Shown: positions 1 through 64,000 of the stretch, one piece after another
Layout of the letters: every line of letters starts with the position of its first letter
Position numbering within the stretch: the stretch's first letter is position 1
Source of the DNA: Patescibacteria group bacterium
Lineage (GTDB): Bacteria > Patescibacteriota > Patescibacteriia > PEXW01
Reading direction: 5' to 3'
DNA length: 64,000 bases
Assembly: GCA_038063455.1 (NCBI GenBank)
Contig: JBBTVB010000002.1
Location: 65,296-129,295 of the forward strand
Notes under the pieces: generated by a model
Told to the model about the DNA's origin: nothing
Database searches by the model: none
The model's input: only the letters and a program-made list of their open reading frames with translations
Translations under genes and position numbers: made by a program

Positions 1-124
1 GCAGAACAAAGAAATGCAGACACAAAGGTTGTGACCAAGCAGCGACTGCGTATACTCTTGTGGACGAAAATTATGCCCCAAGGTACCGCTAGCGCTACCT
101 GCACACCGAGGAATCGTTCTTTCC

Positions 125-154
125 GAAGTGAACCATACTTGTATGGTTCACTTC
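125..154. repeat. perfect 14-bp-stem palindrome GAAGTGAACCATAC-TT-GTATGGTTCACTTC
   Basis: read directly; no T-run, function unknown. Confidence 0.5.
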
Positions 155-258
155 TCACTATAGTCCACGATGTTCGCTGACTACAGTGAGAAAAAACCAA
201 ATAACCAAAACTAACCAAAGCCCTACCTGGTATAACCATTGGTAGGCAAGGAGAACTT

Positions 259-615
259 GTGAAAGCAGTATTGAACATTCTTGCAATTTTGTGCCTTGTA
301 GTCGCCACGGCAGTGAGCAGCATCCGTTGGATAACCAGTGAGATGATCTTCGCAGAAGAGGAAGCCTACGGTCAATTGTTACGCACAGGGATAGAAATCC
401 CAGTGGACTACTACGTTAACTCACCTGCAGTTGATCAATATTTACAACCGGTGCACGACAGCTTTGTTGTTGCATTGGTGGAGCTTCCAAACGGATTTTT
501 TTACATCCTGCTGCTTGTGCTGCTGGGTTTTGGAGCAGCATTAAAATGGGCAGAAATTTATATTGTACAGCGGGATCGCAAAATCGAAAGTTTGACTAGC
601 GCAGCGCGATCCTGA
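259..615 (+). CDS. hypothetical small membrane protein (118 aa)
   Basis: GTG-start ORF from track; hydrophobic N- and C-terminal helices; hairpin plus T-run follows at about 650-685; no family recognised. Confidence 0.4.
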   Translation: MKAVLNILAILCLVVATAVSSIRWITSEMIFAEEEAYGQLLRTGIEIPVDYYVNSPAVDQYLQPVHDSFVVALVELPNGFFYILLLVLLGFGAALKWAEIYIVQRDRKIESLTSAARS

Positions 616-867
616 AAAGCGCAGCTAAACAGCTGGCATCTTACAAAAAGGAGTGGTTGTTCAAAACGACCACTCCTCCATTTTCAAGCTCACGAAAAAT
701 CGCGGGCTTGTTGTGGAACTATCACATTGACTCACACAGGGCTAGGGGCCTTGCCGGGCACCTGGGTTTACCCAGAGGTTCTGTAAGCATGTTGGGCACT
801 CTTTCCCCCGCTGTTCCAAGCCCGTCGTGAGGAAATAAAATAACAGTAAACACAAGTGAGGTAGGTT

Positions 868-1749
868 ATGGTTCGGCTCGTTTCCAACTCGAGGAAGAGT
901 AGGTTTGGGCTAAGTGCTAGCATCCTTCTGTTGATCCATGGAGTGGCCTACTGGCACGACATTCCCTTTGAGTTCCTGCGGCTTGCGGTGGCGTACAATA
1001 CCCTTCTGGCGTATTGGTTTCTTAGTCCACCGGCCGTAGACAAGAAGTTCGGCTTATCCGTTCTTCTGCTCGCGGCAGTCAATGCTTTGCTCTTGTGGTG
1101 GAATACCATTGATCCGCTGGTTGTGGACATGGTCCCGCTCCTGGGCATTCCCCTCTACTGGCGTATACCACATTCTTGGCGGGAAATCGTCTGGGTTCGA
1201 ATGGGTTTACTTGGACTGGCCTGCGCCTTCGTAGGCCCGCGGCTGCTTGTCTACCCACCGGAACGCTTAGGTTGGGGGGTACCTTGGCAGACGAATATCT
1301 GGCCTGTCCTTGGGGTGACCATCGTTGGTGTATGCGTGCTTGCCTTCTTTGCTCGCAGGCGTGGGCCAGTAAAGTGGTGGACCCTCAACATGGGGCTGTC
1401 ATTCTTAACCTATCCTGCACTAGGATTTTTACAGCAATTTCTGATGCTTTCGTACATTAATGTACGGCTGGAAGATTTGCATGTACACCCTGTAGCAACG
1501 GCAGCGATTACTTCATTAGTATTCATGTCTATCCACACCCAAAAAAGGTTCTGGCTAGGCACTGGCGCCATGGGTTTCTGCTTCTCGCTCTTGTTCCAGT
1601 ACCAACCAAACTTCCCGCTCTTTGGGATAATTCATGGTTGGGTGGCGACCTTATTCTACTACTGGTGGCTTCAAGAAGACCCAATTGGCGGTATACTCAA
1701 AGCAATACCAAAGGCAATAGAAAAGGTGAGGAGGAAAAATGTACGCTAA
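868..1749 (+). CDS. polytopic membrane protein (293 aa), possibly a degenerate CPBP/CAAX-type intramembrane protease
   Basis: many hydrophobic segments; C-terminal FMSIH and IIHGW resemble CPBP motifs 2 and 3, but no clear EExxxR motif. Confidence 0.5.
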   Translation: MVRLVSNSRKSRFGLSASILLLIHGVAYWHDIPFEFLRLAVAYNTLLAYWFLSPPAVDKKFGLSVLLLAAVNALLLWWNTIDPLVVDMVPLLGIPLYWRIPHSWREIVWVRMGLLGLACAFVGPRLLVYPPERLGWGVPWQTNIWPVLGVTIVGVCVLAFFARRRGPVKWWTLNMGLSFLTYPALGFLQQFLMLSYINVRLEDLHVHPVATAAITSLVFMSIHTQKRFWLGTGAMGFCFSLLFQYQPNFPLFGIIHGWVATLFYYWWLQEDPIGGILKAIPKAIEKVRRKNVR

Positions 1750-1879
1750 CGTGATTATGATTCTGGTGATTATCCTGCTGGTGATTGCTGGGGCAGTCAT
1801 CTACCACTATCAAAAGAAGGGCTGGCAAAAAGGCTTTCATCTTCCAGAAGAACGCAGGCCAAAAAAGAAACGGCGCTAG
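1739..1879 (+). CDS. small single-TM protein (46 aa, MYANVIMILVIILLVIAGAVIYHYQKKGW...KKKRR)
   Basis: ATG preceded by AGGTGAGGAGG Shine-Dalgarno; overlaps the end of the previous ORF; below the ORF-track size cut-off; terminator follows. Confidence 0.4.
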   Translation: MYANVIMILVIILLVIAGAVIYHYQKKGWQKGFHLPEERRPKKKRR

Positions 1880-1909
1880 TTACGCTTGCATAACTGCTCA
1901 TTTCGAAGG

Positions 1910-1941
1910 CCCGCTGCACTTGTTGCACGGGTCTTTTTTTG
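1910..1941 (+). terminator. rho-independent terminator
   Basis: CCCGCTGCA...TGCACGGG stem followed by TCTTTTTTT. Confidence 0.6.
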
Positions 1942-1984
1942 TATTGACCCAGCACCGCTTTGTGGTACGCAAAGTTGTGTTGGG

Positions 1985-2013
1985 TTGACAGTCCTGCGCA
2001 GTATGCCTATACT
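1985..2013 (+). promoter_or_regulatory. sigma70-like promoter TTGACA-N17-TATACT
   Basis: consensus -35 hexamer, 17-nt spacer, near-consensus -10; sits just after a terminator and before a small ORF. Confidence 0.55.
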
Positions 2014-2126
2014 TGAGGGCTTTCAAAAGAGATATCGTTCTTTCCCAACCTGACAACGCGAGTGGTCTGGCGATTTTCGTCGAACCGCTCGACTACACGC
2101 CATCTCACCATAACCTTAACGTCCAT

Positions 2127-2321
2127 ATGACGTTACCTACTGGTTTGGAGGCAATGGGAGCCGGTGCGGTGCTCATGGGTTTTGCCCTGGCGCGCCCACA
2201 CCGGCATGTTCGTCGGCGTCGCCATATCCTGGCGCCGATCGGGTTGCTCATTGAGCTCCTGTTTTTCTACGGTGGTGTTTCCCTCGCGTTGTTTGGTTTG
2301 ATGGGCCTCTACGGCCAATAG
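2127..2321 (+). CDS. small two-TM protein (64 aa from first ATG of ORF 2013..2321)
   Basis: in-frame ATG; two hydrophobic helices separated by an RHRHVRRRRH loop; own promoter and terminator. Confidence 0.35.
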   Translation: MTLPTGLEAMGAGAVLMGFALARPHRHVRRRRHILAPIGLLIELLFFYGGVSLALFGLMGLYGQ

Positions 2322-2328
2322 CTATACA

Positions 2329-2359
2329 CCCCTGGTCTTCGGATCAGGGGTTTTCTTTT
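2329..2359 (+). terminator. rho-independent terminator
   Basis: CCCCTG-gtcttcggat-CAGGGG followed by TTTTCTTTT. Confidence 0.65.
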
Positions 2360-2446
2360 ACGCGCCGCATTGTTCAGGATTGGGAATACCCGTATACTCC
2401 AGGTAGCCAGGTCGAAGTTCACTTTAAAACGAAAGGTAAAAAACAT

Positions 2447-2644
2447 ATGTTTACCATTGCATGTAAAGACTTGGGCGTTGAATGCCCGCACGTATCAACT
2501 GGCGAAACAAAAGAGGCTGCCCTCGCCGCCGGTATGGCACATGTCAAAGAAGTACACATGGCCGACCCGAAGGTCATGGAAATGATGACTATGCCAGAAG
2601 ACAAGATGATGGAATTGGGCATGAGCATGGTGAAAGAAGGCTAG
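2447..2644 (+). CDS. DUF1059-family small protein (65 aa)
   Basis: MFTIACKDLGVECPHVSTGETKEAALAAGMAHVKEVH fits the DUF1059 pattern (C-x-D-x-G-x-x-C ... GET-EE ... H). Confidence 0.75.
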   Translation: MFTIACKDLGVECPHVSTGETKEAALAAGMAHVKEVHMADPKVMEMMTMPEDKMMELGMSMVKEG

Positions 2645-2661
2645 CGTTCTCTCCCAAAAAA

Positions 2662-2695
2662 ATCCCCAGAACTACTGGGGATTTTTGATTTTCTT
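2662..2695. terminator. bidirectional rho-independent terminator
   Basis: ATCCCCAG-aacta-CTGGGGAT with an A-run upstream and TTTTGATTTT downstream. Confidence 0.7.
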
Positions 2696-2705
2696 TTGGA
2701 TTAGT

Positions 2706-2867
2706 CACCCGTTCGATTCCCCCAATCCGGGGCCCCCACGAAGTTGGCGCGCAACGCAGTGAGCACGACTTCGTGGGGTTAAGCGAGGCTTCGCATCGAG
2801 AGCGGAGCTTTTACCGGTCACGGCAAAACGCAGCTCGACGTGCGAAACGAGCTGGTAGCGCCAAGGG
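2706..2867 (-). repeat. tandem repeat copy 1 (162 nt; period 221 nt)
   Basis: 161/162 identical to 2927..3088 (only A2813 vs G3034); ends with the last 15 nt of tRNA-Glu (CCCTTGGCGCTACCA, minus strand). Confidence 0.95.
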
Positions 2868-2930
2868 CCTGCCTGCCGGCAGGCAGGGAATCGCCCCTGA
2901 CGGGGCCGGGGTGCTACGCATGCTCGCACC
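2853..2930 (-). pseudogene. tRNA-Glu remnant: 3' acceptor/CCA end retained, body replaced by three GC hairpins
   Basis: occupies the position of tRNA-Glu in the other repeat unit; keeps CCCTTGGCGCTACCA and a GGGAATCG-CCCC T-arm trace; 20-nt palindrome CCTGCCTGCCGGCAGGCAGG inserted at the acceptor/T-stem junction; no cloverleaf. Confidence 0.55.
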
Positions 2931-2933
2931 CGT
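2906..2933. repeat. G-first hairpin motif copy A (CCGGGGTGCT-N8-TCGCACCCGT)
   Basis: shares both arms with 17670..17698 and 18353..18380. Confidence 0.7.
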
Positions 2934-3088
2934 TCGATTCCCCCAATCCGGGGCCCCCACGAAGTTGGCGCGCAACGCAGTGAGCACGACTTCGTGGGGT
3001 TAAGCGAGGCTTCGCATCGAGAGCGGAGCTTTTGCCGGTCACGGCAAAACGCAGCTCGACGTGCGAAACGAGCTGGTAGCGCCAAGGG
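2927..3088 (-). repeat. tandem repeat copy 2 (162 nt), overlapping the 3' end of tRNA-Glu
   Basis: see copy 1; contains an 11-bp stem CCCCACGAAGT/ACTTCGTGGGG, TTTGCCG-GTCA-CGGCAAA, and a GTTCGATTCCCC segment that is an inverted copy of the tRNA-Glu T-arm. Confidence 0.95.
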
Positions 3089-3148
3089 GAATCGAACCCC
3101 TATTTCTTGGATGAGAACCAAGTGTCCTAACCGGTAGACGATGGCGCC
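3074..3148 (-). tRNA. tRNA-Glu (anticodon CUC), CCA encoded
   Basis: manual cloverleaf: GGCGCCA/TGGCGCT acceptor (G1-U72), GTCT/GGAC D-stem, CTTGG-TTCTCAT-CCAAG anticodon arm, AGGGG-TTCGATT-CCCCT T-arm, ACCA. Confidence 0.9.
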
Positions 3149-3243
3149 CTAATATCTAAAAACGTGCAAATATGAGCCTACCTAATTACTCCCTAAGTAT
3201 CAAGAGTTACAACTTCGCAGCTAATTTAACAATTTTTGCAGAA

Positions 3244-3486
3244 TTATGGCAACGCTCGGAGTGCCAATACGTAAACCAAAACAGACAAAACTTGTAAGGC
3301 AATAAAACTCATGATTGGTATCGTGACATTTAATACTGGTTCTAATGTATTAACAGAAGTGCGTTGGAGATTAATTTTAAGTACAAACAACGCTATAATG
3401 CTTAAAGGGTAAAGGGGGTACTGAAAAAAATTAATAATATTTTCAGCGATACTCTGTGAATCGCTACATCCAAGGCTGGCGTACAC
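3244..3486 (-). CDS. hypothetical membrane protein fragment (80 aa), in frame with 3541..3882 across one TAA
   Basis: AT-rich ORF; hydrophobic; the frame continues from the upstream ORF after a single stop. Confidence 0.3.
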   Translation of the reverse strand: MYASLGCSDSQSIAENIINFFQYPLYPLSIIALFVLKINLQRTSVNTLEPVLNVTIPIMSFIALQVLSVLVYVLALRALP

Positions 3487-3540
3487 AGGGTTGGCCCCAG
3501 TAATACTTGCAAAAAAATCAATTATGCTAAATGCACTAAC

Positions 3541-3882
3541 TTACGACTTACTCAATAGAAAAGGTAATACCATGATTATAATCGACATTCCTGCTAACCA
3601 ATAGACTATCGAAAGTACAGGAGACCACAAAATTTTGTACTTAGAAAAATACTCACGTAATTTTTTTCTTGGCCACAGAAGCCATAGAAGAATAAACCAT
3701 GCTACTGTTAGCATCAAAAAAAATACGCTTCCTGTCAAATAAGAAGGTGGGCAAGCAGTGGTATCGCCTACATTTTCAATAGTTAATCCGAAAACCTTAC
3801 TCGGAAACATTGTGACTCCTAATATGCAAAAGGAACTTAAAATAATTGTCTTTTGAGCTAACAAGAAATATTTATTAGTCAT
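3541..3882 (-). CDS. hypothetical membrane protein (113 aa)
   Basis: N-terminal signal/TM helix plus two further TM helices; AT-rich island next to tRNA-Glu. Confidence 0.45.
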   Translation of the reverse strand: MTNKYFLLAQKTIILSSFCILGVTMFPSKVFGLTIENVGDTTACPPSYLTGSVFFLMLTVAWFILLWLLWPRKKLREYFSKYKILWSPVLSIVYWLAGMSIIIMVLPFLLSKS

Positions 3883-3898
3883 ACAAATTTGTATTTTG

Positions 3899-4888
3899 TT
3901 ACAACTTCGCGGCCAGCTCTACCAGCCGGTTGGAATAGCCCCACTCGTTGTCGTACCACGCCAGTACGCGGACCAGGTTGCCGTTCACTTGGGTGGAGAG
4001 CCCATCCACAATGGCCGAGTGCGGATTGTCCACGATGTCTGACGATACTAAAGGTTCCATGGAAAATTCCATGATGTTCTTCAGCTTGGACTCTGCAGCT
4101 TTCTTGAGCGCGGCGTTTACTTCGGCGGCGTCGCGTGGCGCGCGCTTGGCAACGAACACAAAGTCGGTAATCGACCCGCAGGGCGTGGGCACGCGCAGGC
4201 TAATCCCCTGCATGCGGTCTTTTAACGTAGGCACGGTTTGAGCCGCGGCCTTGGTGGCGCCGGTGGTGGTGGGGATAATATTAAGCGCAGCCGATCGGGC
4301 GCGGCGCAAGTCTTTGTGCGGTAAATCGAGGATGCGCTGGTCGTTAGTATAGGAATGGATGGTATTCATCATGCCCCGTTCAATCCCGAACGTTTGCTCC
4401 ATAACCAATGCCACGGGCGAGAGGGAATTCGTGGTGCAGGAAGCATTGGAAATAACCTTGGGCTTGGTTTTGAGCACGTGGTCGTTCACGCCCAGCACCA
4501 CGGTTGCATCTGGGTCGTCGGCCGGGGCGGAAATAATGACTTGTTTAGCGCCAGCTTGCAGGTGCAGCGCCGCCTGGTCCCGCTTGGTAAACACGCCTGT
4601 GCATTCCAGCACCACATCAACTTTGAGTTTTGCCCATGGCAACTTGGTGGGATCTTTTTCCGCAAACACCTGCATGCTGTGCTTGCCAACAGTAATCGTC
4701 TGGCCTTTTACCTTCACGTCCTCAGCCAGCACACCATGCACCGAATCGTACTTCAACAGGTGCGCGTTAGTCGCCGCGTCAGTAAGGTCGTTTACCGCCA
4801 CAAAGGTTAATTTTGCATTGCGCAGGCCGGCACGAACCGCCATGCGGCCAATGCGACCAAAACCGTTAATTGCTACGCGGGTAGGCAT
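3899..4888 (-). CDS. gap: glyceraldehyde-3-phosphate dehydrogenase, type I
   Basis: INGFGRIGR NAD motif, SNASCTTN active-site motif, WYDNEWGYS C-terminus. Confidence 0.97.
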   Translation of the reverse strand: MPTRVAINGFGRIGRMAVRAGLRNAKLTFVAVNDLTDAATNAHLLKYDSVHGVLAEDVKVKGQTITVGKHSMQVFAEKDPTKLPWAKLKVDVVLECTGVFTKRDQAALHLQAGAKQVIISAPADDPDATVVLGVNDHVLKTKPKVISNASCTTNSLSPVALVMEQTFGIERGMMNTIHSYTNDQRILDLPHKDLRRARSAALNIIPTTTGATKAAAQTVPTLKDRMQGISLRVPTPCGSITDFVFVAKRAPRDAAEVNAALKKAAESKLKNIMEFSMEPLVSSDIVDNPHSAIVDGLSTQVNGNLVRVLAWYDNEWGYSNRLVELAAKL

Positions 4889-4909
4889 GTGTGTAGGGTA
4901 AAAGAAGAG

Positions 4910-5788
4910 TTAAATATTGGCTTTGCCGGTGCTACCAAGCGCGCGCAACTTGCTGGCGACCAGTTCTTGAATTGCAACCATGCCTGGCTTAAAAATAATG
5001 CGCGGATCATATGCATCGGGGTCGCTCTTTAGGGTATTACGCAGTGCATCGACAAAAGCTAGCTTGAGCTCAGTGTTCATGTTGACCACCCGGATGCCGT
5101 GCTGAATGGCTTCTTTCAAAGACGCGGCACTCACCCCAGAAGCGCCGTGCAGCACCAAGGGCGTGTGCGGAATAGCTTGGCCAATCTCATCCAGCCGATC
5201 CAGGTCCAGGCTGTGGGTAGCGCCTTTGCGCATTTTCACCACCCCGTGCACGTTCCCCACTGCCACGGCCAGGGTATCCACGCCCGTGTCGGCCACAAAC
5301 TTTTTGGCTTCTTCCGGCTTGGTCATAAACGGCTCGCGTTCGACTAGGGTCATGGCTTCTTCCAGACCTTTCACCACGCCGAGCTCCCCTTGCACCCACA
5401 CTTCTTTGCGGTGCGCGTAGTCCACGGCTTGCTTGGTAAGAATAACATTCTCTTGCATGGGCATGTCTGACGCATCAATCATGATGGAAGAAAACCCAGC
5501 TTGCACGCAGGCGGCCACGCTGCGGAACGACTTGCCGTGGTCCAGATGGAGCGCGACCGGAATTGCACCGGCTTCGTCCCGCGCCACGTGCTCGACAATG
5601 CTGGTGATGACTTTCAAACCAGCGTAGGCAATGGTATTTTCGGAAACTTGCAAAATGACTGGGGATTTTTCCTGCACGGCCGCGCGCACCACGGCCAGCG
5701 TGGTTTCCACATTCTCCACGTTAAAGGCGCCAACGGCGTAGTCGCGGGCGATGGCATCGTGTATGAGCTCTTTAATGTGCGTGAGCAT
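4910..5788 (-). CDS. fba: fructose-bisphosphate aldolase, class II
   Basis: GAFNV, HLDHG, VLHGASG motifs of class II FBA. Confidence 0.93.
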   Translation of the reverse strand: MLTHIKELIHDAIARDYAVGAFNVENVETTLAVVRAAVQEKSPVILQVSENTIAYAGLKVITSIVEHVARDEAGAIPVALHLDHGKSFRSVAACVQAGFSSIMIDASDMPMQENVILTKQAVDYAHRKEVWVQGELGVVKGLEEAMTLVEREPFMTKPEEAKKFVADTGVDTLAVAVGNVHGVVKMRKGATHSLDLDRLDEIGQAIPHTPLVLHGASGVSAASLKEAIQHGIRVVNMNTELKLAFVDALRNTLKSDPDAYDPRIIFKPGMVAIQELVASKLRALGSTGKANI

Positions 5789-5791
5789 AGG

Positions 5792-6541
5792 TTAAATGAG
5801 TTGCGTAATGAGCTGCTTGAACGTGGTGGGATTCAGGCTGGAGCCACCCACGAGCACGCCGGCGATGGCGTCGCTATCCACAAACGACGCAACGTTGATG
5901 GGCGTGGTGCTGCCGCCGTACAAAATCGGCACGCTGTCGGCACCAGTGGGCAGCACTTCGCGCAAGGTGCTGCGAATAATGCGCGCCATGGTAAATGCGT
6001 CACTAGGCTCGATAGACTGGCCGGTGCCAATGGCCCACACCGGTTCGTACGCCACAATCAGTGAAAGGGAGGGGAAAGCACTCAAGAGCTCCACCCCACG
6101 GGTAACTTGTTCCAGCACCACCACTTCGTGTTGCTGTTTGCTGCGCTGCTCGTAGGTTTCGCCCACGCAGAGCACGGGCGTAATGCCGTGGGCCACAGCC
6201 TGCTGCACCTTGCGACTAACGTCATGGTCGGTTTCGTGGAAGTGCGCGCGCCGCTCGGAGTGGCCGCACAGCACGACGCTACAGCCCAAATCGACGAGCA
6301 TATCCATGGAGGTCTCGCCCGTGAACGCGCCATGCTCTTCCCAGTGCGCGTTCTGTGCGCCCCAACGAATAGGTGTGCCGCGCAGAGCTTCGGCGACCGC
6401 TGGAATAACCGACGCCGCCGGGCAAATAGTCACGCTCGCCGAGTGCAGCAGCTGCTGGCCTTGCAGCAACGTATCCATGAACACCATAGCTTCTTTGCTA
6501 TTCATGTTCATTTTCCAATTGCCAATGACGATAGGCTTCAT
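5792..6541 (-). CDS. tpiA: triosephosphate isomerase
   Basis: GNWKMN, GHSERR, AYEPVWAIGTG motifs. Confidence 0.96.
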   Translation of the reverse strand: MKPIVIGNWKMNMNSKEAMVFMDTLLQGQQLLHSASVTICPAASVIPAVAEALRGTPIRWGAQNAHWEEHGAFTGETSMDMLVDLGCSVVLCGHSERRAHFHETDHDVSRKVQQAVAHGITPVLCVGETYEQRSKQQHEVVVLEQVTRGVELLSAFPSLSLIVAYEPVWAIGTGQSIEPSDAFTMARIIRSTLREVLPTGADSVPILYGGSTTPINVASFVDSDAIAGVLVGGSSLNPTTFKQLITQLI

Positions 6542-6642
6542 GATTTTGGAAGAGTTATAAGGATAAAGGAATGGAAGTAAGTAAGGTCAGAAGGTATGGA
6601 AGGAGGTGGGAATGCATCTTACTAGCATCCATCCCCATTACC

Positions 6643-7632
6643 TTATGACTTTACCACCTGCCAGACGTGTGCGCCAAAACCCCAGCGGAGCAACGCGTCG
6701 GCGTCGGCAAAACGGTCGTCCGACGTAGGCGACCCGAGCAACACGAGCAGGAGCTCGTGACCATCGACCTGCGCTTGCACCGCTAGGTTGTACCCGGCCT
6801 CATCGAGAAAACCGGTTTTTGCTGCAACAATGGTGTACCCCGAATCGTGCACGAGTTCGCTCGTGGTCTGCACCACAAAACTGCGGCTGCCAGTGCGTAC
6901 TCGATAACTCGTCTGGCCAGCAAATTCTCGAAGCGTCGGGTTGCTAAACGCAGTATGGGCCAGCACCGCAACATCCTGCGCCGAACCAACATTTCCCGCT
7001 GCTAGCCCAGAGCCCTCTACCACCTGCACAGTACGGGCGCCTTGGGCCACAGCAAACTGCTGTAACCGGCCGGCAAACAAACCTGCGGTCCGGGCCAACG
7101 CCAGCACCGCATTATTCGCGCTGCCAATAATACTGGCGGCGAGCAAGTCTTTGTAGGTCACCCGTTCTCCTACACGCACGTCCAGCTTGCTCACCCCAGT
7201 GCCGGGTTCCACCACGTTGGTAATGTCATTGGTATGGAAGTCAGCAGGAATAGTGTACGCGGCCTCGAGCCGTGGTGCCGTTGCCAGGTACGCGCTGGTG
7301 GTTATGAGTTTGGTAAGGCTTGCCAGTGGGCGCACGGCAGTACGGTTGCGTTCCCACACAATTGTTCCGGTTTCGACATCGAGCAAAATGCCAGCCGGGG
7401 CAGTAATCGTCGGGCTGGCCGCCGAGCCAGAGAGCCGCACGGGTGCCACCCACTGTTCGGCAAACGCACCCGCAACTGCTGGCTGGCTGCTCTGCAGTTG
7501 TGGGTAGGCAATAAAAACGTAACTCATAACCATACACGCCGACACCATGCCACCAACCATAAAGGTAGCAAGCGTAAGCAACACGTGGTTGCGTCTAGAC
7601 AGCGGGGAGATTTTCTTCTTGTGGGTTGGCAT
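6643..7632 (-). CDS. D-alanyl-D-alanine carboxypeptidase (serine peptidase S11, PBP5/6-like)
   Basis: N-terminal TM anchor; SLTK (SxxK), SAN (SxN) and KTG motifs. Confidence 0.85.
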   Translation of the reverse strand: MPTHKKKISPLSRRNHVLLTLATFMVGGMVSACMVMSYVFIAYPQLQSSQPAVAGAFAEQWVAPVRLSGSAASPTITAPAGILLDVETGTIVWERNRTAVRPLASLTKLITTSAYLATAPRLEAAYTIPADFHTNDITNVVEPGTGVSKLDVRVGERVTYKDLLAASIIGSANNAVLALARTAGLFAGRLQQFAVAQGARTVQVVEGSGLAAGNVGSAQDVAVLAHTAFSNPTLREFAGQTSYRVRTGSRSFVVQTTSELVHDSGYTIVAAKTGFLDEAGYNLAVQAQVDGHELLLVLLGSPTSDDRFADADALLRWGFGAHVWQVVKS

Positions 7633-8161
7633 CGGGGTTGAGCAGCTTCAATAAAGTTTCGTGGTCGTGAAGCTTGAGGTAGTCCGGGAGTTCGTCCACC
7701 TTGGCCAGGCCCAGGAAGCGGACAAAGTCGTGCGTTACCTGATATACGGTCGTGGCTTTGGTTTTGTCGTACGCAGCTTCCACCAAACCACGAATCAACA
7801 GGTTACGCAGGATGAGACTGCAGTTGACGCCGCGAATTTGCTCGAGCTCGGCTTTGGTCACCGGGCCGCGGTACGCCGCGATAGTGAGTGTTTCCAAGCT
7901 CGGCTTCGTCAGCTCGCTCGATACTTCTTCTTTCGCATAGGCCTGGGCCAGGCTGCGCACGTCTGGGTGCGTCACCATTTGGTAGCTGTCGCTTGCCTTC
8001 TGTAGAAGCAGGCCACTCGAACGAGATTCGTATTGCGTCACGAGCGCATCGGCGGCTTTTTCAACGTCAGTCTTTTTTGCCTCGGTGAGTTCGCAAAGTT
8101 TCTTTACCGAGAGCGGCCGGCCGGCCAGGAAGAGTAAAGCTTCAATTTTTTGCTCGAGCAT
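7595..8161 (-). CDS. scpB: segregation and condensation protein B
   Basis: KIEALLFLAGRPLSVKKL and RGPVTKAELEQIRGV winged-helix motifs; start taken at the ATG (the ORF-track start at 8206 is TTG). Confidence 0.85.
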   Translation of the reverse strand: MLEQKIEALLFLAGRPLSVKKLCELTEAKKTDVEKAADALVTQYESRSSGLLLQKASDSYQMVTHPDVRSLAQAYAKEEVSSELTKPSLETLTIAAYRGPVTKAELEQIRGVNCSLILRNLLIRGLVEAAYDKTKATTVYQVTHDFVRFLGLAKVDELPDYLKLHDHETLLKLLNPDANPQEENLPAV

Positions 8162-8168
8162 AAAAGGG

Positions 8169-8882
8169 TTAAATTGCAGGTGGCGAATCAAGGCGTTCGA
8201 TGGCAATATCCGTGAACAGCGCGCCTTGCTTGACCACGATCGTGCGCTGCTTCACCAGTTCCAGCAGGGCTAGGAAAGAGACAATAACGTCCGTCTTGGT
8301 TTTGGAATCTTTCATGATGTTGTGGAATGACACAATGGCTTTGTCTAAAATGAGCGCGCGGATGATTTCGATCTTCTCCGAAATACTCACGGTTTTTTCA
8401 ATAACGGCTTTGGGCAGGGCAATTACCGGTTCGATGTCGCGCAGCACGCTGAGGAAAAGCTCCCGCATGTCGCCCACGCCCAGGGCTTCGGGTGGCGAGA
8501 ATTTTTCTTCAATGAGCATGGCGGGTTTGCCGCGGCCAAACGTGAAACGGCGTTTGTGAATGATCTTGGCAATATTCCGCGACGCCTCTAAATACTCCTT
8601 GAAAATCTTCAGCTGCCGCTCCAAATCCGTGGCTTCTTCCGCACCTTCCACCGCCAACTGCGGCAGCAGGATGCGGGACTTGATGAGCAACAGTTTGGCC
8701 GCCACCACCAAGAAGTCGGCTAAATCTTCGGCGCTGATATTGTCGGCCTTTTCCAAGGCCTGCAGGTATTGCTCGGTAACGTGCGCCAACGCGACTTGGG
8801 AAATATCCAACTCCTCATGCTCTATGAGTTGGAGCAAGAGGTCGAGCGGGCCTTCGAACGTGTGGACTTTAACGTGGTGCAT
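8169..8882 (-). CDS. scpA: segregation and condensation protein A
   Basis: FEGPLDLLLQLIEHEELDI signature; adjacent to scpB. Confidence 0.9.
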   Translation of the reverse strand: MHHVKVHTFEGPLDLLLQLIEHEELDISQVALAHVTEQYLQALEKADNISAEDLADFLVVAAKLLLIKSRILLPQLAVEGAEEATDLERQLKIFKEYLEASRNIAKIIHKRRFTFGRGKPAMLIEEKFSPPEALGVGDMRELFLSVLRDIEPVIALPKAVIEKTVSISEKIEIIRALILDKAIVSFHNIMKDSKTKTDVIVSFLALLELVKQRTIVVKQGALFTDIAIERLDSPPAI

Positions 8883-9505
8883 TATTTGCGTCGCTTGGCT
8901 TTAAACTTTTGGGCCTTGCCCTGAACCCGAGCCCCGCCTTTGGCGGGATAAACTCCGCGAGTGGTTCGGGGTTTGCCTTTGCCTTTCTTGTGGACTTTTT
9001 TGGGTTTAGCCTTTACCGTCTGCCACTGCAACTTAATCGGAAACTTCTTGCCAATGTCACCAATGGTTGGTTCCACAAGCTTGAGGTAATCTTTGAGCTT
9101 CATGTTCACACTGTCCGTAAAGCTGCCCGCGGAAAAAAAGGCTTCTTTCATTTTTCCCAACGACTTGTCCGCAACCACTTCCACCTTGTGCAACGGGCCA
9201 AAGGGCGTCATGGCGCCGGGTTTTACCTTAAACTTAGTCTGCATGTCTTTTTCCTTGGCAATATCTACCTTCTTGGCTTTTAATAATTTCTTGAGTTTGC
9301 CAAAATCCAGTCGAAAATGCGCTGGCATGACCACCAGCATGTACTTCTGGTCTACCTTCACCAAGAGAGACTTCACCACTTGGTCCATGGTGAGTTTTAA
9401 GGTTTGCGCCAAGTCGTACACCGTGAATACCGTTTTGTGTGGGATCACGCTGTACTTGACCTTCGCAGCTTTCAAGTATTTCTCTAGAGACTTTGTAATC
9501 GCCAT
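8882..9505 (-). CDS. YbaK/EbsC-type aminoacyl-tRNA editing-domain protein with a Lys-rich C-terminal tail
   Basis: KSLLVK...MLVVMPA...PGAMTPFG resembles the YbaK/ProX deacylase fold; about 50-aa basic tail. Confidence 0.7.
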   Translation of the reverse strand: MAITKSLEKYLKAAKVKYSVIPHKTVFTVYDLAQTLKLTMDQVVKSLLVKVDQKYMLVVMPAHFRLDFGKLKKLLKAKKVDIAKEKDMQTKFKVKPGAMTPFGPLHKVEVVADKSLGKMKEAFFSAGSFTDSVNMKLKDYLKLVEPTIGDIGKKFPIKLQWQTVKAKPKKVHKKGKGKPRTTRGVYPAKGGARVQGKAQKFKAKRRK

Positions 9506-9524
9506 AGGTTTGGTGAGTTAAGAT

Positions 9525-9821
9525 TTATCGAAAAGGAATTTGCTGTTGCTTGCCTAGTAGGTTGCGAGCTGCACGTCTGCCTGCCGGGGAGAGGCGTACG
9601 CTCTCGATGAACCACTTTTTTGGTGTGCGGCGGCCAAAGCCGGTCAGGTAGCCGCGGTCAATGAGGCGTTCCAGCGATTTGGTAATGGCGCTCTGCTGGT
9701 CTTCAGCTTTCGGTGGCTTACTTTGTTTGGCGTAGAACTTTTTCAGTGCGCTGCGCTTGGTCACTACGCTATCCAGGCACTCCTTGAGCAGGAATTTTTG
9801 GAGCGGTGAAAGCGCAGTCAT
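9525..9821 (-). CDS. hypothetical basic protein (98 aa), possible winged-helix DNA-binding protein
   Basis: ORF with coding-like composition between conserved genes; SLERLIDRGYL motif; no family recognised. Confidence 0.5.
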   Translation of the reverse strand: MTALSPLQKFLLKECLDSVVTKRSALKKFYAKQSKPPKAEDQQSAITKSLERLIDRGYLTGFGRRTPKKWFIESVRLSPAGRRAARNLLGKQQQIPFR

Positions 9822-9825
9822 GTAT

Positions 9826-11217
9826 TTACTCCTTTTTTATCTGAATGTGCGCGTCGTCGAGTTGCTGTTGTGGTAAGGCGGACGGCGCACCCATCAACGG
9901 GTCGCGGGCATCGCCGGTCTTCGGCATGGCAATAACCTCGCGGATATTTTCCACGCCAGCCAGAATTGCCACCAGCCGGTCCAGGCCAAAGGCAATCCCC
10001 CCGTGCGGTGGCACGCCAAAGCTAAACGCCTTGAGCATGTGGCCAAAGCGTATGTCAGCTTCGTCCTTAGGAATACCCAGCACGTCAAAAACTTTTTGCT
10101 GCAGGGTAGGATTATGGATGCGGATGCTGCCGCCGGCAATTTCAAAGCCGTTGAGCGCCACGTCGTACTGCTTACCAAAGGCTTGCTCCAGTTGCACGGC
10201 ACCGGACAAAAAACCTTCGGGGTCTTTAGGTGAGGTGAATAAATGGTGCGTAGCGACTAACTTCTTCTCCGTCTCCGATTTCTCGAAAAGCGGAAAGTCC
10301 GTCACAAAGCAAAACGCTAGCTCGTTCGGATCGTTTTTGTCCTTACGCAAGTCCGGCTTGTCGGTTTTGTACTTTGATATTGCTTCCGCATACGTCAGCC
10401 GGAGGAAAGGCGTTTGGCTAATATGTTTCTCCGGCGCCACCTCTTTGACCAACGCCGTGAGCATTTTCTCGGCCAACGCGAGCAAGTCTTCTTCATCCAC
10501 AAAGCTCATTTCAATATCCAACTGCGTGAACTCGGGCTGGCGGTCGCCCCGCTGGTCTTCATCGCGGAAGCAGCGGGCAATTTGGAAGTAGCGTTCGACC
10601 CCGCCTACCATAAGCAACTGCTTGAACTGTTGCGGGCTTTGCGGCAGCACGTAGAATTTTCCAGGAAAATTGCGGGCAGGCACGATATACTCGCGCGCGC
10701 CTTCGGGCGTGCCTTTGGTCAGAATCGGCGTTTCCACTTCGACAAACTCTTGGCTGCGCAAAAAATCCCGCAAGCTTGCATTCACGTTTGAACGCAGCAC
10801 CAGGCGCTGCCGCATGGTTGGCCGACGCAAGTCCAGGTAGCGATGTTCTAAACGTAGCTCTTCGCCAGCGGCCGCAGCTTTTTCTTCGTTATTAATTTCA
10901 AACGGCGGGGTTTCGGCTGTGCTTAATACGGTAAGCGCACTGGCATGGATTTCCACCGAACCGGTTGGCAAATTCGGATTCGCGCCTTTGCCTTTGCGTT
11001 CCACCACGGTGCCGGTAATTTCCACCACAAACTCTGGGCGGATTTGATTGGCGGGTTCAGCCAGTGCGTCCATAAACAGCACTTGAATGAGTCCCGTCCG
11101 GTCGCGCAAATCAATAAACACCATCTTGCCCAAACGGCGATGGTTATGCACCCAGCCCTGGAGTTTTACCTCCTGGCCGATAAGTTTAGGTGTCTCAATA
11201 GCTAGAGTTCGTTTCAT
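9826..11217 (-). CDS. aspS: aspartate--tRNA ligase, bacterial-type sequence without the GAD insertion domain
   Basis: FRDEDQRGDRQPEFTQLDIEMSF motif 2, GGSIRIH, GLDRLV motif 3; start at the ATG with a GGGGGA SD (track start 11247 is TTG). Confidence 0.93.
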   Translation of the reverse strand: MKRTLAIETPKLIGQEVKLQGWVHNHRRLGKMVFIDLRDRTGLIQVLFMDALAEPANQIRPEFVVEITGTVVERKGKGANPNLPTGSVEIHASALTVLSTAETPPFEINNEEKAAAAGEELRLEHRYLDLRRPTMRQRLVLRSNVNASLRDFLRSQEFVEVETPILTKGTPEGAREYIVPARNFPGKFYVLPQSPQQFKQLLMVGGVERYFQIARCFRDEDQRGDRQPEFTQLDIEMSFVDEEDLLALAEKMLTALVKEVAPEKHISQTPFLRLTYAEAISKYKTDKPDLRKDKNDPNELAFCFVTDFPLFEKSETEKKLVATHHLFTSPKDPEGFLSGAVQLEQAFGKQYDVALNGFEIAGGSIRIHNPTLQQKVFDVLGIPKDEADIRFGHMLKAFSFGVPPHGGIAFGLDRLVAILAGVENIREVIAMPKTGDARDPLMGAPSALPQQQLDDAHIQIKKE

Positions 11218-11371
11218 AAAAGTTTCCCCCGAAGCTAACGTGAGCAAGACGCTTGGCAGCGTCGACGAGGCGTAGCAGCGGAGGCCGAAGCGTATGCAGG
11301 CATACGTTGAGGCCGAGCTGCAAGCCGCAGGCAGCTGCCGAGTGTCGCAGCAGAGATAAAGGTTTGAAAAA

Positions 11372-12664
11372 TCATGGAGTCAGCCTATTAATAAGACGCG
11401 GGAAAGGGATAGCTTCGCGGACATGGGCCAACCCGCACATCCAGCCGACCGTGCGTTCCAAGCCGATGCCAAAGCCGCTGTGCGGCACCGAACCAAATTT
11501 TCGCAAATCCAAGTACCACTCAAAATCTTTGCGATCGAGCTTGTGCTCTTCCAAGCGTTGAACGAGAAAATCATAGTCATCAATGCGCTGCGAACCGCCG
11601 ATAATTTCGCCAATGCCTTCCGGCGCCAGCAAGTCGGCGCACAGTGCGACCTTCGGGTTCTTCGGGTCCGGCTTCATATAGAATGCTTTGATCTCGGCCG
11701 GATAGTGCGTCACGAAAATCGGTCGGTCAAAGGCTTTGGTCAAAATCGTCTCGTCGTCGTTGCCCAAGTCCGTCCCCCACTCAATGTCCGAGCCGAGCTC
11801 TTTAAGCTTCACCAGCGCCTCGTCATACGTCATGCGCACAAACGGCGTCTGCGCTTTTTCTAAGGCGCTAATGTCCCGCTCCAACAGTTCCAGATCCGCG
11901 CGCCGCTCTTTGAGTACGGACTGGACAACGTGCATGATCATTTTTTCCTGCAAGGCCATGCTCTGCTCCAAGTCGGTAAACGCCATTTCTGCGTCCAGCA
12001 TCCAGAACTCGGTCAAATGGCGGCGGGTCTTGGATTTTTCGGCGCGGAACGTCGGGCCAAAGTCGTACACTTTACCGAGCGCCGACGCTAACGCTTCTAG
12101 ATACAATTGACCTGATTGAGAAAGATAGGCTTTTTGGCCAAAGTAATCAGTTTCAAAAAGTTCGGTCGTGCCTTCGCAGGACGTGGGTGTCAGGATGGGG
12201 GTGTCGGTGAGCACAAATCCTTCCTGCCGAAAAAATTCCCGCAACGCCCAAATAACCGTGTCTCGCACGCGCAAGACCGCGGCCTGCTTGGGCGTCCGAA
12301 TCCACAAGTGGCGCTGGTCCAGCAAAAAGTCTGGGCCGTGTTCCTTCTTGCCAATCGGGTACTCCTCGGCCTTTTGGATGAGCTCGACCTTGGTGGCCTG
12401 CAGCTCAAAACCGCCGGGTGAGCGCGGCTCGGCTTTGACCAGGCCGGTGACAATGACCGAGGACTCAATGGTGACTGCTTTTGCAGACGCAAAAACCGCC
12501 TCGCCCACGGCCTCATGCGACACGACGGCCTGCAGCAGGCCCGCGGAACCGTCCCGCAATTGCAGGAACGCAATCTTTCCACTGGAGCGCACGTTGGCCG
12601 CCCAGCCCTGGATAGTCACCTCTTTGCCGTCGAAGCCGGCAATGTCAGCAATCCGAACAATCAT
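11372..12664 (-). CDS. asnS: asparagine--tRNA ligase (430 aa)
   Basis: class IIb core; FRAEKS, GGSQRI, YLDLRKFGSVPHSGFGIGLER typical of AsnRS. Confidence 0.92.
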   Translation of the reverse strand: MIVRIADIAGFDGKEVTIQGWAANVRSSGKIAFLQLRDGSAGLLQAVVSHEAVGEAVFASAKAVTIESSVIVTGLVKAEPRSPGGFELQATKVELIQKAEEYPIGKKEHGPDFLLDQRHLWIRTPKQAAVLRVRDTVIWALREFFRQEGFVLTDTPILTPTSCEGTTELFETDYFGQKAYLSQSGQLYLEALASALGKVYDFGPTFRAEKSKTRRHLTEFWMLDAEMAFTDLEQSMALQEKMIMHVVQSVLKERRADLELLERDISALEKAQTPFVRMTYDEALVKLKELGSDIEWGTDLGNDDETILTKAFDRPIFVTHYPAEIKAFYMKPDPKNPKVALCADLLAPEGIGEIIGGSQRIDDYDFLVQRLEEHKLDRKDFEWYLDLRKFGSVPHSGFGIGLERTVGWMCGLAHVREAIPFPRLINRLTP

Positions 12665-12690
12665 GGCCTAAATATACTGATTTTTAGGCC
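12665..12690. other. hairpin GGCCTAAA-N10-TTTAGGCC abutting the asnS start codon
   Basis: 8-bp stem directly adjacent to the ATG (12662-12664); T-run only on the plus strand. Confidence 0.4.
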
Positions 12691-12700
12691 TTTTGGCAAA

Positions 12701-13768
12701 TTAAAAATGAATACCTTTATCTACAAAATTTTCGAGGAACTGAAGCTCATTTTGTGTTAATGGCTGGGCGGCTTTTGGATTCACGATAATAGCAGAGTCA
12801 TGAAGCTTAAGAGGTGTGTCAGTAGGCTGTACTAAGGTAAGAAGCACCACCGCACTAACTCGTGTCCATTTACCCGATGAGAGTTGATTGAAAATTACTC
12901 GATTCCACTCATCTTGCTGTTTCACTACACCGCTAATATCAAGAACAATGATACCCGGATGACTCTTCGGAAGTTGCTTTGCCTCTTCAGACATTTTTTG
13001 AAAAGCATAAGGGTCATCGACATGAATAATCGTTGTTGCTTTATGCATGGGAAGAGAACCTAATCTCAAAGAAGTACAATAAACCCTTGGTTGTGTTACA
13101 AAATTTTCTATATTTGGAAAGTCTCGAGGAAACTCAGCATCAGATGGAATGGCATGATAATGAATATCATTATTTACTTCAAAATATTTTCCAATTTTCG
13201 AATTGATAAGTTGTTTTTTAATAAATTCTACATTAACGTCTTTTGCTAAAATATTAACCGCCAAGACGCTATGGAGTTCGGGTTGTAGCTCGCTTAAAAA
13301 ATCTGCAAGTTCCTGAGCAACCATATCGGTTCGTCTCATTCCCTCAGACTTATTGCGTACAGAGAATTCAAAAAAGCATTCTCTTCTCTCAATCGAGACT
13401 ACTGCGTCAGGAATTTTATTGTCGATTTCAGGAAAAAATTTAGTAGGCTTTTGAAGACTCAATATACGAGATAAAAACAGCAACTCCATTTCTATGCTGT
13501 GTATTTTTGAAAAATCATCTAGTGATTTCCACTTCTCTAAAATACCTTCGGCTCCTGGTTCTAAATGAATGTTACACCAAGCATTCCAAACTGTTGCAGC
13601 ATACCTAACAATAACTGACGAACGATTGCCAGTTAAGTGATGAAATTCTAACCAATCCTTACTTAATAAGCTAGAAAGCCCATTTAGTGATTCAACGCCA
13701 CTTTGAATTTCTACGGGGTTTAGAGAGTTTATACCTAACTGTGCTACCGCCTCATTGGTATAAACCAT
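12701..13768 (-). CDS. hypothetical protein (355 aa), AT-rich ORFan
   Basis: long uninterrupted ORF at about 37% GC in a roughly 55% GC context; weak PD...E..(K)-like segment IPDAVVSIERRECFFEFSVRNK; no family recognised. Confidence 0.6.
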   Translation of the reverse strand: MVYTNEAVAQLGINSLNPVEIQSGVESLNGLSSLLSKDWLEFHHLTGNRSSVIVRYAATVWNAWCNIHLEPGAEGILEKWKSLDDFSKIHSIEMELLFLSRILSLQKPTKFFPEIDNKIPDAVVSIERRECFFEFSVRNKSEGMRRTDMVAQELADFLSELQPELHSVLAVNILAKDVNVEFIKKQLINSKIGKYFEVNNDIHYHAIPSDAEFPRDFPNIENFVTQPRVYCTSLRLGSLPMHKATTIIHVDDPYAFQKMSEEAKQLPKSHPGIIVLDISGVVKQQDEWNRVIFNQLSSGKWTRVSAVVLLTLVQPTDTPLKLHDSAIIVNPKAAQPLTQNELQFLENFVDKGIHF

Positions 13769-13809
13769 AGCCGTGAGATTTTTAGGGTAAGAGCAAAATT
13801 AACAAAGAA

Positions 13810-16479
13810 TTACGGCGTTACGTGCACCGGCTCCCGACGGCGGAACCAGAGCTTGCACAGCTCGACGACGCCCACAATTCCGAACCCGACCAAGACGATG
13901 AAGAGCCAATCGCTGGCACTCAAAGCCACCGTGCCGAAAATCCGCTGGCCAAACTCCGTGTGCACGGCGGCAATTTGCAAAAGAAGCGCCAAGGTTACGG
14001 ACCCAACCAATGTTGGGTTGGCCCACGGCCCAATGGAGGTGAGCGGCTGCCGCAGCGTGCGGATGGAAAAAACGTACATGAGTGAAGTAACGGCAATAGT
14101 GCAGAATGCCAAGGTACGCGCGTAGGCCAATTGCTCGCCTTCCAGCCACCCCAGACCGAACATGGCGAGGGCGATCAGGCCGACAATGAGGCTCAAGGTA
14201 ACAGTCATGAACCGTGTAAACGGCCCGACCAGCGGCCGCTTCGGGCTCATGGGCGGTTCATTTAAAATGCCGGGGTCGGCGGGTTCGCGCGTGAGCGCAA
14301 TAGTCGGCAGCGTGTCTGTAACCAAGTTGATCCACAAAATTTGTGCAGCCGTGAGCGGCAGCGGCCAGCCGAGTAGCAACCCGCCGACGATGAGCACGAG
14401 TTCGGCAAAACTGCCGGCCAGCAGGAACAAAATAACCCGCTTGATGTTGCGGAAAATCACCCGGCCCTCAAACACGGCCTGGGCAATGGTAGTTAAGCTA
14501 TTGTCGAGTAAAACGAGGTCGGACGCTTCCTTGGCCACGTCCGTGCCAGAGCCGAGGGCGATGCCGACATCGGCAGACTTGAGTGCCGGTGCATCGTTCA
14601 CACCGTCCCCCGTCATGGCCACCACTTCGCCGCGGGCTTGCCAGGCGTCAATGATGCGAAGTTTATCTTTCGGGCTCACGCGCGCGAATACGCGCACTAG
14701 GGCCACGCGTTCTTGCAACGCGTTTGCATCCAGCGCTTCTAGGTCGCGACCATCCATGACTTCGTCTTCCTGCGTGGTTAACCCCAGACCAGCAGCTATG
14801 GTACGTGCCGTGGCAATATTGTCACCGGTAAGCATTACTACTCGAATACCAGCACGATGCAGGGTAGCAATCGTTTCTGGCGCGTCGGCCCGCAGCGGGT
14901 CTTGAATCCCGACCACGCCGACCAGGACTAGGCCTTGTAAAGCGTCGGCTTCGGTCAACGGCAAAACCGGCGCGTGTTGCATGCGACGCTGGCCAATGGC
15001 AAGCGCGCGCAACCCCTGGCTGCTCATGTCCCGCACGCGGGCTTCAAACGCTGCGCGCCGTTCGGGCGTGAACGGCTGAGGCTTGCCGTCTTCTTCAATG
15101 GCCACCGCATGGGCCAGCAGCACTTCGGGTGCGCCTTTCACAAAAATAGCGTGGCCGTCGGCTTTGTGCTCGCAGGCCACGGCCATGTAGCGGCGGCTGG
15201 AATCAAACGGAATTTCGCCAATGCGGGTGTACTGGTTGCGGAGAGTCGGCAAGGCAAAACCTACTTCGGCTGCCGCGCGGACTAAAGCGCGTTCCGTAAG
15301 GTTGCCACGGATCTCCCACTCTTCCAGCGGGCTGTCAGGATTCGTAATTTCGGCATCCGAAGCCAGGGCGCCAATTTTCAGGACGAGTAATGCGCTTGGG
15401 TCCGGCTCCCCTGGATCGCGATGGGGGTGGTGGACGTCGCGGTCGTGCGTGAGAATTTTTACCACGCGCATGTAACCTTCGGTGACGGTGCCGGTCTTAT
15501 CCGTAGCAATGACAGTGACAGAACCTAAGGCTTCCGCCGCCAATAGTGACCGGGCCAAGGCGCGGATTTTGAGCATGTGCTGCATGCCAATAGCCAGAAT
15601 CACCGTAACCACCACGGCGAGGCCTTCGGGAATCGCAGCGACGGCAATGGCTACCGCAGTTGCGAACATTTGCTCGGCATCGTACAGGCGGAATATGCCG
15701 AATAAAAACACGAGGAGCGCAACCGTGAGCACAATAACCGTAAGCTGCCAGCTCAGTTTAATGAGTCGGCGCTGGAGCGGAGTCTTTTCTGTAATCGTGA
15801 GTTGCAGCAACTCTGCCACCTTGCCGAGCTCGGCGTGCATGCCCGTTGCCGTCACCACTGCAAACCCACGGCCGGCGGTTACCACGGTACCAGCAAAAAC
15901 CATATTGAGTTGTTCAGGAATGGTCACTGCTTCGGGCATGGCTTCGATTTGCTTGTTCACTGGTGCCGACTCACCCGTGAGCGTTGCTTCGTTAAGCTCG
16001 AGCGCGTGCTCTTCAATAAGCCGGGCGTCGGCCGCCACCTTCTGGCCGGCATGCAAAATGAGAATGTCGCCTGGCACCACCTCCGTGGATGGAATGTCGC
16101 GCTCGCGCCCATCGCGCAAAATTGTGGCCGTAAACGCCGCGACCTTTTGCAAAGCGGCCAAGGCCCGCTCGGCCCGGTTCTCTTGGAAAAACCCGACAAT
16201 AACGTTAAGGGCAATAGCGGCCAAAATAACACTGCCGTCCAAATGGTCGCCCAAGGCAAAACTCACGGCCGCAGCAATGAGCAGGATAATGACGAGGCTG
16301 CTTTCAAACTGTCGAGCGAGCGTCCGTAACGAATTCACCGCCTCGCGGTTGGGCAGTTCGTTGCGGCCATGTTGCTGCAAGCGGTGGTCGGCTTCCAACT
16401 GCGTCAAACCCCGCGTCGTGGCATCAACGTGGTGAAGAACGCTTTCAATATCTTGAGTTGCCGGTCGCACGGTAGGCAT
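13810..16479 (-). CDS. P-type cation-transporting ATPase, type II (Ca2+/SERCA-PMCA-like)
   Basis: TGES, PEGL, DKTGTVT, TGDN and [11 protein letters not shown] motifs; about 10 TM helices. Confidence 0.95.
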
Positions 16480-16509
16480 GCGTATAGTTTAGCATGCAGA
16501 AACCCCAAA

Positions 16510-17511
16510 CTAAGTTGAGCTACCCGGCTTTATTAGATTATTTACAATTTCGTAAAGAGGGCCTCCATCTCTTGATTCAGATTTTGTAATATAACCCGTA
16601 GGGAAGTGCCTAAACAAGGCTTCTGTGGCATGTTTTAACATGGCGTCACGAACTTCGGGTGCAGGGTTGGTGCCTAAAAAATCTTCGATCGTTTGTGCAA
16701 CATTTTTTCGATGCCTGCTAATTGCTTCAAGGTTCGATTGGATATTGTAATTTTTTGCACTAAATGCAATGGCATAACCAATCGCTGAGAGTAGCGCTAA
16801 TTTAACAAGGCCATATTGAAGAGTGAAGATTCCTCTATCGCTAAATAAGTATACATAAACATTAGCTCCCACTATGATGAAAAATGCCCAATAAAAATAA
16901 TTTCTAAACTTCAGCCACCTCGTAGCACTCTCCGTGTAGTCATTAGCTTGCTTAGCGAAATGGTGTGCTAGTTGTTTGGTTGCAACCTCACCCTTACCAG
17001 TTTCAATTAATTGCTTTTGGCTACCAAGCTCTTCAAGCTGTTGCTTTAGTTGAGTCGTTAATTCGTCGTACTGTTTTTTAGCTTGCAAAGCATCCTGACG
17101 TTCCTTTTGCAGCTCCTCTGCACTTTTACTTTTCAGGGCCAACTCTTGTCTCAGATAAACCAAATAATTTCTAAAGCTTTTAATAATACTATTGTGATGT
17201 TGTTTAATCTCATTCTCAATTCTGTCATGAACATCTTTCGCTCCTGCTTGTTGAATATCAAACTGCTCCAATTGTGTTAAGTACTGAACGAGCTGATTTT
17301 TGGCCGTGTCAATTTGATTGACTTCATCTAGTGTAAGACGAGTTTTATAATCTAAATTATCTAATTCTGTATAAAGTTTTTTTAATTCTTCAAGAATGGG
17401 CTCAACTGACTCGAAAGCCAAAGTACCTAAACGATCTCGATTCAATGCGATTGCTTTGATGTCTAAACTTGGTAAGTTTTCAGCGTTAATATCTTGTGGC
17501 ATATGTTTCAA
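16510..17511 (-). CDS. hypothetical coiled-coil protein with two C-terminal TM helices (333 aa), AT-rich ORFan
   Basis: about 190-aa heptad-rich N-terminal region, then WLKFRNYFYWAFFIIVGANVYVYLF and LVKLALLSAIGYAIAF helices; immediately downstream of the tRNA-Lys 3' end. Confidence 0.6.
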   Translation of the reverse strand: MKHMPQDINAENLPSLDIKAIALNRDRLGTLAFESVEPILEELKKLYTELDNLDYKTRLTLDEVNQIDTAKNQLVQYLTQLEQFDIQQAGAKDVHDRIENEIKQHHNSIIKSFRNYLVYLRQELALKSKSAEELQKERQDALQAKKQYDELTTQLKQQLEELGSQKQLIETGKGEVATKQLAHHFAKQANDYTESATRWLKFRNYFYWAFFIIVGANVYVYLFSDRGIFTLQYGLVKLALLSAIGYAIAFSAKNYNIQSNLEAISRHRKNVAQTIEDFLGTNPAPEVRDAMLKHATEALFRHFPTGYITKSESRDGGPLYEIVNNLIKPGSST

Positions 17512-17547
17512 GAAAACTCTTCTAAGAGTTGAAAGGGTATTATGGTC

Positions 17548-17623
17548 TGGTGGGTCCGCTGGGAATCGAACCCAGAACCTTGGGCTTAAAAGGCCCCTGC
17601 TCTACCAATTGAGCTACGAACCC
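17548..17623 (-). tRNA. tRNA-Lys (anticodon UUU), CCA encoded
   Basis: manual cloverleaf: GGGTTCG/CGGACCC acceptor, GCTC-AATTGGTA-GAGC D-arm, loop CTTTTAA, CTGGG-TTCGATT-CCCAG T-arm. Confidence 0.92.
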
Positions 17624-17659
17624 AGAATTATCCTCTACTTCTTAAATAAACCTTACCTA

Positions 17660-17728
17660 CCCTGCTCTTCCGGGGTGCTCCCGATGGGTCGCACCCGTCC
17701 CTATGGGACCCAATTGAGCTACGAACCC
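17660..17728 (-). pseudogene. 5' fragment of tRNA-Lys (nt 1 to about 30) with a 41-nt hairpin insertion in the D-loop
   Basis: 19 nt identical to the tRNA-Lys 5' end (GGGTTCGTAGCTCAATTGG), then the insert, then GAGCAGGG; no anticodon or T arm. Confidence 0.7.
17670..17698. repeat. G-first hairpin motif copy B (CCGGGGTGCTCCCGATGGGTCGCACCCGT)
   Basis: 27/28 identical to 18353..18380; nested stems GGGTGC/GCACCC and CCC/GGG. Confidence 0.85.
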
Positions 17729-17774
17729 ATAACGGGCCTATTGTGCACTAATTACGCTAAATATACAAGCTCTC

Positions 17775-18323
17775 CTACTTCCCGCCTTTTGCCTTTTCAA
17801 TAAGCTTCCAGAACACTTCCCGCGTGGTTTCCACGTCGGCTTTGGCGCGGTGAGCCAGGGGCTGCGGGATTTTAAGGTAGGCGGCCACTTTGCCTAAACT
17901 ATAACTCGGCATCAACAGGTATTTACGCGCGTAGGTAAGGGTGTCGACTAAAGCATTAGTAAGCTTTGGCAAACCTAGGCGCTCCAGGTGCGCGTTAATA
18001 AAGCCTATATCAAAATTGACGTTGTGCCCCACAATCGGACAATCGCCGATAAAGGCCACCAGCCCGGGAAAAACTTTTGAAGCGGCTTGGCCCTCTACCG
18101 CCAGGAGTTCGTTGCTAATGCCGTGCACGCGGACGACTTCCGGGTCCAAAATCCTGCCCGTCTCAATAAGGCTCACGTACTCCCCGACCACCAGCTTATC
18201 CTGGATTTTTTGGGCCGCCACTTCAATAACGTCATGGCCTTCCTCGGGTTTGAGGCCGGTGGTTTCGACGTCCAAGATAACGAGCGTTGGCGAAATGCTG
18301 GGCATAGATACGTAGAATAGCAT
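17775..18323 (-). CDS. DEDDh 3'-5' exonuclease (DnaQ/epsilon-like)
   Basis: ILDVETTGL (Exo I), GHNVNFDIGF (Exo II), HRAKADVETT (Exo III); start moved to the ATG at 18323 because the track N-terminus is translated repeat sequence. Confidence 0.85.
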   Translation of the reverse strand: MLFYVSMPSISPTLVILDVETTGLKPEEGHDVIEVAAQKIQDKLVVGEYVSLIETGRILDPEVVRVHGISNELLAVEGQAASKVFPGLVAFIGDCPIVGHNVNFDIGFINAHLERLGLPKLTNALVDTLTYARKYLLMPSYSLGKVAAYLKIPQPLAHRAKADVETTREVFWKLIEKAKGGK

Positions 18324-18352
18324 AACTGCACCTCTCCTGGTCGTTGACCATC

Positions 18353-18380
18353 CCGGGGTGCTCCCAATGGGTCGCACCCG
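18353..18380. repeat. G-first hairpin motif copy C, in the 5' leader of the exonuclease gene
   Basis: CCGGGGTGCTCCCAATGGGTCGCACCCG. Confidence 0.85.
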
Positions 18381-18562
18381 CCTGCGGCTCCTCTGAGAGG
18401 AGAGGACACTTGAACAAGCTATCTTCATTTACTTTTACAGACCTGAATATATGTAGAACGTCAGCCGGGGGTCTGGGGGTGGATCGCCGCGGGGCCGGGC
18501 ATCCAGGGTGCTCTGCCGTCCTACGGAGGCGACCGCGTCGAGCCACCTCCAGCAGTCTTTGG

Positions 18563-18594
18563 GCACCACCTTTTCTGCTGCCAGAAAAGGCGGT
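18563..18594. repeat. degenerate member of the CCCNGCACCACCTT palindrome family
   Basis: GCACCACCTTTTCTG-CTGC-CAGAAAAGGCGGT; 12 nt (GCACCACCTTTT) identical to the 41819 hairpin arm. Confidence 0.55.
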
Positions 18595-18652
18595 AAATGC
18601 GTGAATGACCAAAAGTAACCGATGAACATCACTGCGTCGTCACGTACAAATG

Positions 18653-18686
18653 CGAGATTCCTCGGTACCCTCGGAATGACAAAACG
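18653..18686. repeat. REP-like element CGAGATTCCTCGGTACCCTCGGAATGACAAAACG
   Basis: same ends as 21767..21811 and inverted relative to 21721..21748. Confidence 0.7.
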
Positions 18687-18754
18687 AGTGGATAGACTGG
18701 GGAAAGGTCCTGCCTTGCCCCGGCCCAGCAGCCCAAGTAAGATACAGAGACCCT

Positions 18755-20140
18755 ATGGCCGACAACCGCCAAACGCTGCCCGACAAAATCCCACCCCAAA
18801 ACCTGGATGCCGAACAGGCGTTGCTGGGCGCGTTGTTAATTGATAAGGATGCCATTATCAAGGTGGCCGACCTTATCCAGACGGCCGACTTCTACCGCGA
18901 CATTCATGGCAAGATCTACCAGGCCATGCAGGAGTTGTACGAAAAGCACGAACCCATCGATGTGGTTGGTTTATCGAACCGGCTCGAGGAGAAGAAGCAA
19001 CTGGAACTAGTCGGCGGCCTCTCTGCCCTAACTGCCTTGGCTAATACCGTGCCAACGGCCAGCAACGTAGTGAGCTATGCCAACATTGTGCAGCGCAAAG
19101 CCACCCTGCGGCGCTTGCTGCAGGCGGCGGGCGATATTACCAGCATTGGCTACCAGGAAAGCGAAGACGTGGAAAAATTGCTGGACGAAGCCGAGCAGTC
19201 CATTTTCTCGGTGTCACAACGCTACCTGCGCCAGAACTTTATTCCCATTCGCTCCGTGCTCTCAGAAGCATTTGAGCGCATTGACGAACTGCACAAAGGC
19301 GCGGGCAAGCTGCGCGGCATTACTTCTGGCTACCCAGACGTTGACCGGTTACTGGCCGGCTTCCAGAAAAGTGACTTGATTATTGTCGCCGCCCGGCCGG
19401 GTATGGGCAAAACGACACTGGCCTTGGACTTTGCGCGCCACGCGGCCACGAAGATGAAAGTGCCGGTGGGCATTTTCTCTTTGGAAATGTCCAAGGAACA
19501 ACTGGTAGACCGCATGCTCTGCGCCGAAGCCGAAGTGGACTTGTGGAAAATGCGCACGGGCAAACTCTCTGACCGGCCGGAAGACAATGACTTCCCCAAA
19601 ATCGGCCATGCCATGGGCGTGCTGTCCGAAGCGCAAATTTTTATTGACGACACCGCCACCAGCAACGTTATGATGATGCGTACCAAGGCCCGCCGCTTAC
19701 AAGCCGAGCATGGCCTAGGCATGATTGTGGTGGACTACTTGCAGCTTATGGAAGGCCGAGCGAACGTGGAAAACCGCGTGCAGGAAGTGGCGGAAATTAC
19801 CCGTGGCCTCAAGGCCATTGCCCGCGAGCTCAATATCCCGGTTATTGCCCTGTCCCAGCTCTCGCGCGCCGTGGAAAACCGCGAGAGTAAAATTCCGCAA
19901 CTGGCCGACCTGCGAGAATCCGGGTCCATCGAGCAAGACGCCGACGTGGTCATGTTCATTTACCGCCCGGCCATGTACGACCGCGACTCCGACCCCTTGA
20001 AAAAAGGCGTGGCCGAAATCCATGTCGCCAAACATCGCAACGGCCCCACCGGCCACATCGAACTCATTTTCAACGAAAATAAAGTCCGCTTCGAAAGCAA
20101 GGCCAGCGAGCAATTCGCTGGTCCAGCTCCCACCTACTAA
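18755..20140 (+). CDS. dnaB: replicative DNA helicase
   Basis: PPQNLDAEQALLGALL N-terminus, Walker A ARPGMGKT, IVVDYLQLM, SGSIEQDADVV. Confidence 0.97.
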   Translation: MADNRQTLPDKIPPQNLDAEQALLGALLIDKDAIIKVADLIQTADFYRDIHGKIYQAMQELYEKHEPIDVVGLSNRLEEKKQLELVGGLSALTALANTVPTASNVVSYANIVQRKATLRRLLQAAGDITSIGYQESEDVEKLLDEAEQSIFSVSQRYLRQNFIPIRSVLSEAFERIDELHKGAGKLRGITSGYPDVDRLLAGFQKSDLIIVAARPGMGKTTLALDFARHAATKMKVPVGIFSLEMSKEQLVDRMLCAEAEVDLWKMRTGKLSDRPEDNDFPKIGHAMGVLSEAQIFIDDTATSNVMMMRTKARRLQAEHGLGMIVVDYLQLMEGRANVENRVQEVAEITRGLKAIARELNIPVIALSQLSRAVENRESKIPQLADLRESGSIEQDADVVMFIYRPAMYDRDSDPLKKGVAEIHVAKHRNGPTGHIELIFNENKVRFESKASEQFAGPAPTY

Positions 20141-20152
20141 CCCCACGAATCT

Positions 20153-20443
20153 ATGTTTGAAAAGCTCAAGCAAATTAAGGACTACCGCGACCAGGCCAAA
20201 AAAATTCAAAGCGCGCTCAAAGATGAAAAGGTGGAAGGCAGCGGCGGCTGGGGCAAAGTCAAAGTGAGCATGGACGGCAACCAGGAAGTGCAGGATGTGG
20301 TCATTGCGCCGGAATTGCTCACAGCCAGCCGCGGCCCAGAGTTGCAAAAGGCGGTGAAGGATGCCGTAAACGAAGCAATTAAATCTGCTCAGAAAAAAAT
20401 GGCCAGCCGCGTAAAAGACATGGGCGGCCTGCCGCAACTCTAA
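20153..20443 (+). CDS. ybaB: YbaB/EbfC nucleoid-associated protein
   Basis: size, KVEGSGGWGKVKVSMDGNQEV pattern, position before recR. Confidence 0.88.
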   Translation: MFEKLKQIKDYRDQAKKIQSALKDEKVEGSGGWGKVKVSMDGNQEVQDVVIAPELLTASRGPELQKAVKDAVNEAIKSAQKKMASRVKDMGGLPQL

Positions 20444-20446
20444 AAC

Positions 20447-21052
20447 ATGCCCCGCTACGCCGACAGCATCCAGCGGCTCATCGACCAGCTCAACCGGCTG
20501 CCGGGTATTGGCCCAAAATCGGCAGAGCGCTTGGCGTTCCACTTAATTAAGGTAAATGCCGATTCGCGTGACCTACTGGTACGCGCTATTCAGGATGTCC
20601 ACACGAACGTCGTCCGCTGCGCGGTGTGCGGCCAGTGGGGCAACAAGACGCCCTGCCATATTTGCGGAGACCCCAAGCGCGACCCGGCGCAAATTTGCGT
20701 AGTGGCCGAGACGCAGGATTTGGCGGCCATTGAACGCACGCACGAATTTCATGGGGTATACCACGTGCTCAACGGCGTGCTGAACCCGCTCACCGGCGTG
20801 ACTGGGGACGATTTGAACGTAGCCAGCCTGGTGAGCCGCGTGCAAAAAACCGAACCGAGAGTGACCGAAGTTATCTTCGGCCTCAACCCGGACGTAGAGG
20901 GCGAGACCACCATGCTCTACCTGACCAAACTGCTGCGCCCGCTGGACGTAAAACTCACCCGCCTGGCGCGTGGCCTGCCGCTGGGTTCCAACCTCGAATA
21001 CGCGGACGAAGTAACTTTGGGCGATGCCCTGAAGGGGCGAAGGACGGTGTAA
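20447..21052 (+). CDS. recR: recombination protein RecR
   Basis: LPGIGPKSAERLAFH HhH motif, C4 zinc finger CAVCGQ...CHIC, Toprim region. Confidence 0.95.
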   Translation: MPRYADSIQRLIDQLNRLPGIGPKSAERLAFHLIKVNADSRDLLVRAIQDVHTNVVRCAVCGQWGNKTPCHICGDPKRDPAQICVVAETQDLAAIERTHEFHGVYHVLNGVLNPLTGVTGDDLNVASLVSRVQKTEPRVTEVIFGLNPDVEGETTMLYLTKLLRPLDVKLTRLARGLPLGSNLEYADEVTLGDALKGRRTV

Positions 21053-21054
21053 CA

Positions 21055-21159
21055 TGCATCCCTCCCTCTCCCTTTGGGAGAGGGTCTCGGGGTGAGAGAC
21101 CAACGAGACAAGACTCGTCTCTGGATCCCCTCACCTGCCCTTCGGGCATCCTCTCCCAG
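21055..21159. repeat. GC-rich hairpin cluster (CCCTCTCCC-TTT-GGGAGAGGG ... CCTCTCCC-AGA-GGGAGAGG)
   Basis: several 8-9-bp stems in the convergent recR/rplU spacer; same style as 61225..61310. Confidence 0.7.
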
Positions 21160-21265
21160 AGGGAGAGGATGATTCTGCATTTAGAAGGAACACATAACAA
21201 AACCGACAGAGCCGCCGCCGTTGGCGGGATAAACAAGCTCTGCCCCTACTTTCTATATCATATCC

Positions 21266-21580
21266 CTACCCGACGATCTTCTCGATCTTGATGGCCGTGT
21301 AGTGCTGGCGGTGGCCGATCTTGCGGTGCTTGCGGGTCTTAGATTTGTAGGTTTCTACGTACAGCTTCTTGCCCAGGCCATGAGAGACGACGATGGCTTC
21401 CACTTTGGCACCCGCAACCTTGGGCGTCCCGATTTTTGCGGCAGTCCCATCCACAACCAAGAGCGGTTCAAAAGTCATAGCGGCTTTCGGTTCGGCCACG
21501 AGTTTTTCAACTTTAAGTGTATCTCCCGGTTTCACGAGATATTGTTTGCCACCGGTGACGATTACTGCGTGCGTTGCCAT
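21266..21580 (-). CDS. rplU: 50S ribosomal protein L21
   Basis: AVIVTGGKQYLVKPGDTLKVEKL signature. Confidence 0.95.
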   Translation of the reverse strand: MATHAVIVTGGKQYLVKPGDTLKVEKLVAEPKAAMTFEPLLVVDGTAAKIGTPKVAGAKVEAIVVSHGLGKKLYVETYKSKTRKHRKIGHRQHYTAIKIEKIVG

Positions 21581-21720
21581 ACAAAAAGCCTGATTGCGAA
21601 GTAGAGTGAAAGTAGCACCAACCGGAGCCTAGGTCAAGGCCCGGTGAGCTGGCCCATAGCGTTGACCAAGCGCGGGCGGCCCTGCCCGCGCAGGTACAGG
21701 GGCCTGCGCTAGGGATTTTT

Positions 21721-21748
21721 GTCATCCCGAGTACCGACGAGGGATCTC
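21721..21748. repeat. REP-like element (inverted orientation) GTCATCCCGAGTACCGACGAGGGATCTC
   Basis: reverse-complement architecture of the GAGATxCCTC...TCGGxATGAC elements. Confidence 0.6.
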
Positions 21749-21766
21749 ACATTTTGTCTAAAAATT

Positions 21767-21811
21767 CGAGATTCCTCCCCTCGCTTACGCTCGGGGTCGG
21801 AATAACAAACG
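21767..21811. repeat. REP-like element CGAGATTCCTCCCCTCGCTTACGCTCGGGGTCGGAATAACAAACG
   Basis: shares CGAGATTCCTC...TCGGAAT.ACAAA.CG with 18653..18686. Confidence 0.7.
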
Positions 21812-21814
21812 GGG

Positions 21815-22315
21815 TTAGAGCAAAAACAACGGCCGGTTATTTTTGATGGTCACCATATCCCCTGGCTGCCAGCTGGCAGCCACTCCACTTGAAACTTCCA
21901 GCACCTGGCTGGCAGGATAGGCCGGACGGACCCGGGCTGGCTCCGCACCTTTCGCCGGTGGCGGGATATTGCGACTAATATCGATAATCTTGCCATCGTG
22001 TATCCAGACAATATCTAAAGAGAGGCGCATATCTTTCATCCAGAATTCGTAACTACCTGCCTCGGAAAATACAAAAAGCATGCCTTGCCCGGTCGGTAAA
22101 TTTCGGCGGCCGCTGAGCCCGCGGGCTTTTGCGTGGTTAGAGCGAGCAACCTCGACATGCATGTCCTGGCCCATGATGCTCACCGTCACCGAGCTGCCAA
22201 TGAGCCGCTGCCAGTAGTAGGGCGTGTAATCAGTAATCTCATCGCCACCCGTAACCCAGAAAAGGCCAAAGAGTATGACGCTGACGATGAGTAGGGTTAT
22301 GCGGCTAGGGTTCAT
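21815..22315 (-). CDS. DUF192-domain protein with N-terminal TM anchor
   Basis: ARGLSGR...GMLFVF...FWMKDMRLSLDIVWI pattern of DUF192/COG1430; start at the ATG giving MNPSRITLLIV. Confidence 0.78.
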   Translation of the reverse strand: MNPSRITLLIVSVILFGLFWVTGGDEITDYTPYYWQRLIGSSVTVSIMGQDMHVEVARSNHAKARGLSGRRNLPTGQGMLFVFSEAGSYEFWMKDMRLSLDIVWIHDGKIIDISRNIPPPAKGAEPARVRPAYPASQVLEVSSGVAASWQPGDMVTIKNNRPLFLL

Positions 22316-22468
22316 GGAAAGAGGGTGTTGACGGCTATGGGGTACAGGCGTAGTATAGAGTATTCGAAACAAAACCTTAAACCCAGCTACCTTGGAGGAG
22401 GTAGTTCGTTAAATAATTTTGTTCATTACAAACACAAGGACACAAACACTGAAAGGCTTACAAAGAGT

Positions 22469-22972
22469 ATGGAAGCTCTAGTACGGAAGAAACCAATCAA
22501 GGTTCCAGTATTCAATGGTGCAACAACGCAAATACGCATACAAAGCGTAGATGAAACACTTCATGAAGAATGTGCGGCTTTGATGGAGGAATTAACGAGT
22601 TGCGCATATCAGGAAGTCTTGGATACAGATGGGATTACGCGAATTCTTGGGCGGCTGCTTGATTACAACTTCCCGCGTAAAAAAATCAAAGAGTGCATAC
22701 TTTCTCGAATTTCATTCCAAGCCGCACTCAATCGTGGACTTTGCGTTGAAACAGGTAATCTTTTCATTGCCTGGGAACGAGTCGCAACGCATAAATTTTC
22801 AGAATGCATAAAATTTTCAGGGGGGGACATCCACGAAGCGATCCAGTTAGGAATTTCGAGCAGGGCAAAAATTGCTGACGAACTACGTTCGGAGCGAGGG
22901 GACAAAAAAATCATCTCAGAAGAAGAGCTTCGAAAAACACTACAAACACGAATTTTTCAACTTACCTCTTAG
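22469..22972 (+). CDS. hypothetical protein (167 aa from first ATG), AT-rich ORFan
   Basis: ORF 22325..22972 has no start codon after its SD-like GGAGGAGG until ATG 22469; no family recognised. Confidence 0.4.
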   Translation: MEALVRKKPIKVPVFNGATTQIRIQSVDETLHEECAALMEELTSCAYQEVLDTDGITRILGRLLDYNFPRKKIKECILSRISFQAALNRGLCVETGNLFIAWERVATHKFSECIKFSGGDIHEAIQLGISSRAKIADELRSERGDKKIISEEELRKTLQTRIFQLTS

Positions 22973-22989
22973 TTGAGGCTCAAGAGGTT

Positions 22990-23028
22990 AACCTCTATTC
23001 AGTTTTTCTGAATAGAGGTTCTTTTTTT
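22990..23028. terminator. bidirectional terminator, 13-bp stem
   Basis: AACCTCTATTCAG-ttttt-CTGAATAGAGGTT followed by CTTTTTTT. Confidence 0.75.
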
Positions 23029-24090
23029 ATACGCAATTACCACGGCCGTGGCCAGCAGTGCCATGACCAACCCAAGCGCTGCAAGCGCAAAAACTTTTTG
23101 CTCGCCGTGTGTCACCAGCGTAATGCTCCCAAAGACTGCTACCACGGTGTACAGCAGCAAGACGACCTGACGGTGCGAGAGGCCAATATCCAGCAAACGG
23201 AAATGCAAGTGACCCCGGTCGGCTTGCGTGGCTTTTCTGCGTCCGAAGAGTCGCCGCACAATAGACCAACCCACGTCGAGCGCCGGCAAACCCAGGATGA
23301 GTAATGCAGTAGCAATCTTCCCGCCAGCTAAAATCGAAAGCGTGCCGAGCATAAAACCGGTCCAGGTAGAGCCGCCTTCGCCGAGAAAGATTTTTGCCGG
23401 GTGCCAGTTCCAAATAAGAAAACCTGCGGCTGCGCCAGCCAATGCCATGGCCAGCACGGCAGTTTCTGGCTGTGCCACTTCCTGCCCCAAACTTACGGTG
23501 GCAATAATGATGCCGCCGATAGTGGTGATACCGGCGACCAAGCCATCCAGGCCGTCGAGTATCTTGGTGGTATAGGTTGTCGCGAGCAACCAAAGAATTG
23601 CAAAGATATCAGCCAGCAAAACGATTTTGTACGGTTCGCCGTTGTACTGAAACAGCGACCAGCTAATAGCATCTAACGTAAAGGTTCCGCCAAAGGGGTT
23701 GGTAATGTACGGGATGCCGATGCCGGAGGCGATGATAACCAATCCAGCCACAATGGGGAACCAAATCTGGCGACTCGGCCGCAAGTGCTTGCGATCATCC
23801 AGGTAGCCACCGACCATTAGTACAAAGCCAGCAAGCGTAATACCTACCAGGTGCTTAGGCAGCAAGAAACCGCCGAAGAGCTGATCGGTCGTAAGCGCAA
23901 CCACCCAAACCACCAAAGTGAACGCAAGGTAAGGTGCAATGCCACCGAGCAACGGAACCGGACGGTTATGTAGCTTACGACTACCGTCGGGGGCATCAAC
24001 TACCTTATGCCGTAACGCAAACCACCGCACTGCTGGGGTCAGCATCGCACTTGCAACCAAGGCTAGTAGAAAAATTGTAGCGGGCATCAT
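22999..24090 (-). CDS. glycosyltransferase family 4 polyprenyl-phosphate sugar-1-phosphate transferase (WecA/MraY family, WecA-like)
   Basis: about 10 TM helices; HNRPVPLLGGI and ILDGLDGLVAG motifs. Confidence 0.85.
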   Translation of the reverse strand: MMPATIFLLALVASAMLTPAVRWFALRHKVVDAPDGSRKLHNRPVPLLGGIAPYLAFTLVVWVVALTTDQLFGGFLLPKHLVGITLAGFVLMVGGYLDDRKHLRPSRQIWFPIVAGLVIIASGIGIPYITNPFGGTFTLDAISWSLFQYNGEPYKIVLLADIFAILWLLATTYTTKILDGLDGLVAGITTIGGIIIATVSLGQEVAQPETAVLAMALAGAAAGFLIWNWHPAKIFLGEGGSTWTGFMLGTLSILAGGKIATALLILGLPALDVGWSIVRRLFGRRKATQADRGHLHFRLLDIGLSHRQVVLLLYTVVAVFGSITLVTHGEQKVFALAALGLVMALLATAVVIAYKKRTSIQKN

Positions 24091-24479
24091 GCCTGCTGCG
24101 CTAGGTAGCTCTGCAAAATAAGCGTTGCGGCGTCAGCATCAACTGCACCATGCTTGCCGGCTTCCTGACGCAAGCGCGTTGCTTCGGTGCTGGTCAAACG
24201 CTCGTCGACCATATCTACCGGCACGGTTAAAATATGCTGTAAATCGGCGGCCACTTCCCGCACGCGACTGGTCTGCGCCGAGTCTTTGCCATCCAGGCTA
24301 AGCGGTAAACCCAACACGACTTTCTCAATGCGCTCGCTAACCACTACCGCTTGAATCGTTTCCAGGGCGTGGGCAAACCCGCGCACCGCCATAACTTTCC
24401 AGGGGAAAACCCACTGGCCATCTGGGCTGACGGCAAAGCCAATGCGCCGCTCACCCCAATCTACGCCGAGCAGCTTCAT
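24087..24479 (-). CDS. ruvX: Holliday junction resolvase-like RuvX/YqgF
   Basis: LLGVDWGERRIGFAVS N-terminus, size. Confidence 0.9.
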   Translation of the reverse strand: MKLLGVDWGERRIGFAVSPDGQWVFPWKVMAVRGFAHALETIQAVVVSERIEKVVLGLPLSLDGKDSAQTSRVREVAADLQHILTVPVDMVDERLTSTEATRLRQEAGKHGAVDADAATLILQSYLAQQA

Positions 24480-25219
24480 ATGGTAAGAATTTCGTAACCA
24501 CTCTCCGTAACCACCAAGGTGTGCTCGTAGTGGCTAGCCAAGCTGCCATCGGTGGTCACCACGGTCCACTTGTCTGGCGCGGTCTGCACCTGCCAGTGCC
24601 CCGCACTCACCATGGGCTCTACGGCAATAACCAGCCCGACAGGCAGCGCCGTACCAGTGCCCAGTTGACCGTAGTTCGGTACTTTCGGGTCTTCGTGCAC
24701 GGCATGGCCCACCCCGTGGCCAACGAGTGCGCGAATAACGCCAAAACCTTGCGCTTCCACGTAGGTTTGCACAGCATGACCAATATCACCAGTAGTAGCC
24801 CCGGCTTTTATAACTTTCAGCCCTTCTCGAAAAGCTTGCTCCGTAACCGTGATAAGTTTTTTCGCTTCCTTAGAAATTTTGCCAACGCCCACAGTGATGG
24901 CCGCATCCGTGAACAAATCTTGGTACTGCACGCCACAATCTAAACCAACAATGTCCCCTTCCTGAAAAATTTTGTCGCCGGGTATGCCGTGCACCACTTC
25001 GCTATTGACCGACACGCAGAGGGTGGCTGGAAAGCCTTCATAATTTTTAAAGGCCGGCACGCCACCTGCCTCGCGAATAGTCCTTTCGGCCAAGGTATCC
25101 AGATCTGCGGCCCGCGCGCCAGGCACTGCTGCTTTGCTGACGAGCTGTAAAACGTGTGCCAAAATCTTGCCGCCCTCCCGGAGGGTGGCGATTTCTTGCG
25201 GGGTCTTTACGCGCATCAT
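24476..25219 (-). CDS. map: methionine aminopeptidase, type I
   Basis: metal ligands in VHGIPG, GDIVGLD, GHGVGHAVHE, EHT. Confidence 0.95.
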   Translation of the reverse strand: MMRVKTPQEIATLREGGKILAHVLQLVSKAAVPGARAADLDTLAERTIREAGGVPAFKNYEGFPATLCVSVNSEVVHGIPGDKIFQEGDIVGLDCGVQYQDLFTDAAITVGVGKISKEAKKLITVTEQAFREGLKVIKAGATTGDIGHAVQTYVEAQGFGVIRALVGHGVGHAVHEDPKVPNYGQLGTGTALPVGLVIAVEPMVSAGHWQVQTAPDKWTVVTTDGSLASHYEHTLVVTESGYEILTI

Positions 25220-25896
25220 AGGTAGGGCACGATTGCGTGCAGGATATCGTTGAACACTGCCTGGATAGGCTGCTCGCCGCTCACGTCCAGCAGCTGCCCG
25301 CGCTCTTTATAGAAGGCCTTCAGGTCCAGGATGCGCTGGATGTAGGCATCGTAACGCTTCCCGGCAAGTTCCTCGGTGTCGTCGGGCCGATGCTGCAACT
25401 CCGAACCGCAAATGTGACAGTGATTGCCTTTGTAATCTGCATCCTGCGGGTGGAACACGATTTTGTCGTTGGGGCAGTACTTGCGCAAGGTCAAGCGGCG
25501 GATGGCTTCGGCCCGCACCACGTCGATAGAAATGGCAATGGGTTCGCGCATGTCGAATGTCGTAATCATTTTTTCCAGCGCAATGGCTTGGGGCGTGGAC
25601 AGCGGAAAGGCGTCAAATACAAAGCCAGTCTTGTGGTGCAAACGGGTAAGTTCGTGTTCGACCATTTCCAAAATGACATGGTCAGGCTGCGGGATGCCGC
25701 CGTCGTAGCGGGCTTTTACTTCGTCGGCAAAGGTCTCACCTTTGCCCGCGCGGGCATACACTGCGCGAATCAGGTCGCCGGTGCCCAGGTGGTACAACGA
25801 AAAACGCTCCTCTAGGAGCTGAGCTTGCGTGCCTTTCCCCGAGCCGGGCGGGCCGAGGAGCACCAAGTTCATCGGTCGAGGGTGTGCGGTATGCAT
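25216..25896 (-). CDS. adk: adenylate kinase (zinc-lid form)
   Basis: LLGPPGSGKGTQ P-loop, LID CPNDK...CHICG; start ambiguous (ATG 25896 or 25872; the track start at 25953 is less likely). Confidence 0.92.
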   Translation of the reverse strand: MHTAHPRPMNLVLLGPPGSGKGTQAQLLEERFSLYHLGTGDLIRAVYARAGKGETFADEVKARYDGGIPQPDHVILEMVEHELTRLHHKTGFVFDAFPLSTPQAIALEKMITTFDMREPIAISIDVVRAEAIRRLTLRKYCPNDKIVFHPQDADYKGNHCHICGSELQHRPDDTEELAGKRYDAYIQRILDLKAFYKERGQLLDVSGEQPIQAVFNDILHAIVPYL

Positions 25897-26011
25897 GTCG
25901 GTGACCTGGATACTATACAGGAGCTTTTTCAAACCACCAAATAGCGTTGACAAGCCAGGCCTATGATGCTAACGTGCGCTCACAAAACCTCTACCAACAA
26001 AGGAGTACCCC

Positions 26012-26560
26012 TTGAAAACCCAAGAGTTATGGCAACGCTACACGGCCTTTTGGCTATATGCTGCCCTACTCAAGCACGAAAAGCTACAAAAAATTGTCCT
26101 TCCCTGGTTCTGGGTGTACCACCCCACTCACGCCCCCATGCTTGTAAGTGCAATAAAGGCAGGAAGTCCCATAGGTAATGGTCTGGATGACAGCGTCCCA
26201 AGGTGTCTACTAGTCTACGTTCAGTCTGTAATGTGGGATCGCATTTTTAATGCTGTTACTGAACGAACAGACATGAGTGCTGGGAATTTAAAGAGCTTCC
26301 TCGACCAGGACGCCGACAAAGTTTACGAACTGACCTCTGAAGACGATACGCCGTGGGGTTTTAACGAGTATGTCTGTGCGGAAACCTCAAAAAACTCCCT
26401 AGCGGATTTACTTGCGGGCATCCCTGAAAAATCAAAGATTCCTCACCTACAACTCGCCTCACTTCTTGGAGAAAAATTTGCACGTGGCGTGCGGGTGCTG
26501 GCATTTGCAAAAGTAAGGACTCGTTCAGATATGACCGATGCCCTAACGTCACGTTTCTAA
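26012..26560 (+). CDS. hypothetical protein (182 aa), ORFan inserted between adk and secY on the opposite strand
   Basis: TTG start 6 nt after a strong AAAGGAG SD; own terminator; lower GC; no family recognised. Confidence 0.55.
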   Translation: MKTQELWQRYTAFWLYAALLKHEKLQKIVLPWFWVYHPTHAPMLVSAIKAGSPIGNGLDDSVPRCLLVYVQSVMWDRIFNAVTERTDMSAGNLKSFLDQDADKVYELTSEDDTPWGFNEYVCAETSKNSLADLLAGIPEKSKIPHLQLASLLGEKFARGVRVLAFAKVRTRSDMTDALTSRF

Positions 26561-26564
26561 CAAC

Positions 26565-26600
26565 AGCGCTCTGGCTAAACCAGGGCGCTATTATTTTTAT
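26565..26600 (+). terminator. rho-independent terminator
   Basis: AGCGCTCTGG-ctaaa-CCAGGGCGCT followed by ATTATTTTTAT. Confidence 0.7.
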
Positions 26601-26613
26601 ACAATAGGTACAA

Positions 26614-27900
26614 CTACTTGTAGAACGATTCGTAGTCCCGCATCACTAGCTGGGCTTGGATTTGCTTCACGCTTTCCAGCACCACGGAGACGACGATGAG
26701 CAAGCTGGTGCCGCCAATAGCGAGGCTCTGGGTATTGGTGGTGGACTGCATGATGGTCGGCAATACGGCAATGAGCCCCAGGAAGAGCGCGCCTGCCAGA
26801 ATGATACGGTTGGAAACGAAGCTCAGATACGCAGACGTAGATTGGCCGGGCCGAATGCCTGGAATAAAGCCGCCTTGCTTTTGCAAATTTTCGGCAATCT
26901 GGTTAGGTTGAAAAACCACAGCAGTGTAGAAGTAGGTAAAGGCGACGACCAGAATGAAATACATGATGCCGTAGATGGTCTGATTCTGAAAGGTAGTCTG
27001 TACCCACTGGGCCAGATTTGCTATCCAAGGCGTGCCGCTGCTGGTAAAGAACTGCGCGATCAGCGGGGGGAAAAGAATAATAGACACGGCGAAAATAATC
27101 GGGATGACGCCGGCTTGATTTACCCGCAACGGCAAGTGCGTGTCCACCCCGCCGCTGGCCGGCTGCGTGCCCACCACGTGGCGGGCGTAGGTAACCGGAA
27201 TATTACGCTGACCTTCGGTTACAAACACCACACCAGCAATGGTAATAATGCCCACCGCTAAAAAGGTAACGATAGTAAAGAGTTGCGAGGGATCGTACGT
27301 GGAAGCAAACTGCTGCACCGAGCTGGGCAGCTGTGCCACGATACCCGCAAAAATGATGAGTGAAATGCCGTTGCCGACTTTCTTCTCGTTGATAATTTCG
27401 CCAATCCACATAAGCAACATGGAACCGCCCACGATGCACGCAATGGCGGTAACGGTCTGGAAGGTGGTCAGTGAGCCGAGTACGCTTTGCGCGCCTTGCT
27501 GTTTGAGGAAGGTGAGCGTACCAAAGGCCTGCAGGATAGCCATGGGCACCGTGAGGTAGCGAGTGTACTGATTAATGCGGTTTTGGCCTTGCTCGCCCTC
27601 TTTCTGAATGGCTTCCAGCTTCGGCACAATCATCGTTAGCAGCTGCATGATAATCGAGGCCGTAATGTAGGGCCCCACACCGCTCATGACAATGGAAAAG
27701 TTCTGCAAGCCACCGCCGGAGAAGAGGTTAAGCAGGCCCAAAATTTGATTACCTTCCAGTAAGCGCTGTAAACCAGTTGGGTCGACGCCCGGGATAGGAA
27801 TGTGCGACAAAATGCGGAACACCACCAGCATGAGTAACACAAAAATCAGCGTGTGCCGAAGTTCACGCGTCTGCCAAATTTGACGTAAGCGGTCGATCAT
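26614..27900 (-). CDS. secY: preprotein translocase subunit SecY
   Basis: 10-TM SecY sequence; follows rplO. Confidence 0.97.
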   Translation of the reverse strand: MIDRLRQIWQTRELRHTLIFVLLMLVVFRILSHIPIPGVDPTGLQRLLEGNQILGLLNLFSGGGLQNFSIVMSGVGPYITASIIMQLLTMIVPKLEAIQKEGEQGQNRINQYTRYLTVPMAILQAFGTLTFLKQQGAQSVLGSLTTFQTVTAIACIVGGSMLLMWIGEIINEKKVGNGISLIIFAGIVAQLPSSVQQFASTYDPSQLFTIVTFLAVGIITIAGVVFVTEGQRNIPVTYARHVVGTQPASGGVDTHLPLRVNQAGVIPIIFAVSIILFPPLIAQFFTSSGTPWIANLAQWVQTTFQNQTIYGIMYFILVVAFTYFYTAVVFQPNQIAENLQKQGGFIPGIRPGQSTSAYLSFVSNRIILAGALFLGLIAVLPTIMQSTTNTQSLAIGGTSLLIVVSVVLESVKQIQAQLVMRDYESFYK

Positions 27901-28400
27901 TTCTTTGCCGCATCCAGCTTCTCCTGCTGGCGGCGGGGTTTAGGCTGGGTGGGCGGGGTTACAATAATTGCGGTGCCACCCGCGGCTTCGATTGCGGCTT
28001 TGGCGGTGACAGAAAAGGCGTGGGCGCTAACCTGGAGTGGGTGCGTGAGCTTACCATCGCCAAGAATCTTGACCCACTGGGCAGTTTTGACCAATTTATT
28101 ACGCAACAACAGCTCGGGCGTCACTTTTGCTTGCGCCGGAAAATGCGCGTCGAGCACAGAAAGGTTTACCACAGCGGCCGATGCGTGCAGGCTGCTAAAC
28201 CCGCGGGACTTGGGTAGCTGCATGAGCATCTGCTTGAGCCCACGCTTGCGGAGGTTCTTGCGACCACCGCTGCGGGCGCGCTGGCCTTTAATGCCTTTGC
28301 CGCTAAAGGTGCCGTGGCCAGAGGCGTTACCACGACCGCGACGGGGGTGGGTTTTACGGCTACCAGGGTTGGCTTTGAGATTTTCGAGTGACGTAGACAT
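27897..28400 (-). CDS. rplO: 50S ribosomal protein L15
   Basis: LKANPGSRK...GRGNASGHG signature; spc operon position. Confidence 0.95.
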   Translation of the reverse strand: MSTSLENLKANPGSRKTHPRRGRGNASGHGTFSGKGIKGQRARSGGRKNLRKRGLKQMLMQLPKSRGFSSLHASAAVVNLSVLDAHFPAQAKVTPELLLRNKLVKTAQWVKILGDGKLTHPLQVSAHAFSVTAKAAIEAAGGTAIIVTPPTQPKPRRQQEKLDAAKK

Positions 28401-28406
28401 ACAAGG

Positions 28407-28919
28407 TTAGGCTTTGGGTTTGGCCGAGGCGCGATTCTGCAATTTACCGAGTGCGAGAATAACCGCGTGGACGTTATTAATCTTGTTCTTGGAGCCAAGC
28501 ATTTTGCTGACGACGTCGCGAATACCCGCCATGCTCAGCACGGTGCGCGCAGCACCACCAGCAATGACGCCAGACCCTGGCGGCGCTGGCTTCAGCAAAA
28601 CGCGGGCGGCGCCAAACTTCAGGTTGATAGCGTGAGGAATGGTGCCCTTGTGCAGAGCCACGGTAATGAGGTGCTTCTTGGCGGCGCTCACGGCTTTTTC
28701 AACGGAGCCTTGCACGTCTGCGCCTTTGCCCAAGCCCATGCCAACGCGGCCTTTGCGGTCGCCGATTACCACGCACGCGCGGAAGCGCATGCGCTTGCCG
28801 CCGGCAACCACGCGCGTTACGCGGGCCAGGTCAATGGTCTTTTGGTCAAATTCAGACTTCTCGCGTTCGCGAGGGGGGCGACGGCCGCCGTGCTGTGGTC
28901 GAGAACCAAATGGGGGCAT
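28407..28919 (-). CDS. rpsE: 30S ribosomal protein S5
   Basis: RVTRVVAGGKRMRFRACVVIGD signature. Confidence 0.96.
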   Translation of the reverse strand: MPPFGSRPQHGGRRPPREREKSEFDQKTIDLARVTRVVAGGKRMRFRACVVIGDRKGRVGMGLGKGADVQGSVEKAVSAAKKHLITVALHKGTIPHAINLKFGAARVLLKPAPPGSGVIAGGAARTVLSMAGIRDVVSKMLGSKNKINNVHAVILALGKLQNRASAKPKA

Positions 28920-28934
28920 AGGGTGGAAAAAAAA

Positions 28935-29306
28935 TTAGAACTGGAGGCCGCCGGCGCGAGCGCTGTCTGCCAGCGCGCGAACGCGACCGTGGTAGCGGTA
29001 GCCGCCAACATCAAACACGACGGTAGTAATTTTTTTGGCAACCGCGAGTTCGGCGAGTAACTTCCCTACCGCTGCCGCTACAGCAACTTTCCGGGTTTGT
29101 TCGTTCCCTGCTTTTGGTTGGGTCATTAGCTGCTTGTCCGAAGCGGCAACTAGCGTTTTACCGGTGGCGTCATTAATAATTTGCGCGCTCACATGTTTGG
29201 CACTGCGAAAAACCGTTAGGCGGGGGCGGGCAGCGGTGCCGTGCACCTTGCTGCGGATGCGGCGGTGGCGGTGCTGGCGGCGAGTTGTGCGGGAGCGTGT
29301 AGGCAT
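28935..29306 (-). CDS. rplR: 50S ribosomal protein L18
   Basis: [32 protein letters not shown]. Confidence 0.95.
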
Positions 29307-29311
29307 ACGAT

Positions 29312-29863
29312 TTACTTGGCACCGGCGGCCTTCATGACCTTACCAGCCTTGCGACGAATGACCTCGCCTGCGTACTTAATGCCCTTGCCCTTGTACGGTT
29401 CCGGGGGTTTGAGGCGGCGGATGGTAGCAGCGACTTCGCCCACGGCTTGCTTGTCCACCCCTGACACTACAATAACATTCTTTTCAACAGTCAAGGTAAT
29501 GCCCGTGGGTGCAGCAAAATTGATTGGGTGGGAAAAGCCGAGATTCAGGAGCAAACCCGTGGGCTGCACAGCAGCTTTAAAACCCACGCCGGTAATTTCT
29601 AAACGTTTTTCAAAGCCTTTGCTCACACCTTCGACGGCGTTGGCCAGCAACTGGCGGCCCAGACCCCAGAGTGCGCGGTCGTTGCGATTGTCTGGCGATG
29701 GGACGTTGACCGTCGCAGTGCTACCTTCCACGGCAACGTTCATACGGTGGTGCAGCCGCAGGGCAATAGTGCCTTTCGGGCCCACGATGGTTACATCCGG
29801 AGCTTTCACCGTGATGGTAACGCCGCTAGGCAGGGGGATAGGTTGTTTGCCGATACGTGACAT
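29312..29863 (-). CDS. rplF: 50S ribosomal protein L6
   Basis: [23 protein letters not shown]. Confidence 0.96.
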
Positions 29864-29866
29864 AAA

Positions 29867-30250
29867 TTACGCGATGGTGCAGATAAGCTCGCCGCCGACG
29901 TGCGCCTTACGCGCTTCTTTGTCGGTGAGCATGCCTTGCGGGGTGGAAATAATTGCCATACCAATGCCGTTCTTCACGCGCGGGATTGCCCCGACAGAAA
30001 CATACAGTCGACGACCGGGCTTGGACTGGCGGGTAATTTCCTGGATGAACGATGTGCCATCCGGTTGAATTTTAAGCGTGACGGTAAACGTCCGCTTGTC
30101 CGGCGCGGGGATAGCAGCAGCCAGGTAGTGCTCGCGCACCAGCAGCGTCGCAATCGCAATGCGTTGCTTGGAGTATGGGATGGTGACGGTCCGGTGGCGA
30201 GCGAGGCCCGCGTTCCGGATCCGAGTGAGCATGTCAGCTATAGAGTCCAT
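29867..30250 (-). CDS. rpsH: 30S ribosomal protein S8
   Basis: [21 protein letters not shown]. Confidence 0.96.
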
Positions 30251-30267
30251 AGGATGTATACGTTGGT

Positions 30268-30453
30268 TTACCAGCTAGCTTTACGGAGACCAGGAATTTC
30301 GCCTTTGTTGGCCAGTTCGCGCACGCAGATGCGGCACATATCAAACTTGCGCATGTACGCCCGCGGCCGCCCACAACGCCAGCAACGCCGCACCGTCCGA
30401 GTGGAGAACTTGGGCTTACGCTGGGCTTTAACGATCATTGAACGCTTGGCCAT
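30268..30453 (-). CDS. rpsN: 30S ribosomal protein S14, zinc-binding type Z (61 aa)
   Basis: [20 protein letters not shown] zinc ribbon. Confidence 0.95.
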
Positions 30454-30458
30454 AGGGG

Positions 30459-31082
30459 TTAGACTTTCTTCTTCTTAAGCGGGGTGTTCTTACCGGGCTT
30501 GGCTGCAGGTTCATCGTCGGCATCCTCGACCGCGCGGAAGGGGAAACCCAAGGCTTGCAAGAGCGCGCGGCCAGCCGCTGGGTCTTTCGCGGTGGTGGCC
30601 ATAACAATTTCTAAACCGTGAATTTTTTCCACTTCGTCGGAACGAATTTCTGGGAAAGCCAGGTGCTCTTTAAAACCCAAGGTGTAGTTGCCCTGACGGT
30701 CGAAGGCGGTGGCCGAAATGCCGCGGAAATCGCGGACGCGGGGCAAGGCAACGTTAATGAGTTTGTCCAGGAATTCGTACATCCGCGTGCCGCGCAGTGT
30801 GACCTTGGCGCCGATGACCATCCCCTGTCGAATCTTGAAAGCAGAAATAGATTTCTTGGCTTTGGTTAAGACGGGCTTCTGGCCGGTGATACGCGAAAGT
30901 GTGGACACCACGGCTTCTTGCAACTTCGGATCTTTGACGCCGTCGCCAAAACCAGCATTGAGCACGACCTTCGTCATTGCCGGCACCGCGTGCAGGTTTT
31001 TTACATGCAACGACGCTTCGAGAGCCGGAATGGCTTTCGTACGGTAGTGCTGCAGCAGACGTGGGACGTTAGGCTTGGTCAT
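30459..31082 (-). CDS. rplE: 50S ribosomal protein L5 (with acidic/basic C-terminal tail)
   Basis: [15 protein letters not shown]..., [12 protein letters not shown]; start at ATG 31082, 4 nt after the rplX stop. Confidence 0.94.
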
Positions 31083-31086
31083 AGGG

Positions 31087-31395
31087 TTAGAATGCAGTCT
31101 TGCATTTTGCACACACGCGCTGCTTCTTGCCGTCAGCGGCAATATGCATGCTCATGCGTCGGGGTTTGCCGCACTTGCTGCATACCAGCATGACGTTAGA
31201 GGCATGCACCGGGGCGAAAAACGAAATCTTCTGGCCCTTCTCGTTGCCCCGACGGCTGCGAATGTGGCGGGTACGCTCGTTAATGCCTTCGACCACGACT
31301 AAATCCGTACTCGGAAAGACCTGGAGAATTTTCCCCTTTTTGCCGCGGCTGCGGCCGGTCGTCACGTACACGTTGTCGCCAGTCTTCAGTTGCAT
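31087..31395 (-). CDS. rplX: 50S ribosomal protein L24 with C-terminal CxxC...CxxC
   Basis: KOW motif GDNVYVTTGRSRGKKGKI; CSKCGKP...CAKCK. Confidence 0.94.
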   Translation of the reverse strand: MQLKTGDNVYVTTGRSRGKKGKILQVFPSTDLVVVEGINERTRHIRSRRGNEKGQKISFFAPVHASNVMLVCSKCGKPRRMSMHIAADGKKQRVCAKCKTAF

Positions 31396-31400
31396 ACGAG

Positions 31401-31772
31401 TTAGAGAACTTCGGGAGCGAGGGAGATGAGTTTGGTATAGCCACGGGCTTTGAGTTCGCGTGCCACCGGGCCAAAAATGCGCGTGCCTTTCGGGTCTTTC
31501 GATTTCATGTCTACAATGACTGCGGCATTGTCATCGAAACGAATGTACGTGCCGTCGGCGCGGCGGGTTTCTTTGCGGGATCGAATAATAACTGCGTGGT
31601 GCATTTCGCTTTTCTTGACCGAAGCGTGCGGAATTGCGGCTTTCACCACGACTTTTACCAGGTCGCCAATGCGCGCGTAGTGCTTTTTGTAGCCGCCCAG
31701 CACGGTAATCACTTCGAGGTCACGGGCCCCGGTGTTATCTGCAGCGACGAGTCTGGAACGAAGTTGCACCAT
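31401..31772 (-). CDS. rplN: 50S ribosomal protein L14
   Basis: ADNTGARDLEVITVLG, AAVIVD...PKGTRIFGPVAREL. Confidence 0.97.
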   Translation of the reverse strand: MVQLRSRLVAADNTGARDLEVITVLGGYKKHYARIGDLVKVVVKAAIPHASVKKSEMHHAVIIRSRKETRRADGTYIRFDDNAAVIVDMKSKDPKGTRIFGPVARELKARGYTKLISLAPEVL

Positions 31773-31775
31773 ATA

Positions 31776-32042
31776 TTACTTTGCGTCGGGAATAATGCGC
31801 CAGCGCTTGTGGCGGGAAATCGGTCGGCACTCTACAAATCGGACTTTTTGACCCACCGTGAACGTGCCGGTTGGCGCATCCACCTGGTACTTCTCGCTGG
31901 AGCGGTAACGCTTGCCGTAGCGCGGGTGCACAAGCACGCGGTCAACCCGCACCACGACGGTTTTGGTCATCTTGGCCGAAACCACGACGCCGGAAAATTC
32001 GCGAGGCTTTGCTGCGGTTGTGAGCGTAGGTTGAATCGTCAT
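31776..32042 (-). CDS. rpsQ: 30S ribosomal protein S17
   Basis: GVVVSAKMTKTVVVRVDR...HPRYGK. Confidence 0.95.
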   Translation of the reverse strand: MTIQPTLTTAAKPREFSGVVVSAKMTKTVVVRVDRVLVHPRYGKRYRSSEKYQVDAPTGTFTVGQKVRFVECRPISRHKRWRIIPDAK

Positions 32043-32047
32043 ATGCG

Positions 32048-32248
32048 TTAGGTCTTGGGGTTGCGGTTGGTCTGCTGCAACAGGGTCAGGACGCGGGCAA
32101 TTGCAGTACGCACTTCGCGAATTTCTCGCACATCTTTGTGCGCATCCTGCGCCACGCGGAACCGGAGGTCGCGCAGGCGTTCGCGGGCTTCCGCCAAAAT
32201 GGTGCGGAGCTCGGCGTCGGTTTTCTGTTGGAGTTCTTTCAGGGTCAT
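32048..32248 (-). CDS. rpmC: 50S ribosomal protein L29
   Basis: size, LRDLRFRVAQ pattern, operon position. Confidence 0.9.
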   Translation of the reverse strand: MTLKELQQKTDAELRTILAEARERLRDLRFRVAQDAHKDVREIREVRTAIARVLTLLQQTNRNPKT

Positions 32249-32254
32249 AGGAGC

Positions 32255-32671
32255 TTACACGGTGTCTGCCTTAGTGACAAACTTCGTCTTAACAGAGAGC
32301 TTGTAGGCGGCCAGCTGCATGGCTTGGCGAGCAACAACTTCGGTAACGCCATCGAGTTCGAACATAACGGTACCTGGTTTTACCACGGCAACGTAGTGGT
32401 CAACGGCGCCTTTACCGCCACCCATGCGGATTTCCGAACCTTTGATGGTAATGGGTTTGTCCGGGAACACGCGGATCCACACTTTGCCGCCGCGGGCCAG
32501 CAAGCGGGTAATAGCGCGCCGGGCGGCTTCAATTTGGCGGCCGCTTACCCAGTCGCCTTCCATAGCTTTCAAGCCATACGCCCCGAAGCTCACGCGGGTT
32601 TTCTGCGTGGCATTGCCGCGGATGCTGCCGCGGTGATGCTTTCGGTGTTTGACTTTCTTCGGGGTAAGCAT
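32255..32671 (-). CDS. rplP: 50S ribosomal protein L16
   Basis: [34 protein letters not shown]. Confidence 0.97.
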
Positions 32672-32677
32672 AAAAAG

Positions 32678-33337
32678 TTATTTCGGTTGCGCGTCAGCGC
32701 CTTTCTTCTGGAATATATCGCCACGATAGATCCACACTTTTACGCCAATCGCGCCGTAGGTGGTAAACGCTGCCCCGCGGCCAAAGTCGACATCGGCGCG
32801 CAAGGTTTGCAACGGCAGCTTGCCCCAGGTGAGGGCTTCGGTGCGAGCAATTTCCGCGCCATTCAACCGGCCGGCAACCATAACGCGCACGCCCTGGCCG
32901 CCACCCTTCTTCACTTGCTCAACAGATTGCTTGAGAATGCGGCGGAAAGGCAAACGCTTTTCCAGCTGCTCGATCATGTTCTGGGCTACCAGCTGGGCAA
33001 CGAGCGCCGGGTTGGCAACTTCTTGAATGTTTACTTTGAACTTGGTCTTGGGCGGCATCAGCTTTGCCAGCTCGACTTTTAAGTCTTCTACCCCGGCACC
33101 GCCGCGGCCAATGACGATACCTGGTTTCGCGGTAATAATAGTTATGGTCACAATGTTTCCCGAACGTTCAATTTCGGTGCGGGCAATGCCGGCCGCGCGT
33201 AACTTGATACGAATAAAGCGCTTAATGGTTACATCTTGCTGCAGCAACGCGCGGAAATCGCGTTTCGAAAACCACTTGGACGACCACTCTGTGGTTATCC
33301 CGAGACGCAACGCTGTTGGATGGACTTTATTTCCCAT
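32678..33337 (-). CDS. rpsC: 30S ribosomal protein S3
   Basis: MGNKVHPTALRLG, KH domain GIVIGRGG. Confidence 0.97.
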   Translation of the reverse strand: MGNKVHPTALRLGITTEWSSKWFSKRDFRALLQQDVTIKRFIRIKLRAAGIARTEIERSGNIVTITIITAKPGIVIGRGGAGVEDLKVELAKLMPPKTKFKVNIQEVANPALVAQLVAQNMIEQLEKRLPFRRILKQSVEQVKKGGGQGVRVMVAGRLNGAEIARTEALTWGKLPLQTLRADVDFGRGAAFTTYGAIGVKVWIYRGDIFQKKGADAQPK

Positions 33338-33339
33338 AT

Positions 33340-33780
33340 TTAGACAGAGGGAGTGGAAGTTTTTTCAGGAGTTGCTTTGGTCGTTGCTTTTGCAGCCTTT
33401 ACCGTTTCTGGCTTTGCTTTGATTGCAGCTTTCTTCACCTTCGGTGCGGGCGCATCTTTAACCGTGATCGTAATGTGTGAGGCATGCTTGAGAATGGGGT
33501 TGGCGCGGCCCATGGCTTTGGGCGTAAAGCGCTTGAGGCGGGGCGCCATATCCACCGTGACCGCGCTAATAACCAGCTGCTCGGGCGCCAGGTCGTGGTG
33601 TTGCTTCGCATTGGCAATGGCCGAGCGAAGCAGTATGCGAATTTGCGCGCTACTGCCTTTTGGCAGGTGGGTCAGGATATCCAGCGCCTGTGGTACGCGC
33701 TTGCCACGAAGCAACCCGGCAACCAGCCGAACTTTTCGGGGCGAAACGCGGTAATCACGAAGGGTGGCAGAGGCGTGCAT
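33340..33780 (-). CDS. rplV: 50S ribosomal protein L22 (Lys/Ala-rich C-terminal extension)
   Basis: YRVSPRKVRLVAGLLRGK, GRANPILKHASHITI. Confidence 0.95.
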   Translation of the reverse strand: MHASATLRDYRVSPRKVRLVAGLLRGKRVPQALDILTHLPKGSSAQIRILLRSAIANAKQHHDLAPEQLVISAVTVDMAPRLKRFTPKAMGRANPILKHASHITITVKDAPAPKVKKAAIKAKPETVKAAKATTKATPEKTSTPSV

Positions 33781-33785
33781 GGAGA

Positions 33786-34112
33786 TTATTTCTTAGCGGG
33801 TTCGGCGGGCTTGGGCGCAGCGGCGGCCGCAGCGGCCATTTCTGCATCCTTCTGCATTTTGCCGCCATGGCGAACGAATTTGCGAGTGGGTGAGAACTCC
33901 CCAAGCCGGTGACCAACCATGTTCTCGCTGACCGTAACGCTTATGTGATTCTTGCCGTTGTGCACGCCGAAGGTAAAACCGACCATTTCTGGGGTAATAA
34001 CCGACGCGCGCGACCAGGTTTTAATAACCGTCTTGTCGCCCACGCGAAGCTTCGAAAGCTTTTTGAGCAACTTGGGGTGGGTGAATGGGCCTTTGGAGAG
34101 GGATCGTGACAT
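33786..34112 (-). CDS. rpsS: 30S ribosomal protein S19 (poly-Ala C-terminal tail)
   Basis: [22 protein letters not shown]. Confidence 0.96.
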
Positions 34113-34115
34113 AAA

Positions 34116-34955
34116 TTATTTCTTGGGACGACGCTGCAAAATCGCGGTGTCGGAATATTTCCCCTTCTTGCGCGTCTTCACGCCCAAAGCGTTTTTGCCC
34201 CATGGGGTTTTGGGGTGCTTCATACCAATTGGCTGGTTACCTTCACCGCCGCCGTGCGGGTGGTCGACCGGGTTCATAACCTTACCACGGACAGTCGGGC
34301 GGAAACCCTTATGGCGCGTGCGACCGGCTTTGCCCAAGCGCACGTTGCCATGGTCGATGTTAGAAAGTTGACCGAGTGAGGCGCGGGCATCAGCAGGAAT
34401 AACGCGGATTTCACCCGACGGCATTTTCACTTGGGCAACATTCGCTTCTACGGCCATAATCACCGCGGACGAGCCCGCCGAGCGCACCGTGACACCACCG
34501 CGGCCGGGACGGAGTTCCAGGTTGTGAATTTGCATGCCCACGGGAATATCTTTTAGCGGCATGCGATTGCCGGTAGTGACTTCGACACGTTTGGTGGCGC
34601 TAATAATTTGCGCACCCGGTTTGAGGCCGGAAGGCGAGAGGATGTAGCACTTCTCACCGTCGGCATACTGCAAGAGGGCGATGTAGGCAGTGCGGTTTGG
34701 GTCGTACTCAATACCAACCACTGTGCCGGGCACATCCAATTTGCTTTGAATAAAATCGACATTGCGGATCATGCGCTTGGCGCCGCCGCCGCGATGGCGC
34801 GTGGTAATTTTTCCTTGGTTATTGCGGCCAGCCTGGCGTGGGCGTGGGCTCAGCAAAGACTTTTCGGGCGTGTCTTTGGTAACCTCGGCTTTCCAGCCGC
34901 GCACACCCGCATGGCGGCGGGCAGGGGTTGTCGGTTTGTAGAGGGTAAGGGCCAT
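34116..34955 (-). CDS. rplB: 50S ribosomal protein L2
   Basis: GRNNQGKITTRHRGGG, MNPVDHPHGGGEG. Confidence 0.97.
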   Translation of the reverse strand: MALTLYKPTTPARRHAGVRGWKAEVTKDTPEKSLLSPRPRQAGRNNQGKITTRHRGGGAKRMIRNVDFIQSKLDVPGTVVGIEYDPNRTAYIALLQYADGEKCYILSPSGLKPGAQIISATKRVEVTTGNRMPLKDIPVGMQIHNLELRPGRGGVTVRSAGSSAVIMAVEANVAQVKMPSGEIRVIPADARASLGQLSNIDHGNVRLGKAGRTRHKGFRPTVRGKVMNPVDHPHGGGEGNQPIGMKHPKTPWGKNALGVKTRKKGKYSDTAILQRRPKK

Positions 34956-34959
34956 AAAC

Positions 34960-35400
34960 TTAAGAAATGGAAATCGTCTTGCCGGCTGGGAGGGTGACCA
35001 CGGCTTTCTTCCAGGTTTTCTGCCGGCCCTGGGTGCGGCCGAAGCGCACCACTTTGCCGCGAACCACGCGGGTGGTCACGTGCACTGGGCGCACGCCGTA
35101 CACGGCGTAGACGGCTTCGCGAACTTCGATCTTGCTTACGGTCGCAGACACTGCGAAGACGTACTGGCCGCTAGCTTGCAAACGGGTAGATTTTTCGGTA
35201 AGCAACGGGCGCAACAGCACGCGGTGGGCGTGGCGGGTGTCGGTCTTGAGCACGCGGGGCGTTTCGGCCTTAGACTTTTCTTTGGCCTCGGCTGGCTTGT
35301 CCGCTTTTGCTTTCTCGGTTTTAGCATCGACAACATGCACCGGCTTTTTTACCGTATCGGTGGTGTCGTGCTTCTTGCGGAGTTTGTCGAAAAGTCCCAT
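34960..35400 (-). CDS. rplW: 50S ribosomal protein L23 with about 50-aa Lys-rich N-terminal extension
   Basis: VLLRPLLTEKS...YVFAV core; operon position. Confidence 0.9.
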   Translation of the reverse strand: MGLFDKLRKKHDTTDTVKKPVHVVDAKTEKAKADKPAEAKEKSKAETPRVLKTDTRHAHRVLLRPLLTEKSTRLQASGQYVFAVSATVSKIEVREAVYAVYGVRPVHVTTRVVRGKVVRFGRTQGRQKTWKKAVVTLPAGKTISIS

Positions 35401-35405
35401 ATGGT

Positions 35406-36059
35406 TTACTTCTTCTTGCCCTTCGCGAAGTAGGTGGCGGCAATAACCTCGAGGCTTGCCACCGGCAGCACCAGGCGGTGGGCGCGCATCACGTCGTACG
35501 CGTTCAAGCTGTCGGCACGGAGCACGGTAACGCGCTGCATGTTGCGCGTGGCGCGGACAATCATGCTGTCGTGCTTTGCGGGCACCAGCAGCGGCGTCCG
35601 TTCGGCATTGGTATTTTTTAGCAGGTTGACCACGGGCTTGGTCTTGCCGTCGGTTGGCAGGGCGTCGATAAGGCGAATTTGCTTTTCGGCAGCTTTAATC
35701 GAAAGGGCCATGGCCAACGCTTTGCGGCGCACTTGCACGTTCAATTTTCCAGTCCAGTTGCGGCCGGTGCGCGGACCAAAGATGACACCGCCACCGCGCC
35801 ATTGCGGGCTGCGGATGGAACCTTGGCGGGCTTGGCCGGTCCCCTTTTGCTTCCAGGGCTTGCGGCCACCACCACGGACTTCGGCTTTGGTCTTGGTGTG
35901 CGCCAAACCCAAGCGCTTGTTCGCTTGCTGCTGGACAGTAACCAAGTGCAGCAAACCGGTATCTGGCTTCTGGCCAAAAATCCGGCTATCCAACGTCACT
36001 TCGGACGTTTGTTTGCCGTCTGCACTGTAGACCGGGATGGTGAGGGTAGCGTCTGCCAT
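35406..36059 (-). CDS. rplD: 50S ribosomal protein L4
   Basis: RGGGRKPWKQKGTGQARQGSIRSPQWRGGG. Confidence 0.96.
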   Translation of the reverse strand: MADATLTIPVYSADGKQTSEVTLDSRIFGQKPDTGLLHLVTVQQQANKRLGLAHTKTKAEVRGGGRKPWKQKGTGQARQGSIRSPQWRGGGVIFGPRTGRNWTGKLNVQVRRKALAMALSIKAAEKQIRLIDALPTDGKTKPVVNLLKNTNAERTPLLVPAKHDSMIVRATRNMQRVTVLRADSLNAYDVMRAHRLVLPVASLEVIAATYFAKGKKK

Positions 36060-36067
36060 ACGAAAAG

Positions 36068-36673
36068 TTATACGGTTTGCAACAGGAGCAAGGCGCCGCG
36101 GGCACCCGGGACTGCGCCTTTGATTGCAATGAGGTGCTTGTCTGCTTCGACGTCGATAATCTCAAGATTTTTTACCGAGATGCGCGTGTCGCCCATATGG
36201 CCGGCCATGCGTCGGCCCTTAATAACGTGCTGGGGGAAAGTGGCGCCAATCGATCCAGGCATGCGCAGGTTGTCTTTGTGCCCGTGGCTAGCTGGGCCAC
36301 CGCGGAAACCATGGCGACGCACCACCCCTTGGAAACCCTTGCCTTTAGACGTGCCGGTTACTTTTACCAGATCGCCGGGCTTAAACGTGTCGGCGTTAAT
36401 GTGCGTGCCGCGTTCCATGCCCTTGGCATCGTCAATGCGGAACTCGCGCAAGTGCTGGTTACTTTTCAAATCTTTGGTATGGCCGGCGCGGGCTTTGCTG
36501 GGGTTCTTGGCCTCGCCCAAACCCAGCTGGATGGCGCTGTAGCCATCTTTGTCCTGGGTCTTCACTTGCGTGACGACGCACGGGCCGGCCTGCAACAGCG
36601 TCACGGGCACAACGTTGCCGTTGTCCTTAAAACGCTGGGTCATGCCGATTTTTTTCGCGAGGATGAAAGGCAT
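36068..36673 (-). CDS. rplC: 50S ribosomal protein L3
   Basis: [25 protein letters not shown]. Confidence 0.96.
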
Positions 36674-36704
36674 ATAAAAATAAAATCTGGCGAGATTGCC
36701 AGAT
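36674..36704 (-). terminator. terminator-like hairpin immediately upstream of the rplC ATG (candidate attenuator)
   Basis: minus strand reads ATCTGGC-aatctc-GCCAGAT then TTTATTTTTAT then ATG. Confidence 0.45.
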
Positions 36705-36829
36705 ACGTGATCCCGCAGGTGCGAGATGTAACGTGGCGAATCGTTATCGTGGGGCTTGGCGCATACCAGTACCTGTATTATGGGCCCCAGAACCTACTGC
36801 CAAAAACGCGAGTTGTCTGACCTTTGGAG

Positions 36830-36927
36830 TGCGGTCGGGTCCGCGCCCAGCGCCCCGAGCTTGCCACCGCCGACGGCGGGGTCCCGCTGTGGCGGCGATC
36901 GAGGGGGTAGGCAAGGACCTCACCGCA
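36830..36927 (-). promoter_or_regulatory. structured RNA domain in the rpsJ-rplC spacer (nested helices)
   Basis: TGCGGT/ACCGCA, GGTCC/GGACC, CTTGC/GCAAG, GCCAC/GTGGC and CCGCC-GAC-GGCGG helices nest without conflict; begins 5 nt after the rpsJ stop. Confidence 0.45.
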
Positions 36928-36932
36928 TTCAA

Positions 36933-37289
36933 CTACATTTTAATTTCCACGTCAACCCCCGCAGGCAAGTTAAGATTCATGAGCGCGTCCACGGTCTTTG
37001 GCGTGGGGTCCAGCAAGTCCAGCAAGCGCTTGTGCGTGCGCATCTCGTACTGCTCGCGAGAATTCTTATGCGCGAACGAAGAACGGATAACGGTAAAGCG
37101 ATTCTTCTCCGTAGGCAGCGGGATTGGCCCTTTCACTGTTGCCCCTGTGCGCTTGGCCGTTTCGATAATCGTCAGAATAGACTGGTCGATAATCTTGTGG
37201 TCATAGCCACGAATACGGATGCGGATACGCTGGTGCGTTTCCTCTTCCGGGGCGGCGACAACGGGTTGTTGGAGTTCTTCGGCAGTCAT
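36933..37289 (-). CDS. rpsJ: 30S ribosomal protein S10
   Basis: [35 protein letters not shown]. Confidence 0.96.
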
Positions 37290-37317
37290 GAAAGGGGCAA
37301 AGGTACGAAGGGATACA

Positions 37318-37352
37318 ACCTCGCCCCCGGAGCTTATCGGAGGGGGCGAGGT
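37318..37352 (-). terminator. 11-bp GC hairpin between tuf and rpsJ (weak T-run)
   Basis: ACCTCGCCCCC-N13-GGGGGCGAGGT. Confidence 0.4.
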
Positions 37353-37362
37353 CTAGGAAAAA

Positions 37363-38547
<1,185 letters not shown>

Positions 38548-38647
38548 GGTCGTAAACGTTAAGTGATAGATGAAGTTACGAAGGTATGGGAAAACTACAT
38601 TTCGAGGCAAAGGCGAGTATACCAAGGTGTTGCCATTACGTCAAATC

Positions 38648-40738
38648 CTACCTTGCGGCGGGCTGCCCGGCGGACTTTGCGATAATGCCTTCGGCAACGT
38701 TTCGAGGGGTTTCGGCGTAGTGGCTAAACTCCATGGAATAGGACGCCCGACCTTGGGTCATGGACCGAAGGGCAGTGGCGTAACCGAACATTTCGGCCAA
38801 GGGCACGTCGGCGTCGATAACCCGCATGTTGCCGCGGTCCCGCATTTCTTTAATTTGTGCTCGTTTGCTATTCAAATCACCAATCACGTCGCCCATGAAC
38901 GACTCGGGGGTAACTGCTTCCACTTTCATAATCGGCTCCAGTAAAATAGGTTTTGCCTTCTTAAAGGCAGCCTGAACAGCCATGGAACCGGCAATTTTAA
39001 AGGCCATTTCCGAAGAGTCCACATCGTGGTAGCTGCCGTCGGTAACTGTCACCTTGGCGTCAATAATGGGGAAACCGGCCAAAATGCCACGATCGAGGGC
39101 TTCCGCAATGCCGTTATTGATGGGCTTGATAAATTCTTTCGGGATAGCGCCGCCTTTGACGTCGTCCACAAATTCATAGCCTTTGCCTTTCTCATTGGGC
39201 TCAATGGTCACGGTGCAGTGCCCGTACTGGCCACGGCCGCCGGTCTGGCGGATGTACTTGCCTTCACCTTCGGCGCTGGCGGTAATGGTTTCTTTGTACG
39301 CCACCTGGGGTTTACCCACGTTGGCCTCCACTTTGAACTCACGCTTCATGCGGTCCACGATAATGTCCAAATGCAATTCACCCATGCCGGAAATGATGGT
39401 TTGGTTGGTTTCGTCGTTGAACTTCACGCGGAAGGTAGGATCTTCTTCAGCCAAACGCTGAATAGCCGTGCCCATTTTTTCCTGGTCGGCCTTGGTTTTG
39501 GGTTCGATCGCCAGGTCAATAACCGGCGTGGGGAAGACGATGGATTCGAGGATAACGTGGTGGTCAGGGTCGCAAATGGTGTGGCCGGTAAACGTCGTTT
39601 TTAGGCCGACAATGGCAGCAATTTCGCCGGCAAACACTTCCTGCACTTCTTCGCGATGGTTGGCATGCAGCCGGACAATACGACCCACGCGTTCTTTCTC
39701 GCCCGTGGTGGTGTTGTACACGTACGACCCAGACGTAAGCTTGCCGGCGTAGATGCGGAAAAAGGCCAGCTTGCCTACAAACGGGTCGGCAGCAATTTTA
39801 AAGACCAGGCCAGCAAAGGGCTTGGCGTCATCGGGCGGGCACATGATTTCTTCTCCCGTCTTGGGGTTTTTACCTTTCGCCGCTGGAATTTCGATCGGGT
39901 TTGGCAAGTAATCAACAACCGCGTCGAGCAGCAGCTGCACGCCTTTGTTCTTAAGCGCGGAACCGCACAAAACCGGCACGAGTGCGTTGGCGATGACGGC
40001 TTTGCGCAACGTGGCCTTGAGCTCTTCCATGGTCGGCTCTTTGCCGTCGAGGTACTGGTTCAACAGCTTCTCATCGTTCTCGACAATGGCTTCGATGAGT
40101 TTGTGGCGGTACTCTTCGACTTTCTCTTTCATGTCAGCCGGCACTTCGGTTTCTTGCACGTCTTTGCCCAGGTCGTCGTTGTAGATGTAGGCCTTGCGGG
40201 TGAAGAGGTCGATAACACCCAAGAAGGTCTCGGCTGCACCAATGGGCAGCTGCAATGGATGTGCGCGGGTGGTGAGGCGTTCGTGGATGCTCTTGAGGTC
40301 GTAGTAAAAATCCGCGCCCATGCGGTCCATTTTGTTGATAAAGCAAATGCGCGGCACGCCGAACTTTTCGGCTTGGTGCCACACGGTTTCGGACTGTGAC
40401 TCCACGCCAGCGACACCGTCAAAAACAACAACGCCGCCGTCGAGTACGCGCAAGCTGCGCTGCACTTCGACCGTGAAGTCAATGTGGCCTGGGGTGTCGA
40501 TAAGGTTAATTTGCTTGCCATTCCAGAAACAGGTGGTGGCCGCGGCGGTAATGGTGATGCCGCGTTCTTTTTCCTGCTCCATCCAGTCCATTTCGGCCGC
40601 GCCTTCGTGCACTTCGCCAATCTTGTGCTTCTTGCCCGTGTAAAACAAAATCCGCTCGGACACGGTGGTCTTGCCCGCGTCGATATGCGCGATAATCCCA
40701 ATGTTTCGAGTGTTTTCTAGGCTATATTCACGGGGCAT
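38648..40738 (-). CDS. fusA: elongation factor G
   Basis: [22 protein letters not shown], five-domain length. Confidence 0.97.
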
Positions 40739-40816
40739 ACAGTGTAGGAAAAAGGCTGGTTATAGAAATGGCGGCTCATGCGCCGCGAGATAAATGCCTA
40801 AAACGAAAAGGCGTGG

Positions 40817-41281
40817 CTAGGCAAAATGAGCAAATGCTCGGTTTGCTTCGGCCATTCGGTGAACATCAAGTTTTTTCTTGACCGCATCGCCTTCGTTATT
40901 CATAGCCGCCATAAGCTCGGCAGCCAACTTCTGCGCCATCGGCTTGCCTTTCTTGCCGCGGGCTGCTGCCAAAATCCAGCGGAAGGCCAAAGCTTGCCGG
41001 CGCTCGCCGCGAACTTCCATAGGCACTTGGTAGTTGGAGCCACCTACGCGCTTGGCTTTCACTTCGACCACTGGTGCAATGTTACGAATGGCCAGGTCAA
41101 AAGCTTCCAGCTGGGGCTTGCCGGTCTTCTCGTGCACGATATCGAGGGCTTGAAACACAATTTTCTGGGCCACAGTTTTCTTGCCGCGTTCCATAACGTA
41201 ATTGACGAACTTGGCCAACACCAAGCTCTTGTACTTGGGGTCAGGCAGAATCGTCCGTTTTGGAGCTTGTTTACCGCGCAT
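40817..41281 (-). CDS. rpsG: 30S ribosomal protein S7
   Basis: [30 protein letters not shown]. Confidence 0.96.
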
Positions 41282-41284
41282 ATA

Positions 41285-41701
41285 TTACGAAGGTTTCTTG
41301 GCGCCGTAGAGACTGCGACCTTGCTTGCGATTAGCCACGCCCTGGGTGTCGTACACGCCGCGGACAATGTGGTAGCGTACACCCGGCAAGTCTTTCACGC
41401 GGCCACCGCGGATGAGCACGATGGAGTGTTCCTGCAAGTTGTGGCCAATACCTGGGATGTAGGCCGTCACTTCCATGCCATTCGACAAACGGACACGCGC
41501 GATCTTGCGGAGGGCGGAGTTTGGCTTTTTCGGGGTGGTGGTCGTCACTTTTACGCACACGCCACGCTTAAACGGACTGCCGGCCGGGAGTTCGTGGCGG
41601 TAGCGCTTGAGCGCGTTAAGCACCGGCTGGAGGGCCGGGGTCTTGGACTTGCGGCGGGCGTTGAAGCGCCCTTTGCGTACGAGTTGATTAACGGTAGGCA
41701 T
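41285..41701 (-). CDS. rpsL: 30S ribosomal protein S12
   Basis: [37 protein letters not shown]. Confidence 0.97.
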
Positions 41702-41789
41702 TTTTAGGTAGAAGCAAATGACCGCGGTGGTGGCTGGCCCCGCTGTCGAATGAAACGTTGGGGAAAAACACGAGGTTCAAGCAGGTGAG

Positions 41790-41818
41790 AGCGTACCATG
41801 CTCCCCCGTCCACGTCAA
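41790..41818 (-). promoter_or_regulatory. candidate sigma70-like promoter of the str operon (TTGACG-N17-TACGCT)
   Basis: hexamers and 17-nt spacing read on the minus strand, about 85 nt upstream of rpsL. Confidence 0.4.
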
Positions 41819-41852
41819 CCCCGCACCACCTTTTCAAAAAGGTGGTGCGGGG
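41819..41852. repeat. palindromic hairpin CCCCGCACCACCTTTT-CA-AAAAGGTGGTGCGGGG
   Basis: perfect 16-nt arms; directly downstream of the M50 protease stop; family member. Confidence 0.9.
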
Positions 41853-41863
41853 TCAAGGCTGGG

Positions 41864-42493
41864 CTAGGGGGTAATCAACCGAAAAGCAAAACTCTCAACC
41901 GCTTGGAAAATTGGCCCGAGCACCGGCTGGCCAAACACGATAATAAACAGCAAGATGACAAAACCATAGCGCTGGATGGTTTCCACCAGCCCGACATATT
42001 GCTGGGGCAGCAACGTCAAGAGCTTGGAGCCGTCCAGCGGCGGGATCGGCAAGAGGTTGAAGAGCATAAGCACGACATTGAATTGCACCAAAAGTGCCAA
42101 AAACGTGAGCAAAAGGTTATCGACGGGCAAGTTGGCATACTGCAGCACTAGCCGCATGATAATCCCGAAAAAAACCAAGCCGAGCAGGTTGGATGCTGGG
42201 CCAGCTAGGGAAACGAGCGACGGCCCCCAACGCTTGGCTTTGAGGTTGTAGGGGTTAAACGGCACCGGCTTGCCCCAACCAAACCCAAACAGGACGAGGA
42301 CGAGAAACCCCATAGGGTCCACGTGCGAGAGCGGGTTAAGTGTGACGCGCCCTTCGAGGTCAGCGGTACTATCCCCTTGCAGTTTGGCCACCAGGGCGTG
42401 GCTAAATTCGTGGATGGTGATAGCGACGATGATTGCGGCTACCCAGGCCAGGGCAACCGCAGGATCGGAGAAAAGAATGTTGAGGAAGTTCAT
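41864..42493 (-). CDS. site-2 protease family (M50) zinc metalloprotease
   Basis: HEFSHALVA zinc motif in a TM helix, NLLPIPPLDG motif; start at ATG 42493 because the track N-terminus is translated hairpin. Confidence 0.85.
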   Translation of the reverse strand: MNFLNILFSDPAVALAWVAAIIVAITIHEFSHALVAKLQGDSTADLEGRVTLNPLSHVDPMGFLVLVLFGFGWGKPVPFNPYNLKAKRWGPSLVSLAGPASNLLGLVFFGIIMRLVLQYANLPVDNLLLTFLALLVQFNVVLMLFNLLPIPPLDGSKLLTLLPQQYVGLVETIQRYGFVILLFIIVFGQPVLGPIFQAVESFAFRLITP

Positions 42494-42502
42494 AAGAGGC
42501 TT

Positions 42503-42540
42503 GCCCAGCACCACTTTTTGAAAATAAAGTGGTGCTGGGC
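42503..42540. repeat. palindromic hairpin GCCCAGCACCACTT-N10-AAGTGGTGCTGGGC
   Basis: perfect 14-bp stem; 11 nt (CCCAGCACCAC) identical to the GIY-YIG inverted repeat. Confidence 0.9.
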
Positions 42541-42598
42541 TTGTCAGGATGAAGGGATTCTGGTAGGCTACGAACCACTGCACTCCCAACTATACCGT

Positions 42599-42778
42599 AT
42601 GGCCCGAACCTGCACCATCTGTGGACGCGGCAGCCTGAAAGGCAACCAGCGCAGCCACTCTAAAATCGCTACCATCAAACGGCAGCACGTCAACATTCAA
42701 ACCGTCTTCAAGGGCGGCGTGCGGGTTGATGCGTGCACGTCCTGCATCCGCACCGTAGCGCACCAAGCCAGTAAGTAG
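42599..42778 (+). CDS. rpmB: 50S ribosomal protein L28 (59 aa)
   Basis: MARTCTICGRGSLKGNQRSHSKIATIKRQHVNIQ...CTSCIR; internal ATG of track ORF 42323..42778. Confidence 0.9.
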   Translation: MARTCTICGRGSLKGNQRSHSKIATIKRQHVNIQTVFKGGVRVDACTSCIRTVAHQASK

Positions 42779-42797
42779 AAGCTAGTTGTTGCGTGCT

Positions 42798-42820
42798 CCG
42801 GCCAAAAGCCGGCTTTTTCT
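42798..42820 (+). terminator. rho-independent terminator
   Basis: CCGGC-caaaa-GCCGG followed by CTTTTTCTT. Confidence 0.55.
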
Positions 42821-42882
42821 TGACCAAAAATTACTAAAGCAGTAAGGTTGCTTGAAACAAAAAAACTGAAGGTGAGGTATAC

Positions 42883-43461
42883 ATGAACTCTTTCTGGAGT
42901 TGGATCGAAGAGTTCTTTGAAACTCATGATGATATTCCCCCCAAAGCCGTTAATGCAATTATCGCTGTTGGTTGTGACGTTTCAGCCGATGGTACTGGAC
43001 CGAGTCCCATGTCCCGCGCGATAGCTGAAAGAGTACTCGAACTTTCACAAACACATCCGAATAAGTGCATGATTTTTGCTGGTGGGTATCGTTACCCAGC
43101 GGCTAGTCAAAACCCATGCGAATCAGTGCACATGTATAACGTCATCAGTCGTCGCGCGCCAATTGCAGATATTCAGATAGAAACTGAAAGTAACCGGACG
43201 TATTTGAACGCTGACGAGACCTTAAAAATTATGCATAGTTTGAGCTATACGTCAGCAATTGTAGTTGCTCAGCAATGGCACGCGCGGCGCGTGCGGGCAA
43301 CGTTTCGAAAACGTTGGAAAGACAAAGGCATACGCATCTACGTAATCAAAGCCCGCTCAACCTATGGTGCTTGCTCGCAAAAACGGCTTCACCATTTCGT
43401 AAAGTTTGTTCTTTGGGACACCCTGGCCTACCTGTACGGGATTTTGAAGGGCTACAACTAG
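42883..43461 (+). CDS. DUF218/YdcF-like protein
   Basis: AIIAVG...IFAGGYRY...ESNRTYLNA...VVAQQWHARR matches the DUF218 (SanA/YdcF) pattern; GAAGGTGAGG SD. Confidence 0.65.
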   Translation: MNSFWSWIEEFFETHDDIPPKAVNAIIAVGCDVSADGTGPSPMSRAIAERVLELSQTHPNKCMIFAGGYRYPAASQNPCESVHMYNVISRRAPIADIQIETESNRTYLNADETLKIMHSLSYTSAIVVAQQWHARRVRATFRKRWKDKGIRIYVIKARSTYGACSQKRLHHFVKFVLWDTLAYLYGILKGYN

Positions 43462-43466
43462 GCCCT

Positions 43467-43503
43467 ACTGGCATCAATAATTTTGATGCCAGTATTTTTT
43501 ATT
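43467..43503. terminator. bidirectional terminator
   Basis: ACTGGCATCA-N7-TGATGCCAGT followed by ATTTTTTATT. Confidence 0.7.
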
Positions 43504-44242
43504 TGCCTAAAAATGCCACGAGCCCCTCGGGCCGAAGCAACGGCCAGTCGTGCACACCCGGCACCCGGTGGAGCGTCGCCTGCGGTATGGCAGCAACAAG
43601 CTCTTCGCCAACGCTCACGGGTACAAAGGTGTCCTGCTCGCCCCACAGAATGGTGACCGGCACCGAAATGTTCTTTGCTTCTTCGCGCACGTCAAGGTGC
43701 TTGCACTCATCCGCCAAACGAAAAAGGTCCCGCGTATTACGCGCAAGGTTGTAGCCAAAGGGCTTTACAACGTTCTGCATGTACTTGTGCGGTGCATGCG
43801 CAATATTCTGCAATTCTTTTTGCAGCCACTGCACGTTCCAGCCTGTAGCCGTGCGCGCAATTGGGGCGCCGAGCGGATCGATGAGGATAAGCTTGCGCAG
43901 CACCCCAGCCGGCAACTGTGCAGCTGCCACCATAGCCACCGCCCCGCCGAACGAATGGCCGACGAGAGTGGCGTCCTGCAAGCCGAGATGCAGAATCCAG
44001 TCTGAATATAATTTGCCAAAATCTTGCACCCCAAAATCTGGTCGTGGCATGGCTTGGGATTTGCCGTGCCCGACGAGGGAGGGTGTGTACACATGGTGTT
44101 GCTGCGCGAGTAACTCACGAAGATGCCGCGTGCCGCCAGCATGCACGCTCCAACCGTGCAAAAAGACCAACGGCTCCCCTGCCCCAGCGCTATAGCTGTG
44201 GATGTGCAGACCGTTGACGTGGTGGGAGTGCTCGGTGTGCAT
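43499..44242 (-). CDS. alpha/beta-fold hydrolase
   Basis: HGW oxyanion region, GHSFGG nucleophile elbow, C-terminal HD..P. Confidence 0.8.
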   Translation of the reverse strand: MHTEHSHHVNGLHIHSYSAGAGEPLVFLHGWSVHAGGTRHLRELLAQQHHVYTPSLVGHGKSQAMPRPDFGVQDFGKLYSDWILHLGLQDATLVGHSFGGAVAMVAAAQLPAGVLRKLILIDPLGAPIARTATGWNVQWLQKELQNIAHAPHKYMQNVVKPFGYNLARNTRDLFRLADECKHLDVREEAKNISVPVTILWGEQDTFVPVSVGEELVAAIPQATLHRVPGVHDWPLLRPEGLVAFLGK

Positions 44243-44329
44243 GTCTTTATCTTACAGGCCTTGACGTTGATACACCACTATGGCAGTCTCAAACAAAACC
44301 ATAACCAAACCCAGAATGGAGAACAGGTC

Positions 44330-45052
44330 ATGTCAAATGTACTTGAACAAAATGCCATACAGAAACTAGCGGAAAGACTGCGAGACCAAACGGGTCAGCC
44401 AGTACTTATCTTGGTAGAATGCCAAGTGCCATCGGAAACTGAAGAATTTTTTTCTCCTCGCGTGCCGCTAGATAGAAAAAGTGACTCTTTAGACAATGTA
44501 CGAGGCAAAGCTTTTGGTGTACTGAATGGTGAAACGCTAACTGTGGACAACGAAAATCATCCAGGATTACTTGGCATACCAGTATCGTGCTGTAGCACAA
44601 AGATGAACTTGCGTGATGATATTACTGTTCAGCATGGTCATTTCTGGCTAAGCGGAATTGGCAAAGACCTCATGGTAAATAGCAACACCTATGCCACCGT
44701 ACTCATCGGCGCACAAGAAATAGGCGAATGGTTACATGAAAACCGTCACCATCCCTTCTCGCGAACCTCTAAAGAATTACTGGAAATATGCGCTCTGGCA
44801 CGAAGGCTACAAGTCAGCCTCCAACAATGGGGGCCTATATATAGTGTCGTTGAAAAAACAGTCAAAAGGCTGCGGGCTGATGCCGAAGAAAGTAAACGTA
44901 CACTTCATGAATCTGCAATGAAAATGCTCGGGGAGACAAAAAAAGTGAATTTCTCCGCAATTGACAGCTATTCAGAGATCAGTAAAGATGTACTACAACT
45001 TACGGGTGAAGCGCTCCCTAAGTTGGAACTGCAGCTCACCTTGACTACGTAA
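44330..45052 (+). CDS. hypothetical protein (240 aa), lower-GC ORFan
   Basis: ATG after a GGAGAA SD; no family recognised. Confidence 0.5.
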   Translation: MSNVLEQNAIQKLAERLRDQTGQPVLILVECQVPSETEEFFSPRVPLDRKSDSLDNVRGKAFGVLNGETLTVDNENHPGLLGIPVSCCSTKMNLRDDITVQHGHFWLSGIGKDLMVNSNTYATVLIGAQEIGEWLHENRHHPFSRTSKELLEICALARRLQVSLQQWGPIYSVVEKTVKRLRADAEESKRTLHESAMKMLGETKKVNFSAIDSYSEISKDVLQLTGEALPKLELQLTLTT

Positions 45053-45075
45053 AAAACCAAAACATTGCCTTGCCT

Positions 45076-45104
45076 AGAGGCCGACTAATACTCGGCCTCT
45101 TTTG
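45076..45104 (+). terminator. rho-independent terminator
   Basis: AGAGGCCGA-ctaatac-TCGGCCTCT followed by TTT. Confidence 0.65.
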
Positions 45105-45111
45105 CTATACT
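45103..45111 (+). promoter_or_regulatory. extended -10 promoter TGCTATACT; predicts a leaderless transcript
   Basis: TGnTATACT; the ATG at 45118 lies 7 nt after the -10. Confidence 0.45.
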
Positions 45112-45117
45112 CAGACT

Positions 45118-45585
45118 ATGCCCAACAAGTTGCTTACCTTAGTCCTTCCCTTGTCAGATAGTCGCCTGCTCTTAGGCATGAAAAAACGTGGATTTGGTGC
45201 TGGTCGCTGGAATGGGTTTGGTGGCAAGGTGGAAGCGGGAGAAAGCATCGAAGCCGGAGCCAAACGGGAAATACAGGAAGAGGCCGGCATAATTGTTCAT
45301 ACGCTGCATGCGGTTGGCGTGTTGCTGTTTAGCTTTGCAGGCCAAGAACAAACATTGGAAGTGCACGTTTTTACCGCAACCACATGGCAAGGCGAGCCGC
45401 AAGAAACCGAAGAAATGCGGCCGCAGTGGTTTGACTTTGACGCTATCCCGTACCAAGAAATGTGGTTGGATGACAAACACTGGCTGCCACTGGTGCTCGA
45501 TGGGAAACACATTCGCGGAATTTTCCATTTTCAAGATCAACAACACTTACTTTCATACCAGGTTGAAGTTGTACCCACTCTATGA
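45118..45585 (+). CDS. NUDIX hydrolase, MutT/MTH1-like
   Basis: GFGAGRWNGFGGKVEAGESIEAGAKREIQEEAGI Nudix box; the track start at 45070 is a TTG inside the terminator. Confidence 0.88.
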   Translation: MPNKLLTLVLPLSDSRLLLGMKKRGFGAGRWNGFGGKVEAGESIEAGAKREIQEEAGIIVHTLHAVGVLLFSFAGQEQTLEVHVFTATTWQGEPQETEEMRPQWFDFDAIPYQEMWLDDKHWLPLVLDGKHIRGIFHFQDQQHLLSYQVEVVPTL

Positions 45586-46040
45586 CTATACCCATGTGGC
45601 CGCTTATACCGTTCACGCTTATCACCGCCAGCCTGCACGCCTGGATGGAAATTGAAATTGAAGGACCGCATGGCTGGGCATCAAAACTTCCAACTGCACC
45701 TTTTGATAATGCAATTACGCGTATTCTGTTTGGCTCCCCGATTACGCGCTACCACGTGGCCATGGCCCTTACCATCCTGTCCTTTGCGCATATTCCGATC
45801 CTCTTCGTCCAGCCATGGTCAGTGGCAAATGAACTCATCATTGTCGGCTACACCATCTTGCACCTGACGCTGGAAGACTTTTTGTGGTTTGTCTTTAACC
45901 CGGCGTTCGGACTGCGCAAATTCAAACGCGAGCATATCTGGTGGCACAAGCGCTGGTTTCTCAAGCTGCCGCTGGGGTACTGGCTGGCCACGCCCATTGC
46001 CGTCTTCTTGATTTTGGTGGGCATGGATAAAATTTTATGA
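45582..46040 (+). CDS. hypothetical membrane protein (152 aa)
   Basis: 4 hydrophobic helices; ATGA overlaps on both sides imply an operon with the neighbours. Confidence 0.55.
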   Translation: MTIPMWPLIPFTLITASLHAWMEIEIEGPHGWASKLPTAPFDNAITRILFGSPITRYHVAMALTILSFAHIPILFVQPWSVANELIIVGYTILHLTLEDFLWFVFNPAFGLRKFKREHIWWHKRWFLKLPLGYWLATPIAVFLILVGMDKIL

Positions 46041-47284
46041 CCAAGAATACCCGCTCAGTACTTATCGTTGGCAGCATTGTTGTGCTTGCAGCAGCGGGCT
46101 ATGGCGCGTACTTTGCCTACCGCAATTTGCGCGGGGCCGGCCCGGCGATTAAACCGCTGTCGGCTGACATTACCGAACTGCTCAATGTCAACACATCTGG
46201 CAACACCAATACCAGCACAAATGTCAGCACGCAAGTGACGCGCAACACGACCGGCTTCCCACTCACGCTCCCAGCAGGGTACAGCATTCGCGTGCTGGAA
46301 AAAAACCTGCCCAGTGCTCGCGACATTGCCTTGGATAGCAATGGCAATGTCTGGGTGAGCCAGCTTGCAGAGGGTAAAGTAGTACGTTTGGATATGCAGA
46401 ATGACAGCGTAACGAAAAAAAATGAAGTATTTACCGGCCTGGGCAACCCGCACGGTTTGGCGTTTGATCCGGCTGACCCGAAGATGCTGTACGTTGCGCA
46501 GGAACGCAGCCTCTCCCGCGCTGAGGTGAGCGAGCCGACGCCGAAGTTGCAAAAAATTCTGGACTTGCCCAACGGCAACAACCACAACCGCCGAACCTTA
46601 GCTTTTGGTCCGGATGGCAAGTTGTACGTAAGCATTGGCTCAACCTGTAACGTGTGTAAGGAAGACGATGCACGGAGTGCGACGGTCTATTCCCTCAACA
46701 AAGATGGTAGCGACTTCAAGGTTTTTGCTACCGGCCTGCGCAATGCAGCGTTCTTAGCCATCCGCCCGGCCGACGGTAAACTCTGGGCCACAGAAAATGG
46801 CCGCGACCTTATTGGCGACGATATCCCGCCGGATGAAGTGAACATTGTGGAACACGGCAAGTTCTACGGTTGGCCGTACTGCTACGGCAAGAATGTTCAG
46901 GATACCAGCTTTGACCGCTCGAGCAGCGCCAAGGAGCGTTGCACCAGTGCCACACCGTCGCACATTAATCTGCAGGCTCACTCTGCACCACTGGGCTTAG
47001 CCTTTATTCCCGATACCGAGGCCTGGCCCGCTGATTGGCGCGGGGACTTGCTGGTCGCTTTCCATGGTTCCTGGAATCGGACAGACCCAACGGGTTACAT
47101 GCTCGTACGCATCGATATCAACGCGGATGGGTCAGCAGGTGAAACCTATACGTTCATTTCCGGCTGGCTTACCAAGGCTGGTGGCGCGCTGGGCCGGCCG
47201 GTGGACGTACTGCCGACGGAGGATGGGAAGCTCTATATCACTGACGATAAAGCTGGCCTGGTGTACATCGTGGAAAAATCCTAA
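46037..47284 (+). CDS. PQQ-dependent sugar (glucose/sorbosone) dehydrogenase-like beta-propeller, membrane-anchored
   Basis: GLGNPHGLAFDP, LAFGPDGKLYVSIGS, ENGRDLIGDDIPPDEVN, GWPYCYG motifs. Confidence 0.8.
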   Translation: MTKNTRSVLIVGSIVVLAAAGYGAYFAYRNLRGAGPAIKPLSADITELLNVNTSGNTNTSTNVSTQVTRNTTGFPLTLPAGYSIRVLEKNLPSARDIALDSNGNVWVSQLAEGKVVRLDMQNDSVTKKNEVFTGLGNPHGLAFDPADPKMLYVAQERSLSRAEVSEPTPKLQKILDLPNGNNHNRRTLAFGPDGKLYVSIGSTCNVCKEDDARSATVYSLNKDGSDFKVFATGLRNAAFLAIRPADGKLWATENGRDLIGDDIPPDEVNIVEHGKFYGWPYCYGKNVQDTSFDRSSSAKERCTSATPSHINLQAHSAPLGLAFIPDTEAWPADWRGDLLVAFHGSWNRTDPTGYMLVRIDINADGSAGETYTFISGWLTKAGGALGRPVDVLPTEDGKLYITDDKAGLVYIVEKS

Positions 47285-47307
47285 CATGGGTTTACTTTGC
47301 TGAGTCA

Positions 47308-47336
47308 CTGGGGTACAATGCCCCAGCTTTTCTTTC
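47308..47336 (+). terminator. rho-independent terminator
   Basis: CTGGGG-tacaatg-CCCCAG followed by CTTTTCTTTC. Confidence 0.6.
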
Positions 47337-47388
47337 ACTTTGTGTGTCTGGGTCGGGGTGTGGCGCAGTTGGTAGCGCGCTTGCATGG

Positions 47389-47420
47389 CCCCGCACCATT
47401 CGCTCCGCTTAGGTGCGGGG
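47389..47420. repeat. hairpin H1 CCCCGCACC-N14-GGTGCGGGG inside the anticodon loop of the outer tRNA-Pro copy
   Basis: perfect 9-bp stem; arms identical to H2 and to the first 9 nt of the 41819 hairpin. Confidence 0.9.
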
Positions 47421-47450
47421 TATAGGTGCAAGATTCTCATCTCGCTGGGT

Positions 47451-47523
47451 CGGGGTATAGCGCAGTTGGTAGCGCGCTTGCATGGGGTGCAAGAGGCCGC
47501 CGGTTCAAGTCCGGCTACCCCGA
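47451..47523 (+). tRNA. tRNA-Pro (anticodon GGG); CCA not encoded (ACCC)
   Basis: manual cloverleaf: CGGGGTA/TACCCCG, GCGC-AGTTGGTA-GCGC, CTTGC-ATGGGGT-GCAAG, GCCGG-TTCAAGT-CCGGC; embedded in an 18-bp leader/trailer helix (47440-47457 with 47516-47533). Confidence 0.9.
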
Positions 47524-47550
47524 CCCAGCGAGAGGCAGTGTTCAAGCCTG

Positions 47551-47582
47551 CCCCGCACCCGAGCGTAGTGAGTGGTGCGGGG
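47551..47582. repeat. hairpin H2 CCCCGCACC-N14-GGTGCGGGG between the T-arm and 3' acceptor strand of the outer copy
   Basis: perfect 9-bp stem; its loop is 9/14 identical to the reverse complement of the H1 loop. Confidence 0.9.
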
Positions 47583-47679
47583 GTCCCGCCACCCCGACCC
47601 AGACATGGAAGGCAATGCCAAAAAAATTACACGACTGCTTGTCGCTTACAGGATAAATACTCTACAGTAGGAACAGCCT

Positions 47680-48834
47680 ATGTCTGAAACCCACCCAATC
47701 CCAGAGGTGAAAAGGGTCGAAAGCGAACAAGAAAAAGCCGAAAGGCATGCGCGGGAACTTGCTGATTTTTTTCAGGAGATGCAAGAGCATGGCCTGGCGC
47801 CCGAAGCCATGTACCAGCACGGGAAAACCTACGCAGCGAACGAAAACGGTACGGTGGGTACACTCGACCGGCCGTTCGGTGTTTTCCGCGTGGCCGAAGA
47901 GCACCAGCGCGTGGTCGGCTCCAAAGAACGGGCAATTTATAAAACCCAAATGGAATCCAAAACCGGAGCGGGTATCGACCGGGAAGTGGCCTTTTATCAA
48001 AAATTCCTTCCCCAGGTCCAGGCCGCCCTGTCTCCGGAAGTCCGCGAGGGCCTGGCTTTTCCAAAATTGTTAAAGGTATTTGAAAAGGAAGGTAAGGCAA
48101 AAGCCATCCTGCTCTCCGAGCTCCAAGGCGACCTCCTGGGGGTCCATGATTTTGGCTACGAGGGGAAAGCCACGACTGCAGATTTTCAAAGAATTATTGA
48201 GCTAGTGCGGGCCGTGCAAAAAATTTCCCCGGCAGAATTGCAGGCCGCATCTCCTTCCACGAAATCCATTGATCATGCGAACAGTGAAGCGGAGTGGCTA
48301 AGCCAGGATAAAGTCGACCTCATTGGGAAGCAGCTGGGTGAAGGCTACGATACCAAAAGCCTACAGGTCATTACCGAAGCGGAGAAGTCTATCCGCCAGC
48401 AGCCCGAACGCGTACTTTCGGAGGATGTCTTCCAAACCAATCTCATGGTGTTGCCGGATGGGCGGACCGCTTCTTTTGACTGGGAGCGTCTGGAAATCGG
48501 CACCAACCCGGGGCACGACTACGCCAAGTTTGCTTCCCGCATGTGGACCGAACCCGAAAAGCAGCGGGAGTTTATTCGCATGACGCTTGCCGCGAACCAA
48601 GATACCCCCGGGTTCAAAGCCATGTTCAAGTCGAACCTGCTGGCGACAGAGTACAGCCACCTCTTCCGCCACTATGCCGGCATTGTCGAGCGGGCAGAAG
48701 CTGACCCGAGTCGCTATGCCAATCGACCGCAATTACTAGCCGAGGCAGAACAAGCAGCGCCGGCACTCAAACAAGCAATCGCCGAACTACTTGATGACAC
48801 CGGCCCCTGGGCGGAAGAAAAACTTCCAGAATGA
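47680..48834 (+). CDS. protein-kinase-like phosphotransferase (APH/choline-kinase family-like)
   Basis: SEDVFQTNLMV (xxDxxxxN catalytic loop) and SFDWERLEIG..PGHDYAKF resemble the APH family; the usual catalytic His is Ser. Confidence 0.55.
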   Translation: MSETHPIPEVKRVESEQEKAERHARELADFFQEMQEHGLAPEAMYQHGKTYAANENGTVGTLDRPFGVFRVAEEHQRVVGSKERAIYKTQMESKTGAGIDREVAFYQKFLPQVQAALSPEVREGLAFPKLLKVFEKEGKAKAILLSELQGDLLGVHDFGYEGKATTADFQRIIELVRAVQKISPAELQAASPSTKSIDHANSEAEWLSQDKVDLIGKQLGEGYDTKSLQVITEAEKSIRQQPERVLSEDVFQTNLMVLPDGRTASFDWERLEIGTNPGHDYAKFASRMWTEPEKQREFIRMTLAANQDTPGFKAMFKSNLLATEYSHLFRHYAGIVERAEADPSRYANRPQLLAEAEQAAPALKQAIAELLDDTGPWAEEKLPE

Positions 48835-48856
48835 GCAGCCTAAGCAATAAAACAAA

Positions 48857-48885
48857 ATACCGCAGCATATGCCGCGGTATTTTTT
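48857..48885. terminator. bidirectional terminator
   Basis: ATACCGC-N10-GCGGTAT flanked by an A-run and TTTTT. Confidence 0.65.
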
Positions 48886-48897
48886 GGTAAAAATTCT

Positions 48898-49494
48898 TTA
48901 GAACTGAATGTCCTCTTCCATGCGCTTGTAGGCATGGATCTCGTCTGGGCTGAACCAATTCTTGATTTCATTCTCGGCTTCTTCTGGGGTTTCGGAGGCG
49001 TGCACGATATTGTGGACGCTGCGCTTTTCTTTGTTCGCTGCGGCTGCCGAATCAACGGAGTAGTCACCACGGAGCGTACCCATCTCGGCCAGGTATGGCA
49101 TGGTCGGGCCGGCAATTTTGCGAATCATGTCGACGGCGTGCACGCCTTGCACCACCATTTTGACCACCGGACCACTAGTCATGAAGTCGAGTAACCAGCC
49201 GCGTACCATTTTGCCAATCTCGAGCAAGTCAGTGGTGCCGAGTTCGGCCATCATATCGTAGCCGTACTTCTCGTAGGTCTTCGCGGTTTTCTCGCCGACG
49301 CGGCGGGTCCAGGTTTCGTCCTTGGGGTAGTGGTTGTCCATCTCTTCCCGCTTGGCCCAAATCATTTTGAGGGCAATAACTTTAAGGCCGCGCTGTTCGA
49401 AGCGGCTAATAATTTCGCCAATGAGTCCGCGCTTCACGCCATCGGGCTTGACCAAAACAACGGTGCGCTCTTCGCGTGGGTGGGTGGTGGCCAT
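48898..49494 (-). CDS. ndk: nucleoside diphosphate kinase, long form (198 aa)
   Basis: ERTVVLVKPDGV, FMTSGPVV, NIVHAS catalytic His; about 35-aa insertion relative to 140-150-aa Ndk. Confidence 0.88.
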   Translation of the reverse strand: MATTHPREERTVVLVKPDGVKRGLIGEIISRFEQRGLKVIALKMIWAKREEMDNHYPKDETWTRRVGEKTAKTYEKYGYDMMAELGTTDLLEIGKMVRGWLLDFMTSGPVVKMVVQGVHAVDMIRKIAGPTMPYLAEMGTLRGDYSVDSAAAANKEKRSVHNIVHASETPEEAENEIKNWFSPDEIHAYKRMEEDIQF

Positions 49495-49499
49495 AAAAA

Positions 49500-49880
49500 T
49501 TACTTCGCTAAAAGGGTCTTGACCTTATCAACAATGGCGGCTGGTGTAAAGTTGGTCTTGATAAAATAGTCGGTGGCGCCCAAAGCGCGGCCTTTTTGGA
49601 CGTCTTCTTCCTGGCCCAGGTTAGTGAGCATGACAATAGGTGTCTGCTTAAAGGCAGCGTCTGCGCGCAGCTGCTCCAACACTTGGAAGCCGTCCATTTT
49701 GGGCATGATGATATCCAGCAGGATAATATCGGGTGACATTTTTTTGACCAGCGCAATACCAGCTGCCCCGTCGGCGGCATGCTGCAGGTCGTAGCCTTCC
49801 TTGGTGAACTTGGTGGTGTACATCTCGGCAATTAGCGGGTCGTCCTCGATGAGGGCGACAGTGATTTTTTTATCGGCCAT
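49500..49880 (-). CDS. stand-alone response regulator receiver domain (CheY-like)
   Basis: IEDD, LLDIIMPKMDG phospho-acceptor Asp, MLTN, DYFIK; start at ATG 49880. Confidence 0.88.
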   Translation of the reverse strand: MADKKITVALIEDDPLIAEMYTTKFTKEGYDLQHAADGAAGIALVKKMSPDIILLDIIMPKMDGFQVLEQLRADAAFKQTPIVMLTNLGQEEDVQKGRALGATDYFIKTNFTPAAIVDKVKTLLAK

Positions 49881-49919
49881 ATGGGTAATGCTACCAGCGG
49901 GCTGCGGAAAAGGCAATAT

Positions 49920-51389
49920 TTACTGGGCTGGTGCAGCCAGATTCCGAATCCCACTCTCGCCTTCGAACGCAGCAGCGACCTGGAATAGTGAGTCTTCCCG
50001 GTAGCGCGCGGCTATAAACTGTCCACCCACTGGTAGGTGCTGGCTAAAGCCAATGGGCATAGACATCGCTGGCAGGTTAGCGATATTGGCCGGTACGGTA
50101 AAAATGTCGGACAAGTACATGGTCAGCGGGTCGTTAAACTTCGCACCCAAGGGAAAGGCCACCGAGGGCGACGTGGGCCCGAACAGCACATCAACACTGG
50201 CAAAAACCTTGTCGAATTCCTGCGCAATGACGGCTTGTAGTGTTTGTGCGCGATGGTAGAACTGGCCTGCATAGCCTTTGGACAGCGCGTACGTGCCCAG
50301 CAGGATTCGTCGTTGGGGCTCTGCGCCAAAAGTCGCGCCGCGAACCCGCTGAGTATACGCAGCAAAGTCCTCTTTCGGCTCGGGTACGAGTGCGGTGCCG
50401 AAACGCAAGCCATCGTAGCGTGCTAAGTTCGAACTGGCTTCACTGGTAACCATGACCGCGTACATGGCTAAGCAGTCTTCAATGTGCGTAACTTGCACGG
50501 GCACAATAGTTGCGCCAGCGTGCTCCATAATGCGTACTGCATCAGCGACCCGTTCGGCCACCCCGGGGTCAACCCCTGCCATCTGCGCATCGGGGAGCAC
50601 GCCCACGCGCAGCCCTTTAAAACCCTTCTGCAGCACCGCGGCATCAACATGCGGCGCATCAATGGTTGTAGCATCGGCTGCATCCGGGCCGGCAATAGTC
50701 TGAAAAACCGTAAGGGCATCAGCGACAGTTCTTGCAAACGGCCCCACTTGGTCGAGCGATGAGGCCAGGGCAATAAGCCCGGCGCGCGAGACCCGGCCGT
50801 AGGTGGGCTTGAGCCCAACCAGGCCGCAAAAACTTGCGGGTTGGCGAATGGAGCCGCCGGTGTCCGACCCCAATGCTACCAGCACTTCTTCGGCTGACAC
50901 TGCGGCAGCTGACCCGCCAGAAGAGCCGCCGGGCACACGTGTCGCATCCCAGGGGTTCGTGGTTTTTTGAAAGGCCGAATTCTCGGTGGACGAACCCATG
51001 GCAAATTCGTCGAGATTCGTCTTGCCCAGAATAACCGCACCGGCGTCCAGCAAACGCTGCACTGCAGTGGCAGTATATGGTGCGATATAATTTTCCAAGG
51101 CTTGAGAGCCAGCAGTTGTGCGCGTGCCCGCTAGGCAAAGATTGTCTTTAATGGCCATCGGTACGCCAAAAAGCCCGCTGGGTTTTTCGCCGGCGGCCAA
51201 CCGTTTGTCTAGTGCTTCGGCACGCTCAATTGCGGTGCTGGCCAAAACGGAAAGGAAAGCTTTCACCTTGCCGTCGCGGTGGGTGATGGCATCCAGGTAC
51301 GCACCGGTCACGGCTTCCACACTCAAGCTACCACTCGCGTACGCGGCGTGCAGGTCGGCAATGGTCAGGCGTTTAATATCCATACTCAA
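49920..51389 (-). CDS. gatA: Asp-tRNA(Asn)/Glu-tRNA(Gln) amidotransferase subunit A
   Basis: amidase signature GGSSGGSAAAV, KDN; overlaps gatC. Confidence 0.95.
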   Translation of the reverse strand: MSMDIKRLTIADLHAAYASGSLSVEAVTGAYLDAITHRDGKVKAFLSVLASTAIERAEALDKRLAAGEKPSGLFGVPMAIKDNLCLAGTRTTAGSQALENYIAPYTATAVQRLLDAGAVILGKTNLDEFAMGSSTENSAFQKTTNPWDATRVPGGSSGGSAAAVSAEEVLVALGSDTGGSIRQPASFCGLVGLKPTYGRVSRAGLIALASSLDQVGPFARTVADALTVFQTIAGPDAADATTIDAPHVDAAVLQKGFKGLRVGVLPDAQMAGVDPGVAERVADAVRIMEHAGATIVPVQVTHIEDCLAMYAVMVTSEASSNLARYDGLRFGTALVPEPKEDFAAYTQRVRGATFGAEPQRRILLGTYALSKGYAGQFYHRAQTLQAVIAQEFDKVFASVDVLFGPTSPSVAFPLGAKFNDPLTMYLSDIFTVPANIANLPAMSMPIGFSQHLPVGGQFIAARYREDSLFQVAAAFEGESGIRNLAAPAQ

Positions 51390-51670
51390 GCAATTGGCGG
51401 GCTCACAATAAACCGCCCCTCGCGCTTGGACGCTTGCGCGGTTACCACGTCGGCGTCCACAGGTCGCACCATGTCCTCGCGCAGGTGGTTGGCAGGAAGA
51501 GGAATACGGTTTGCTGCTGTAGTCGGCACGCTCGAACCCGCCTGGTTGAGCCGTTCGGTGTATGCCACGATACGCGAAAGTTGCTCAGCATAGGCGTGCC
51601 GTTGCTCGGGGGAAAGGTGAAGCCGCCCCAAGGCGCCGAGTTTTGCAATGTCTTCGTCCGAGAGGTGCAT
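51386..51670 (-). CDS. gatC: Asp-tRNA(Asn)/Glu-tRNA(Gln) amidotransferase subunit C
   Basis: DIAKLGALGRLHLSPEQ pattern; ATGA overlap with gatA; start at ATG 51670, 4 nt after the ligA stop. Confidence 0.85.
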   Translation of the reverse strand: MHLSDEDIAKLGALGRLHLSPEQRHAYAEQLSRIVAYTERLNQAGSSVPTTAANRIPLPANHLREDMVRPVDADVVTAQASKREGRFIVSPPIA

Positions 51671-51674
51671 AGGG

Positions 51675-54564
<2,890 letters not shown>

Positions 54565-54651
54565 AATTGTGAAACGACGCGCACGCTACCTGCCCGCCAT
54601 TGCCGAGCGCCAGGCGAAGGCAGGCGGGGAGAGCGTGCGCTTGGGCATGTT

Positions 54652-54698
54652 TAAAAAACCAAGCGCAGGTCTCCGTGCCTGCGCTTGAAAGTATTTTT
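54652..54698. terminator. bidirectional terminator (stronger on the minus strand) ending the minor-pilin operon
   Basis: CAAGCGCAGG-N8-CCTGCGCTTG; on the minus strand followed by GTTTTTTAAA. Confidence 0.65.
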
Positions 54699-54738
54699 CC
54701 ACCGAGCGCACCCACAGAGAGGTACGCTCGGGCTTATC

Positions 54739-56028
54739 TTACGGGCAGTAATTCTCGTCCGCAGTGCTAAAGGCCGGGCGGGTGAGGAGTTCGTACTGGA
54801 TTAAAGCCCTCGGCGCTGGTGGGATATTTGCAAAAGTAATATTGTAGCTGCTCGTAAATGTATACGGATCTCGGATTATACATGTCGAGGCATTTAGCGC
54901 GCCGACGCTCTTTGCAGCAGTATTACCTGCAGCAACAGTGAGCGACGTTTCATCCCAGCCATCATTATCTGATATAAGCCGGATGTAATACTGGCAAGAG
55001 CCAGTTGCGCAACCGGTAAATGGATCTTCTGGTGTGGTTGGTATGGGGCTATTAGGCGGCACAGGCACAGAAAACGGTCCATACCGCTTCAAATCTTGGG
55101 CAATGGTAATAGGTATTTCTTTTTCTAAATTACTTTCGCTATAGATAAGAAAGTCGAACAAGCCACTAAGCGGCAAAGACCAAGGGAAGAGCGCAGAAAG
55201 GGCCTGCTTCTGCCCAGCTGCGCTACTAATAGATTTAAGTCGGATTTGTGAGTTCACGTCTGGCGAGGTAAAAACGCGTAAATTTTTAACACTGCCAGTT
55301 GTGCCAACCTGCAACGGAGTTATACGTATGCGAAACCCAGCAAATGCGCCTGTTGGACTATAGTTTGGATAAAATTGTGTTATAGGAACCGAAAAACCAT
55401 TGCTACCTGTAATACCATTATCAACGCATGTTTGATCATGAAAACTACTATAACTCACGTACACCTTTTGTGTCCTCGAAAGTTTCAATGAAGTGTCCCA
55501 AGCCACCCAACTTACTTCAAGTACTTCATCATGGGTTGCATCTTCGCCTTCAGCGCAAAGCCGTAGGGTCGGCGCAGAAAAATCAGTCCCACCAGTATTT
55601 AGAGAATCATCAACGTTGTAGAGCTCTATAAATACGCTTTGATTTTCTTTCAACTGCGGCGGGATCGAGACGGCACTACTGGCCTCTTGGCTGGTTGCGA
55701 GCAGCGATGCAGCCGGGATGCCACACGTCCCACCCGTACAAAAGTATTCCTCGTACTCATTGTCTGCCCCAACTGGCAGTGCTGCATCTGTTAACTCCGC
55801 AATGGCTTCGCTTAACTTACCAGATTTGAGGGTATTTATTTTATTCAAACCTAGCTCAATCCCCGACTCTGCACCGTAGTAGCCTTGGTGCCCTTCGCGG
55901 ACCACGCTATTAATGCGCACCTGGAACACCAGCACGGTGGTAAGCGTGATGCCAATAGCCACCACTGCCGACATAATCATGATGGCAAGGATTAGCGTTA
56001 TGCCTTTGCGGGTGTGCTTACGGGACAT
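54739..56028 (-). CDS. PilX-like minor pilin / pilus assembly protein (429 aa)
   Basis: N-terminus KGITLILAIMIMSAVVAIGITL...YGAESGIELGL resembles the PilX_N domain; last gene of a FimU-PilV-PilW-PilX-ordered operon. Confidence 0.7.
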   Translation of the reverse strand: MSRKHTRKGITLILAIMIMSAVVAIGITLTTVLVFQVRINSVVREGHQGYYGAESGIELGLNKINTLKSGKLSEAIAELTDAALPVGADNEYEEYFCTGGTCGIPAASLLATSQEASSAVSIPPQLKENQSVFIELYNVDDSLNTGGTDFSAPTLRLCAEGEDATHDEVLEVSWVAWDTSLKLSRTQKVYVSYSSFHDQTCVDNGITGSNGFSVPITQFYPNYSPTGAFAGFRIRITPLQVGTTGSVKNLRVFTSPDVNSQIRLKSISSAAGQKQALSALFPWSLPLSGLFDFLIYSESNLEKEIPITIAQDLKRYGPFSVPVPPNSPIPTTPEDPFTGCATGSCQYYIRLISDNDGWDETSLTVAAGNTAAKSVGALNASTCIIRDPYTFTSSYNITFANIPPAPRALIQYELLTRPAFSTADENYCP

Positions 56029-56818
56029 ACGAATTTAACCGATCAAGATTTTTGAAAAGTCGGCTGGCAACCGTGGTCTGAAACGTTTGGCTAATGGTTT
56101 GCTGGTTGCTGGTGCGGGACATTTTGAAACTAAAAGTGACGCGCGGGTGCAAGGGCGCAACATCACCATATTTTTGGGGGTAGCAATAGCAAGTACCGCC
56201 GCGCTCGTTTATGCACGTGGAGTCTGCAGGGTCGAGACAAATGGTCCCCCACCGGCAGGAGGCATCACTAGGTATTATGATTGGCGCAGTTGTGGTGCCA
56301 CATACTTGCGCAGCTTGCGCGGCAAAAGGGTCTTCGGTTGGGGCAATGGTAAAGGTAAAGTTTACAACTTCAAGGATGTCGGGAGATATTTTTTCCCAAT
56401 CAGTAAAAGAGCTACAACCCGCAGAGGTGACCGGTGTCGTCAATACTAATCGTTCAACAATTTCGTTATTAAGTCGATAAAGAATTTGCTCGTTTACCGC
56501 ATTCCGCAACACCAAGCAATCATCATTTCCTGCTTGACTTGAGAGCTCGCTAAAAAGTTTTTTCTGGGTTGTCAAGGGTGCGGTGGCGTAGTATTCGTAA
56601 TCAATGCTCCCTTCGCGCACATCTTTAGCAACCTGTTCCATAACTGACCGTGCGTCGTTCTGGAGTTCCTGCTGGTTGAGTGTACGACGCTGCTGCTGCA
56701 CGAAAATAATGAACAGGTTAACAGCCATAACCGTCGTAATTGAAAACACGGCAACCGCGACAAGAACCTCAATCAGCGTAAACCCTTGTGTGTGGCGCTT
56801 AGATGGAAATCCAGTCAT
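56018..56818 (-). CDS. PilW-like minor pilin (prepilin-type N-terminal methylation motif)
   Basis: QG|FTLIEVLVAVAVF; ARSVMEQVAKDVREGS; overlaps both neighbours. Confidence 0.75.
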   Translation of the reverse strand: MTGFPSKRHTQGFTLIEVLVAVAVFSITTVMAVNLFIIFVQQQRRTLNQQELQNDARSVMEQVAKDVREGSIDYEYYATAPLTTQKKLFSELSSQAGNDDCLVLRNAVNEQILYRLNNEIVERLVLTTPVTSAGCSSFTDWEKISPDILEVVNFTFTIAPTEDPFAAQAAQVCGTTTAPIIIPSDASCRWGTICLDPADSTCINERGGTCYCYPQKYGDVAPLHPRVTFSFKMSRTSNQQTISQTFQTTVASRLFKNLDRLNSYVP

Positions 56819-57962
56819 ATAAAAACTCTTGATATCGCGCTTTGGTGCTGCTCGTAGGGGTCGGCCAGCGTACTTCACTAGAAACCAGAACACCGACATG
56901 GCTTATTGAATCTAGATCCCAATCTTCAGCAACTTCTCCGCTGCCATTATTTGCGGAAATATAATCAAAACAATTAAAAGCATTATCCGCGTCAATAACC
57001 AATTCCACCGTTTGCAAAGTTGGGACCGACTTGGTTCCTCGACAAATGGCCTGCATGCTAACAACACGGTAGTACTTCGTCTGTTTGTAGCCAGTGATAT
57101 TGCTCAAATTCTGGACGTACGTAGTTTCAGCATTATCTGTGTATACTTGCGCCCGGGTGTCCAACCAAATTGGGTCTTGAGGGTATATGCCAGTGGTACC
57201 GTCGGCGGTGAGCGTGCTATAAAAATCTAATTTGCCATTGACTTTACCAGATGCCCCAGCAAGCGTTGGGTAACCAAATCCAAACTGAAAAGTATTTAGG
57301 TAAAACTGGTTTACGAGGTACGTTACGTCAATAATATCGGCGCCACCTTCGCCATTATAATCACAATCTGTTGGTCCTTCAGTCATGCAATAGGCTCCGC
57401 TTGCGTCACAGTACTGACCACGGGTAATATCGGTTGGTGCACCCATACAGGCGGGTGGTGGCCCCCAGCCAGTTTCAAAAAGGTAATTAACGAAAGCATC
57501 GAGGTCGCATGCCAGCGCTGCTTCCGGTGTTACTCCTGGCCCATAGGTAAAGGCTGACCCATCAAAACTTTGGTCATTGTTTTCCGTAGTCCGAGTTGCG
57601 GTATTTTCAATGAGCGAACGTTGCTTACACACGCCACCCGTAACCTCGCCAAGATTGTAATTGCGTAAGTAGCTTTCCGGATTACTACTCTTCAACACTT
57701 CACTGTGCAAATATTTATACCAATTGGTCTTGGGGTCATCCACCTTACGCATAGAAGCGGAATTCCGCAGGCTGTACGCCAACTCCAAACCTTCGCGTGC
57801 TAGATTTTGTGCAACAATTCTATCTTGGTTCGCGCGGCCAAGGTTGATACTGGTGTTGAGCAGCACGAGCGTGCCAACCACCCCCGTCAGAATAACCCCG
57901 ATAGCAATAATACTCTCGAGCAAAGCGGTTCCGCGGCGTTTTTTAGAATTGGCAATCGGCAT
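56799..57962 (-). CDS. PilV-like minor pilin (387 aa) with a dockerin/EF-hand-like Ca-binding loop
   Basis: RRG|TALLESIIAIGV (Glu5); AQNLAREGLELAYSLRN; DCDYNGEGGADIIDVTYLVNQFYL. Confidence 0.72.
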   Translation of the reverse strand: MPIANSKKRRGTALLESIIAIGVILTGVVGTLVLLNTSINLGRANQDRIVAQNLAREGLELAYSLRNSASMRKVDDPKTNWYKYLHSEVLKSSNPESYLRNYNLGEVTGGVCKQRSLIENTATRTTENNDQSFDGSAFTYGPGVTPEAALACDLDAFVNYLFETGWGPPPACMGAPTDITRGQYCDASGAYCMTEGPTDCDYNGEGGADIIDVTYLVNQFYLNTFQFGFGYPTLAGASGKVNGKLDFYSTLTADGTTGIYPQDPIWLDTRAQVYTDNAETTYVQNLSNITGYKQTKYYRVVSMQAICRGTKSVPTLQTVELVIDADNAFNCFDYISANNGSGEVAEDWDLDSISHVGVLVSSEVRWPTPTSSTKARYQEFLYDWISI

Positions 57963-58911
57963 CTAGATCTTGTGTTATAACCCCGTCCTTGGTCACGCGC
58001 ACCACGCGGCAATCTTGATTTGGGCGGGTAACCAGACCAAGCATGAAGCGGGCTTCTTTCCAGGGAACATCGGCGCCCAGCCCACCAACCGCAGTGAAAG
58101 GCGTGTGCGTGCTGACGTTGTCCGAGATAACAATGGAGCGACCATCAGGCGTAGGGAAGTGCACCGCAACTTGCAGCGGATAATTTGGATCAACACCACC
58201 GATCGGGCTTGGGGCGGGCTCAGGAGATATTCCCTTCCACGGTGCACCGCCTACGTTGCAACTCACCTTTCCACCCGTGGTGTCTTGCAAGCTCAAGTCA
58301 ACGAGCGTGACTTTTGGGTCGAACGTAAACGTTTCTGCTATTGTATCACCTTTATGGCGTCCACCGCTGCCGTAGCCGTCACTGCTAAAAATATGATCCA
58401 TGGTGGTGTCCACGCCCGCAAACCCATTGTCTTGAGGCATCGGCCAATTTTCAGACTCCAGCCAATTAAACGGGAAGCAATCCCCCTTGCACTGCACGCG
58501 GTCGGCAAACAGGTAGTACTGGCTGCGGTTGGGCCAATGGTTATTTTCAAATGTCGCCCCCGTGCTGCAGCTGGCAAATAGCCCAAAGCCGCCGCTCGGA
58601 GTGCTTACCGTACACGTCGACCCCGGCGTAATTGCTGCACACTCGGCATTACTCGAGCACTTTGTATCGTCATTGGTAAGCGTGCAATACCCAGCAACCG
58701 CGCCGCCTGCGGTATTCTCTTGCGCAAGACGTAAGCGGGACATCAGCAGCGTGGCTTCACGAGAAAGGACGCTGTCATCATTACTGCGCCGGTAGTTAGC
58801 CAGGATAAGCCCGAGCAATGCAATAAAAATCCCAGCCGAAACAAGAACTTCAAGCAACGAGAAGCCCTGCGGAGGTTTTTTCATTTGCCTAGTCAAAGAT
58901 GCAGTCGGCAT
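57943..58911 (-). CDS. FimT/FimU (GspH)-like minor pilin, Cys-rich (322 aa)
   Basis: PQG|FSLLEVLVSAGIF; LLMSRLRLAQE; paralogue of the next gene. Confidence 0.75.
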   Translation of the reverse strand: MPTASLTRQMKKPPQGFSLLEVLVSAGIFIALLGLILANYRRSNDDSVLSREATLLMSRLRLAQENTAGGAVAGYCTLTNDDTKCSSNAECAAITPGSTCTVSTPSGGFGLFASCSTGATFENNHWPNRSQYYLFADRVQCKGDCFPFNWLESENWPMPQDNGFAGVDTTMDHIFSSDGYGSGGRHKGDTIAETFTFDPKVTLVDLSLQDTTGGKVSCNVGGAPWKGISPEPAPSPIGGVDPNYPLQVAVHFPTPDGRSIVISDNVSTHTPFTAVGGLGADVPWKEARFMLGLVTRPNQDCRVVRVTKDGVITQDLDADCQF

Positions 58912-60367
58912 CGGTCCGTTGAGAAACCACGCCAGCGCGGGTCATGGTCACGACGTGGCAATCGCTATTTGGACGTTTGACGAGCCCGAGCATTACATCG
59001 GCACTCACCCAGGCATTATTTGGATCCGGATCCGAACCAGCACCAGGTGGATTAATAGCAATATTATCGGTGAGCATCACGCTCCGTCCGTCGGGTGGTA
59101 TAAAACGAATTGCGACTTGCAACGGATAGTTATTTGGGACAAGTGAATTGCCAGCGGTACTGACCGTTTTGCCACGCCATGGAGTACCACCGCCGGGATT
59201 ATCGCCTGATGTACATCGAAAAATTTTACCTGTTCCTGTAGCCCCAGGCACTGCATTTTGCGAAACCAGCTGCAAATCTTTTACCACAACTTTAGGGTCA
59301 AGTACGTACCGTTCTTGTGCTGTATCCCCTTTTTGGCCTTTGGACCCGCTCGGTGCGCCCCACAAGAATGTAAAGGCACTTACAATTCCATCTGACCCAA
59401 TTGCGGTGTCATCAAATGCGCCAAGTGCGGCCGTTTGCCGAGGCGGAAAGCACAATGTCGGCGCGCTTGCACTGGCGGATCCACAGGTGCGACGTTCTGC
59501 AAACAGTCCATACATTGACGCTCCATTTGTGAGAAATGGATATTCGGTTTCATCATATCCACCAGGCTTGGTATACCCTCCGGGGCATGCAAGCGAAATA
59601 ACAAAACCACCAGTCGGCGTTTCATTGCCAGTTGGGCATACCCCATTCAAGCCGGTCCCACCTGGGCAGCAATTTCTTGCAATATTATTGTTCGGATCAC
59701 AAGAGTATCTGCACGTACCGCCATTTGCACAGTCGCCATCAACTGAACATTGCCGATACGGATCATTGCTGCATACTAATGATGTTGTGGCATTAACGCA
59801 GCTATTTCCTGGGCCACATTCGGTTCCAAGTGGGCACGCTTTGAGTAGATCATTGCTGCAAACTCTGGGGCCATTCCCTGTACAACTTGTGCCCGTGAAA
59901 TGATAGCAATACCCAAACGTCTTGCCCGAATTTGCTTCTTCTTGCGCAAAGCGGATTCGCGACATGAGCAAACTTGTCTCTTTGTTGAGCGCGCTATCAT
60001 CACCGCCGCGGTAGTAATTTGCCAACACAAAGGCGAGTAGGCCAACCGAAATACCTACGGCAATGATAACCTCTATGAGTGTAAACCCAGCACCACCTTG
60101 CTTATTACTCTTCTTTGATGAAGACAACGTGAGTCGTTTTTTCAACTCACGTAAAGCATTGCCATTGTGTTTAAGATTATGCTCACGCATACGTGCTAAG
60201 GATTCCTCATGAAATGCCTCGTAATACTGCAATTGCCATGGTCTGTAACGTTTAGTTGAAAAACTTTTGCCGTCGTTGTGCTCTTTAACCCTACGCTTGA
60301 GGTCCTTAGTCGAGCCTATGTATGATTCATTACTACTAAGACTTCTTAAATAATACACGTAGTACAT
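58889..60367 (-). CDS. continuous ORF: GIY-YIG nuclease domain read through into a FimT/FimU-like, Cys-rich minor pilin
   Basis: from ATG 60367 there is no stop until 58889; GIY-YIG (YVY...YIG...R...E) then KQGGAG|FTLIEVIIAVG; the pilin part could also start at TTG 60127 (leader MSSSKKSNKQGGAG). Confidence 0.7.
   Translation of the reverse strand: MYYVYYLRSLSSNESYIGSTKDLKRRVKEHNDGKSFSTKRYRPWQLQYYEAFHEESLARMREHNLKHNGNALRELKKRLTLSSSKKSNKQGGAGFTLIEVIIAVGISVGLLAFVLANYYRGGDDSALNKETSLLMSRIRFAQEEANSGKTFGYCYHFTGTSCTGNGPRVCSNDLLKACPLGTECGPGNSCVNATTSLVCSNDPYRQCSVDGDCANGGTCRYSCDPNNNIARNCCPGGTGLNGVCPTGNETPTGGFVISLACPGGYTKPGGYDETEYPFLTNGASMYGLFAERRTCGSASASAPTLCFPPRQTAALGAFDDTAIGSDGIVSAFTFLWGAPSGSKGQKGDTAQERYVLDPKVVVKDLQLVSQNAVPGATGTGKIFRCTSGDNPGGGTPWRGKTVSTAGNSLVPNNYPLQVAIRFIPPDGRSVMLTDNIAINPPGAGSDPDPNNAWVSADVMLGLVKRPNSDCHVVTMTRAGVVSQRTDADCIFD
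60085..60101. repeat. inverted repeat arm ACCCAGCACCACCTTGC (encodes the prepilin leader end QGGAG|F on the minus strand)
   Basis: perfect reverse complement of 60368..60384. Confidence 0.95.
60131..60367 (-). other. GIY-YIG (COG2827/YhbQ-like URI) nuclease module
   Basis: MYYVYYLRSLSSNESYIGSTKDLKRRVKEHNDGKSFSTKRYRPWQLQYYEAFHEESLARMREHNLK matches the small stand-alone GIY-YIG family pattern. Confidence 0.85.
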
Positions 60368-60384
60368 GCAAGGTGGTGCTGGGT
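60368..60384. repeat. inverted repeat arm GCAAGGTGGTGCTGGGT
   Basis: perfect reverse complement of 60085..60101; lies between the pilD stop and the GIY-YIG ATG. Confidence 0.95.
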
Positions 60385-60395
60385 GAAGCCTTTTT

Positions 60396-61196
60396 TCATA
60401 GTCCAATAAGCTGTTTATACCAGTCTACCACGCTGGGCCCAAAAATGAACGCCAAAATGCCGGCTGCCCCAAGGAACACGCCAAATGGTAGCTGACTCTT
60501 GAGCTTGACCTTCCCGCGCACTAGCAAGGTTGCCGCCCATACGCTGCCGCTGAGATACGAGGCAAAAAGCGCCAAGATGACCCCCGGGAAACCCAGATAG
60601 GCACCCAGCACAGCGCCAATGCGGATATCCCCGCTCCCCACCCACTTGCCGCGGGAAAAAAACCACTGCAGCCAAAACCAGGCCGCGCCAATGGCTATAG
60701 CTAGCAGCAGGCTAAGCAGTTGCGAATTTGCGTTTGACGATGCGCCCGTAAAGATACGAATAAGTTGTAGTGCAGTCAGCACGCCCAGGGTCGGCAGGCT
60801 AATGCTATCTGGCACAATTTTGTGGCGGCCGTCGATGAAGGCCAGTACCAGCAGGCTGCACGCACCAATGGCACCAATAAAAAAGTCCATATCTAGCCCG
60901 TGCTGCAGGTACAAGAGTACAAAAATAGCAGCGGTAAGCGTCTCAACAATAATGTACTGCGGGCTCAACGGTTTATGGCAGTACCGGCAGCGTCCCCGAA
61001 AAAAAAGGTAGCTAAAAATCGGCACGAGATCTAAAGGTTGTAACACTTTTTTACAGTGCATGCAGCGGGAGCGCTGCTTGGGCCCTAAAAACTTGCGACC
61101 TTTGGGCAACCGAAAAATGACAACATTTAAAAAGCTGCCGATGATGGCGCCGAGCAAGAAGAGGAAAATTGCGATGAATGGGTTTAAAAAATTCAT
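60396..61196 (-). CDS. pilD: prepilin peptidase / N-methyltransferase (A24 family)
   Basis: N-terminal CxxC...CxxC (CMHCKK...CRYCHK), multiple TM helices, DGR and GSGD aspartate motifs. Confidence 0.9.
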   Translation of the reverse strand: MNFLNPFIAIFLFLLGAIIGSFLNVVIFRLPKGRKFLGPKQRSRCMHCKKVLQPLDLVPIFSYLFFRGRCRYCHKPLSPQYIIVETLTAAIFVLLYLQHGLDMDFFIGAIGACSLLVLAFIDGRHKIVPDSISLPTLGVLTALQLIRIFTGASSNANSQLLSLLLAIAIGAAWFWLQWFFSRGKWVGSGDIRIGAVLGAYLGFPGVILALFASYLSGSVWAATLLVRGKVKLKSQLPFGVFLGAAGILAFIFGPSVVDWYKQLIGL

Positions 61197-61224
61197 GTAC
61201 GTTTTCTGCTATACCCCACCTACG

Positions 61225-61310
61225 CCTCCCCTCCGAGAGGGGAGGATATTTATTCATTTCCCCTCCTCTCGGAGGAGGGGTGTCCACCGTAGCTTCCAGC
61301 GAAGGTGGAC
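61225..61310. repeat. three consecutive GC hairpins
   Basis: CCTCCCCTC-CGA-GAGGGGAGG, CCCCTCCTC-TCG-GAGGAGGGG, GTCCACC-N15-GGTGGAC in the spacer between a pilin-like gene and pilD. Confidence 0.85.
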
Positions 61311-61322
61311 GGGGTGGTTAAA

Positions 61323-61742
61323 CTACTTAATCCCCGCCGGGCTAAGCGTATGCTTCCCGGCAGCAAAGGTAGAAGTCCCGCGTTCCAAAGAAAAACTAAT
61401 TTCGTACGTGCTTGCATCTGGTACTTTAGTCACAACGTAATCGACCGTCTGCGGATCCCGCAGCGCAGCAATGCCTTTTACATCCTGGGCCAAATTGCAG
61501 GTGCGAACGGGAGCGTTTACGGTTGCACAGCCATTTTGCGCCGCCCCGGCATAGCTCGAGGTTCGATTAAAAAGCAGCAAAAACCCCACCTGCAGACGCG
61601 CCATATCGGCTACACGCTGGGCGTCCCGAGTTTTTGCCCGTTCTGTACCAATGGTGCGCAAGCCAACAAAAATAACCACTAAAAACGCTAGACTGACGAA
61701 CACGATGCTGACCATGGAAATGCCTTTACGTTGCATACGCAT
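61323..61742 (-). CDS. pilin-like protein lacking Phe1/Glu5 (139 aa)
   Basis: QRKG|ISMVSIVFVSLAFLVVIFVG then TERAKTRDAQRVADMARLQ, the pilin alpha-1 pattern; start at ATG 61742. Confidence 0.6.
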   Translation of the reverse strand: MRMQRKGISMVSIVFVSLAFLVVIFVGLRTIGTERAKTRDAQRVADMARLQVGFLLLFNRTSSYAGAAQNGCATVNAPVRTCNLAQDVKGIAALRDPQTVDYVVTKVPDASTYEISFSLERGTSTFAAGKHTLSPAGIK

Positions 61743-61758
61743 AGTATACACAAATGCT

Positions 61759-63339
61759 CTACTCTTGTTTATCAAGGAACTCTACCCGATCGCGCAATTT
61801 CTGCAGCTGTTGCAAAAAGACTGGGTTAGGCACATCACCCGCGGTCGGGTTGGCAGGATAGCGCGCCAAGCCTTCCAAGAGGACTGCCCGGGCCTCGGCA
61901 GTCTTCTTTTGCTTGGCATACACGTCCGAAAAAAGAAGATAAACTTCCAGAGAAAAATACGGGTCGCGGTCCAAGGTCTCTCGGTACAAACGCTCGGCAT
62001 CGGCATTGTGGCCTTGGGAAAAAGCGACTCGGGCGCCAATTTGACGGGCAAACGCGTCGTGCCGGTTCCAATCGTAGGCCAGACGTGCCTGCTTAGCAGC
62101 TTCATCCAGTTCTTTACTCTGATAATTATTTAGCCACAAGGATTCGGCATAGGCGCGGCGTTGCTCGGGGTCGGGGTCGAATCGCAAAGAAAACGCATAC
62201 AAACTTGCGGCTTTTTTTGTATCCCCAGAGAGCGCCATGCGTTCGGCCGCGGCAAACCGGTTGAGGCCCAGCCCCATAACAAGTGCTTGTGCAGCAATAA
62301 GGGTACTCAAACTTATACTTACTACGCGGAAATACCTGCGGGTGTCCCCACCGCGGATTTCTACAGTCGGCAAGGGTGCAGCGCACAGGCCCAGCAAAAC
62401 CCACCAACCAAACCAGACACCCGGGTATTGCCACACATTCGCTACCCAGCAGAGCGCTTGCGAAACGCCCACTGCAGCAAGCATGACAATTTTTGTACGA
62501 CGAGAACGTCCCCGCAGGGCCAGCAGTGTTGTGGCAAGGATGGCAATGAGCATGAGTGTGCCAAAAATACCAAAGCTACTCACTATATCTAACACTGTAC
62601 TCGGGGCACGGTCTGCTAGCACACTCGGGACCAGCGCGCTCACAAGATATTCATACGTGGCATTGTCAGCTCCCACTCCAAATCCTGCATTCGACGTGGC
62701 CATGCTGGCAAAAGCTTGGGTCAGTACCGCCGTCTGCTGCCAATCCTGCTGAATCCGGATATAAAAACTTGGCAATACAAAAGGGGCAATGCACACCACA
62801 ACCGCAAACAAAAGTATACAATTTTTCCAAAACGCTTGACGCTTTAGCAACATGAACCCCGCAACCAGAGATGGCACAGCCAACGCCGCTAAGGCCACTG
62901 GGTCTTTTGCCACGGCCGGCACCCAAGAAATGGGCAGACTCGTGTGCGTTGCAAGCATGGCCCACCCTACCCAAAGAACGCCAAGGAGAAGCATGCCAAC
63001 CTGCAACACTTGCCGATGATCTTGGGCCAGGGTGCGCACGGCCATAAAAACCACGAGGCCAATAGCCACCACCAGCCACCCCAGGCTGGCGGCGTACACA
63101 TTCCCGGCAAACAGCGTGCTTACGAGCGTACCTGCGAGAGCAAGCCAGGCCCAAAATTCTGGCTCACGCCAGGAGAAGGGCTTTTTTTGCAAGTAGTGCA
63201 AAGCCCAGGTTAACGGCAACACTAAAAAACCCACCACAACGTGTGGCCACTTGTTGGTAAAATCTGGCACGCCGCTTAACACGGCGGCACCGATGAGTAA
63301 AAACCCCACAATCGCCCAGTAACGAAGATACGTCATCAT
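61759..63339 (-). CDS. polytopic membrane protein with C-terminal TPR repeats, O-antigen ligase/pilin O-oligosaccharyltransferase-like
   Basis: about 11 TM helices followed by TPR-like repeats (GDTKKAASLYAFSLRFDP..., HNADAERLYRETLDRDP...); located between two pilin genes. Confidence 0.55.
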   Translation of the reverse strand: MMTYLRYWAIVGFLLIGAAVLSGVPDFTNKWPHVVVGFLVLPLTWALHYLQKKPFSWREPEFWAWLALAGTLVSTLFAGNVYAASLGWLVVAIGLVVFMAVRTLAQDHRQVLQVGMLLLGVLWVGWAMLATHTSLPISWVPAVAKDPVALAALAVPSLVAGFMLLKRQAFWKNCILLFAVVVCIAPFVLPSFYIRIQQDWQQTAVLTQAFASMATSNAGFGVGADNATYEYLVSALVPSVLADRAPSTVLDIVSSFGIFGTLMLIAILATTLLALRGRSRRTKIVMLAAVGVSQALCWVANVWQYPGVWFGWWVLLGLCAAPLPTVEIRGGDTRRYFRVVSISLSTLIAAQALVMGLGLNRFAAAERMALSGDTKKAASLYAFSLRFDPDPEQRRAYAESLWLNNYQSKELDEAAKQARLAYDWNRHDAFARQIGARVAFSQGHNADAERLYRETLDRDPYFSLEVYLLFSDVYAKQKKTAEARAVLLEGLARYPANPTAGDVPNPVFLQQLQKLRDRVEFLDKQE

Positions 63340-63343
63340 ACCC

Positions 63344-63904
63344 CTAGTTGCACGGTGTAACTAGGTTGGTTGGCTCTTCTTGGGCCGCGGTGGCCGTGGA
63401 TCGAAAAACCCACAAACCTTTCGACGTATCCGCGGGGCGTTCCAGCCCACTAATGAGCGCGTACGCGGTGGCCGAGGTTTGAGCAGTGTTGCCCTCTCCC
63501 ACGCACGACACATACCAATACTCTTGCTGTAAAACACCCGAACCTACAACCGGCGCGGGCGGTAAATGTGTGACAAAGTTTGACTGGCCAACAAGGGTGG
63601 TATACAAAACACAGGCCGGGCAACCATTAGCGTCTGCACGTTCGCCTGCTTGGGTGGCGCCTGTATTCCAAGTGAGCACGCCGGCAAGCGAAGAATCTGG
63701 GTAGGTGCTGTTTTTCGAATCGTAGTACAGCGCCAAGCCGGTAGATAGTTGTTTAATATCGCTCTTTCGGGTTATGTCCCGAGCTTTTTCCCGCGTACCG
63801 TTGAGCGCAATAAGGCCGATTGCCGAAAGAATACCAATAATGGCAATGACCACCAACAGCTCTACCAAGGTAAACCCCGACCGGGAACGAACGTATGAAG
63901 ACAT
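63344..63904 (-). CDS. type IV pilin (likely major subunit, 186 aa)
   Basis: RSG|FTLVELLVVIAIIGILSAIGLIALNGTREKARDITRKSDI canonical class III signal and alpha-1 helix. Confidence 0.88.
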   Translation of the reverse strand: MSSYVRSRSGFTLVELLVVIAIIGILSAIGLIALNGTREKARDITRKSDIKQLSTGLALYYDSKNSTYPDSSLAGVLTWNTGATQAGERADANGCPACVLYTTLVGQSNFVTHLPPAPVVGSGVLQQEYWYVSCVGEGNTAQTSATAYALISGLERPADTSKGLWVFRSTATAAQEEPTNLVTPCN

Positions 63905-63945
63905 AGAGAATAGCAGCTAACCCAAACGACGTGATAACTGCTTGC

Positions 63946-63954
63946 AGTATAGCA
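63946..63954 (-). promoter_or_regulatory. extended -10 promoter TGCTATACT upstream of the pilin gene
   Basis: the same 15-mer CTCTTTTGCTATACT as at 45097-45111, again directly after a terminator hairpin. Confidence 0.4.
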
Positions 63955-63978
63955 AAAGAGCGCCATTGGCGCTCTTTT
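63954..63978. terminator. bidirectional terminator
   Basis: AAAAGAGCGCC-att-GGCGCTCTTTT. Confidence 0.65.
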
Positions 63979-64000
63979 GCAGAAAACCAGAAAACACTAA

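Follow-up and report, generated by a model that had tools for sequence, protein, structure and literature searches.

Ssn nucleases and the NTS/SRM hairpin repeats linked to them have been described by Chenal et al. (Nat Commun 2025, PMC11893778). Ssn binds and cuts single-stranded DNA in a hairpin-specific manner, beside its cognate repeat, and modulates transformation; CPR bacteria receive no mention in that work. Insertion sequences in the rRNA genes of CPR bacteria form another described group (Tsurumaki et al. 2024, PMC11270868; Brown et al. 2015 as cited there), and the GIY-YIG insertions among them are unlike either intron class. Inverted repeats, hairpins or palindromes are not mentioned by Tsurumaki et al. 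(PMC11270868).

The locus compared here with these systems lies in a stretch of 64,000 nucleotides from a Patescibacteria group bacterium (GCA_038063455.1, contig JBBTVB010000002.1, forward-strand positions 65,296 to 129,295), called the window below. According to the original prediction, hairpins dispersed in the window share their arms with the inverted repeat around a GIY-YIG ORF, whose product could recognise or mobilise them as RAYT transposases do REP elements. The reading preferred here, with a probability of about 0.65, is that the hairpins are copies of a MITE-like palindromic element with a 4-bp target duplication, that the GIY-YIG cassette is the ORF-bearing member of the family, that the nuclease most likely recognises its own hairpin, and that at this locus the cassette has landed in a prepilin leader.

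The hairpin family in the window

All predicted hairpins are present in the window. Two long ones bracket the gene of an M50-family peptidase (41864..42493, minus strand), a host gene outside the element. Element A (41815..41856; no strand is assigned to the solo hairpins) has the core CCCCGCACCACCTTTT-CA-AAAAGGTGGTGCGGGG at 41819-41852. Its perfect 17-bp stem with a 2-nt loop spans 41818-41853, and a 4-bp direct repeat, TCAA, adjoins the core on either side (41815-41818 and 41853-41856). On one side of the element is the M50 stop (41864), on the other the region upstream of rpsL. Element B (42500..42543) has the core CCCAGCACCACTTT-ttgaaaat-AAAGTGGTGCTGGG at 42504-42539, a perfect 15-bp stem and an 8-nt loop (span 42503-42540), and the 4-bp direct repeat CTTG on both sides (42500-42503 and 42540-42543); its neighbours are the M50 start on one side (ATG 42493, minus strand) and rpmB on the other (42602, plus strand). 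Folded as ssDNA, element A reaches -21.3 kcal/mol (z-score -7.2) and element B -18.7 kcal/mol (z-score -6.1). The prediction that they flank the M50 gene exactly holds within 9-10 nt if translation starts at ATG 42493, but the 239-aa NCBI call runs through the upstream hairpin; on look-up, no protein record was found for the product starting at ATG 42493 or for the 526-aa protein at 61759-63339.

The right TCAA repeat of element A rebuilds, on the minus strand, a -35-like hexamer, TTGACG, and relatives also have this host TTGACG upstream of rpsL. A likeness of the flanks of element A (cCGTCAA...TCAAGG) to those of Ssn repeats (CGTCAT...ATCYRG) was considered and rejected, the former being the duplicated TCAA plus host sequence.

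Two short members (47389..47420 and 47551..47582) have identical 9-bp termini, CCCCGCACC/GGTGCGGGG, and different 14-nt loops. As predicted, they flank an intact inner copy of tRNA-Pro(GGG) (47450..47527, plus strand), 29 nt upstream and 23 nt downstream of it, and all three are nested within the remnants of an outer tRNA-Pro, the 5' part of which ends at 47388 and the 3' end of which lies at about 47583-47602. Together with the following TATA, the 47389-47420 hairpin constitutes a 36-nt insertion at anticodon loop positions 35/36 of the disrupted outer copy, which is treated as a relic. No target duplication is visible at either short hairpin. A spliced intron was rejected for the anticodon-loop hairpin, which is too short for group I and has no Rfam match, while an intact inner copy exists. 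The notion that the arms mimic a tRNA 3' end (7 nt + ACCA) was likewise dropped, because many variants are without it and proximity to tRNA genes, recorded for 1 of 80 loci, is no general property of the family.

The family termini, CCC[A/C]GCACC...GGTGC[T/G]GGG, are carried by these four window hairpins (family search pattern CCCNGCACC..GGTGCNGGG). A fifth predicted site, 18563..18594, forms a perfect 9-bp stem (CCTTTTCTG/CAGAAAAGG) and has GCACCACCTTTT in common with the element A arm, but it is without the CCCNGC terminus and folds weakly (z -2.3), so that it is at best a decayed family copy.

Over-representation of the motif, proposed as a test with the original prediction, is strong within the window. 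Against a mean of 0.035 and a maximum of 1 in 200 dinucleotide-preserving shuffles, the window has 4 occurrences of CCNGCACC..(<=60 nt)..GGTGCNGG, an enrichment that excludes a chance origin; perfect hairpins with stems of >=14 bp number 4 versus 0.01 in shuffles. The excess of GCACCAC in the window (34 versus 12) resides mostly in in-frame coding sequence rather than in hairpins. A further 16 kb of the same contig contained no additional family copies, and copy number is thus low in the portion of the genome searched, about 80 kb.

The GIY-YIG cassette, its host gene and its relatives

The ORF-bearing member is located at 60082..60387 on the minus strand, where it reads TTCA + CCCAGCACCACCTTGC ATG...GIY-YIG...GCAAGGTGGTGCTGGG + TTTA. 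Its arms, ACCCAGCACCACCTTGC at 60085-60101 and the complement at 60368-60384, adjoin the flanking repeats TTCA (60387-60384) and TTTA (60085-60082). Compared with the 41818 arm they have one difference in 14 positions, and with the 42503 arm they have CCCAGCACCAC in common, in agreement with the prediction. Hairpins and cassette have the same arm sequence or nearly so, and the nuclease ORF does sit within one member of the family. The sole gene between the arms encodes a single-domain GIY-YIG nuclease of about 83 aa with intact GIY-YIG motifs. Pfam finds GIY-YIG only, with neither an HUH (Y1) transposase nor any other recognised transposase between the arms. There is no ribozyme around the ORF, Rfam reporting three tRNAs only over the whole window.

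The ORF continues into a pilin. The 492-aa fusion (58889..60367, minus strand), annotated by NCBI as a single gene, starts with its GIY-YIG domain (approximately residues 1-83; Pfam PF01541, E 3.5e-14); a linker, the type IV prepilin cleavage motif ...KQGGAG/FTLIEV and the pilin body follow. A relic of the original pilin start, ATG AAA AAA GGC TTC (MKKGF), is preserved at 60385..60399 on the minus strand; the ortholog P0212 begins MKKGFTLIE. The relic runs on as Thr (ACC) into the left arm and is now out of the pilin frame, and its ATG overlaps the pilD stop codon (ATGA). Within the pilus operon, the cassette has landed in frame in a type IV prepilin gene, inside its Gly-Phe-Thr codons, and the nuclease is consequently translated as an oversized leader. 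The gene directly upstream (60396..61196, minus strand; A24_N_bact + Peptidase_A24) encodes the prepilin peptidase PilD, which should remove this leader and is expected to cut the fusion at G/F.

Another test proposed with the prediction was whether other GIY-YIG ORFs are bracketed by the same arms. Comparison of 80 GIY-YIG loci from other species (protein identity 50-72%; the scan was based on alignment A2, alignment A1 being too diverse) came out in favour: about 54 of some 80 have family-type arms within 0-30 nt of both start and stop, and arm variants are compensated on both sides. Across 44 distinct cassettes 96.4% of stem cells are paired, a percentage inflated by the choice of these arms as inverted repeats; in 13 of 14 pairs both partners vary, and G·U accounts for only about 2 of some 570 internal cells. 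The two-sided changes and the near-absence of G·U suggest that the constraint is on DNA and affects both strands. In other genomes, cassettes have ORF-less copies beside them whose arm variants are specific to the locus, and in the relative L008 the ORF is placed between two complete hairpins. Stand-alone relatives of the nuclease are 81-95 aa long.

Insertion at the Gly-Phe-Thr codons is recurrent. Pilin-associated cassettes are co-oriented with the pilin in 35 of 35 cases, and in 27 of the 35 the nuclease is read in frame as a giant prepilin leader. Relatives of the cassette are also found in the genes of 23S rRNA (9 loci), 16S rRNA (3) and RNase P RNA (4), always on the strand of the host gene. 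In the 23S insertion L081 the cassette lies in the hairpin that follows ACAAG at model position ~583, mapped to helix 25, which is a classical intervening-sequence site; other 23S cases have the same flanks. The RNase P RNA insertion lies just upstream of the conserved GGAAAGUCC motif, probably in helix P3. In addition, TGAC is found repeatedly beside the right arm, at 16S and 23S sites as well as at promoter-like ones.

Target-site duplications and competing explanations

Exact 4/4 direct repeats flank 26 of 72 copies, compared with 8.2 (maximum 18) in 2000 permutations. The duplicated tetramers are diverse (TTTA, TTGA, TTCA, CAAA and TAAA among them), with TT[T/G]A as the target preference of the element. 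In the window both long hairpins have exact duplications (TCAA and CTTG), and the cassette has TTCA/TTTA. Target duplication explains why the outermost 'pair' of a copy can be A-T, G-C or none. No duplication was detected in rRNA, RNase P RNA or tRNA contexts among the copies examined, so for structured-RNA genes a second route, or strong selection, must be assumed.

Empty sites were also found. In the nearest relatives available, the orthologous M50-rpsL intergenic sites are free of hairpins, and a strict family match is missing throughout 324 kb of S12 loci. The leaders of pilin orthologs are short (MKKG/FTLIE, for example) and include no nuclease. In the GCA_964364675.1 copy, which is 99.98% identical, both hairpins are present. 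The original prediction had named conserved terminators among the outcomes that would argue against its link; between 41600 and 42750 there are no terminator-like sites and no T-tract, the sequences following the stems being CAAGGC and TGTCAG, which together with the absence from the M50-rpsL regions speaks against terminators. The 4-bp repeats, the absence at orthologous sites and the lack of a terminator T-tract thus identify the hairpins as insertions of a MITE-like element.

By analogy with Ssn, the nuclease would recognise, bind and cut the hairpin formed by its own arms, and nicking at the hairpin foot would start the copying or insertion of the cassette and of its ORF-less copies. A nuclease of 83 aa alone cannot carry out strand transfer, and this counts against the preferred explanation, as do the structured-RNA copies without duplications, the low copy number in the roughly 80 kb searched and, as detailed below, the equally high profile score of YazA and the absence of SRM matches from the window.

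Alternatively, the ORF could be a secondary invader, a homing-type endonuclease that targets an independent palindrome and copies itself into the loop, the arms being its homing half-sites. Such an enzyme would be placed as observed, always exactly between the arms, so that the half-sites are parted in the manner of classical homing; hairpins without an ORF are more numerous than cassettes and frequently adjoin them, the arms covary with the nuclease lineage, and relatives of the L008 type resemble NTS-ssnA-NTS. However, the 4-bp target duplications of solo copies are found with cassettes too, so cassettes enter new sites (pilin, epimerase, promoter-like TTGACA) as complete units and not merely existing hairpins. 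Moreover, repair-mediated homing would have only short homology arms, of 15-20 bp, at its disposal, no further candidate for a mobilising enzyme is seen between or beside the arms, and the plain leaders of pilin orthologs suggest empty sites free of any hairpin. A secondary invader is accordingly regarded as unlikely. A role at the RNA level, comparable to that of 23S intervening sequences, appears still less probable. RNase III would then cut the stem, freeing the nuclease mRNA and leaving the host RNA functional, and solo hairpins would be processing or stability elements. The host-strand orientation of all cassettes in 23S, 16S and RNase P RNA genes, with L081 in helix 25, and the complete co-orientation with pilin are in line with this, as is the report of GIY-YIG ORFs in non-intron CPR rRNA insertions, for the short ones of which an RNase III-type process was suggested (Tsurumaki et al. 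2024). Nevertheless, it accounts for the tolerance of insertions, not for the origin of a dispersed family with target duplications. The almost purely Watson-Crick stems are unlike RNA helices, and the hairpins are absent in relatives. Elements A and B, which as palindromes would form in transcripts of either strand, have no T-tracts; they occupy a divergent intergenic region and a position following a stop codon.

Finally, the hairpins could be nothing more than regulatory structures of the host (terminators, attenuators or operator palindromes) with a chance likeness to the arms, for example through GGTGGTGC, which codes for Gly-Gly-Ala. Elements A and B do stand at gene boundaries beside -35-like hexamers, and GCACCAC is common in the coding sequence of this genome. 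This reading is largely refuted, and hardly any likelihood is left to it: only 0.035 copies are expected by chance, the hairpins are flanked by 4-bp direct repeats, missing from orthologous intergenic regions and devoid of terminator T-tracts, and the same termini surround GIY-YIG ORFs across CPR in unrelated contexts.

The MITE-like element with its ORF-bearing cassette thus remains the preferred reading, and a broader one could tentatively be added, although it is rather doubtful. The family would then add a class to the known prokaryotic transposable elements, one whose sole protein is a GIY-YIG nuclease of about 85 aa and which moves as a near-perfect palindrome with 4-bp duplications, specialised on the Gly-Phe-Thr codons of prepilins (GGG-TTTA-CCC). 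The nuclease would be a cleavable leader of about 95 residues, freed by prepilin peptidase in the cytoplasm at the DNA-uptake machinery and leaving the pilin intact, in an 'intein-like' manner that involves a signal peptidase and not splicing. If the fusion is processed as predicted, a selfish gene would have a new way to hide in the gene of an essential surface structure, and a single-strand-specific nuclease would be placed at the DNA-uptake apparatus. CPR bacteria with reduced genomes are thought to depend on DNA uptake.

Comparison with known systems

The partnership of a hairpin repeat with a GIY-YIG nuclease, known since 2025 for Proteobacteria only, is hereby extended to CPR, and the target duplications and empty sites provide direct sequence evidence of the insertion of a mobile unit, which the work of Chenal et al. 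(2025) lacked. A common explanation is offered for the non-intron GIY-YIG insertions in CPR rRNA genes, for the palindromes that relatives have in their RNase P RNA gene and that occur, at the window tRNA-Pro locus only, in a tRNA gene, and for many annotated 'GIY-YIG nuclease' proteins of 240-500 aa as nuclease::prepilin fusions. Apparently undescribed so far are a gene inside a split hairpin, the target-site duplications, recurrent in-frame insertion into prepilins, and the cassette in 23S helix 25, 16S rRNA and RNase P RNA. Longer-stemmed nuclease/hairpin pairs could widen the toolbox of programmable ssDNA cutters.

MITEs, Correia elements of Neisseria and Rickettsia palindromic elements serve for comparison. 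Like MITEs and in-frame palindromes, the CPR element is short, has terminal inverted repeats and a target-site duplication, comprises ORF-less copies with the same ends as the gene-bearing copy, and is tolerated in frame in protein genes as well as in RNA genes. Shared terminal inverted repeats, a fixed 4-bp duplication and presence/absence at orthologous sites were all observed. In contrast to MITEs, its partner is a GIY-YIG nuclease of about 83 aa instead of a DDE transposase, and the element is an almost perfect palindrome with a tiny loop.

With REP/RAYT and IS200/IS605 the family shares a dispersed palindrome, a single-copy nuclease gene between the same palindromes and, probably, the recognition of ssDNA hairpins. 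IS608-type elements also choose a tetranucleotide target. The fold is HUH there and GIY-YIG here, and REP and IS200/IS605 make no target duplications, whereas the CPR copies have them. The REP/RAYT-like link originally proposed is supported by the enrichment, the arms around other GIY-YIG ORFs and the non-terminator outcome, but not in its strict form, and in the absence of an HUH transposase a MITE with an autonomous partner and Ssn/NTS are better analogies.

Relatives of the cassette are themselves the GIY-YIG insertions of CPR 16S and 23S genes that are not introns, helix 25 of 23S being one of the sites, and, as in CPR rRNA insertions and 23S intervening sequences, the ORF occupies the loop of a terminal stem; the window copies differ in lying outside rRNA. 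I-TevI-type GIY-YIG homing endonucleases have in common with the window nuclease the catalytic domain and the position of a selfish gene at a highly conserved coding motif, but the CPR nuclease has no DNA-binding domain and is not accompanied by a ribozyme.

By sequence comparison the window nuclease belongs in the Slx1/UPF0213/Ssn neighbourhood. The CPR profile scores 32-54 bits on Ssn proteins overall (Azospirillum 54, S. meliloti 48, N. gonorrhoeae 46) and, as high, 52.5 bits on B. subtilis YazA (UPF0213, not hairpin-associated), and the CPR protein appears to be equidistant from Ssn and UPF0213. The best match among solved structures is UPF0213 BH0048, followed by SLX1, with no others in the PDB. 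An NCBIfam search gave sub-threshold matches only (group I intron endonuclease model, 23.7 bits versus a cutoff of 56). The first plasmid search for the nuclease returned no match; SsnA was taken from an N. gonorrhoeae chromosome filed among plasmids. The SRM pattern HGTCWYN(0-2)YYVSBRHN(0-5)WNVSBRGN(0-2)RNCYNB has 0 matches on either strand of the window, against 8 at the N. gonorrhoeae ssnA locus and 4 at the Azospirillum locus used as positive controls.

The closest known system is nonetheless Ssn/NTS-SRM, and the REP/RAYT-like idea thus already has a published analogue. N. gonorrhoeae SsnA and its alphaproteobacterial homologs are flanked by their own hairpin repeats. In both systems a small single-domain GIY-YIG nuclease (about 90-100 aa for Ssn, a size that the CPR protein matches, in the window as a fusion to pilin) is encoded by a gene bracketed by a hairpin repeat that is also dispersed in the genome, here through the two arms of one hairpin, and repeat variants follow the lineage of the nuclease. 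At the stem foot the CPR sequence, CCCCGC...GCGGGG, is similar to the repeat of Azospirillum, ATCCCCGC...GCGGGGAT, and a link to type IV pili and DNA uptake is shared, the CPR gene being located in a pilus operon. The differences are that the CPR protein is without the C-terminal Ssn motif REKxLKKWxRxWK...NPxW; that CPR stems have 15-17 bp and Ssn repeats 7-9 bp; that variable 4-bp duplications flank CPR copies, whereas Ssn repeats have fixed asymmetric flanks (CGTC.../...CYRG); that the CPR gene is placed inside one split hairpin and the Ssn gene between complete hairpins; and that CPR copies occur inside coding and RNA genes, while only 2% of NTS are in genes.

Palindromic hairpins and their flanks

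The window (G+C content 53.5%) is 99.98–100% identical to contig CAYIMS010000001.1 (GCA_964364675.1) and to a Logan contig of run ERR3858126. All hairpins listed in the original prediction were found in place. Two solo hairpins bracket the M50 peptidase gene. Element A (41815–41856) has a perfect 17-bp stem with the loop CA (41818–41853), and element B (42500–42543) a perfect 15-bp stem with an 8-nt loop (42503–42540); their single-stranded DNA folding z-scores are −7.2 and −6.1. The cassette (60082–60387, minus strand) carries a GIY-YIG ORF between the arms ACCCAGCACCACCTTGC (60085–60101) and its exact complement (60368–60384). One short hairpin lies on each side of tRNA-Pro(GGG) (47450–47527), at 47389–47420 and 47551–47582, with 9-bp stems CCCCGCACC/GGTGCGGGG and 14-nt loops unrelated to each other. 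The hairpin at 18563–18594, also proposed as a member, carries the common GCACCACCTTTT but lacks the terminal CCCNGC, and is at most a decayed family copy.

Four matches to the family pattern (CCNGCACC, ≤60 nt, GGTGCNGG) were counted in the window versus 0.035 in 200 dinucleotide-preserving shuffles; for perfect hairpins with a stem of at least 14 bp the counts are four and 0.01. An Rfam search of the window recognized three tRNAs and nothing else. The inner part of the arms (GCACCACCTTT / AAAGGTGGTGC, e.g., 41823–41848) resembles an anti-Shine-Dalgarno/Shine-Dalgarno pair (CACCTCCTT / AAGGAGGTG); this likeness could be coincidental or reflect a translational role.

With the core defined as CCC...GGG, four-base direct repeats adjoin it on both sides: TCAA/TCAA at element A, CTTG/CTTG at element B and TTCA/TTTA (coding strand) at the window cassette. 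Exact repeats of all four bases flank 26 of 72 copies (cassettes plus ORF-less hairpins); when left and right flanks were permuted 2000 times, the figure was 8.2 (maximum 18). The duplicated tetramers are diverse (TTTA, TTGA, TTCA, CAAA, TAAA). They also account for the variable outermost "base pair" of the stem (A-T, G-C or none), in which the final base of one repeat stands opposite the initial base of its partner. Duplication was not seen for the copies in rRNA and RNase P RNA genes, nor for the two tRNA-Pro hairpins.

The M50 gene is kept upstream of rpsL in the nearest metagenome relatives (S12 79–81% identical), whose intergenic regions contain promoter-like TTGAC boxes only and no hairpin; the strict family pattern is absent from 80 S12 loci (324 kb). 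Conserved terminators, the alternative named at the outset, can be set aside, since a T-tract is absent at both elements A and B and the M50–rpsL regions of these relatives are empty of hairpins. Hairpins of other kinds were seen at relatives' M50 loci. The one at L092 (1189–1208, ATTCCTGC-tttc-GCAGGAAT) is very like the core of the Neisseria repeat NTS, and that at L150 (1703–1737, ACCCCGTTAGAAAG-agcggga-CTTTCTAACGGGGT) shares the ACCCCG foot with the family; both hint at further repeat families in CPR genomes.

Arms around GIY-YIG genes of other species

Relatives of the 83-aa GIY-YIG domain (106 matches with a single query, at least 6955 with a profile, mostly 81–95 aa) belong overwhelmingly to CPR bacteria, and also to Margulisbacteria, Omnitrophota, Cloacimonadota and WOR-1. 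The top profile match, P0107 (191 aa, 184 bits), has twice the usual length and is possibly a tandem double GIY-YIG protein.

For comparison, 80 loci were taken from contigs of one genome per species (49–72% protein identity), and the best inverted repeat was sought in each, from 120 nt ahead of the start to 200 nt beyond the match. Family-type arms bracket the ORF in about 54 of 81 cassettes, the window included, so the arrangement proposed for the window recurs around other GIY-YIG ORFs. The arms begin 0–30 nt 5′ of the ATG and end shortly 3′ of the ORF. Their variants, among them ACCCAGCACCAC, ACCCCGCACCAC, ACCCCGCACCTTTT, ACCCCTTACCAC, ATCCCCCCTCAC, ACCCCCACACC and CCGAGCACC, are each mirrored on the opposite arm. 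With the outer end as the alignment anchor, 44 distinct cassettes show pairing in 96.4% of stem cells, a value inflated by the choice of arms as inverted repeats, and two-sided changes in 13 of 14 pairs. The covariation score of 0.59 drops to 0.16 in shuffles and does not exceed 0.12 if the partner is slid. The compensated variants, which lie at homologous positions, are real despite the selection bias.

Targets in pilin, RNA and other genes

For 35 of 81 loci, the insertion point is the prepilin cleavage motif at the N-terminus of a type IV pilin-like gene. The right arm AAAGTGGTGCTGGGTTT codes for K-S-G-A-G|F, with T-L-[IV]-E next. In nucleotides the target reads GGG-TTTA-CCC (Gly-Phe-Thr), and insertion regenerates it at both junctions, which accounts for tandem arrays of a cassette plus a solo hairpin (L003, L007, L009, L013, L023, L033). 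The nuclease ORF stays open into the pilin, with no stop, in 27 of these 35 loci. The distance from nuclease to cleavage site varies from 84 to 130 codons, so it is selection that keeps the frame.

The window fusion (58889–60367, minus strand; 492 aa), annotated by NCBI as a single "GIY-YIG nuclease family protein" gene of a Patescibacteria-group MAG, belongs to a pilus operon of PilB, PilT, PilC, pilins, PilD, the fusion and then minor pilins. Pilin orthologs (33–45% identity) start with MRIRKG|FTLIE or MKKG|FTLIE and lack the nuclease; the three further pilin-like genes of the window have short leaders and no element. Upstream of the cassette a relic pilin start (ATG AAA AAA GGC TTC ACC) shares bases of its ATG (60399) with the pilD stop codon (ATGA), which points to translational coupling of pilD and pilin in the past; the start codon is now provided by the cassette. 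Many database proteins of 235–263 aa carry both PF01541 and PF07963 (P0014, P0169, P0180, P0207). In the literature searched, no paper was found linking GIY-YIG to pilins or prepilins. Overlapping palindromes just 5′ of pilD (61222–61283; CCTCCCCTC-CGA-GAGGGGAGG and CCCCTCCTC-TCG-GAGGAGGGG) have no sequence relation to the family.

Cassettes also occur inside genes of 23S rRNA (nine loci), 16S rRNA (three) and RNase P RNA (four), always in the orientation of the host RNA gene. At L081 the cassette sits in the 23S hairpin that follows ACAAG at model position ~583, by the E. coli sequence helix 25, which is among the classical sites of intervening sequences. Insertions in the RNase P RNA gene have the right arm immediately next to the conserved AGGAAAGTCC motif, probably helix P3. 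The sequence (AT)GACGG or TGACGG, native to rRNA, follows the right arm in 16S (L052, L059) and 23S genes (L063, L064, L078). Its other strand, CCGTCA, is identical to the conserved 5′ flank of the repeats of the published nuclease Ssn, which could reflect target preference or coincidence. GIY-YIG ORFs were reported by Tsurumaki et al. 2024 as sparse in CPR rRNA insertions and located in non-intron sequences, inverted repeats and hairpins not being mentioned (PMC11270868). Other targets are TTGA|CA −35-like boxes and, at L040 and in protein P0028, the GxGxxG dinucleotide-binding (Rossmann) motif of an epimerase-like gene (…GAGF|IGSN). There the host codons GGTGCGGGG-TTCA resemble the right end of the element plus target, which suggests a preference for targets like its own end.

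Proximity to tRNA genes, suspected from the window, does not hold as a general trait (1 of 80 loci). At 47356–47605 an intact tRNA-Pro(GGG), which has extended acceptor-stem flanks of its own (CTCGCTGG/CCAGCGAG), is nested within an outer tRNA-Pro copy. The outer copy runs to anticodon-loop position 35, is interrupted at 35/36 by a 36-nt hairpin insertion and continues with the rest of the anticodon arm; 3′ of the inner tRNA come a degenerate piece resembling a T-arm, then the second hairpin and finally the 3′ end of the outer copy (GTCCCGCCACCCCGACCCAG). Position 35/36 is unusual and also known for group I introns of Patescibacteria tRNAs (PMC13011429). A tandem duplication of ~220 nt (2700–3150, minus strand), starting with the tRNA 3′ end CCCTTGGCGCTACCA, lies 3′ of tRNA-Glu (3074–3148). 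Both units carry the hairpin CCCCACGAAGT-23 nt-ACTTCGTGGGG in identical form (2734–2778, 2955–2999), and a perfect 20-nt palindrome CCTGCCTGCCGGCAGGCAGG (2868–2887) splits a T-arm-like fragment. These hairpins may form a second palindromic family tied to tRNA fragments. A similar hairpin (GGGTGCGA...GCACCCCGG) follows a partial copy of the tRNA-Lys 5′ half (GGGTTCGTAGCTCAATTGG; 17680–17745, minus strand), ~60 nt upstream of the real tRNA-Lys (17548–17623).

Possible mechanism and comparison with Ssn

The hairpins and the cassette most likely constitute one palindromic mobile element family, with the cassette as its gene-bearing member. The link between hairpins and nuclease, deduced earlier from the window, gains support from shared arms, duplications and empty sites. 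The same duplications and empty sites, together with the cross-species association, contradict ordinary regulatory structures, which are therefore very unlikely. The stems could primarily be RNA-processing elements; the near-absence of G·U pairs in them fits a DNA constraint (folding of both strands) better than a purely RNA-level helix. The ORF could also be a homing-type invader of hairpins already present.

For a mobile element family, following the Ssn precedent, the nuclease would recognize, in single-stranded DNA, the hairpin that its own arms extrude, and would nick the foot of this hairpin; if the two strands were nicked symmetrically with a four-base offset, the 4-bp duplication would result. 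A candidate enzyme for the joining step was not seen between or beside the arms. The ORF is oriented with its host genes, and its start codon abuts the left arm; both features point to dependence on host transcription. Within RNA genes, the stem probably acts like an intervening sequence as well, making the insertion tolerable. In pilin genes the in-frame nuclease would serve as a leader peptide of ~95 residues ending at G|F, cut there by the prepilin peptidase encoded immediately upstream. Such cleavage, we infer, would yield a normal pilin and a free cytoplasmic nuclease located at the pilus/DNA-uptake machinery. We know of no described leader of ~95 residues with a folded domain.

The Ssn family of Chenal et al. 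2025 comprises single-domain GIY-YIG proteins (~94 aa, cd10448), each with a cognate hairpin repeat (NTS/SRM) that it binds exclusively in single-stranded DNA and next to which it cuts; copies of the repeat number in the hundreds and lie on either side of the ssn gene too, and SsnA modulates natural transformation (PMC11893778). These authors draw the IS and REP/RAYT analogy themselves and do not mention CPR bacteria (PMC11893778). The N. gonorrhoeae SsnA homolog was recovered together with NTS arrays, and the Azospirillum, S. meliloti and Novosphingobium homologs are flanked by their own hairpins; flanking hairpins are absent from the B. subtilis YazA (UPF0213) locus. The CPR profile gives 32–54 bits for Ssn proteins and does equally well with YazA (52.5 bits), so that cd10448 is no more than a candidate family for the CPR protein; among solved structures, UPF0213 and SLX1 match best. 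The SRM pattern as published matches the Neisseria and Azospirillum controls and nothing in the window, whose repeat is therefore no SRM by that definition. The CPR stem foot CCCCGC/GCGGGG is similar to the Azospirillum repeat, and the overall logic is common to Ssn and the CPR hairpin/nuclease pair. The concept already has a published analogue; the window system is a CPR variant in its own right, and several of its properties are undescribed.

Follow-up and report, generated by a model that had tools for sequence, protein, structure and literature searches.

Does the tRNA-Pro(GGG) locus of this patescibacterial contig hold one tRNA gene nested in another? The window, i.e. the whole stretch of 64,000 nucleotides analysed here, had previously been described from its letters alone, and this sequence-only reading reported a complete tRNA-Pro(GGG) enclosed by a second, disrupted copy, which could be a dead pseudogene or a precursor scaffold. 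The observation itself is real, and a second, disrupted copy does surround the complete one. Our comparison of the locus with its relatives suggests that it is most likely debris at an unusually unstable tRNA locus and not a new kind of tRNA.

ARAGORN and Rfam (RF00005) agree on the normal tRNA-Pro(GGG) at 47451-47523, the sole tRNA called here. Its match to RF00005 reaches 67.3 bits (gathering score 29, E = 1.2e-14) over model positions 1-71 of 71, above the full-cloverleaf threshold of the family. As had been noted, CCA is not encoded (ACCC), and a perfect 18-bp leader/trailer helix encloses the tRNA (47440-47457 with 47516-47533, repeat search). On these sequence grounds, this gene is most likely the only functional one of the locus. 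No promoter could be assigned at the locus with confidence. The gene and the pieces that flank it are listed in Table 1.

Table 1. Features of the tRNA-Pro(GGG) locus and the related third hairpin, in window coordinates
Feature	Positions	Strand	Description
Third hairpin, same 9-bp stem (CCCCGCACC...GGTGCGGGG)	41819-41852	+	Unrelated intergenic spacer; TCAA on both sides
Left arm of the outer 16-bp inverted repeat	47345-47360	+	Leader TGTCTGGGT of the left (dead) copy with its acceptor 5' strand CGGGGTG
5' remnant, tRNA-Pro positions 1-35	47354-47388	+	Acceptor, D arm, anticodon stem 5' strand, loop to G35
Palindromic insert A	47389-47424	+	Hairpin 47389-47420 and TATA; in the left remnant at tRNA position 35/36
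Left remnant, tRNA positions 36-44, GGTGCAAGA	47425-47433	+	Copy ends here; exact repeat of 47486-47494
Spacer TTCTCA and intact-gene leader TCTCGCTGGGT	47434-47450	+	5' half of the extended acceptor helix
Intact tRNA-Pro(GGG)	47451-47523	+	A73 then CCC, CCA not encoded; ARAGORN, Rfam
Trailer ACCCAGCGAGA	47523-47533	+	Pairs with the leader; last 6 nt GCGAGA also open the right remnant
3' remnant part one, GCGAGAGGCAGTG--TTCAAG	47528-47546	+	tRNA positions 39-59, T-stem 5' strand minus 2 nt
Palindromic insert B	47547-47583	+	CCTG, hairpin 47551-47582 and G; lies within the right remnant's T loop
3' remnant part two	47584-47605	+	TCCCGC (T-stem 3' strand), CACCCCG (acceptor 3' strand) and trailer ACCCAGACA; right arm of the outer repeat

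Most of the outer anatomy was recovered as first described. The repeat of the first 35 nt of the tRNA at 47354-47388 is 33/35 identical to the inner gene (repeat search; blastn-short E = 1.3e-15) and, with the leader CTGGGT included, the match of 47348-47388 to 47445-47485 covers 41 nt at 95%, the differences lying at positions 7 and 9. The anticodon arm resumes after the insert, with GGTGCAAGA present in both copies, and the matching 3' acceptor strand is found downstream (47583-47602 versus 47509-47528, 20 nt, 90%). The outer leader and trailer pair perfectly, though over 16 bp instead of the reported 14 (TGTCTGGGTCGGGGTG / CACCCCGACCCAGACA; 47345-47360 is 100% complementary to 47590-47605 in the repeat search). 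In their whole extent, the 5' remnant spans 47345-47433 and the 3' remnant 47528-47605. Folding of the 271-nt region gave -178 kcal/mol (z = -11.9), and its minimum-free-energy structure is a long nested helix whose tip is the tRNA cloverleaf.

Neither Rfam at E up to 10 nor the ARAGORN intron options detected a second tRNA at the locus, and no intron family matched there at permissive Rfam thresholds. ARAGORN called the outer copy as a tRNA-Pro only after hand removal of three segments, and the T stem was then defective. Furthermore, the outer copy is not collinear, its positions 39-44 being duplicated and its T stem lacking 2 nt. The diverged T arm with a 9-nt loop of the sequence-only reading corresponds to an alternative local pairing, in a reconstruction that ARAGORN rejects. 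In all likelihood, the outer copy does not function as a gene. Could it nevertheless be an interrupted but working tRNA, whose three intervening sequences are removed from the RNA, in archaeal style or as degenerate group I introns, with the inner tRNA released from one of them? The ARAGORN call obtained once the three inserts are taken out speaks for such an arrangement, but the inserts measure only 36-37 nt and have neither a group I core nor an Rfam match at E = 10, the host is bacterial (LigA, GatCA), and the copy, with its damaged T stem and duplicated positions, is not kept by relatives. Bulge-helix-bulge motifs consist of 3-nt bulges spaced by 4 bp; no such motif is seen by inspection at the junctions, where the anticodon stem and the hairpin A stem are separated by a 4 x 7 nt internal loop. 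We find this explanation scarcely credible. The initial remark that the insert in the anticodon is too short for a group I intron holds, as it has 36 nt and the region 47250-47700 gave no group I match in Rfam at E up to 10.

According to the sequence-only reading, the inner unit was inserted once into one outer gene. This is contradicted by positions 39-44, which occur in both remnants, the 3' remnant restarting at position 39 (GCGAGA, 47528-47533). The remnants are thus not one gene cut once, and from its sequence the outer copy is better read as two truncated copies, the left one running from -9 to 44 and the right one from 39 to 76+9. The compensated acceptor pair that distinguishes the inner and outer stems is a real difference, but it is no evidence of maintenance, since CGGGGTG/CACCCCG is carried by the functional tRNA-Pro genes of the relatives L089, L327, L331 and L332. 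The difference therefore represents two alleles, each found in working genes. Indeed, the outer allele (G7, G9, C66) is the functional allele of relatives, and 47354-47388 is 35/35 identical to the functional genes of these same four, so that by comparison it appears to carry the ancestral allele G7, G9. A diversity-generating retroelement was rejected as the source of the inner/outer differences because, when the sequence is read directly, they are not confined to adenines of one strand.

In a true nesting event, a segment with a complete tRNA-Pro, its leader and its trailer would have entered the anticodon arm of a resident gene, causing a 6-bp duplication (GCAAGA/GCGAGA), and would have taken over the function of the disrupted gene; transposition or homology-facilitated illegitimate recombination with incoming DNA could provide the route. 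The 6-nt overlap of the remnants at positions 39-44 resembles a target-site duplication, the inner allele departs from that of the clade at 7, 9, 66 and in the T stem while resembling those found in other Patescibacteria (L014, L107 and L132), and the relative L011 brings together halves of three tRNA-Ser alleles at one locus. However, the allele differences are few and could come from ordinary compensatory evolution, and the inner and outer flanks share the leader/trailer core CTGGGT/ACCCAG, as local duplication predicts. In addition, L332 and L327 show the left and right copies as separate units and a further 3' remnant lies downstream, which calls for at least three tandem units and not for one gene split once. 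Taken with these points, true nesting looks improbable.

Could the layout be an assembly artefact, in which tandem or foreign tRNA-Pro genes were collapsed or chimerically joined? The sequence-only reading had cautioned about such an assembly of two tandem genes. The contigs L002, L004 and L005 of other assemblies do break inside the tRNA, L003, a contig of low coverage, has a join to the 5' half of a foreign tRNA-Pro, and the 5' side of the locus is seen in the MAG contig only. On the other hand, the 3' side is identical in the independent Logan contig L002 and matches the ENA contig L003 apart from a few low-coverage base differences, and homologous layouts recur in four other assemblies from different samples (L004/L005, L327, L332). 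The unique junctions, with their hairpins and spacers, could not arise by mis-joining, and the inner A7-T66 and outer G7-C66 pairings are each self-consistent. We can give an artefact hardly any credence.

A search of relatives for the uninterrupted arrangement was rewarded in L331 (GCA_964486505.1), which has the same upstream flank and a single, remnant-free tRNA-Pro; by sequence, this state fits the ancestral arrangement. L327 and L332 are close relatives, their neighbour protein being 95% identical and their flanks mostly identical in alignment, and they show alternative states between their common outer ends. In L332 (GCA_041738495.1) the left copy is intact and the right copy is a 3' remnant with hairpin B, deprived of its 5' half. 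In L327 it is the right copy that is intact, and the left one survives as a mere stub, with the leader, 7 further nt and a short stretch of the anticodon arm. L327 has neither the D arm nor hairpin A, and it also lacks the outer 3' end and, from hairpin B, the right arm. The leader/acceptor start TGGGT+CGGGGTG is found in both relatives, and a piece homologous to the GGTGCAAGA segment, TTTGCACGA, occupies the same place upstream of the intact gene of L327. Relatives thus keep only varying, decaying pieces, which is what the sequence-only reading itself had expected of decay debris and which argues against a maintained outer copy.

Over 91 nt, the 3' remnant shares 88% identity with L004, and over 33 nt its identity with L327 is also 88%; its second part is 23/23 identical to L004. 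Insert B also occurs in L004/L005 and L332, where TTCAAG precedes it and TCCCGC follows, one pair of the stem being compensated (CCTCGCACC/GGTGCGAGG); relatives therefore place the second hairpin inside the T loop, and not after the T arm as first proposed. In L004 and L327, a spacer of about 45-61 nt separates the gene from the 3' remnant, whereas there is none in the window (0 nt). With respect to the PQQ dehydrogenase gene, L004 and L327 carry the unit on the other strand. We considered whether recombination between the 16-bp terminal inverted repeats had inverted it and dismissed this idea, since homology between the genomes runs 10-30 nt past the repeats on both sides, which puts the breakpoints outside the unit.

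Among three lineages, identity in the core of the 3' remnant amounts to 81-88%, compared with 66-87% for neighbouring coding DNA. Such conservation, at least equal to that of the neighbouring coding DNA, is not what one expects of debris drifting freely in a streamlined genome. Consensus folding of this core yielded a weak hairpin only.

As reported initially, two hairpin inserts with an identical 9-bp stem are found in two tRNA loops, and the stem has 3 pattern matches in the 64-kb window versus 0.00 expected. The statement that the second is a copy of the first is correct for the stem, but not for the orientation, which is inverted: hairpin A, whose 9-bp stem is perfect, is 84% complementary to 47551-47582 over 32 nt, and the two hairpins pair with each other in the minimum-free-energy fold. 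The reverse complement of A and the B copies of the window, L004 and L332 align as four members of one family, in which the stems keep pairing through compensated changes. The third hairpin (41819) shares only the stem with A and B, whereas A and B are homologous throughout in inverted orientation. In the orthologous spacer of L004 this third hairpin is missing, the blastn alignment showing a gap of ~38 nt exactly there; the right arm of hairpin B is likewise absent from L327, and orthologous sites thus differ in the presence of these sequences. For a second hairpin family (GGGTGC..GCACCC), the window contains 4 matches versus 0.18 expected, corresponding to 3-4 copies, two of which are 96% identical over 28 nt, one lying inside a tRNA-Lys remnant. 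Counting three copies per family, four of the six are situated in or beside tRNA-gene remnants, in or near former tRNA loops.

Sequence inspection revealed no clear target-site duplication around the two tRNA inserts, and the 10 ORFs scanned beside the tRNAs include no transposase or integrase. The view of a genome littered with one REP family was abandoned after a hairpin census (perfect stems, minimum 8 bp), in which the 36 found proved mostly unrelated and terminator-like. Hairpins as group I intron leftovers were likewise discarded, as they give no Rfam signal. IMG/VR returned 0 matches for the leader plus 5' end, the second hairpin family and element X, and the scan for the hairpin stem retrieved >120 generic terminator-like hairpins, which are not diagnostic.

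The position of the inserts raises the question of whether tyrosine-integrase crossovers could have displaced the fragments, the integrated elements being later deleted down to their hairpin ends. Both inserts fall precisely within what are reportedly classical integrase crossover sublocations, the anticodon loop and the T loop; 3' fragments follow intact genes in direct orientation, and the controls L117 and L119 exhibit typical 19-20-nt 3' att-like repeats. Still, there is no island, no integrase domain in the neighbour ORFs scanned and only 0-61 nt between gene and fragment; the inserts duplicate no core sequence, stem-identical hairpins also occur away from tRNAs, and the blank IMG/VR result for the leader plus 5' end and the second hairpin family points in the same direction. 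Moreover, 5' fragments are present upstream of the Pro, Lys and Ser genes, although integrase events normally leave no upstream 5' tRNA fragments. Scars of integrative elements are accordingly a highly unlikely source of this layout.

The leader-trailer helix deserves separate consideration. Watson-Crick pairs between leader and trailer amount to 11/12 for the inner and 9/12 for the outer pair of the window, 11/12 in L331, 9/12 in L332 and 10/12 in L327, with a sequence that differs in each clade member; the more distant L089 has 6/12. Helices of such kind accompany just three of 130 tRNAs overall. The helix is thus kept, with covarying sequence, across the clade and may serve processing. The leader-trailer stems of rRNA operons are substrates of RNase III, and the present helix resembles them in its long complementarity just 5' and 3' of the mature RNA and in keeping its structure but not its sequence. 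Unlike them, it encloses a single tRNA and directly continues the acceptor stem, pairing the discriminator and CC, and cleavage here is putative.

Could the remnants and hairpins then extend this helix into a selected precursor scaffold, a stem of ~80 bp directing or regulating processing, for example by RNase III? The presence of the helix in every clade member despite different sequences, its rarity otherwise, the nested long helix predicted as the minimum-free-energy fold, the conservation of the remnant core and the compensated hairpin pairs would all be in line with this. But L331 has the helix without outer arms, which makes the arms dispensable; they are wholly different between the close relatives L327 and L332; in L327 the outer 3' end is missing, as are hairpin A and one arm, the right, of hairpin B; the remnants of tRNA-Lys and tRNA-Glu are one-sided, so that no such stem is possible there; and the consensus fold of the remnant core is weak. 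A selected scaffold built from the arms is therefore doubtful, and the idea survives only for the leader-trailer helix.

Self-fragments are not restricted to tRNA-Pro. They occur at all three tRNAs of the window (Pro, Lys, Glu) and at the tRNA-Ser cluster of L011, and those of tRNA-Lys, tRNA-Glu and the tRNA-Ser cluster are self-remnants with hairpins. At L011, a single locus contains halves of three different tRNA-Ser alleles, and the tRNA-Ser 5' halves break at 35/36. Among 15 tRNA loci scanned in other Patescibacteria, 14 are without self-fragment and one, L130, has a weak 13-nt match. A repeat of at least 19 nt within 600 nt was found at 4 of ~114 control tRNA-Pro loci of other phyla; the control set came from a contig scan with the anticodon arm TTGCATGGGGTGCAAGAGG, a query too generic, which gave 120 tRNA-Pro loci from many phyla, a few of them from Patescibacteria. 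A metagenome scan with GTCCCGCCACCCCGACCC produced almost only chance matches, in GC-rich genomes. By these sequence comparisons, self-remnants at tRNA loci appear to be general in this lineage and rare elsewhere. We also observed that a structured 147-nt element abuts the CCA end of different tRNAs.

The locus probably consists of truncated tandem copies that were hit by a palindromic repeat, only the inner gene making tRNA. The copies would stem from local (partial) tandem duplication, the left one being truncated after position 44 and the right one having lost positions 1-38. One palindromic repeat family of ~36 nt would have entered the anticodon loop of the left copy (35/36) and, inverted, the T loop of the right copy, the hairpins presumably being mobile or templated insertions. 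The leftover 5' part on the left and the leftover 3' part on the right, combined with an ancestral self-complementary leader/trailer whose helix would be a real precursor feature, could then make the locus mimic a tRNA nested in a tRNA, folding on paper as a long imperfect palindrome with the live tRNA at its tip. A disrupting insertion into a single-copy essential tRNA gene would presumably be tolerated only beside a duplicate, which would explain why the hit copies are always next to an intact one.

Some features do not fall easily into place with debris. The main hairpin family has only three copies in 64 kb. The inserts A and B are nearly symmetric, 19 and 17 nt from the inner helix, and this symmetry and their complementarity could reflect long-stem selection or arm-to-arm copying instead of two independent insertions. 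An active lineage-specific system can be envisaged, in which palindromic elements of small size enter tRNA loops by preference, cells live on only thanks to tandem duplicates and the structural alleles so formed pass between lineages, while the arms that are retained, with the covarying leader-trailer helix, surround tRNA-Pro as a selected double-stranded scaffold for processing or insulation, the nested architecture being functional. We regard such a system as unlikely, if conceivable.

These presumed truncated, repeat-hit tandem copies of tRNA-Pro are a lineage-specific oddity. They resemble known tRNA pseudogene fragments (tandem remnants, att fragments) in that partial copies lie in direct orientation by an intact gene, with breaks in or near the anticodon and T loops, at a rearrangement hot spot. 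They differ from these in having remnants on both sides that mimic one enclosing gene, both 5' and 3' fragments, no island and no integrase in the ORFs scanned; besides, every examined tRNA of the lineage is affected and close relatives are found in alternative structural states. The hairpins recall small palindromic mobile repeats such as RAYT-mobilised REP/BIME, SPRITE terminator-like elements, Rickettsia palindromic elements and mitochondrial GC clusters or hairpin elements (PMC10969869, PMC4478555, PMC2800124): they are short and GC-rich, have a conserved stem and a variable loop, may exist in several copies per genome, with one orthologous presence/absence case, and sit inside genes for structured molecules. 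At ~36 nt, however, they are far shorter than RPEs, the main family has few members in the window, and the tRNA sites show no clear target duplication.

Among disrupted archaeal tRNA genes, multiple bulge-helix-bulge introns as well as split and permuted tRNAs are described (PMC4033280, PMC3978253). The present locus shares with these that inserts sit at non-canonical sites, in the anticodon loop and the T loop, and that GC-rich complementary stretches adjoin the tRNA halves, whereas here the host is bacterial, the bulge-helix-bulge is absent, the interrupted copy is damaged and unconserved, and an intact gene of the same identity stands in the middle. Patescibacteria tRNA genes can have group I introns at position 35/36 (Nakagawa et al. 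2026, PMC13011429). Insert A belongs to the same phylum and the same site, 35/36, after G35 (ATGG, insert, GGT); in contrast to these introns, it is 36 nt long, lacks a ribozyme core (P3-P9) and any Rfam match, and resides in a truncated copy.

This locus illustrates how convincingly sequence by itself can imitate a tRNA inside a tRNA, and annotators of candidate phyla should expect self-remnants and hairpin inserts near their tRNA genes. The covarying leader-trailer helix and the 147-nt element offer leads on tRNA precursor processing in little-studied bacteria. If the pattern is genome-wide, structural turnover in this very small, streamlined genome would take place mainly at tRNA loci, and the pattern would also provide a natural example of essential single-copy genes outliving insertions via duplication.

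The tRNA-Pro locus occupies a 395-nt spacer. The gene for a PQQ-dependent sugar dehydrogenase (46037-47284) lies on one side of it and a phosphotransferase-like gene (47680-48834) on the other. A single tRNA, tRNA-Pro(GGG) at 47451-47523 (67.3 bits), was called there by both ARAGORN and Rfam, in agreement with the complete inner gene proposed by the sequence-only reading, and all the repeats listed in that reading were recovered by a repeat search. The outer leader and trailer indeed pair perfectly, but over 16 bp and not 14. The two hairpin inserts of the outer copy, A in the left remnant (36 nt, at position 35/36) and B in the right one, have a 9-bp stem in common, with three pattern matches in the window vs 0.00 expected. 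The 271-nt region is predicted to fold (-178 kcal/mol, z = -11.9) as one long helix with interruptions that carries the cloverleaf at its tip, which bears out the nested helices described previously. Since the hairpin inserts are 84% complementary over 32 nt, they pair with each other in this predicted fold. DNA and proteins identical to those of the window are found on contig CAYIMS010000001.1 of a Patescibacteria MAG from Hainich groundwater samples (GCA_964364675.1). An assembly artefact seems extremely improbable. The low-coverage ENA contig L003 (Hain_H32..., coverage 3; region 1-230) agrees with the window from the inner tRNA onward except for a few A-to-C differences; upstream of this it runs into unrelated sequence that includes the 5' end of a foreign tRNA-Pro (CGGGCTATGG), and a chimera formed across the conserved core of the tRNA is probable.

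Repeats, hairpins and tRNA features in the window
Feature	Position	Strand	Remarks
tRNA-Glu	3074-3148	minus	followed by tandem duplication of last 15 nt plus 147-nt element X
tRNA-Lys(TTT)	17548-17623	minus	intact gene with self-remnant upstream
tRNA-Lys remnant	17627-17732	minus	leader and positions 1-19, 41-nt double-hairpin insert in D loop, positions 21-29
CCGGGGTGCTCCCRATGGGTCGCACCCG, copy 1	17670-17697		inside tRNA-Lys remnant
CCGGGGTGCTCCCRATGGGTCGCACCCG, copy 2	18353-18380		spacer 5' of RNase T-like exonuclease gene
Third hairpin, same stem as A and B	41819-41852		unrelated spacer; TCAA on either side
Direct repeat, 41 nt	47348-47388 and 47445-47485		95% identity; leader CTGGGT and tRNA positions 1-35
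3'-end repeat, 20 nt	47583-47602 and 47509-47528		repeat search
9-mer GGTGCAAGA			two occurrences at tRNA-Pro locus; repeat search
Inner inverted repeat			18 bp, perfect; repeat search
Outer inverted repeat			16 bp, perfect; repeat search

Orthologous loci of relatives, found via the flanking proteins, show different arrangements. L004/L005 (PQQ protein 81% identical), whose contigs end inside the tRNA, carry an intact gene, a 61-nt spacer and then the same 3' remnant with hairpin B. L327 (64% identical) has an intact gene with the 'outer' allele, flanked by a left stub (leader TGGGT and CGGGGTG, with TTTGCACGA further on) and by a 3' remnant from which the terminal acceptor piece is missing, as is hairpin B's right arm. 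L332 is close to L327, with a neighbouring protein 95% identical and mostly identical flanks in the alignment; the outer ends are the same, whereas the interior ~190 nt are entirely different. Its left copy is intact, its right copy is cut down to positions 45-59, hairpin B and positions 60-76, and an additional 3' remnant follows. The sole intact tRNA-Pro lies at opposite positions, on the left in L332 and on the right in L327 and, judged by the alignment of the two regions (L332 2985-3420, L327 5575-6010), these layouts are structural alleles of one locus. L331 (GCA_964486505.1) has one clean tRNA-Pro(GGG), no remnants and the same upstream terminator-like flank as elsewhere. Several structural states of the locus therefore exist, and in every one of them precisely one gene is intact. 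In the window, this flank includes a terminator-like hairpin (CTGGGGTACAATGCCCCAG) and a T-rich run at 47308-47326, just 5' of the tRNA unit; the surrounding region has homologues 5' of tRNA-Pro in L327, L331 and L332, where the upstream gene is different. Further upstream, a 309-aa ORF without Pfam match (44123-45052) separates abhydrolase and NUDIX genes that are only 36 nt apart in L004, and so represents a lineage-specific gene or insertion.

Alignment with these relatives also places hairpin B inside the T loop of the right remnant (TTCAAG / 37 nt / TCCCGC), with 2 nt missing from the T-stem 5' strand. The T arm with a 9-nt loop drawn earlier, an alternative local pairing, gave no ARAGORN call. 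When the three intervening segments were cut out by hand, the outer copy was called as tRNA-Pro. This copy is not conserved as a whole among the relatives, an outcome that the sequence-only reading had itself associated with decay debris; a spliced outer tRNA is highly improbable. Functional genes in L089, L327, L331 and L332 carry CGGGGTG/CACCCCG, G9 and the remainder of the 5' half as found in the remnants. The remnants thus retain the allele of the clade, whereas A7, A9, T66 and a different T stem distinguish the inner gene of the window. The 'compensated' acceptor pair is a difference between two alleles, each found in working genes, and gives no evidence of selection on the outer helix.

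Collectively, we rather favour an array of partly overlapping tRNA-Pro copies in tandem, of which a single one would have escaped being knocked out by palindromic insertions and truncations. The arrangement seen in the window, with the intact gene between a 5' remnant on its left and a 3' remnant on its right, would then imitate nesting. In a single-copy essential tRNA gene, such hits would presumably persist only beside a duplicate, which would explain why an intact copy always accompanies the disrupted ones. The right remnant begins at tRNA position 39 (GCGAGA for GCAAGA), and positions 39-44 consequently occur in both remnants. That a segment bearing a tRNA was truly inserted and 6 bp duplicated in the process is unlikely. 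Ten ORFs adjoining the three tRNAs contain no transposase or integrase domain, and integrase scars are a very doubtful explanation.

The hairpin B copies of the window, L004 and L332 can be aligned with hairpin A, taken as its reverse complement, into a single family of ~36 nt with a few compensated stem pairs; the third hairpin of the window, which has the same stem, is missing from the orthologous spacer of L004. The motif GGGTGC-N11-12-GCACCC has four matches vs 0.18 expected. It includes the 28-nt hairpin CCGGGGTGCTCCCRATGGGTCGCACCCG, present twice (96% identity, 683 nt apart), and a further copy in the tRNA-Glu junction, and by these matches constitutes a second dispersed family of small palindromic repeats. 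Since a hairpin census revealed no general littering of the genome with such repeats and the stem motif of the ~36-nt family is frequent among generic hairpins in IMG/VR, mobility of the hairpins is plausible but unproven. Alternatively, hairpin A could have arisen by template switching, as a copy of the other arm of the quasi-palindrome; the inserts lie almost symmetrically, at 19 and 17 nt from the inner helix, which would agree with such an origin.

Some features do not fit simple debris. The 3' remnant core is 81-88% identical in three lineages, their neighbouring coding DNA 66-87%, and the hairpin stems are maintained through compensated changes. Moreover, in all clade members, including the remnant-free L331, the tRNA-Pro leader pairs with the discriminator, CC and trailer; this helix measures 9-14 bp and differs in sequence in each lineage (window 47440-47533, L331, L327, L332). 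As such helices were found in only 3 of 130 tRNAs examined, it is probably either a real precursor feature or the outcome of a lasting mutational bias that favours palindromes. A selected role of the longer arms is conceivable, though rather unlikely. A leader-trailer helix of 16 bp also occurs at a tRNA-Pro(CGG) in an unrelated MAG (L020).

Self-remnants with hairpins are general at tRNA loci in this lineage, as at tRNA-Lys. At tRNA-Glu, two copies of the 3' end plus X are set apart by a 59-nt junction of hairpins and a degenerate T arm. In the relative L011, two calls of tRNA-Ser(TGA) precede the orthologous phosphotransferase gene; additional 5' and 3' halves, which belong to different alleles, accompany them and are broken at 35/36. 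Nothing comparable was found at 14 of 15 tRNA loci of other Patescibacteria, the remaining one (L130) giving a weak 13-nt match, and a repeat of at least 19 nt within 600 nt occurs at only 4 of ~114 tRNA-Pro(GGG) loci from other phyla. The L011 patchwork (1490-2010, JGI 3300014208), with at least three different acceptor alleles, comprises one intact tRNA-Ser(TGA), two 5' halves that stop at position 35 and a single unattached 3' half; in the second ARAGORN call the 5' half does not pair with its own 3' half, whose matching 5' half lies 50 nt further upstream. The tRNA-Glu junction region (2853-2925, minus strand) contains the hairpin GGGTGCGAGCATGCGTAGCACCC, a degenerate direct T-arm copy and a perfect palindrome, CCTGCCTGCCGGCAGGCAGG, inserted before CCCTTGGCGCTACCA. 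Element X (GCTCGTTTCGCACG..., 147 nt; within 2705-3073, minus strand) starts right after the tRNA-Glu CCA, is duplicated in tandem along with the last 15 nt of the tRNA (copies 99% identical) and ends in an inverted T-arm-like piece, GGGGGAATCGAAC. Its homologue in another Patescibacteria MAG (L089 466-600; 82% identity, nhmmer E = 6.7e-17) directly follows the CCA of tRNA-Pro(GGG). The consensus is predicted to fold into two long helices (49 pairs, 8 compensated), neither Rfam nor IMG/VR gave a match, and X may represent a structured RNA not described before, or else an element associated with tRNA 3' ends.

The nearest known counterparts include tRNA pseudogene fragments from duplication or integration and small palindromic repeats (REP, SPRITE, Rickettsia palindromic elements, mitochondrial GC clusters; PMC10969869, PMC4478555). 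Group I introns at 35/36 were recently described in Patescibacteria tRNAs (PMC13011429), and the likeness is confined to this position. A group I intron was rejected because the locus has no ribozyme core, and an archaeal-type disrupted tRNA because it has no bulge-helix-bulge motif and the outer copy is not conserved. The main value of the locus is as an indicator that tRNA loci have unusual dynamics in this clade.

Follow-up and report, generated by a model that had tools for sequence, protein, structure and literature searches.

Introduction

The closest known system to the locus presented here is the Ssn/NTS family of hairpin-flanked GIY-YIG nucleases. SsnA of Neisseria meningitidis is an Ssn nuclease accompanied by NTS/SRM hairpin repeats (Chenal et al., 2025, PMC11893778), and its authors noted that the layout of gene and repeats resembles that of an insertion sequence (PMC11893778). 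In the rRNA genes of CPR bacteria, insertion sequences that are not introns and encode GIY-YIG proteins have been described (PMC11270868; Brown et al., 2015, cited there); these were treated as sparse and as standing "outside the context of homing" (PMC11270868).

Here, we analyzed a locus of a Patescibacteria genome in which a GIY-YIG ORF, enclosed by an inverted repeat, runs into a prepilin gene. The locus lies in a 64-kb stretch of DNA, which we call the window when its whole length is meant. We consider, with a probability of roughly 0.7, that the segment is a small mobile cassette with a single-domain Ssn/Slx1-like GIY-YIG nuclease translated as the removable leader of the prepilin, and that it is not a flip-switch.

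Results

Layout of the cassette and of the nuclease-pilin fusion

An initial annotation, made from the sequence alone, had reported a perfect 17-bp inverted repeat around the GIY-YIG ORF. This holds, as the arms (60085-60101 and 60368-60384) are complementary at 17/17 positions and spaced by 266 nt. Inverted repeats of 15 bp or more within 600 bp number only 7 in the whole window, and three of the seven are of this sequence family. The segment is a 300-bp cassette with 16-bp terminal inverted repeats and the flanks TTCA and TTTA, cassette and both flanking repeats together covering bases 60082-60387. Its GC content is 0.40, compared to 0.5-0.6 on either side. The two flanking repeats of this cassette are identical at 3/4 positions, which we counted against our reading; the flanks in related cassettes are TTTA and TTTA. 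The features are listed below from pilD to the pilin, an arrow marking the cleavage site.

60396..61196, minus strand: pilD, prepilin peptidase/N-methyltransferase (Pfam A24_N_bact, E=9e-32; Peptidase_A24, E=7e-13)
60346..60399, minus strand: relic of the original pilin start, ATG AAA AAA GGC TTC = MKKG↓F (from the sequence and the comparison with the related locus L002)
60384..60387, minus strand: left 4-bp flanking direct repeat TTCA, made up of the relic Phe codon (TTC) plus the A that begins the following codon
60368..60383, minus strand: left terminal inverted repeat CCCAGCACCACCTTGC, abutting the nuclease ATG and covarying with the right arm over 14 loci
60125..60367, minus strand: GIY-YIG nuclease core, 81 aa, PF01541, with every family-invariant residue of the alignment present
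60086..60124, minus strand: linker SSSKKSNKQGGAG, free of stop codons
60086..60101, minus strand: right terminal inverted repeat GCAAGGTGGTGCTGGG, coding for (K)QGGAG and so supplying the rebuilt peptidase site with its Gly(-1)
60082..60085, minus strand: right 4-bp flanking direct repeat TTTA, made up of the Phe(+1) codon plus the base that begins Thr(+2)
58889..60085, minus strand: mature minor pilin, 398 aa (FTLIEVIIAVG...), with its stop codon and a GspH/FimT-like N-terminus

Three further statements of the initial annotation were confirmed: that a minus-strand ATG right after the repeat opens a GIY-YIG domain, that this ORF runs without a stop into a prepilin, and that the pilin-proximal arm encodes the peptidase cleavage motif. 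The domain starts at ATG 60367 on the minus strand and matches Pfam PF01541 (E=3e-14, residues 1-71), the sole domain of the nuclease core; this GIY-YIG ORF is the only ORF of the cassette. The AF2 model of the core (pLDDT 92) resembles Slx1, UPF0213 and the catalytic domain of I-TevI, and the best matches among solved structures were UPF0213 BH0048 and Slx1. Since the nuclease ORF has no stop codon and the right arm lies in the pilin frame, nuclease and pilin form one 492-aa ORF (58889-60367, minus strand), stop-free across ...KKSNKQGGAG↓FTLIEV and with the class III junction G↓FTLIEV intact; the ...GGAG encoded by the right arm thereby rebuilds the G↓FTLIE cleavage site. Class III signal features are present in the fusion, namely Gly(-1), Phe(+1), Glu(+5) and a hydrophobic N-terminal helix (..GGAG↓FTLIEVIIAVGISVGLLAFVLA), and the pilin gave a weak NCBIfam GspH match. 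The fusion leader, at 94 aa and with a folded domain, lies outside the short basic type of about 5-30 aa; cassette-free homologous pilins have leaders of 4-31 aa (MRIRKG, MKKG and one of 31 aa). The identical 492-aa protein is recorded on at least three contigs (NCBI, ENA and Logan).

The cassette is present in just one of the window's many pilin genes, and a tblastn search found no further copy of the nuclease in the 64 kb. Between 59700 and 60700, no Rfam family of structured RNA or intron reached the threshold. Pfam and NCBIfam scans gave no intein domain in the fusion region, and the cassette encodes no transposase of a known class (DDE, HUH, serine or tyrosine).

Insertion point and uninterrupted relative

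The pilD gene lies directly upstream of the nuclease ORF, and its stop codon TGA overlaps the relic pilin ATG (ATGA). The relic with this overlap (ATGAAAAAAGGCTTC) matches the pilD-pilin junction of the uninterrupted relative L002, which reads ..CTATGAAAAAAGGTTTTACTCTTATTGAA (MKKG↓FTLIET) at the corresponding site, with the same ATGA overlap with pilD. The relic start now opens a 17-codon ORF (MKKGFTQHHLACTTCII, followed by a stop) that spans the left arm and overlaps the nuclease ATG; in the sister lineage, the relic reads MKHRSGF. In-silico removal of the 302 nt between TTCAC and TTTAC gives MKKG↓FTLIEV, the empty target sequence being GGCTTCACACTCATAGAG. Relic starts of the form M..GF are also found 5' of the left arm in other related loci (L014, L015, L017a/b, L019, L021, L028 and L031). 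These data show that the cassette was inserted in the pilin gene that comes first after pilD, at the exact boundary of its Gly(-1) codon with its Phe(+1) codon. The native start and leader of the pilin were thereby stranded upstream, where they form a short relic ORF.

The initial annotation had missed both the relic start and the fact that the fusion itself is the conserved state. It had nevertheless offered the insertion of a selfish GIY-YIG cassette as an alternative to a switch, and this alternative is upheld by the relic start, the uninterrupted relative, the low GC content and the terminal inverted repeats with 4-bp flanking repeats. The comparison of this junction among related genomes, also proposed there, gave an empty site in L002 and the flipped state in no related locus.

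Conservation of the fusion in related bacteria

In the sister lineage (92% amino acid identity, three samples), orientation and fusion are as at this locus and the arms are identical. In comparison with this lineage, the nuclease had an omega of 0.07 and the pilin one of 0.05, and dS was 0.31 for the cassette and 0.91 and 0.71 for its flanks. We counted the low dS of the cassette toward mobility; it could instead reflect a constraint on synonymous sites and not a recent transfer.

The same nuclease-in-pilin arrangement occurs in dozens of related bacteria, with the G↓F-T codons as its site in many pilin genes that are unrelated. An exhaustive HMMER search revealed these fusions, a word-indexed protein search having returned mostly stand-alone 81-aa proteins. 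Among representatives of clusters at 50% identity, the best 148 included 78 nuclease-prepilin fusions with G↓F(T/S)xxE, with leaders of 71 to 178 aa and a -6..-1 consensus of (L/K)KSGAG. We also compared 16 in-frame, stop-free fusions, whose leaders measured 88-187 aa: all 120 nuclease pairs were 54-78% identical, and only 6/120 pilin pairs were alike past residue 30. The stand-alone relatives of the nuclease measure 81-90 aa, and 45/74 are flanked by a perfect inverted repeat of 11 bp or more. There are 5,941 homologues in all.

Arms, flanking repeats and ORF-less copies

Across 14 loci, 95.4% of the cells of the arm alignment were paired and 10 of the 17 pairs had changed on both sides, a result matched by 0/500 shuffles. 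The flanking 4-mers of 41 enclosed cassettes were identical at 4/4 positions in 16 cases and at 3/4 in 9, with controls at 5.7% and 12%, respectively. Perfect 4-bp flanks were also observed around 7/15 family-type solo hairpins vs 0/61 other hairpins. Five ORF-less hairpin copies (32-37 bp) lie elsewhere in the window, three of them with perfect 4-bp flanking repeats; they are listed without strand.

1944..1988: ORF-less mini-copy, TTGA-CCCAGCACCGCTTTGT-ggtac-GCAAAGTTGTGTTGGG-TTGA
41815..41856: ORF-less mini-copy, TCAA-CCCCGCACCACCTTTT-ca-AAAAGGTGGTGCGGGG-TCAA
42500..42543: ORF-less mini-copy, CTTG-CCCAGCACCACTTT-ttgaaaat-AAAGTGGTGCTGGG-CTTG
47389..47420: family-type mini hairpin CCCCGCACC..GGTGCGGGG, within a degenerate tRNA-Pro copy
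47551..47582: another family-type mini hairpin, within that same tRNA-Pro copy

Cassettes were also found in RHS genes, and more distant relatives lay within genes for tRNA, 16S rRNA or RNase P RNA, or at start codons; the 16S rRNA genes holding relatives of the nuclease are those of L036, L065 and L075.

Because solo hairpins seemed to lie beside -35-like hexamers, a role of the arms as an operator or promoter module was also considered, and was rejected. A promoter scan of three solo-copy sites predicted one promoter (1985-2013) and none at the other two sites, and the TTGA at the solo copy is better read as a flanking repeat than as a -35-like hexamer. The published SRM pattern, HGTCWYN(0-2)YYVSBRHN(0-5)WNVSBRGN(0-2)RNCYNB, had 0 matches in the window, shuffled sequences giving 0.9 on average.

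Discussion

A probable mobile cassette translated as a putative cleavable leader

In our reading, nuclease and linker (94 aa) would act as an oversized cytoplasmic leader, which the prepilin peptidase encoded by the neighbouring gene would cut off, releasing a normal mature pilin and a free nuclease. Since such a cleavage would leave a normal pilin, the insertion would cost the host little, much as an intein or an intron does. By analogy with SsnA, the nuclease may recognize the hairpin that the arms would form with each other in single-stranded DNA, cutting alongside it at the GG-TTYA junction. Such cutting would drive the spread of the element to other pilin genes and to the alleles of relatives, and the short hairpins elsewhere in the genome would be ORF-less derivatives of the same element.

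Some points count against this proposal. We know of no experiment in which a folded leader of 94 aa is accepted by a prepilin peptidase, and known prepilin leaders measure, to our knowledge, at most about 30 aa. We also know of no way in which a hydrolytic GIY-YIG enzyme makes terminal repeats and target duplications. We set aside a translational bypass in which ribosomes would cross the stem from the relic UUC to the UUU: the frame is kept across variable linkers, which favours straightforward translation of the fusion.

Alternative explanations

The nuclease could also have been domesticated, that is, deliberately co-expressed with pilins and tethered to the inner membrane, for example cutting incoming hairpin-bearing single-stranded DNA during pilus-dependent uptake, and so be not merely parasitic. 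SsnA does cut single-stranded DNA that bears hairpins, and in Neisseria it modulates natural transformation (PMC11893778). Purifying selection on the nuclease of the cassette is strong, the fusion is widespread, and a prepilin leader lies at the cytoplasmic face of the membrane according to the established topology of pilins. However, the relic starts, the 4-bp flanking repeats and the low GC content look like selfish spread, as do the unrelated types of partner pilins and the insertions in RHS, rRNA, tRNA and rnpB genes, and only one cassette is present among the many pilin genes of the window. We consider domestication unlikely, even if it is the best of the alternatives.

Somewhat less probable again is an incidental fusion, in which the pilin would be translated alone from an in-frame TTG or by reinitiation, the read-through protein being minor or non-functional. 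The Leu-81 codon TTG (60125-60127), in frame before the linker, is a possible internal start giving (M)SSSKKSNKQGGAG↓F, so that an independent translation of the pilin is possible at this locus, which counts against a leader function. Other loci point in the same direction, with an in-frame ATG or GTG before the end of the leader in L017b, L019 and L028, and a nuclease stop with a separate pilin start in L014 and L028; the latter two loci were likewise counted against the leader model. However, the TTG of the window is TTA in the sister lineage, no start codon lies between nuclease and cleavage site in L005, L016, L021, L023 and L030, and linkers of very different lengths are all in frame and stop-free.

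The initial annotation had put forward an invertible DNA switch, in which recombination at the 17-bp arms would flip the 266 bp between the fused state and a "repaired" one with a short-leader pilin and a stand-alone nuclease. The perfect inverted repeat, of a size typical of invertons, speaks for it, and the in-silico flip does yield an ATG-led MQGGAG↓F pilin and a terminated nuclease. As a description of the flipped sequence, the repair of both genes is thus correct; as an argument for a switch it does not stand, since it follows from the geometry of the junction and is missing in most related loci. The stop of the flipped nuclease (TGA or TAA, with either Phe codon) arises from the last T of the arm followed by RAA, the reverse complement of the relic TTY, and the ATG of the flipped state arises from the GC at the end of the arm, which directly adjoins the nuclease ATG and gives GCATGC. 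In most related loci, a gap of 16-41 nt separates arm and ATG, so the property is missing there. In addition, the flipped leader MQGGAG has none of the basic residues of its homologues' leaders, and no recombinase or invertase was detected by Pfam among the called genes within 10 kb on each side. A single orientation in the related genomes, with the fusion under purifying selection, had been named beforehand as an argument against a switch, and this is what was observed: the orientation is the same in at least three contigs with this protein, in the three sister-lineage samples and in 19/19 related loci with a nearby pilin, where the nuclease is always 5' of and co-directional with the pilin (antiparallel, 0). 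We thus regard a switch as very improbable, although inversion may occur at a low level.

A chance repeat or an assembly artefact, for which nothing speaks beyond the origin of the sequence in a metagenome-assembled genome, is practically negligible given the same architecture and covarying arms in dozens of independent assemblies and the identical protein in NCBI, ENA and Logan records.

Significance

Should the reading as a mobile cassette be true, it would offer a testable case of a selfish gene keeping its host gene functional through the host signal peptidase and not through RNA or protein splicing. The annotation "GIY-YIG nuclease family protein" hides at least 78 clusters of nuclease-prepilin fusions in Patescibacteria. 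The locus connects the recently described hairpin nucleases of the Ssn type with ORF-less copies, flanking repeats and relic starts, all clear marks of insertion, and with the unexplained GIY-YIG insertions in CPR rRNA genes. For pilus researchers, the fusions are a natural test of the leader length and folding tolerated by the prepilin peptidase. The locus is also a warning that inverted repeats around an ORF beside a surface-structure gene need not mean a phase-variation switch.

Comparison with known systems

Some short repeats, in-frame palindromic elements and MITEs, have inverted ends and can reside in ORFs without destroying them, such as the Rickettsia palindromic elements and the Neisseria Correia elements. 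Unlike the cassette, these carry no gene and have no tie to one particular cleavage site in a single protein family. In invertons, among them gene-altering programmed inversions (e.g., PMC9881135), inverted repeats likewise bound a short segment beside a surface-structure gene; here, by contrast, there is no invertase among the called genes within 10 kb, one orientation is seen and the content is a conserved ORF fused to its neighbour.

IS/MITE-type transposons have terminal inverted repeats and a short direct target duplication, as observed here (3/4 for the window cassette, 4/4 for three solo copies), but no known transposase class is encoded by the cassette. REP/RAYT and IS200/IS605 systems likewise have one small nuclease-type gene between inverted palindromic repeats and many dispersed ORF-less copies. 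Action through hairpins in single-stranded DNA has been proposed for them, and would apply here. The enzyme here is a GIY-YIG protein and not an HUH/Y1 transposase, so that no covalent strand-transfer intermediate is possible; in addition, IS200/IS605 elements make no target duplication.

With homing endonucleases (of group I introns and inteins, or free-standing as I-TevI and the T4 Seg proteins), the cassette shares a selfish nuclease gene at a highly conserved site of a host gene whose product is still made, and the occurrence of the same element at the same conserved site, here the G↓F-T codons, in different hosts. Inteins are also translated in frame and then removed from the protein. The locus differs in having no intron RNA (no Rfam match) and no intein domain, in a removal that would depend on the host signal peptidase at its normal site, in a nuclease without a separate DNA-binding domain, and in its terminal inverted repeats and its short repeats on either flank, both absent from homing elements. 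The insertions in CPR rRNA genes are similar in host group and ORF type, and relatives of our nuclease lie within 16S rRNA genes; in PMC11270868 there is no description of inverted repeats that enclose them, of flanking repeats or of insertions in pilin genes.

The Ssn family shares the most with the locus: a single-domain GIY-YIG protein of about 80-95 aa, a gene between inverted repeats able to form a hairpin, the same hairpin scattered over the genome, and a conserved 5' flank beside the stem (GTCA or GTTYA here, CGTCA in NTS). Unlike the two complete hairpins of Ssn, the arms here are half-sites 266 nt apart, and the stems measure 15-24 bp instead of about 7-8 bp. The elements here have 4-bp flanking direct repeats and do not match the published SRM pattern, the cassette lies within an ORF and is translated as a fusion, and the hosts are Patescibacteria, a group absent from PMC11893778.

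Overall, an insertion that serves as a cleavable prepilin leader appears to be undescribed. More tentatively, and at slightly less than even odds in our judgement, the locus may represent a previously unrecognised class of prokaryotic mobile elements, with terminal inverted repeats, a 4-bp target duplication, a lone minimal Ssn-like GIY-YIG gene and ORF-less derivatives of 30-40 bp; one clade of it would have specialised on the Gly↓Phe junction of type IV prepilins, where translation as a leader and removal by the host prepilin peptidase would make it harmless and would offer selfish nuclease genes, besides introns and inteins, a third way of residing in an essential gene.

A GIY-YIG nuclease is fused in frame to the first pilin gene after pilD

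The sequence ACCCAGCACCACCTTGC at 60085-60101 and its exact complement at 60368-60384 enclose 266 nt, as the initial annotation had reported for a perfect 17-bp inverted repeat. Across the 64-kb window, only seven inverted repeats reach 15 bp with arms at most 600 bp apart, and three are of this type. The genes around the repeat are as follows:

60396-61196, minus strand: pilD, prepilin peptidase (Pfam A24_N_bact + Peptidase_A24)
60367, minus strand: ATG opening a GIY-YIG domain (PF01541, E=3e-14)
60346-60399, minus strand: relic ORF of the old pilin start, 17 codons (from sequence)

The nuclease ATG lies 28 nt past pilD, and its ORF runs stop-free through ...KKSNKQGGAG|FTLIEV into a 398-aa pilin ending at 58889, confirming the in-frame fusion described initially. 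The GC content of the segment was 0.40, versus 0.5-0.6 in both flanks. The window is part of a Patescibacteria MAG, and the exact 492-aa fusion protein is on record in at least three contigs (NCBI, ENA, Logan).

The segment is inserted between the Gly(-1) and Phe(+1) codons

On the minus strand, the bases leading directly into the left arm are ATG AAA AAA GGC TTC | ACC CAG... (M-K-K-G-F), with the ATG overlapping the pilD stop as ATGA. At the equivalent position, L002, a syntenic nuclease-free relative, carries ...CTATGAAAAAAGGTTTTACTCTTATTGAA, in which the pilD stop overlaps the pilin start MKKG|FTLIET. In silico removal of the 302 nt between TTCAC and TTTAC from the window gives MKKG|FTLIEV. 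The uninterrupted L002 site and this deletion result together show that the segment has been inserted into a prepilin gene, separating its Gly(-1) codon from its Phe(+1) codon. Relic M..G-F starts also precede the left arm in L014, L015, L019, L021, L028, L031 and both cassettes of L017 (L017a/b). The borders of the inserted unit are best drawn at 16-bp terminal inverted repeats (CCCAGCACCACCTTGC / GCAAGGTGGTGCTGGG), with a 4-bp direct repeat flanking them (TTCA left, TTTA right); the 17th pair reported initially then belongs to the flanks, where the terminal base of one happens to complement the initial base of the other. The right arm encodes the rebuilt G|F junction of the pilin.

The mature pilin (58889-60085) looks chimeric when compared with the L002 operon (7805-8860, 10001-11062): residues 1-30 match the first L002 pilin after pilD (24/30), and the part past residue 30 matches the third gene (22/30 for residues 31-60). 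Such a pattern suggests either recombination between pilin paralogues with loss of two genes, or gene gain in L002. The L002 pilin operon, without a GIY-YIG cassette, is bracketed by two small DUF559/MTES_1575 ORFs (6576-6995 and 15382-15717) with a Vsr-like endonuclease fold.

The fusion is a conserved state and very unlikely to be an inversion switch

A sister lineage (92% aa identity; contigs from three sequencing runs) carries the same fusion in the same orientation, and its arms are identical. It has a different relic leader, MKHRSGF, and an in-frame TTG of the window, a conceivable pilin start, is TTA there. Between the two lineages, dN/dS was 0.07 for the nuclease and 0.05 for the pilin, showing that both halves are under purifying selection. 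Compared with GTDB species representatives, the nuclease has its three closest homologues in Levyibacteriota, Magasanikbacteria and another Patescibacteria lineage; each is an in-frame prepilin fusion with the same arm motif. In a set of 90 loci, a pilin N-terminus was located within 450 nt of 19 nuclease genes; every one of these 19 is upstream of and co-directional with the pilin, none is antiparallel, and 17 are in frame. In 16 complete or partial fusion ORFs, the "leaders" span 88-187 aa and the mature parts 135-583 aa; past residue 30, similarity is limited to 6 of 120 pilin pairs, and all 120 nuclease pairs are 54-78% identical. An exhaustive HMMER search over 1.84 billion cluster representatives returned 5,941 nuclease homologues. 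Among the best 148, 93 have at least 130 aa, and in 78 of these the N-terminal nuclease is directly followed by G|F(T/S)xxE, with (L/K)KSGAG conserved ahead of the cut. The fusion is thus a conserved state, not a broken gene.

Some loci carry further rearrangements. In L017 (1284-2700), two consecutive pilin genes each have their own nuclease cassette, whose arms differ and covary (ACCCAGCACTATTTTCAGCT and ATCCAGCACTATTTTT). Tandem duplications, each including a left arm, occur in the nuclease-pilin linkers of L022 (2225-2560; three 96-nt units), L006 (3243-3325) and L020 (1460-1680).

The initial annotation proposed an inversion switch as one of two readings, since flipping the segment repairs both genes. 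This repair results from junction geometry and is no evidence for a switch. The nuclease frame exits the right arm as ...GGG T|TT, and after a flip the same arm sequence runs into the relic Phe codon in reverse complement (TTY -> RAA); as T+RA is TGA or TAA for either Phe codon, the flipped nuclease always gains a stop. The flipped ATG comes from the direct contact of the nuclease ATG with an arm that ends in GC (GCATGC); in most related loci, 16-41 nt separate the two, and this feature is missing. With the frame conserved in a single orientation and no recombinase among the called genes within 10 kb, a switch is rejected as a very unlikely explanation of the repeat. The second initial proposal, a selfish GIY-YIG cassette, is supported and extended by the relic start, the uninterrupted L002 site, the flanking repeats and the ORF-less copies described below.

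The cassette belongs to a wider family with unrelated host genes

Distant stand-alone relatives of the nuclease (84-86 aa, 50-66% identical) lie within a long perfect inverted repeat in 45 of 74 cases, with arms that reach 24 bp (no more than 10 bp in shuffled controls) and a core akin to the pilin-type arms (CCCCCACACC or CCCCGCACC). When cassettes were anchored on CCC.../...GGG, the 4-bp flanks were identical in 16 of 41 and matched at 3 of 4 positions in 9 more (control rates, 5.7% and 12%).

Host sites of cassettes in other genomes
16S rRNA: L036, L065, L075
RNase P RNA: L081
tRNA genes: L026, L037
Start codons of two genes: L045, exactly at ATG, TATGA duplicated
RHS/YD-repeat genes: L024, L056

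Because stand-alone relatives share the enclosing repeats, 4-bp flanks and varied hosts, the pilin-associated clade forms a single branch within a family of small elements that have inverted termini and short repeats beside them. Each stand-alone cassette in structured-RNA genes or start codons has its own perfect inverted repeat. In L024 and L056, the insertion point of a pilin-type cassette (arms CCCAGCACCAC) is an F-T or F-P codon pair; here the nuclease ORF ends in a stop codon, and the host ORF is divided.

The arms covary and also occur without an ORF

Across 14 loci, arm complementarity is kept while the sequence varies: 95.4% of cells are paired (slid registers, 40-57%), 10 of 17 paired positions are changed on both sides, and 0 of 500 shuffles equaled the observed value. 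In the window mRNA, the arms are paired in the predicted minimum-energy fold (z = -4.5). The same arms form 32-37-bp hairpins without an ORF at five sites:

1948-1984: perfect 4-bp direct repeats TTGA
41819-41852: perfect 4-bp direct repeats TCAA
42504-42539: perfect 4-bp direct repeats CTTG
47389-47420: ORF-less hairpin
47551-47582: ORF-less hairpin

In all DNA examined, identical 4-bp flanks were observed for 7 of 15 family-type tight hairpins versus 0 of 61 other hairpins.

The last two hairpins break a degenerate outer copy of tRNA-Pro(GGG) (47345-47605), the former in its anticodon loop; an intact gene for the same tRNA (47450-47527) is nested inside. A near-consensus sigma-70-type promoter (1985-2013; TTGACA, 17 nt, TATACT; 11/12) has a -35 hexamer starting with the right-hand TTGA flank of the 1948-1984 copy; two other solo copies in the window gave no promoter match. 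A different repeat family has identical 45-nt hairpin units (CCCCACGAAGT, 23 nt, ACTTCGTGGGG) at 2734-2778 and 2955-2999, 221 nt apart.

Proposed mechanism and movement of the cassette

PilD requires Gly(-1) and tolerates leader variation. The 94-aa nuclease-plus-linker would stay cytoplasmic as an oversized leader that PilD removes; the longest leader for comparison in the window's pilin family has 31 aa. Translation of the relic ORF, coupled to pilD, would open the stem otherwise covering the nuclease start. SsnA binds ssDNA hairpins and makes its cut immediately on their 5' side (PMC11893778); by analogy, the nuclease would cut beside GG-TTYA, the insertion point.

Synonymous divergence between the window and the sister lineage was 0.31 in the cassette, 0.91 in the flanking pilin and 0.71 in pilD, with the shift at the cassette borders (window 60082-60387 versus 2960-3290 of the compared locus L094). 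The low value points to lateral spread of the cassette, or its conversion, at a later time, although constrained synonymous sites could also account for it.

Comparison with known systems

The nuclease has a canonical GIY-YIG fold (AF2 model, pLDDT 92), with Foldseek matches to Slx1 (TM 0.70-0.75), UPF0213 BH0048 and the I-TevI catalytic domain. GIY-YIG ORFs in non-intron insertions are noted in work on rRNA genes of CPR bacteria, which mentions neither repeats nor pilin targets. Full-text searches across work on GIY-YIG nucleases, pilins, homing endonucleases and Patescibacteria yielded no account of nuclease-prepilin fusions. Of the systems described, Ssn/NTS comes closest; it likewise has single-domain GIY-YIG nucleases whose genes are flanked by hairpin repeats also scattered genome-wide. 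Ssn enzymes are ssDNA nucleases, and the authors call the layout IS-like; fusions, pilin genes and Patescibacteria are not mentioned (PMC11893778). The published SRM pattern of that system had no match in the window. Overall, the element would be an Ssn-like, hairpin-flanked GIY-YIG element living as a putatively cleavable prepilin leader, with a substantial probability of being a new class of mobile element.
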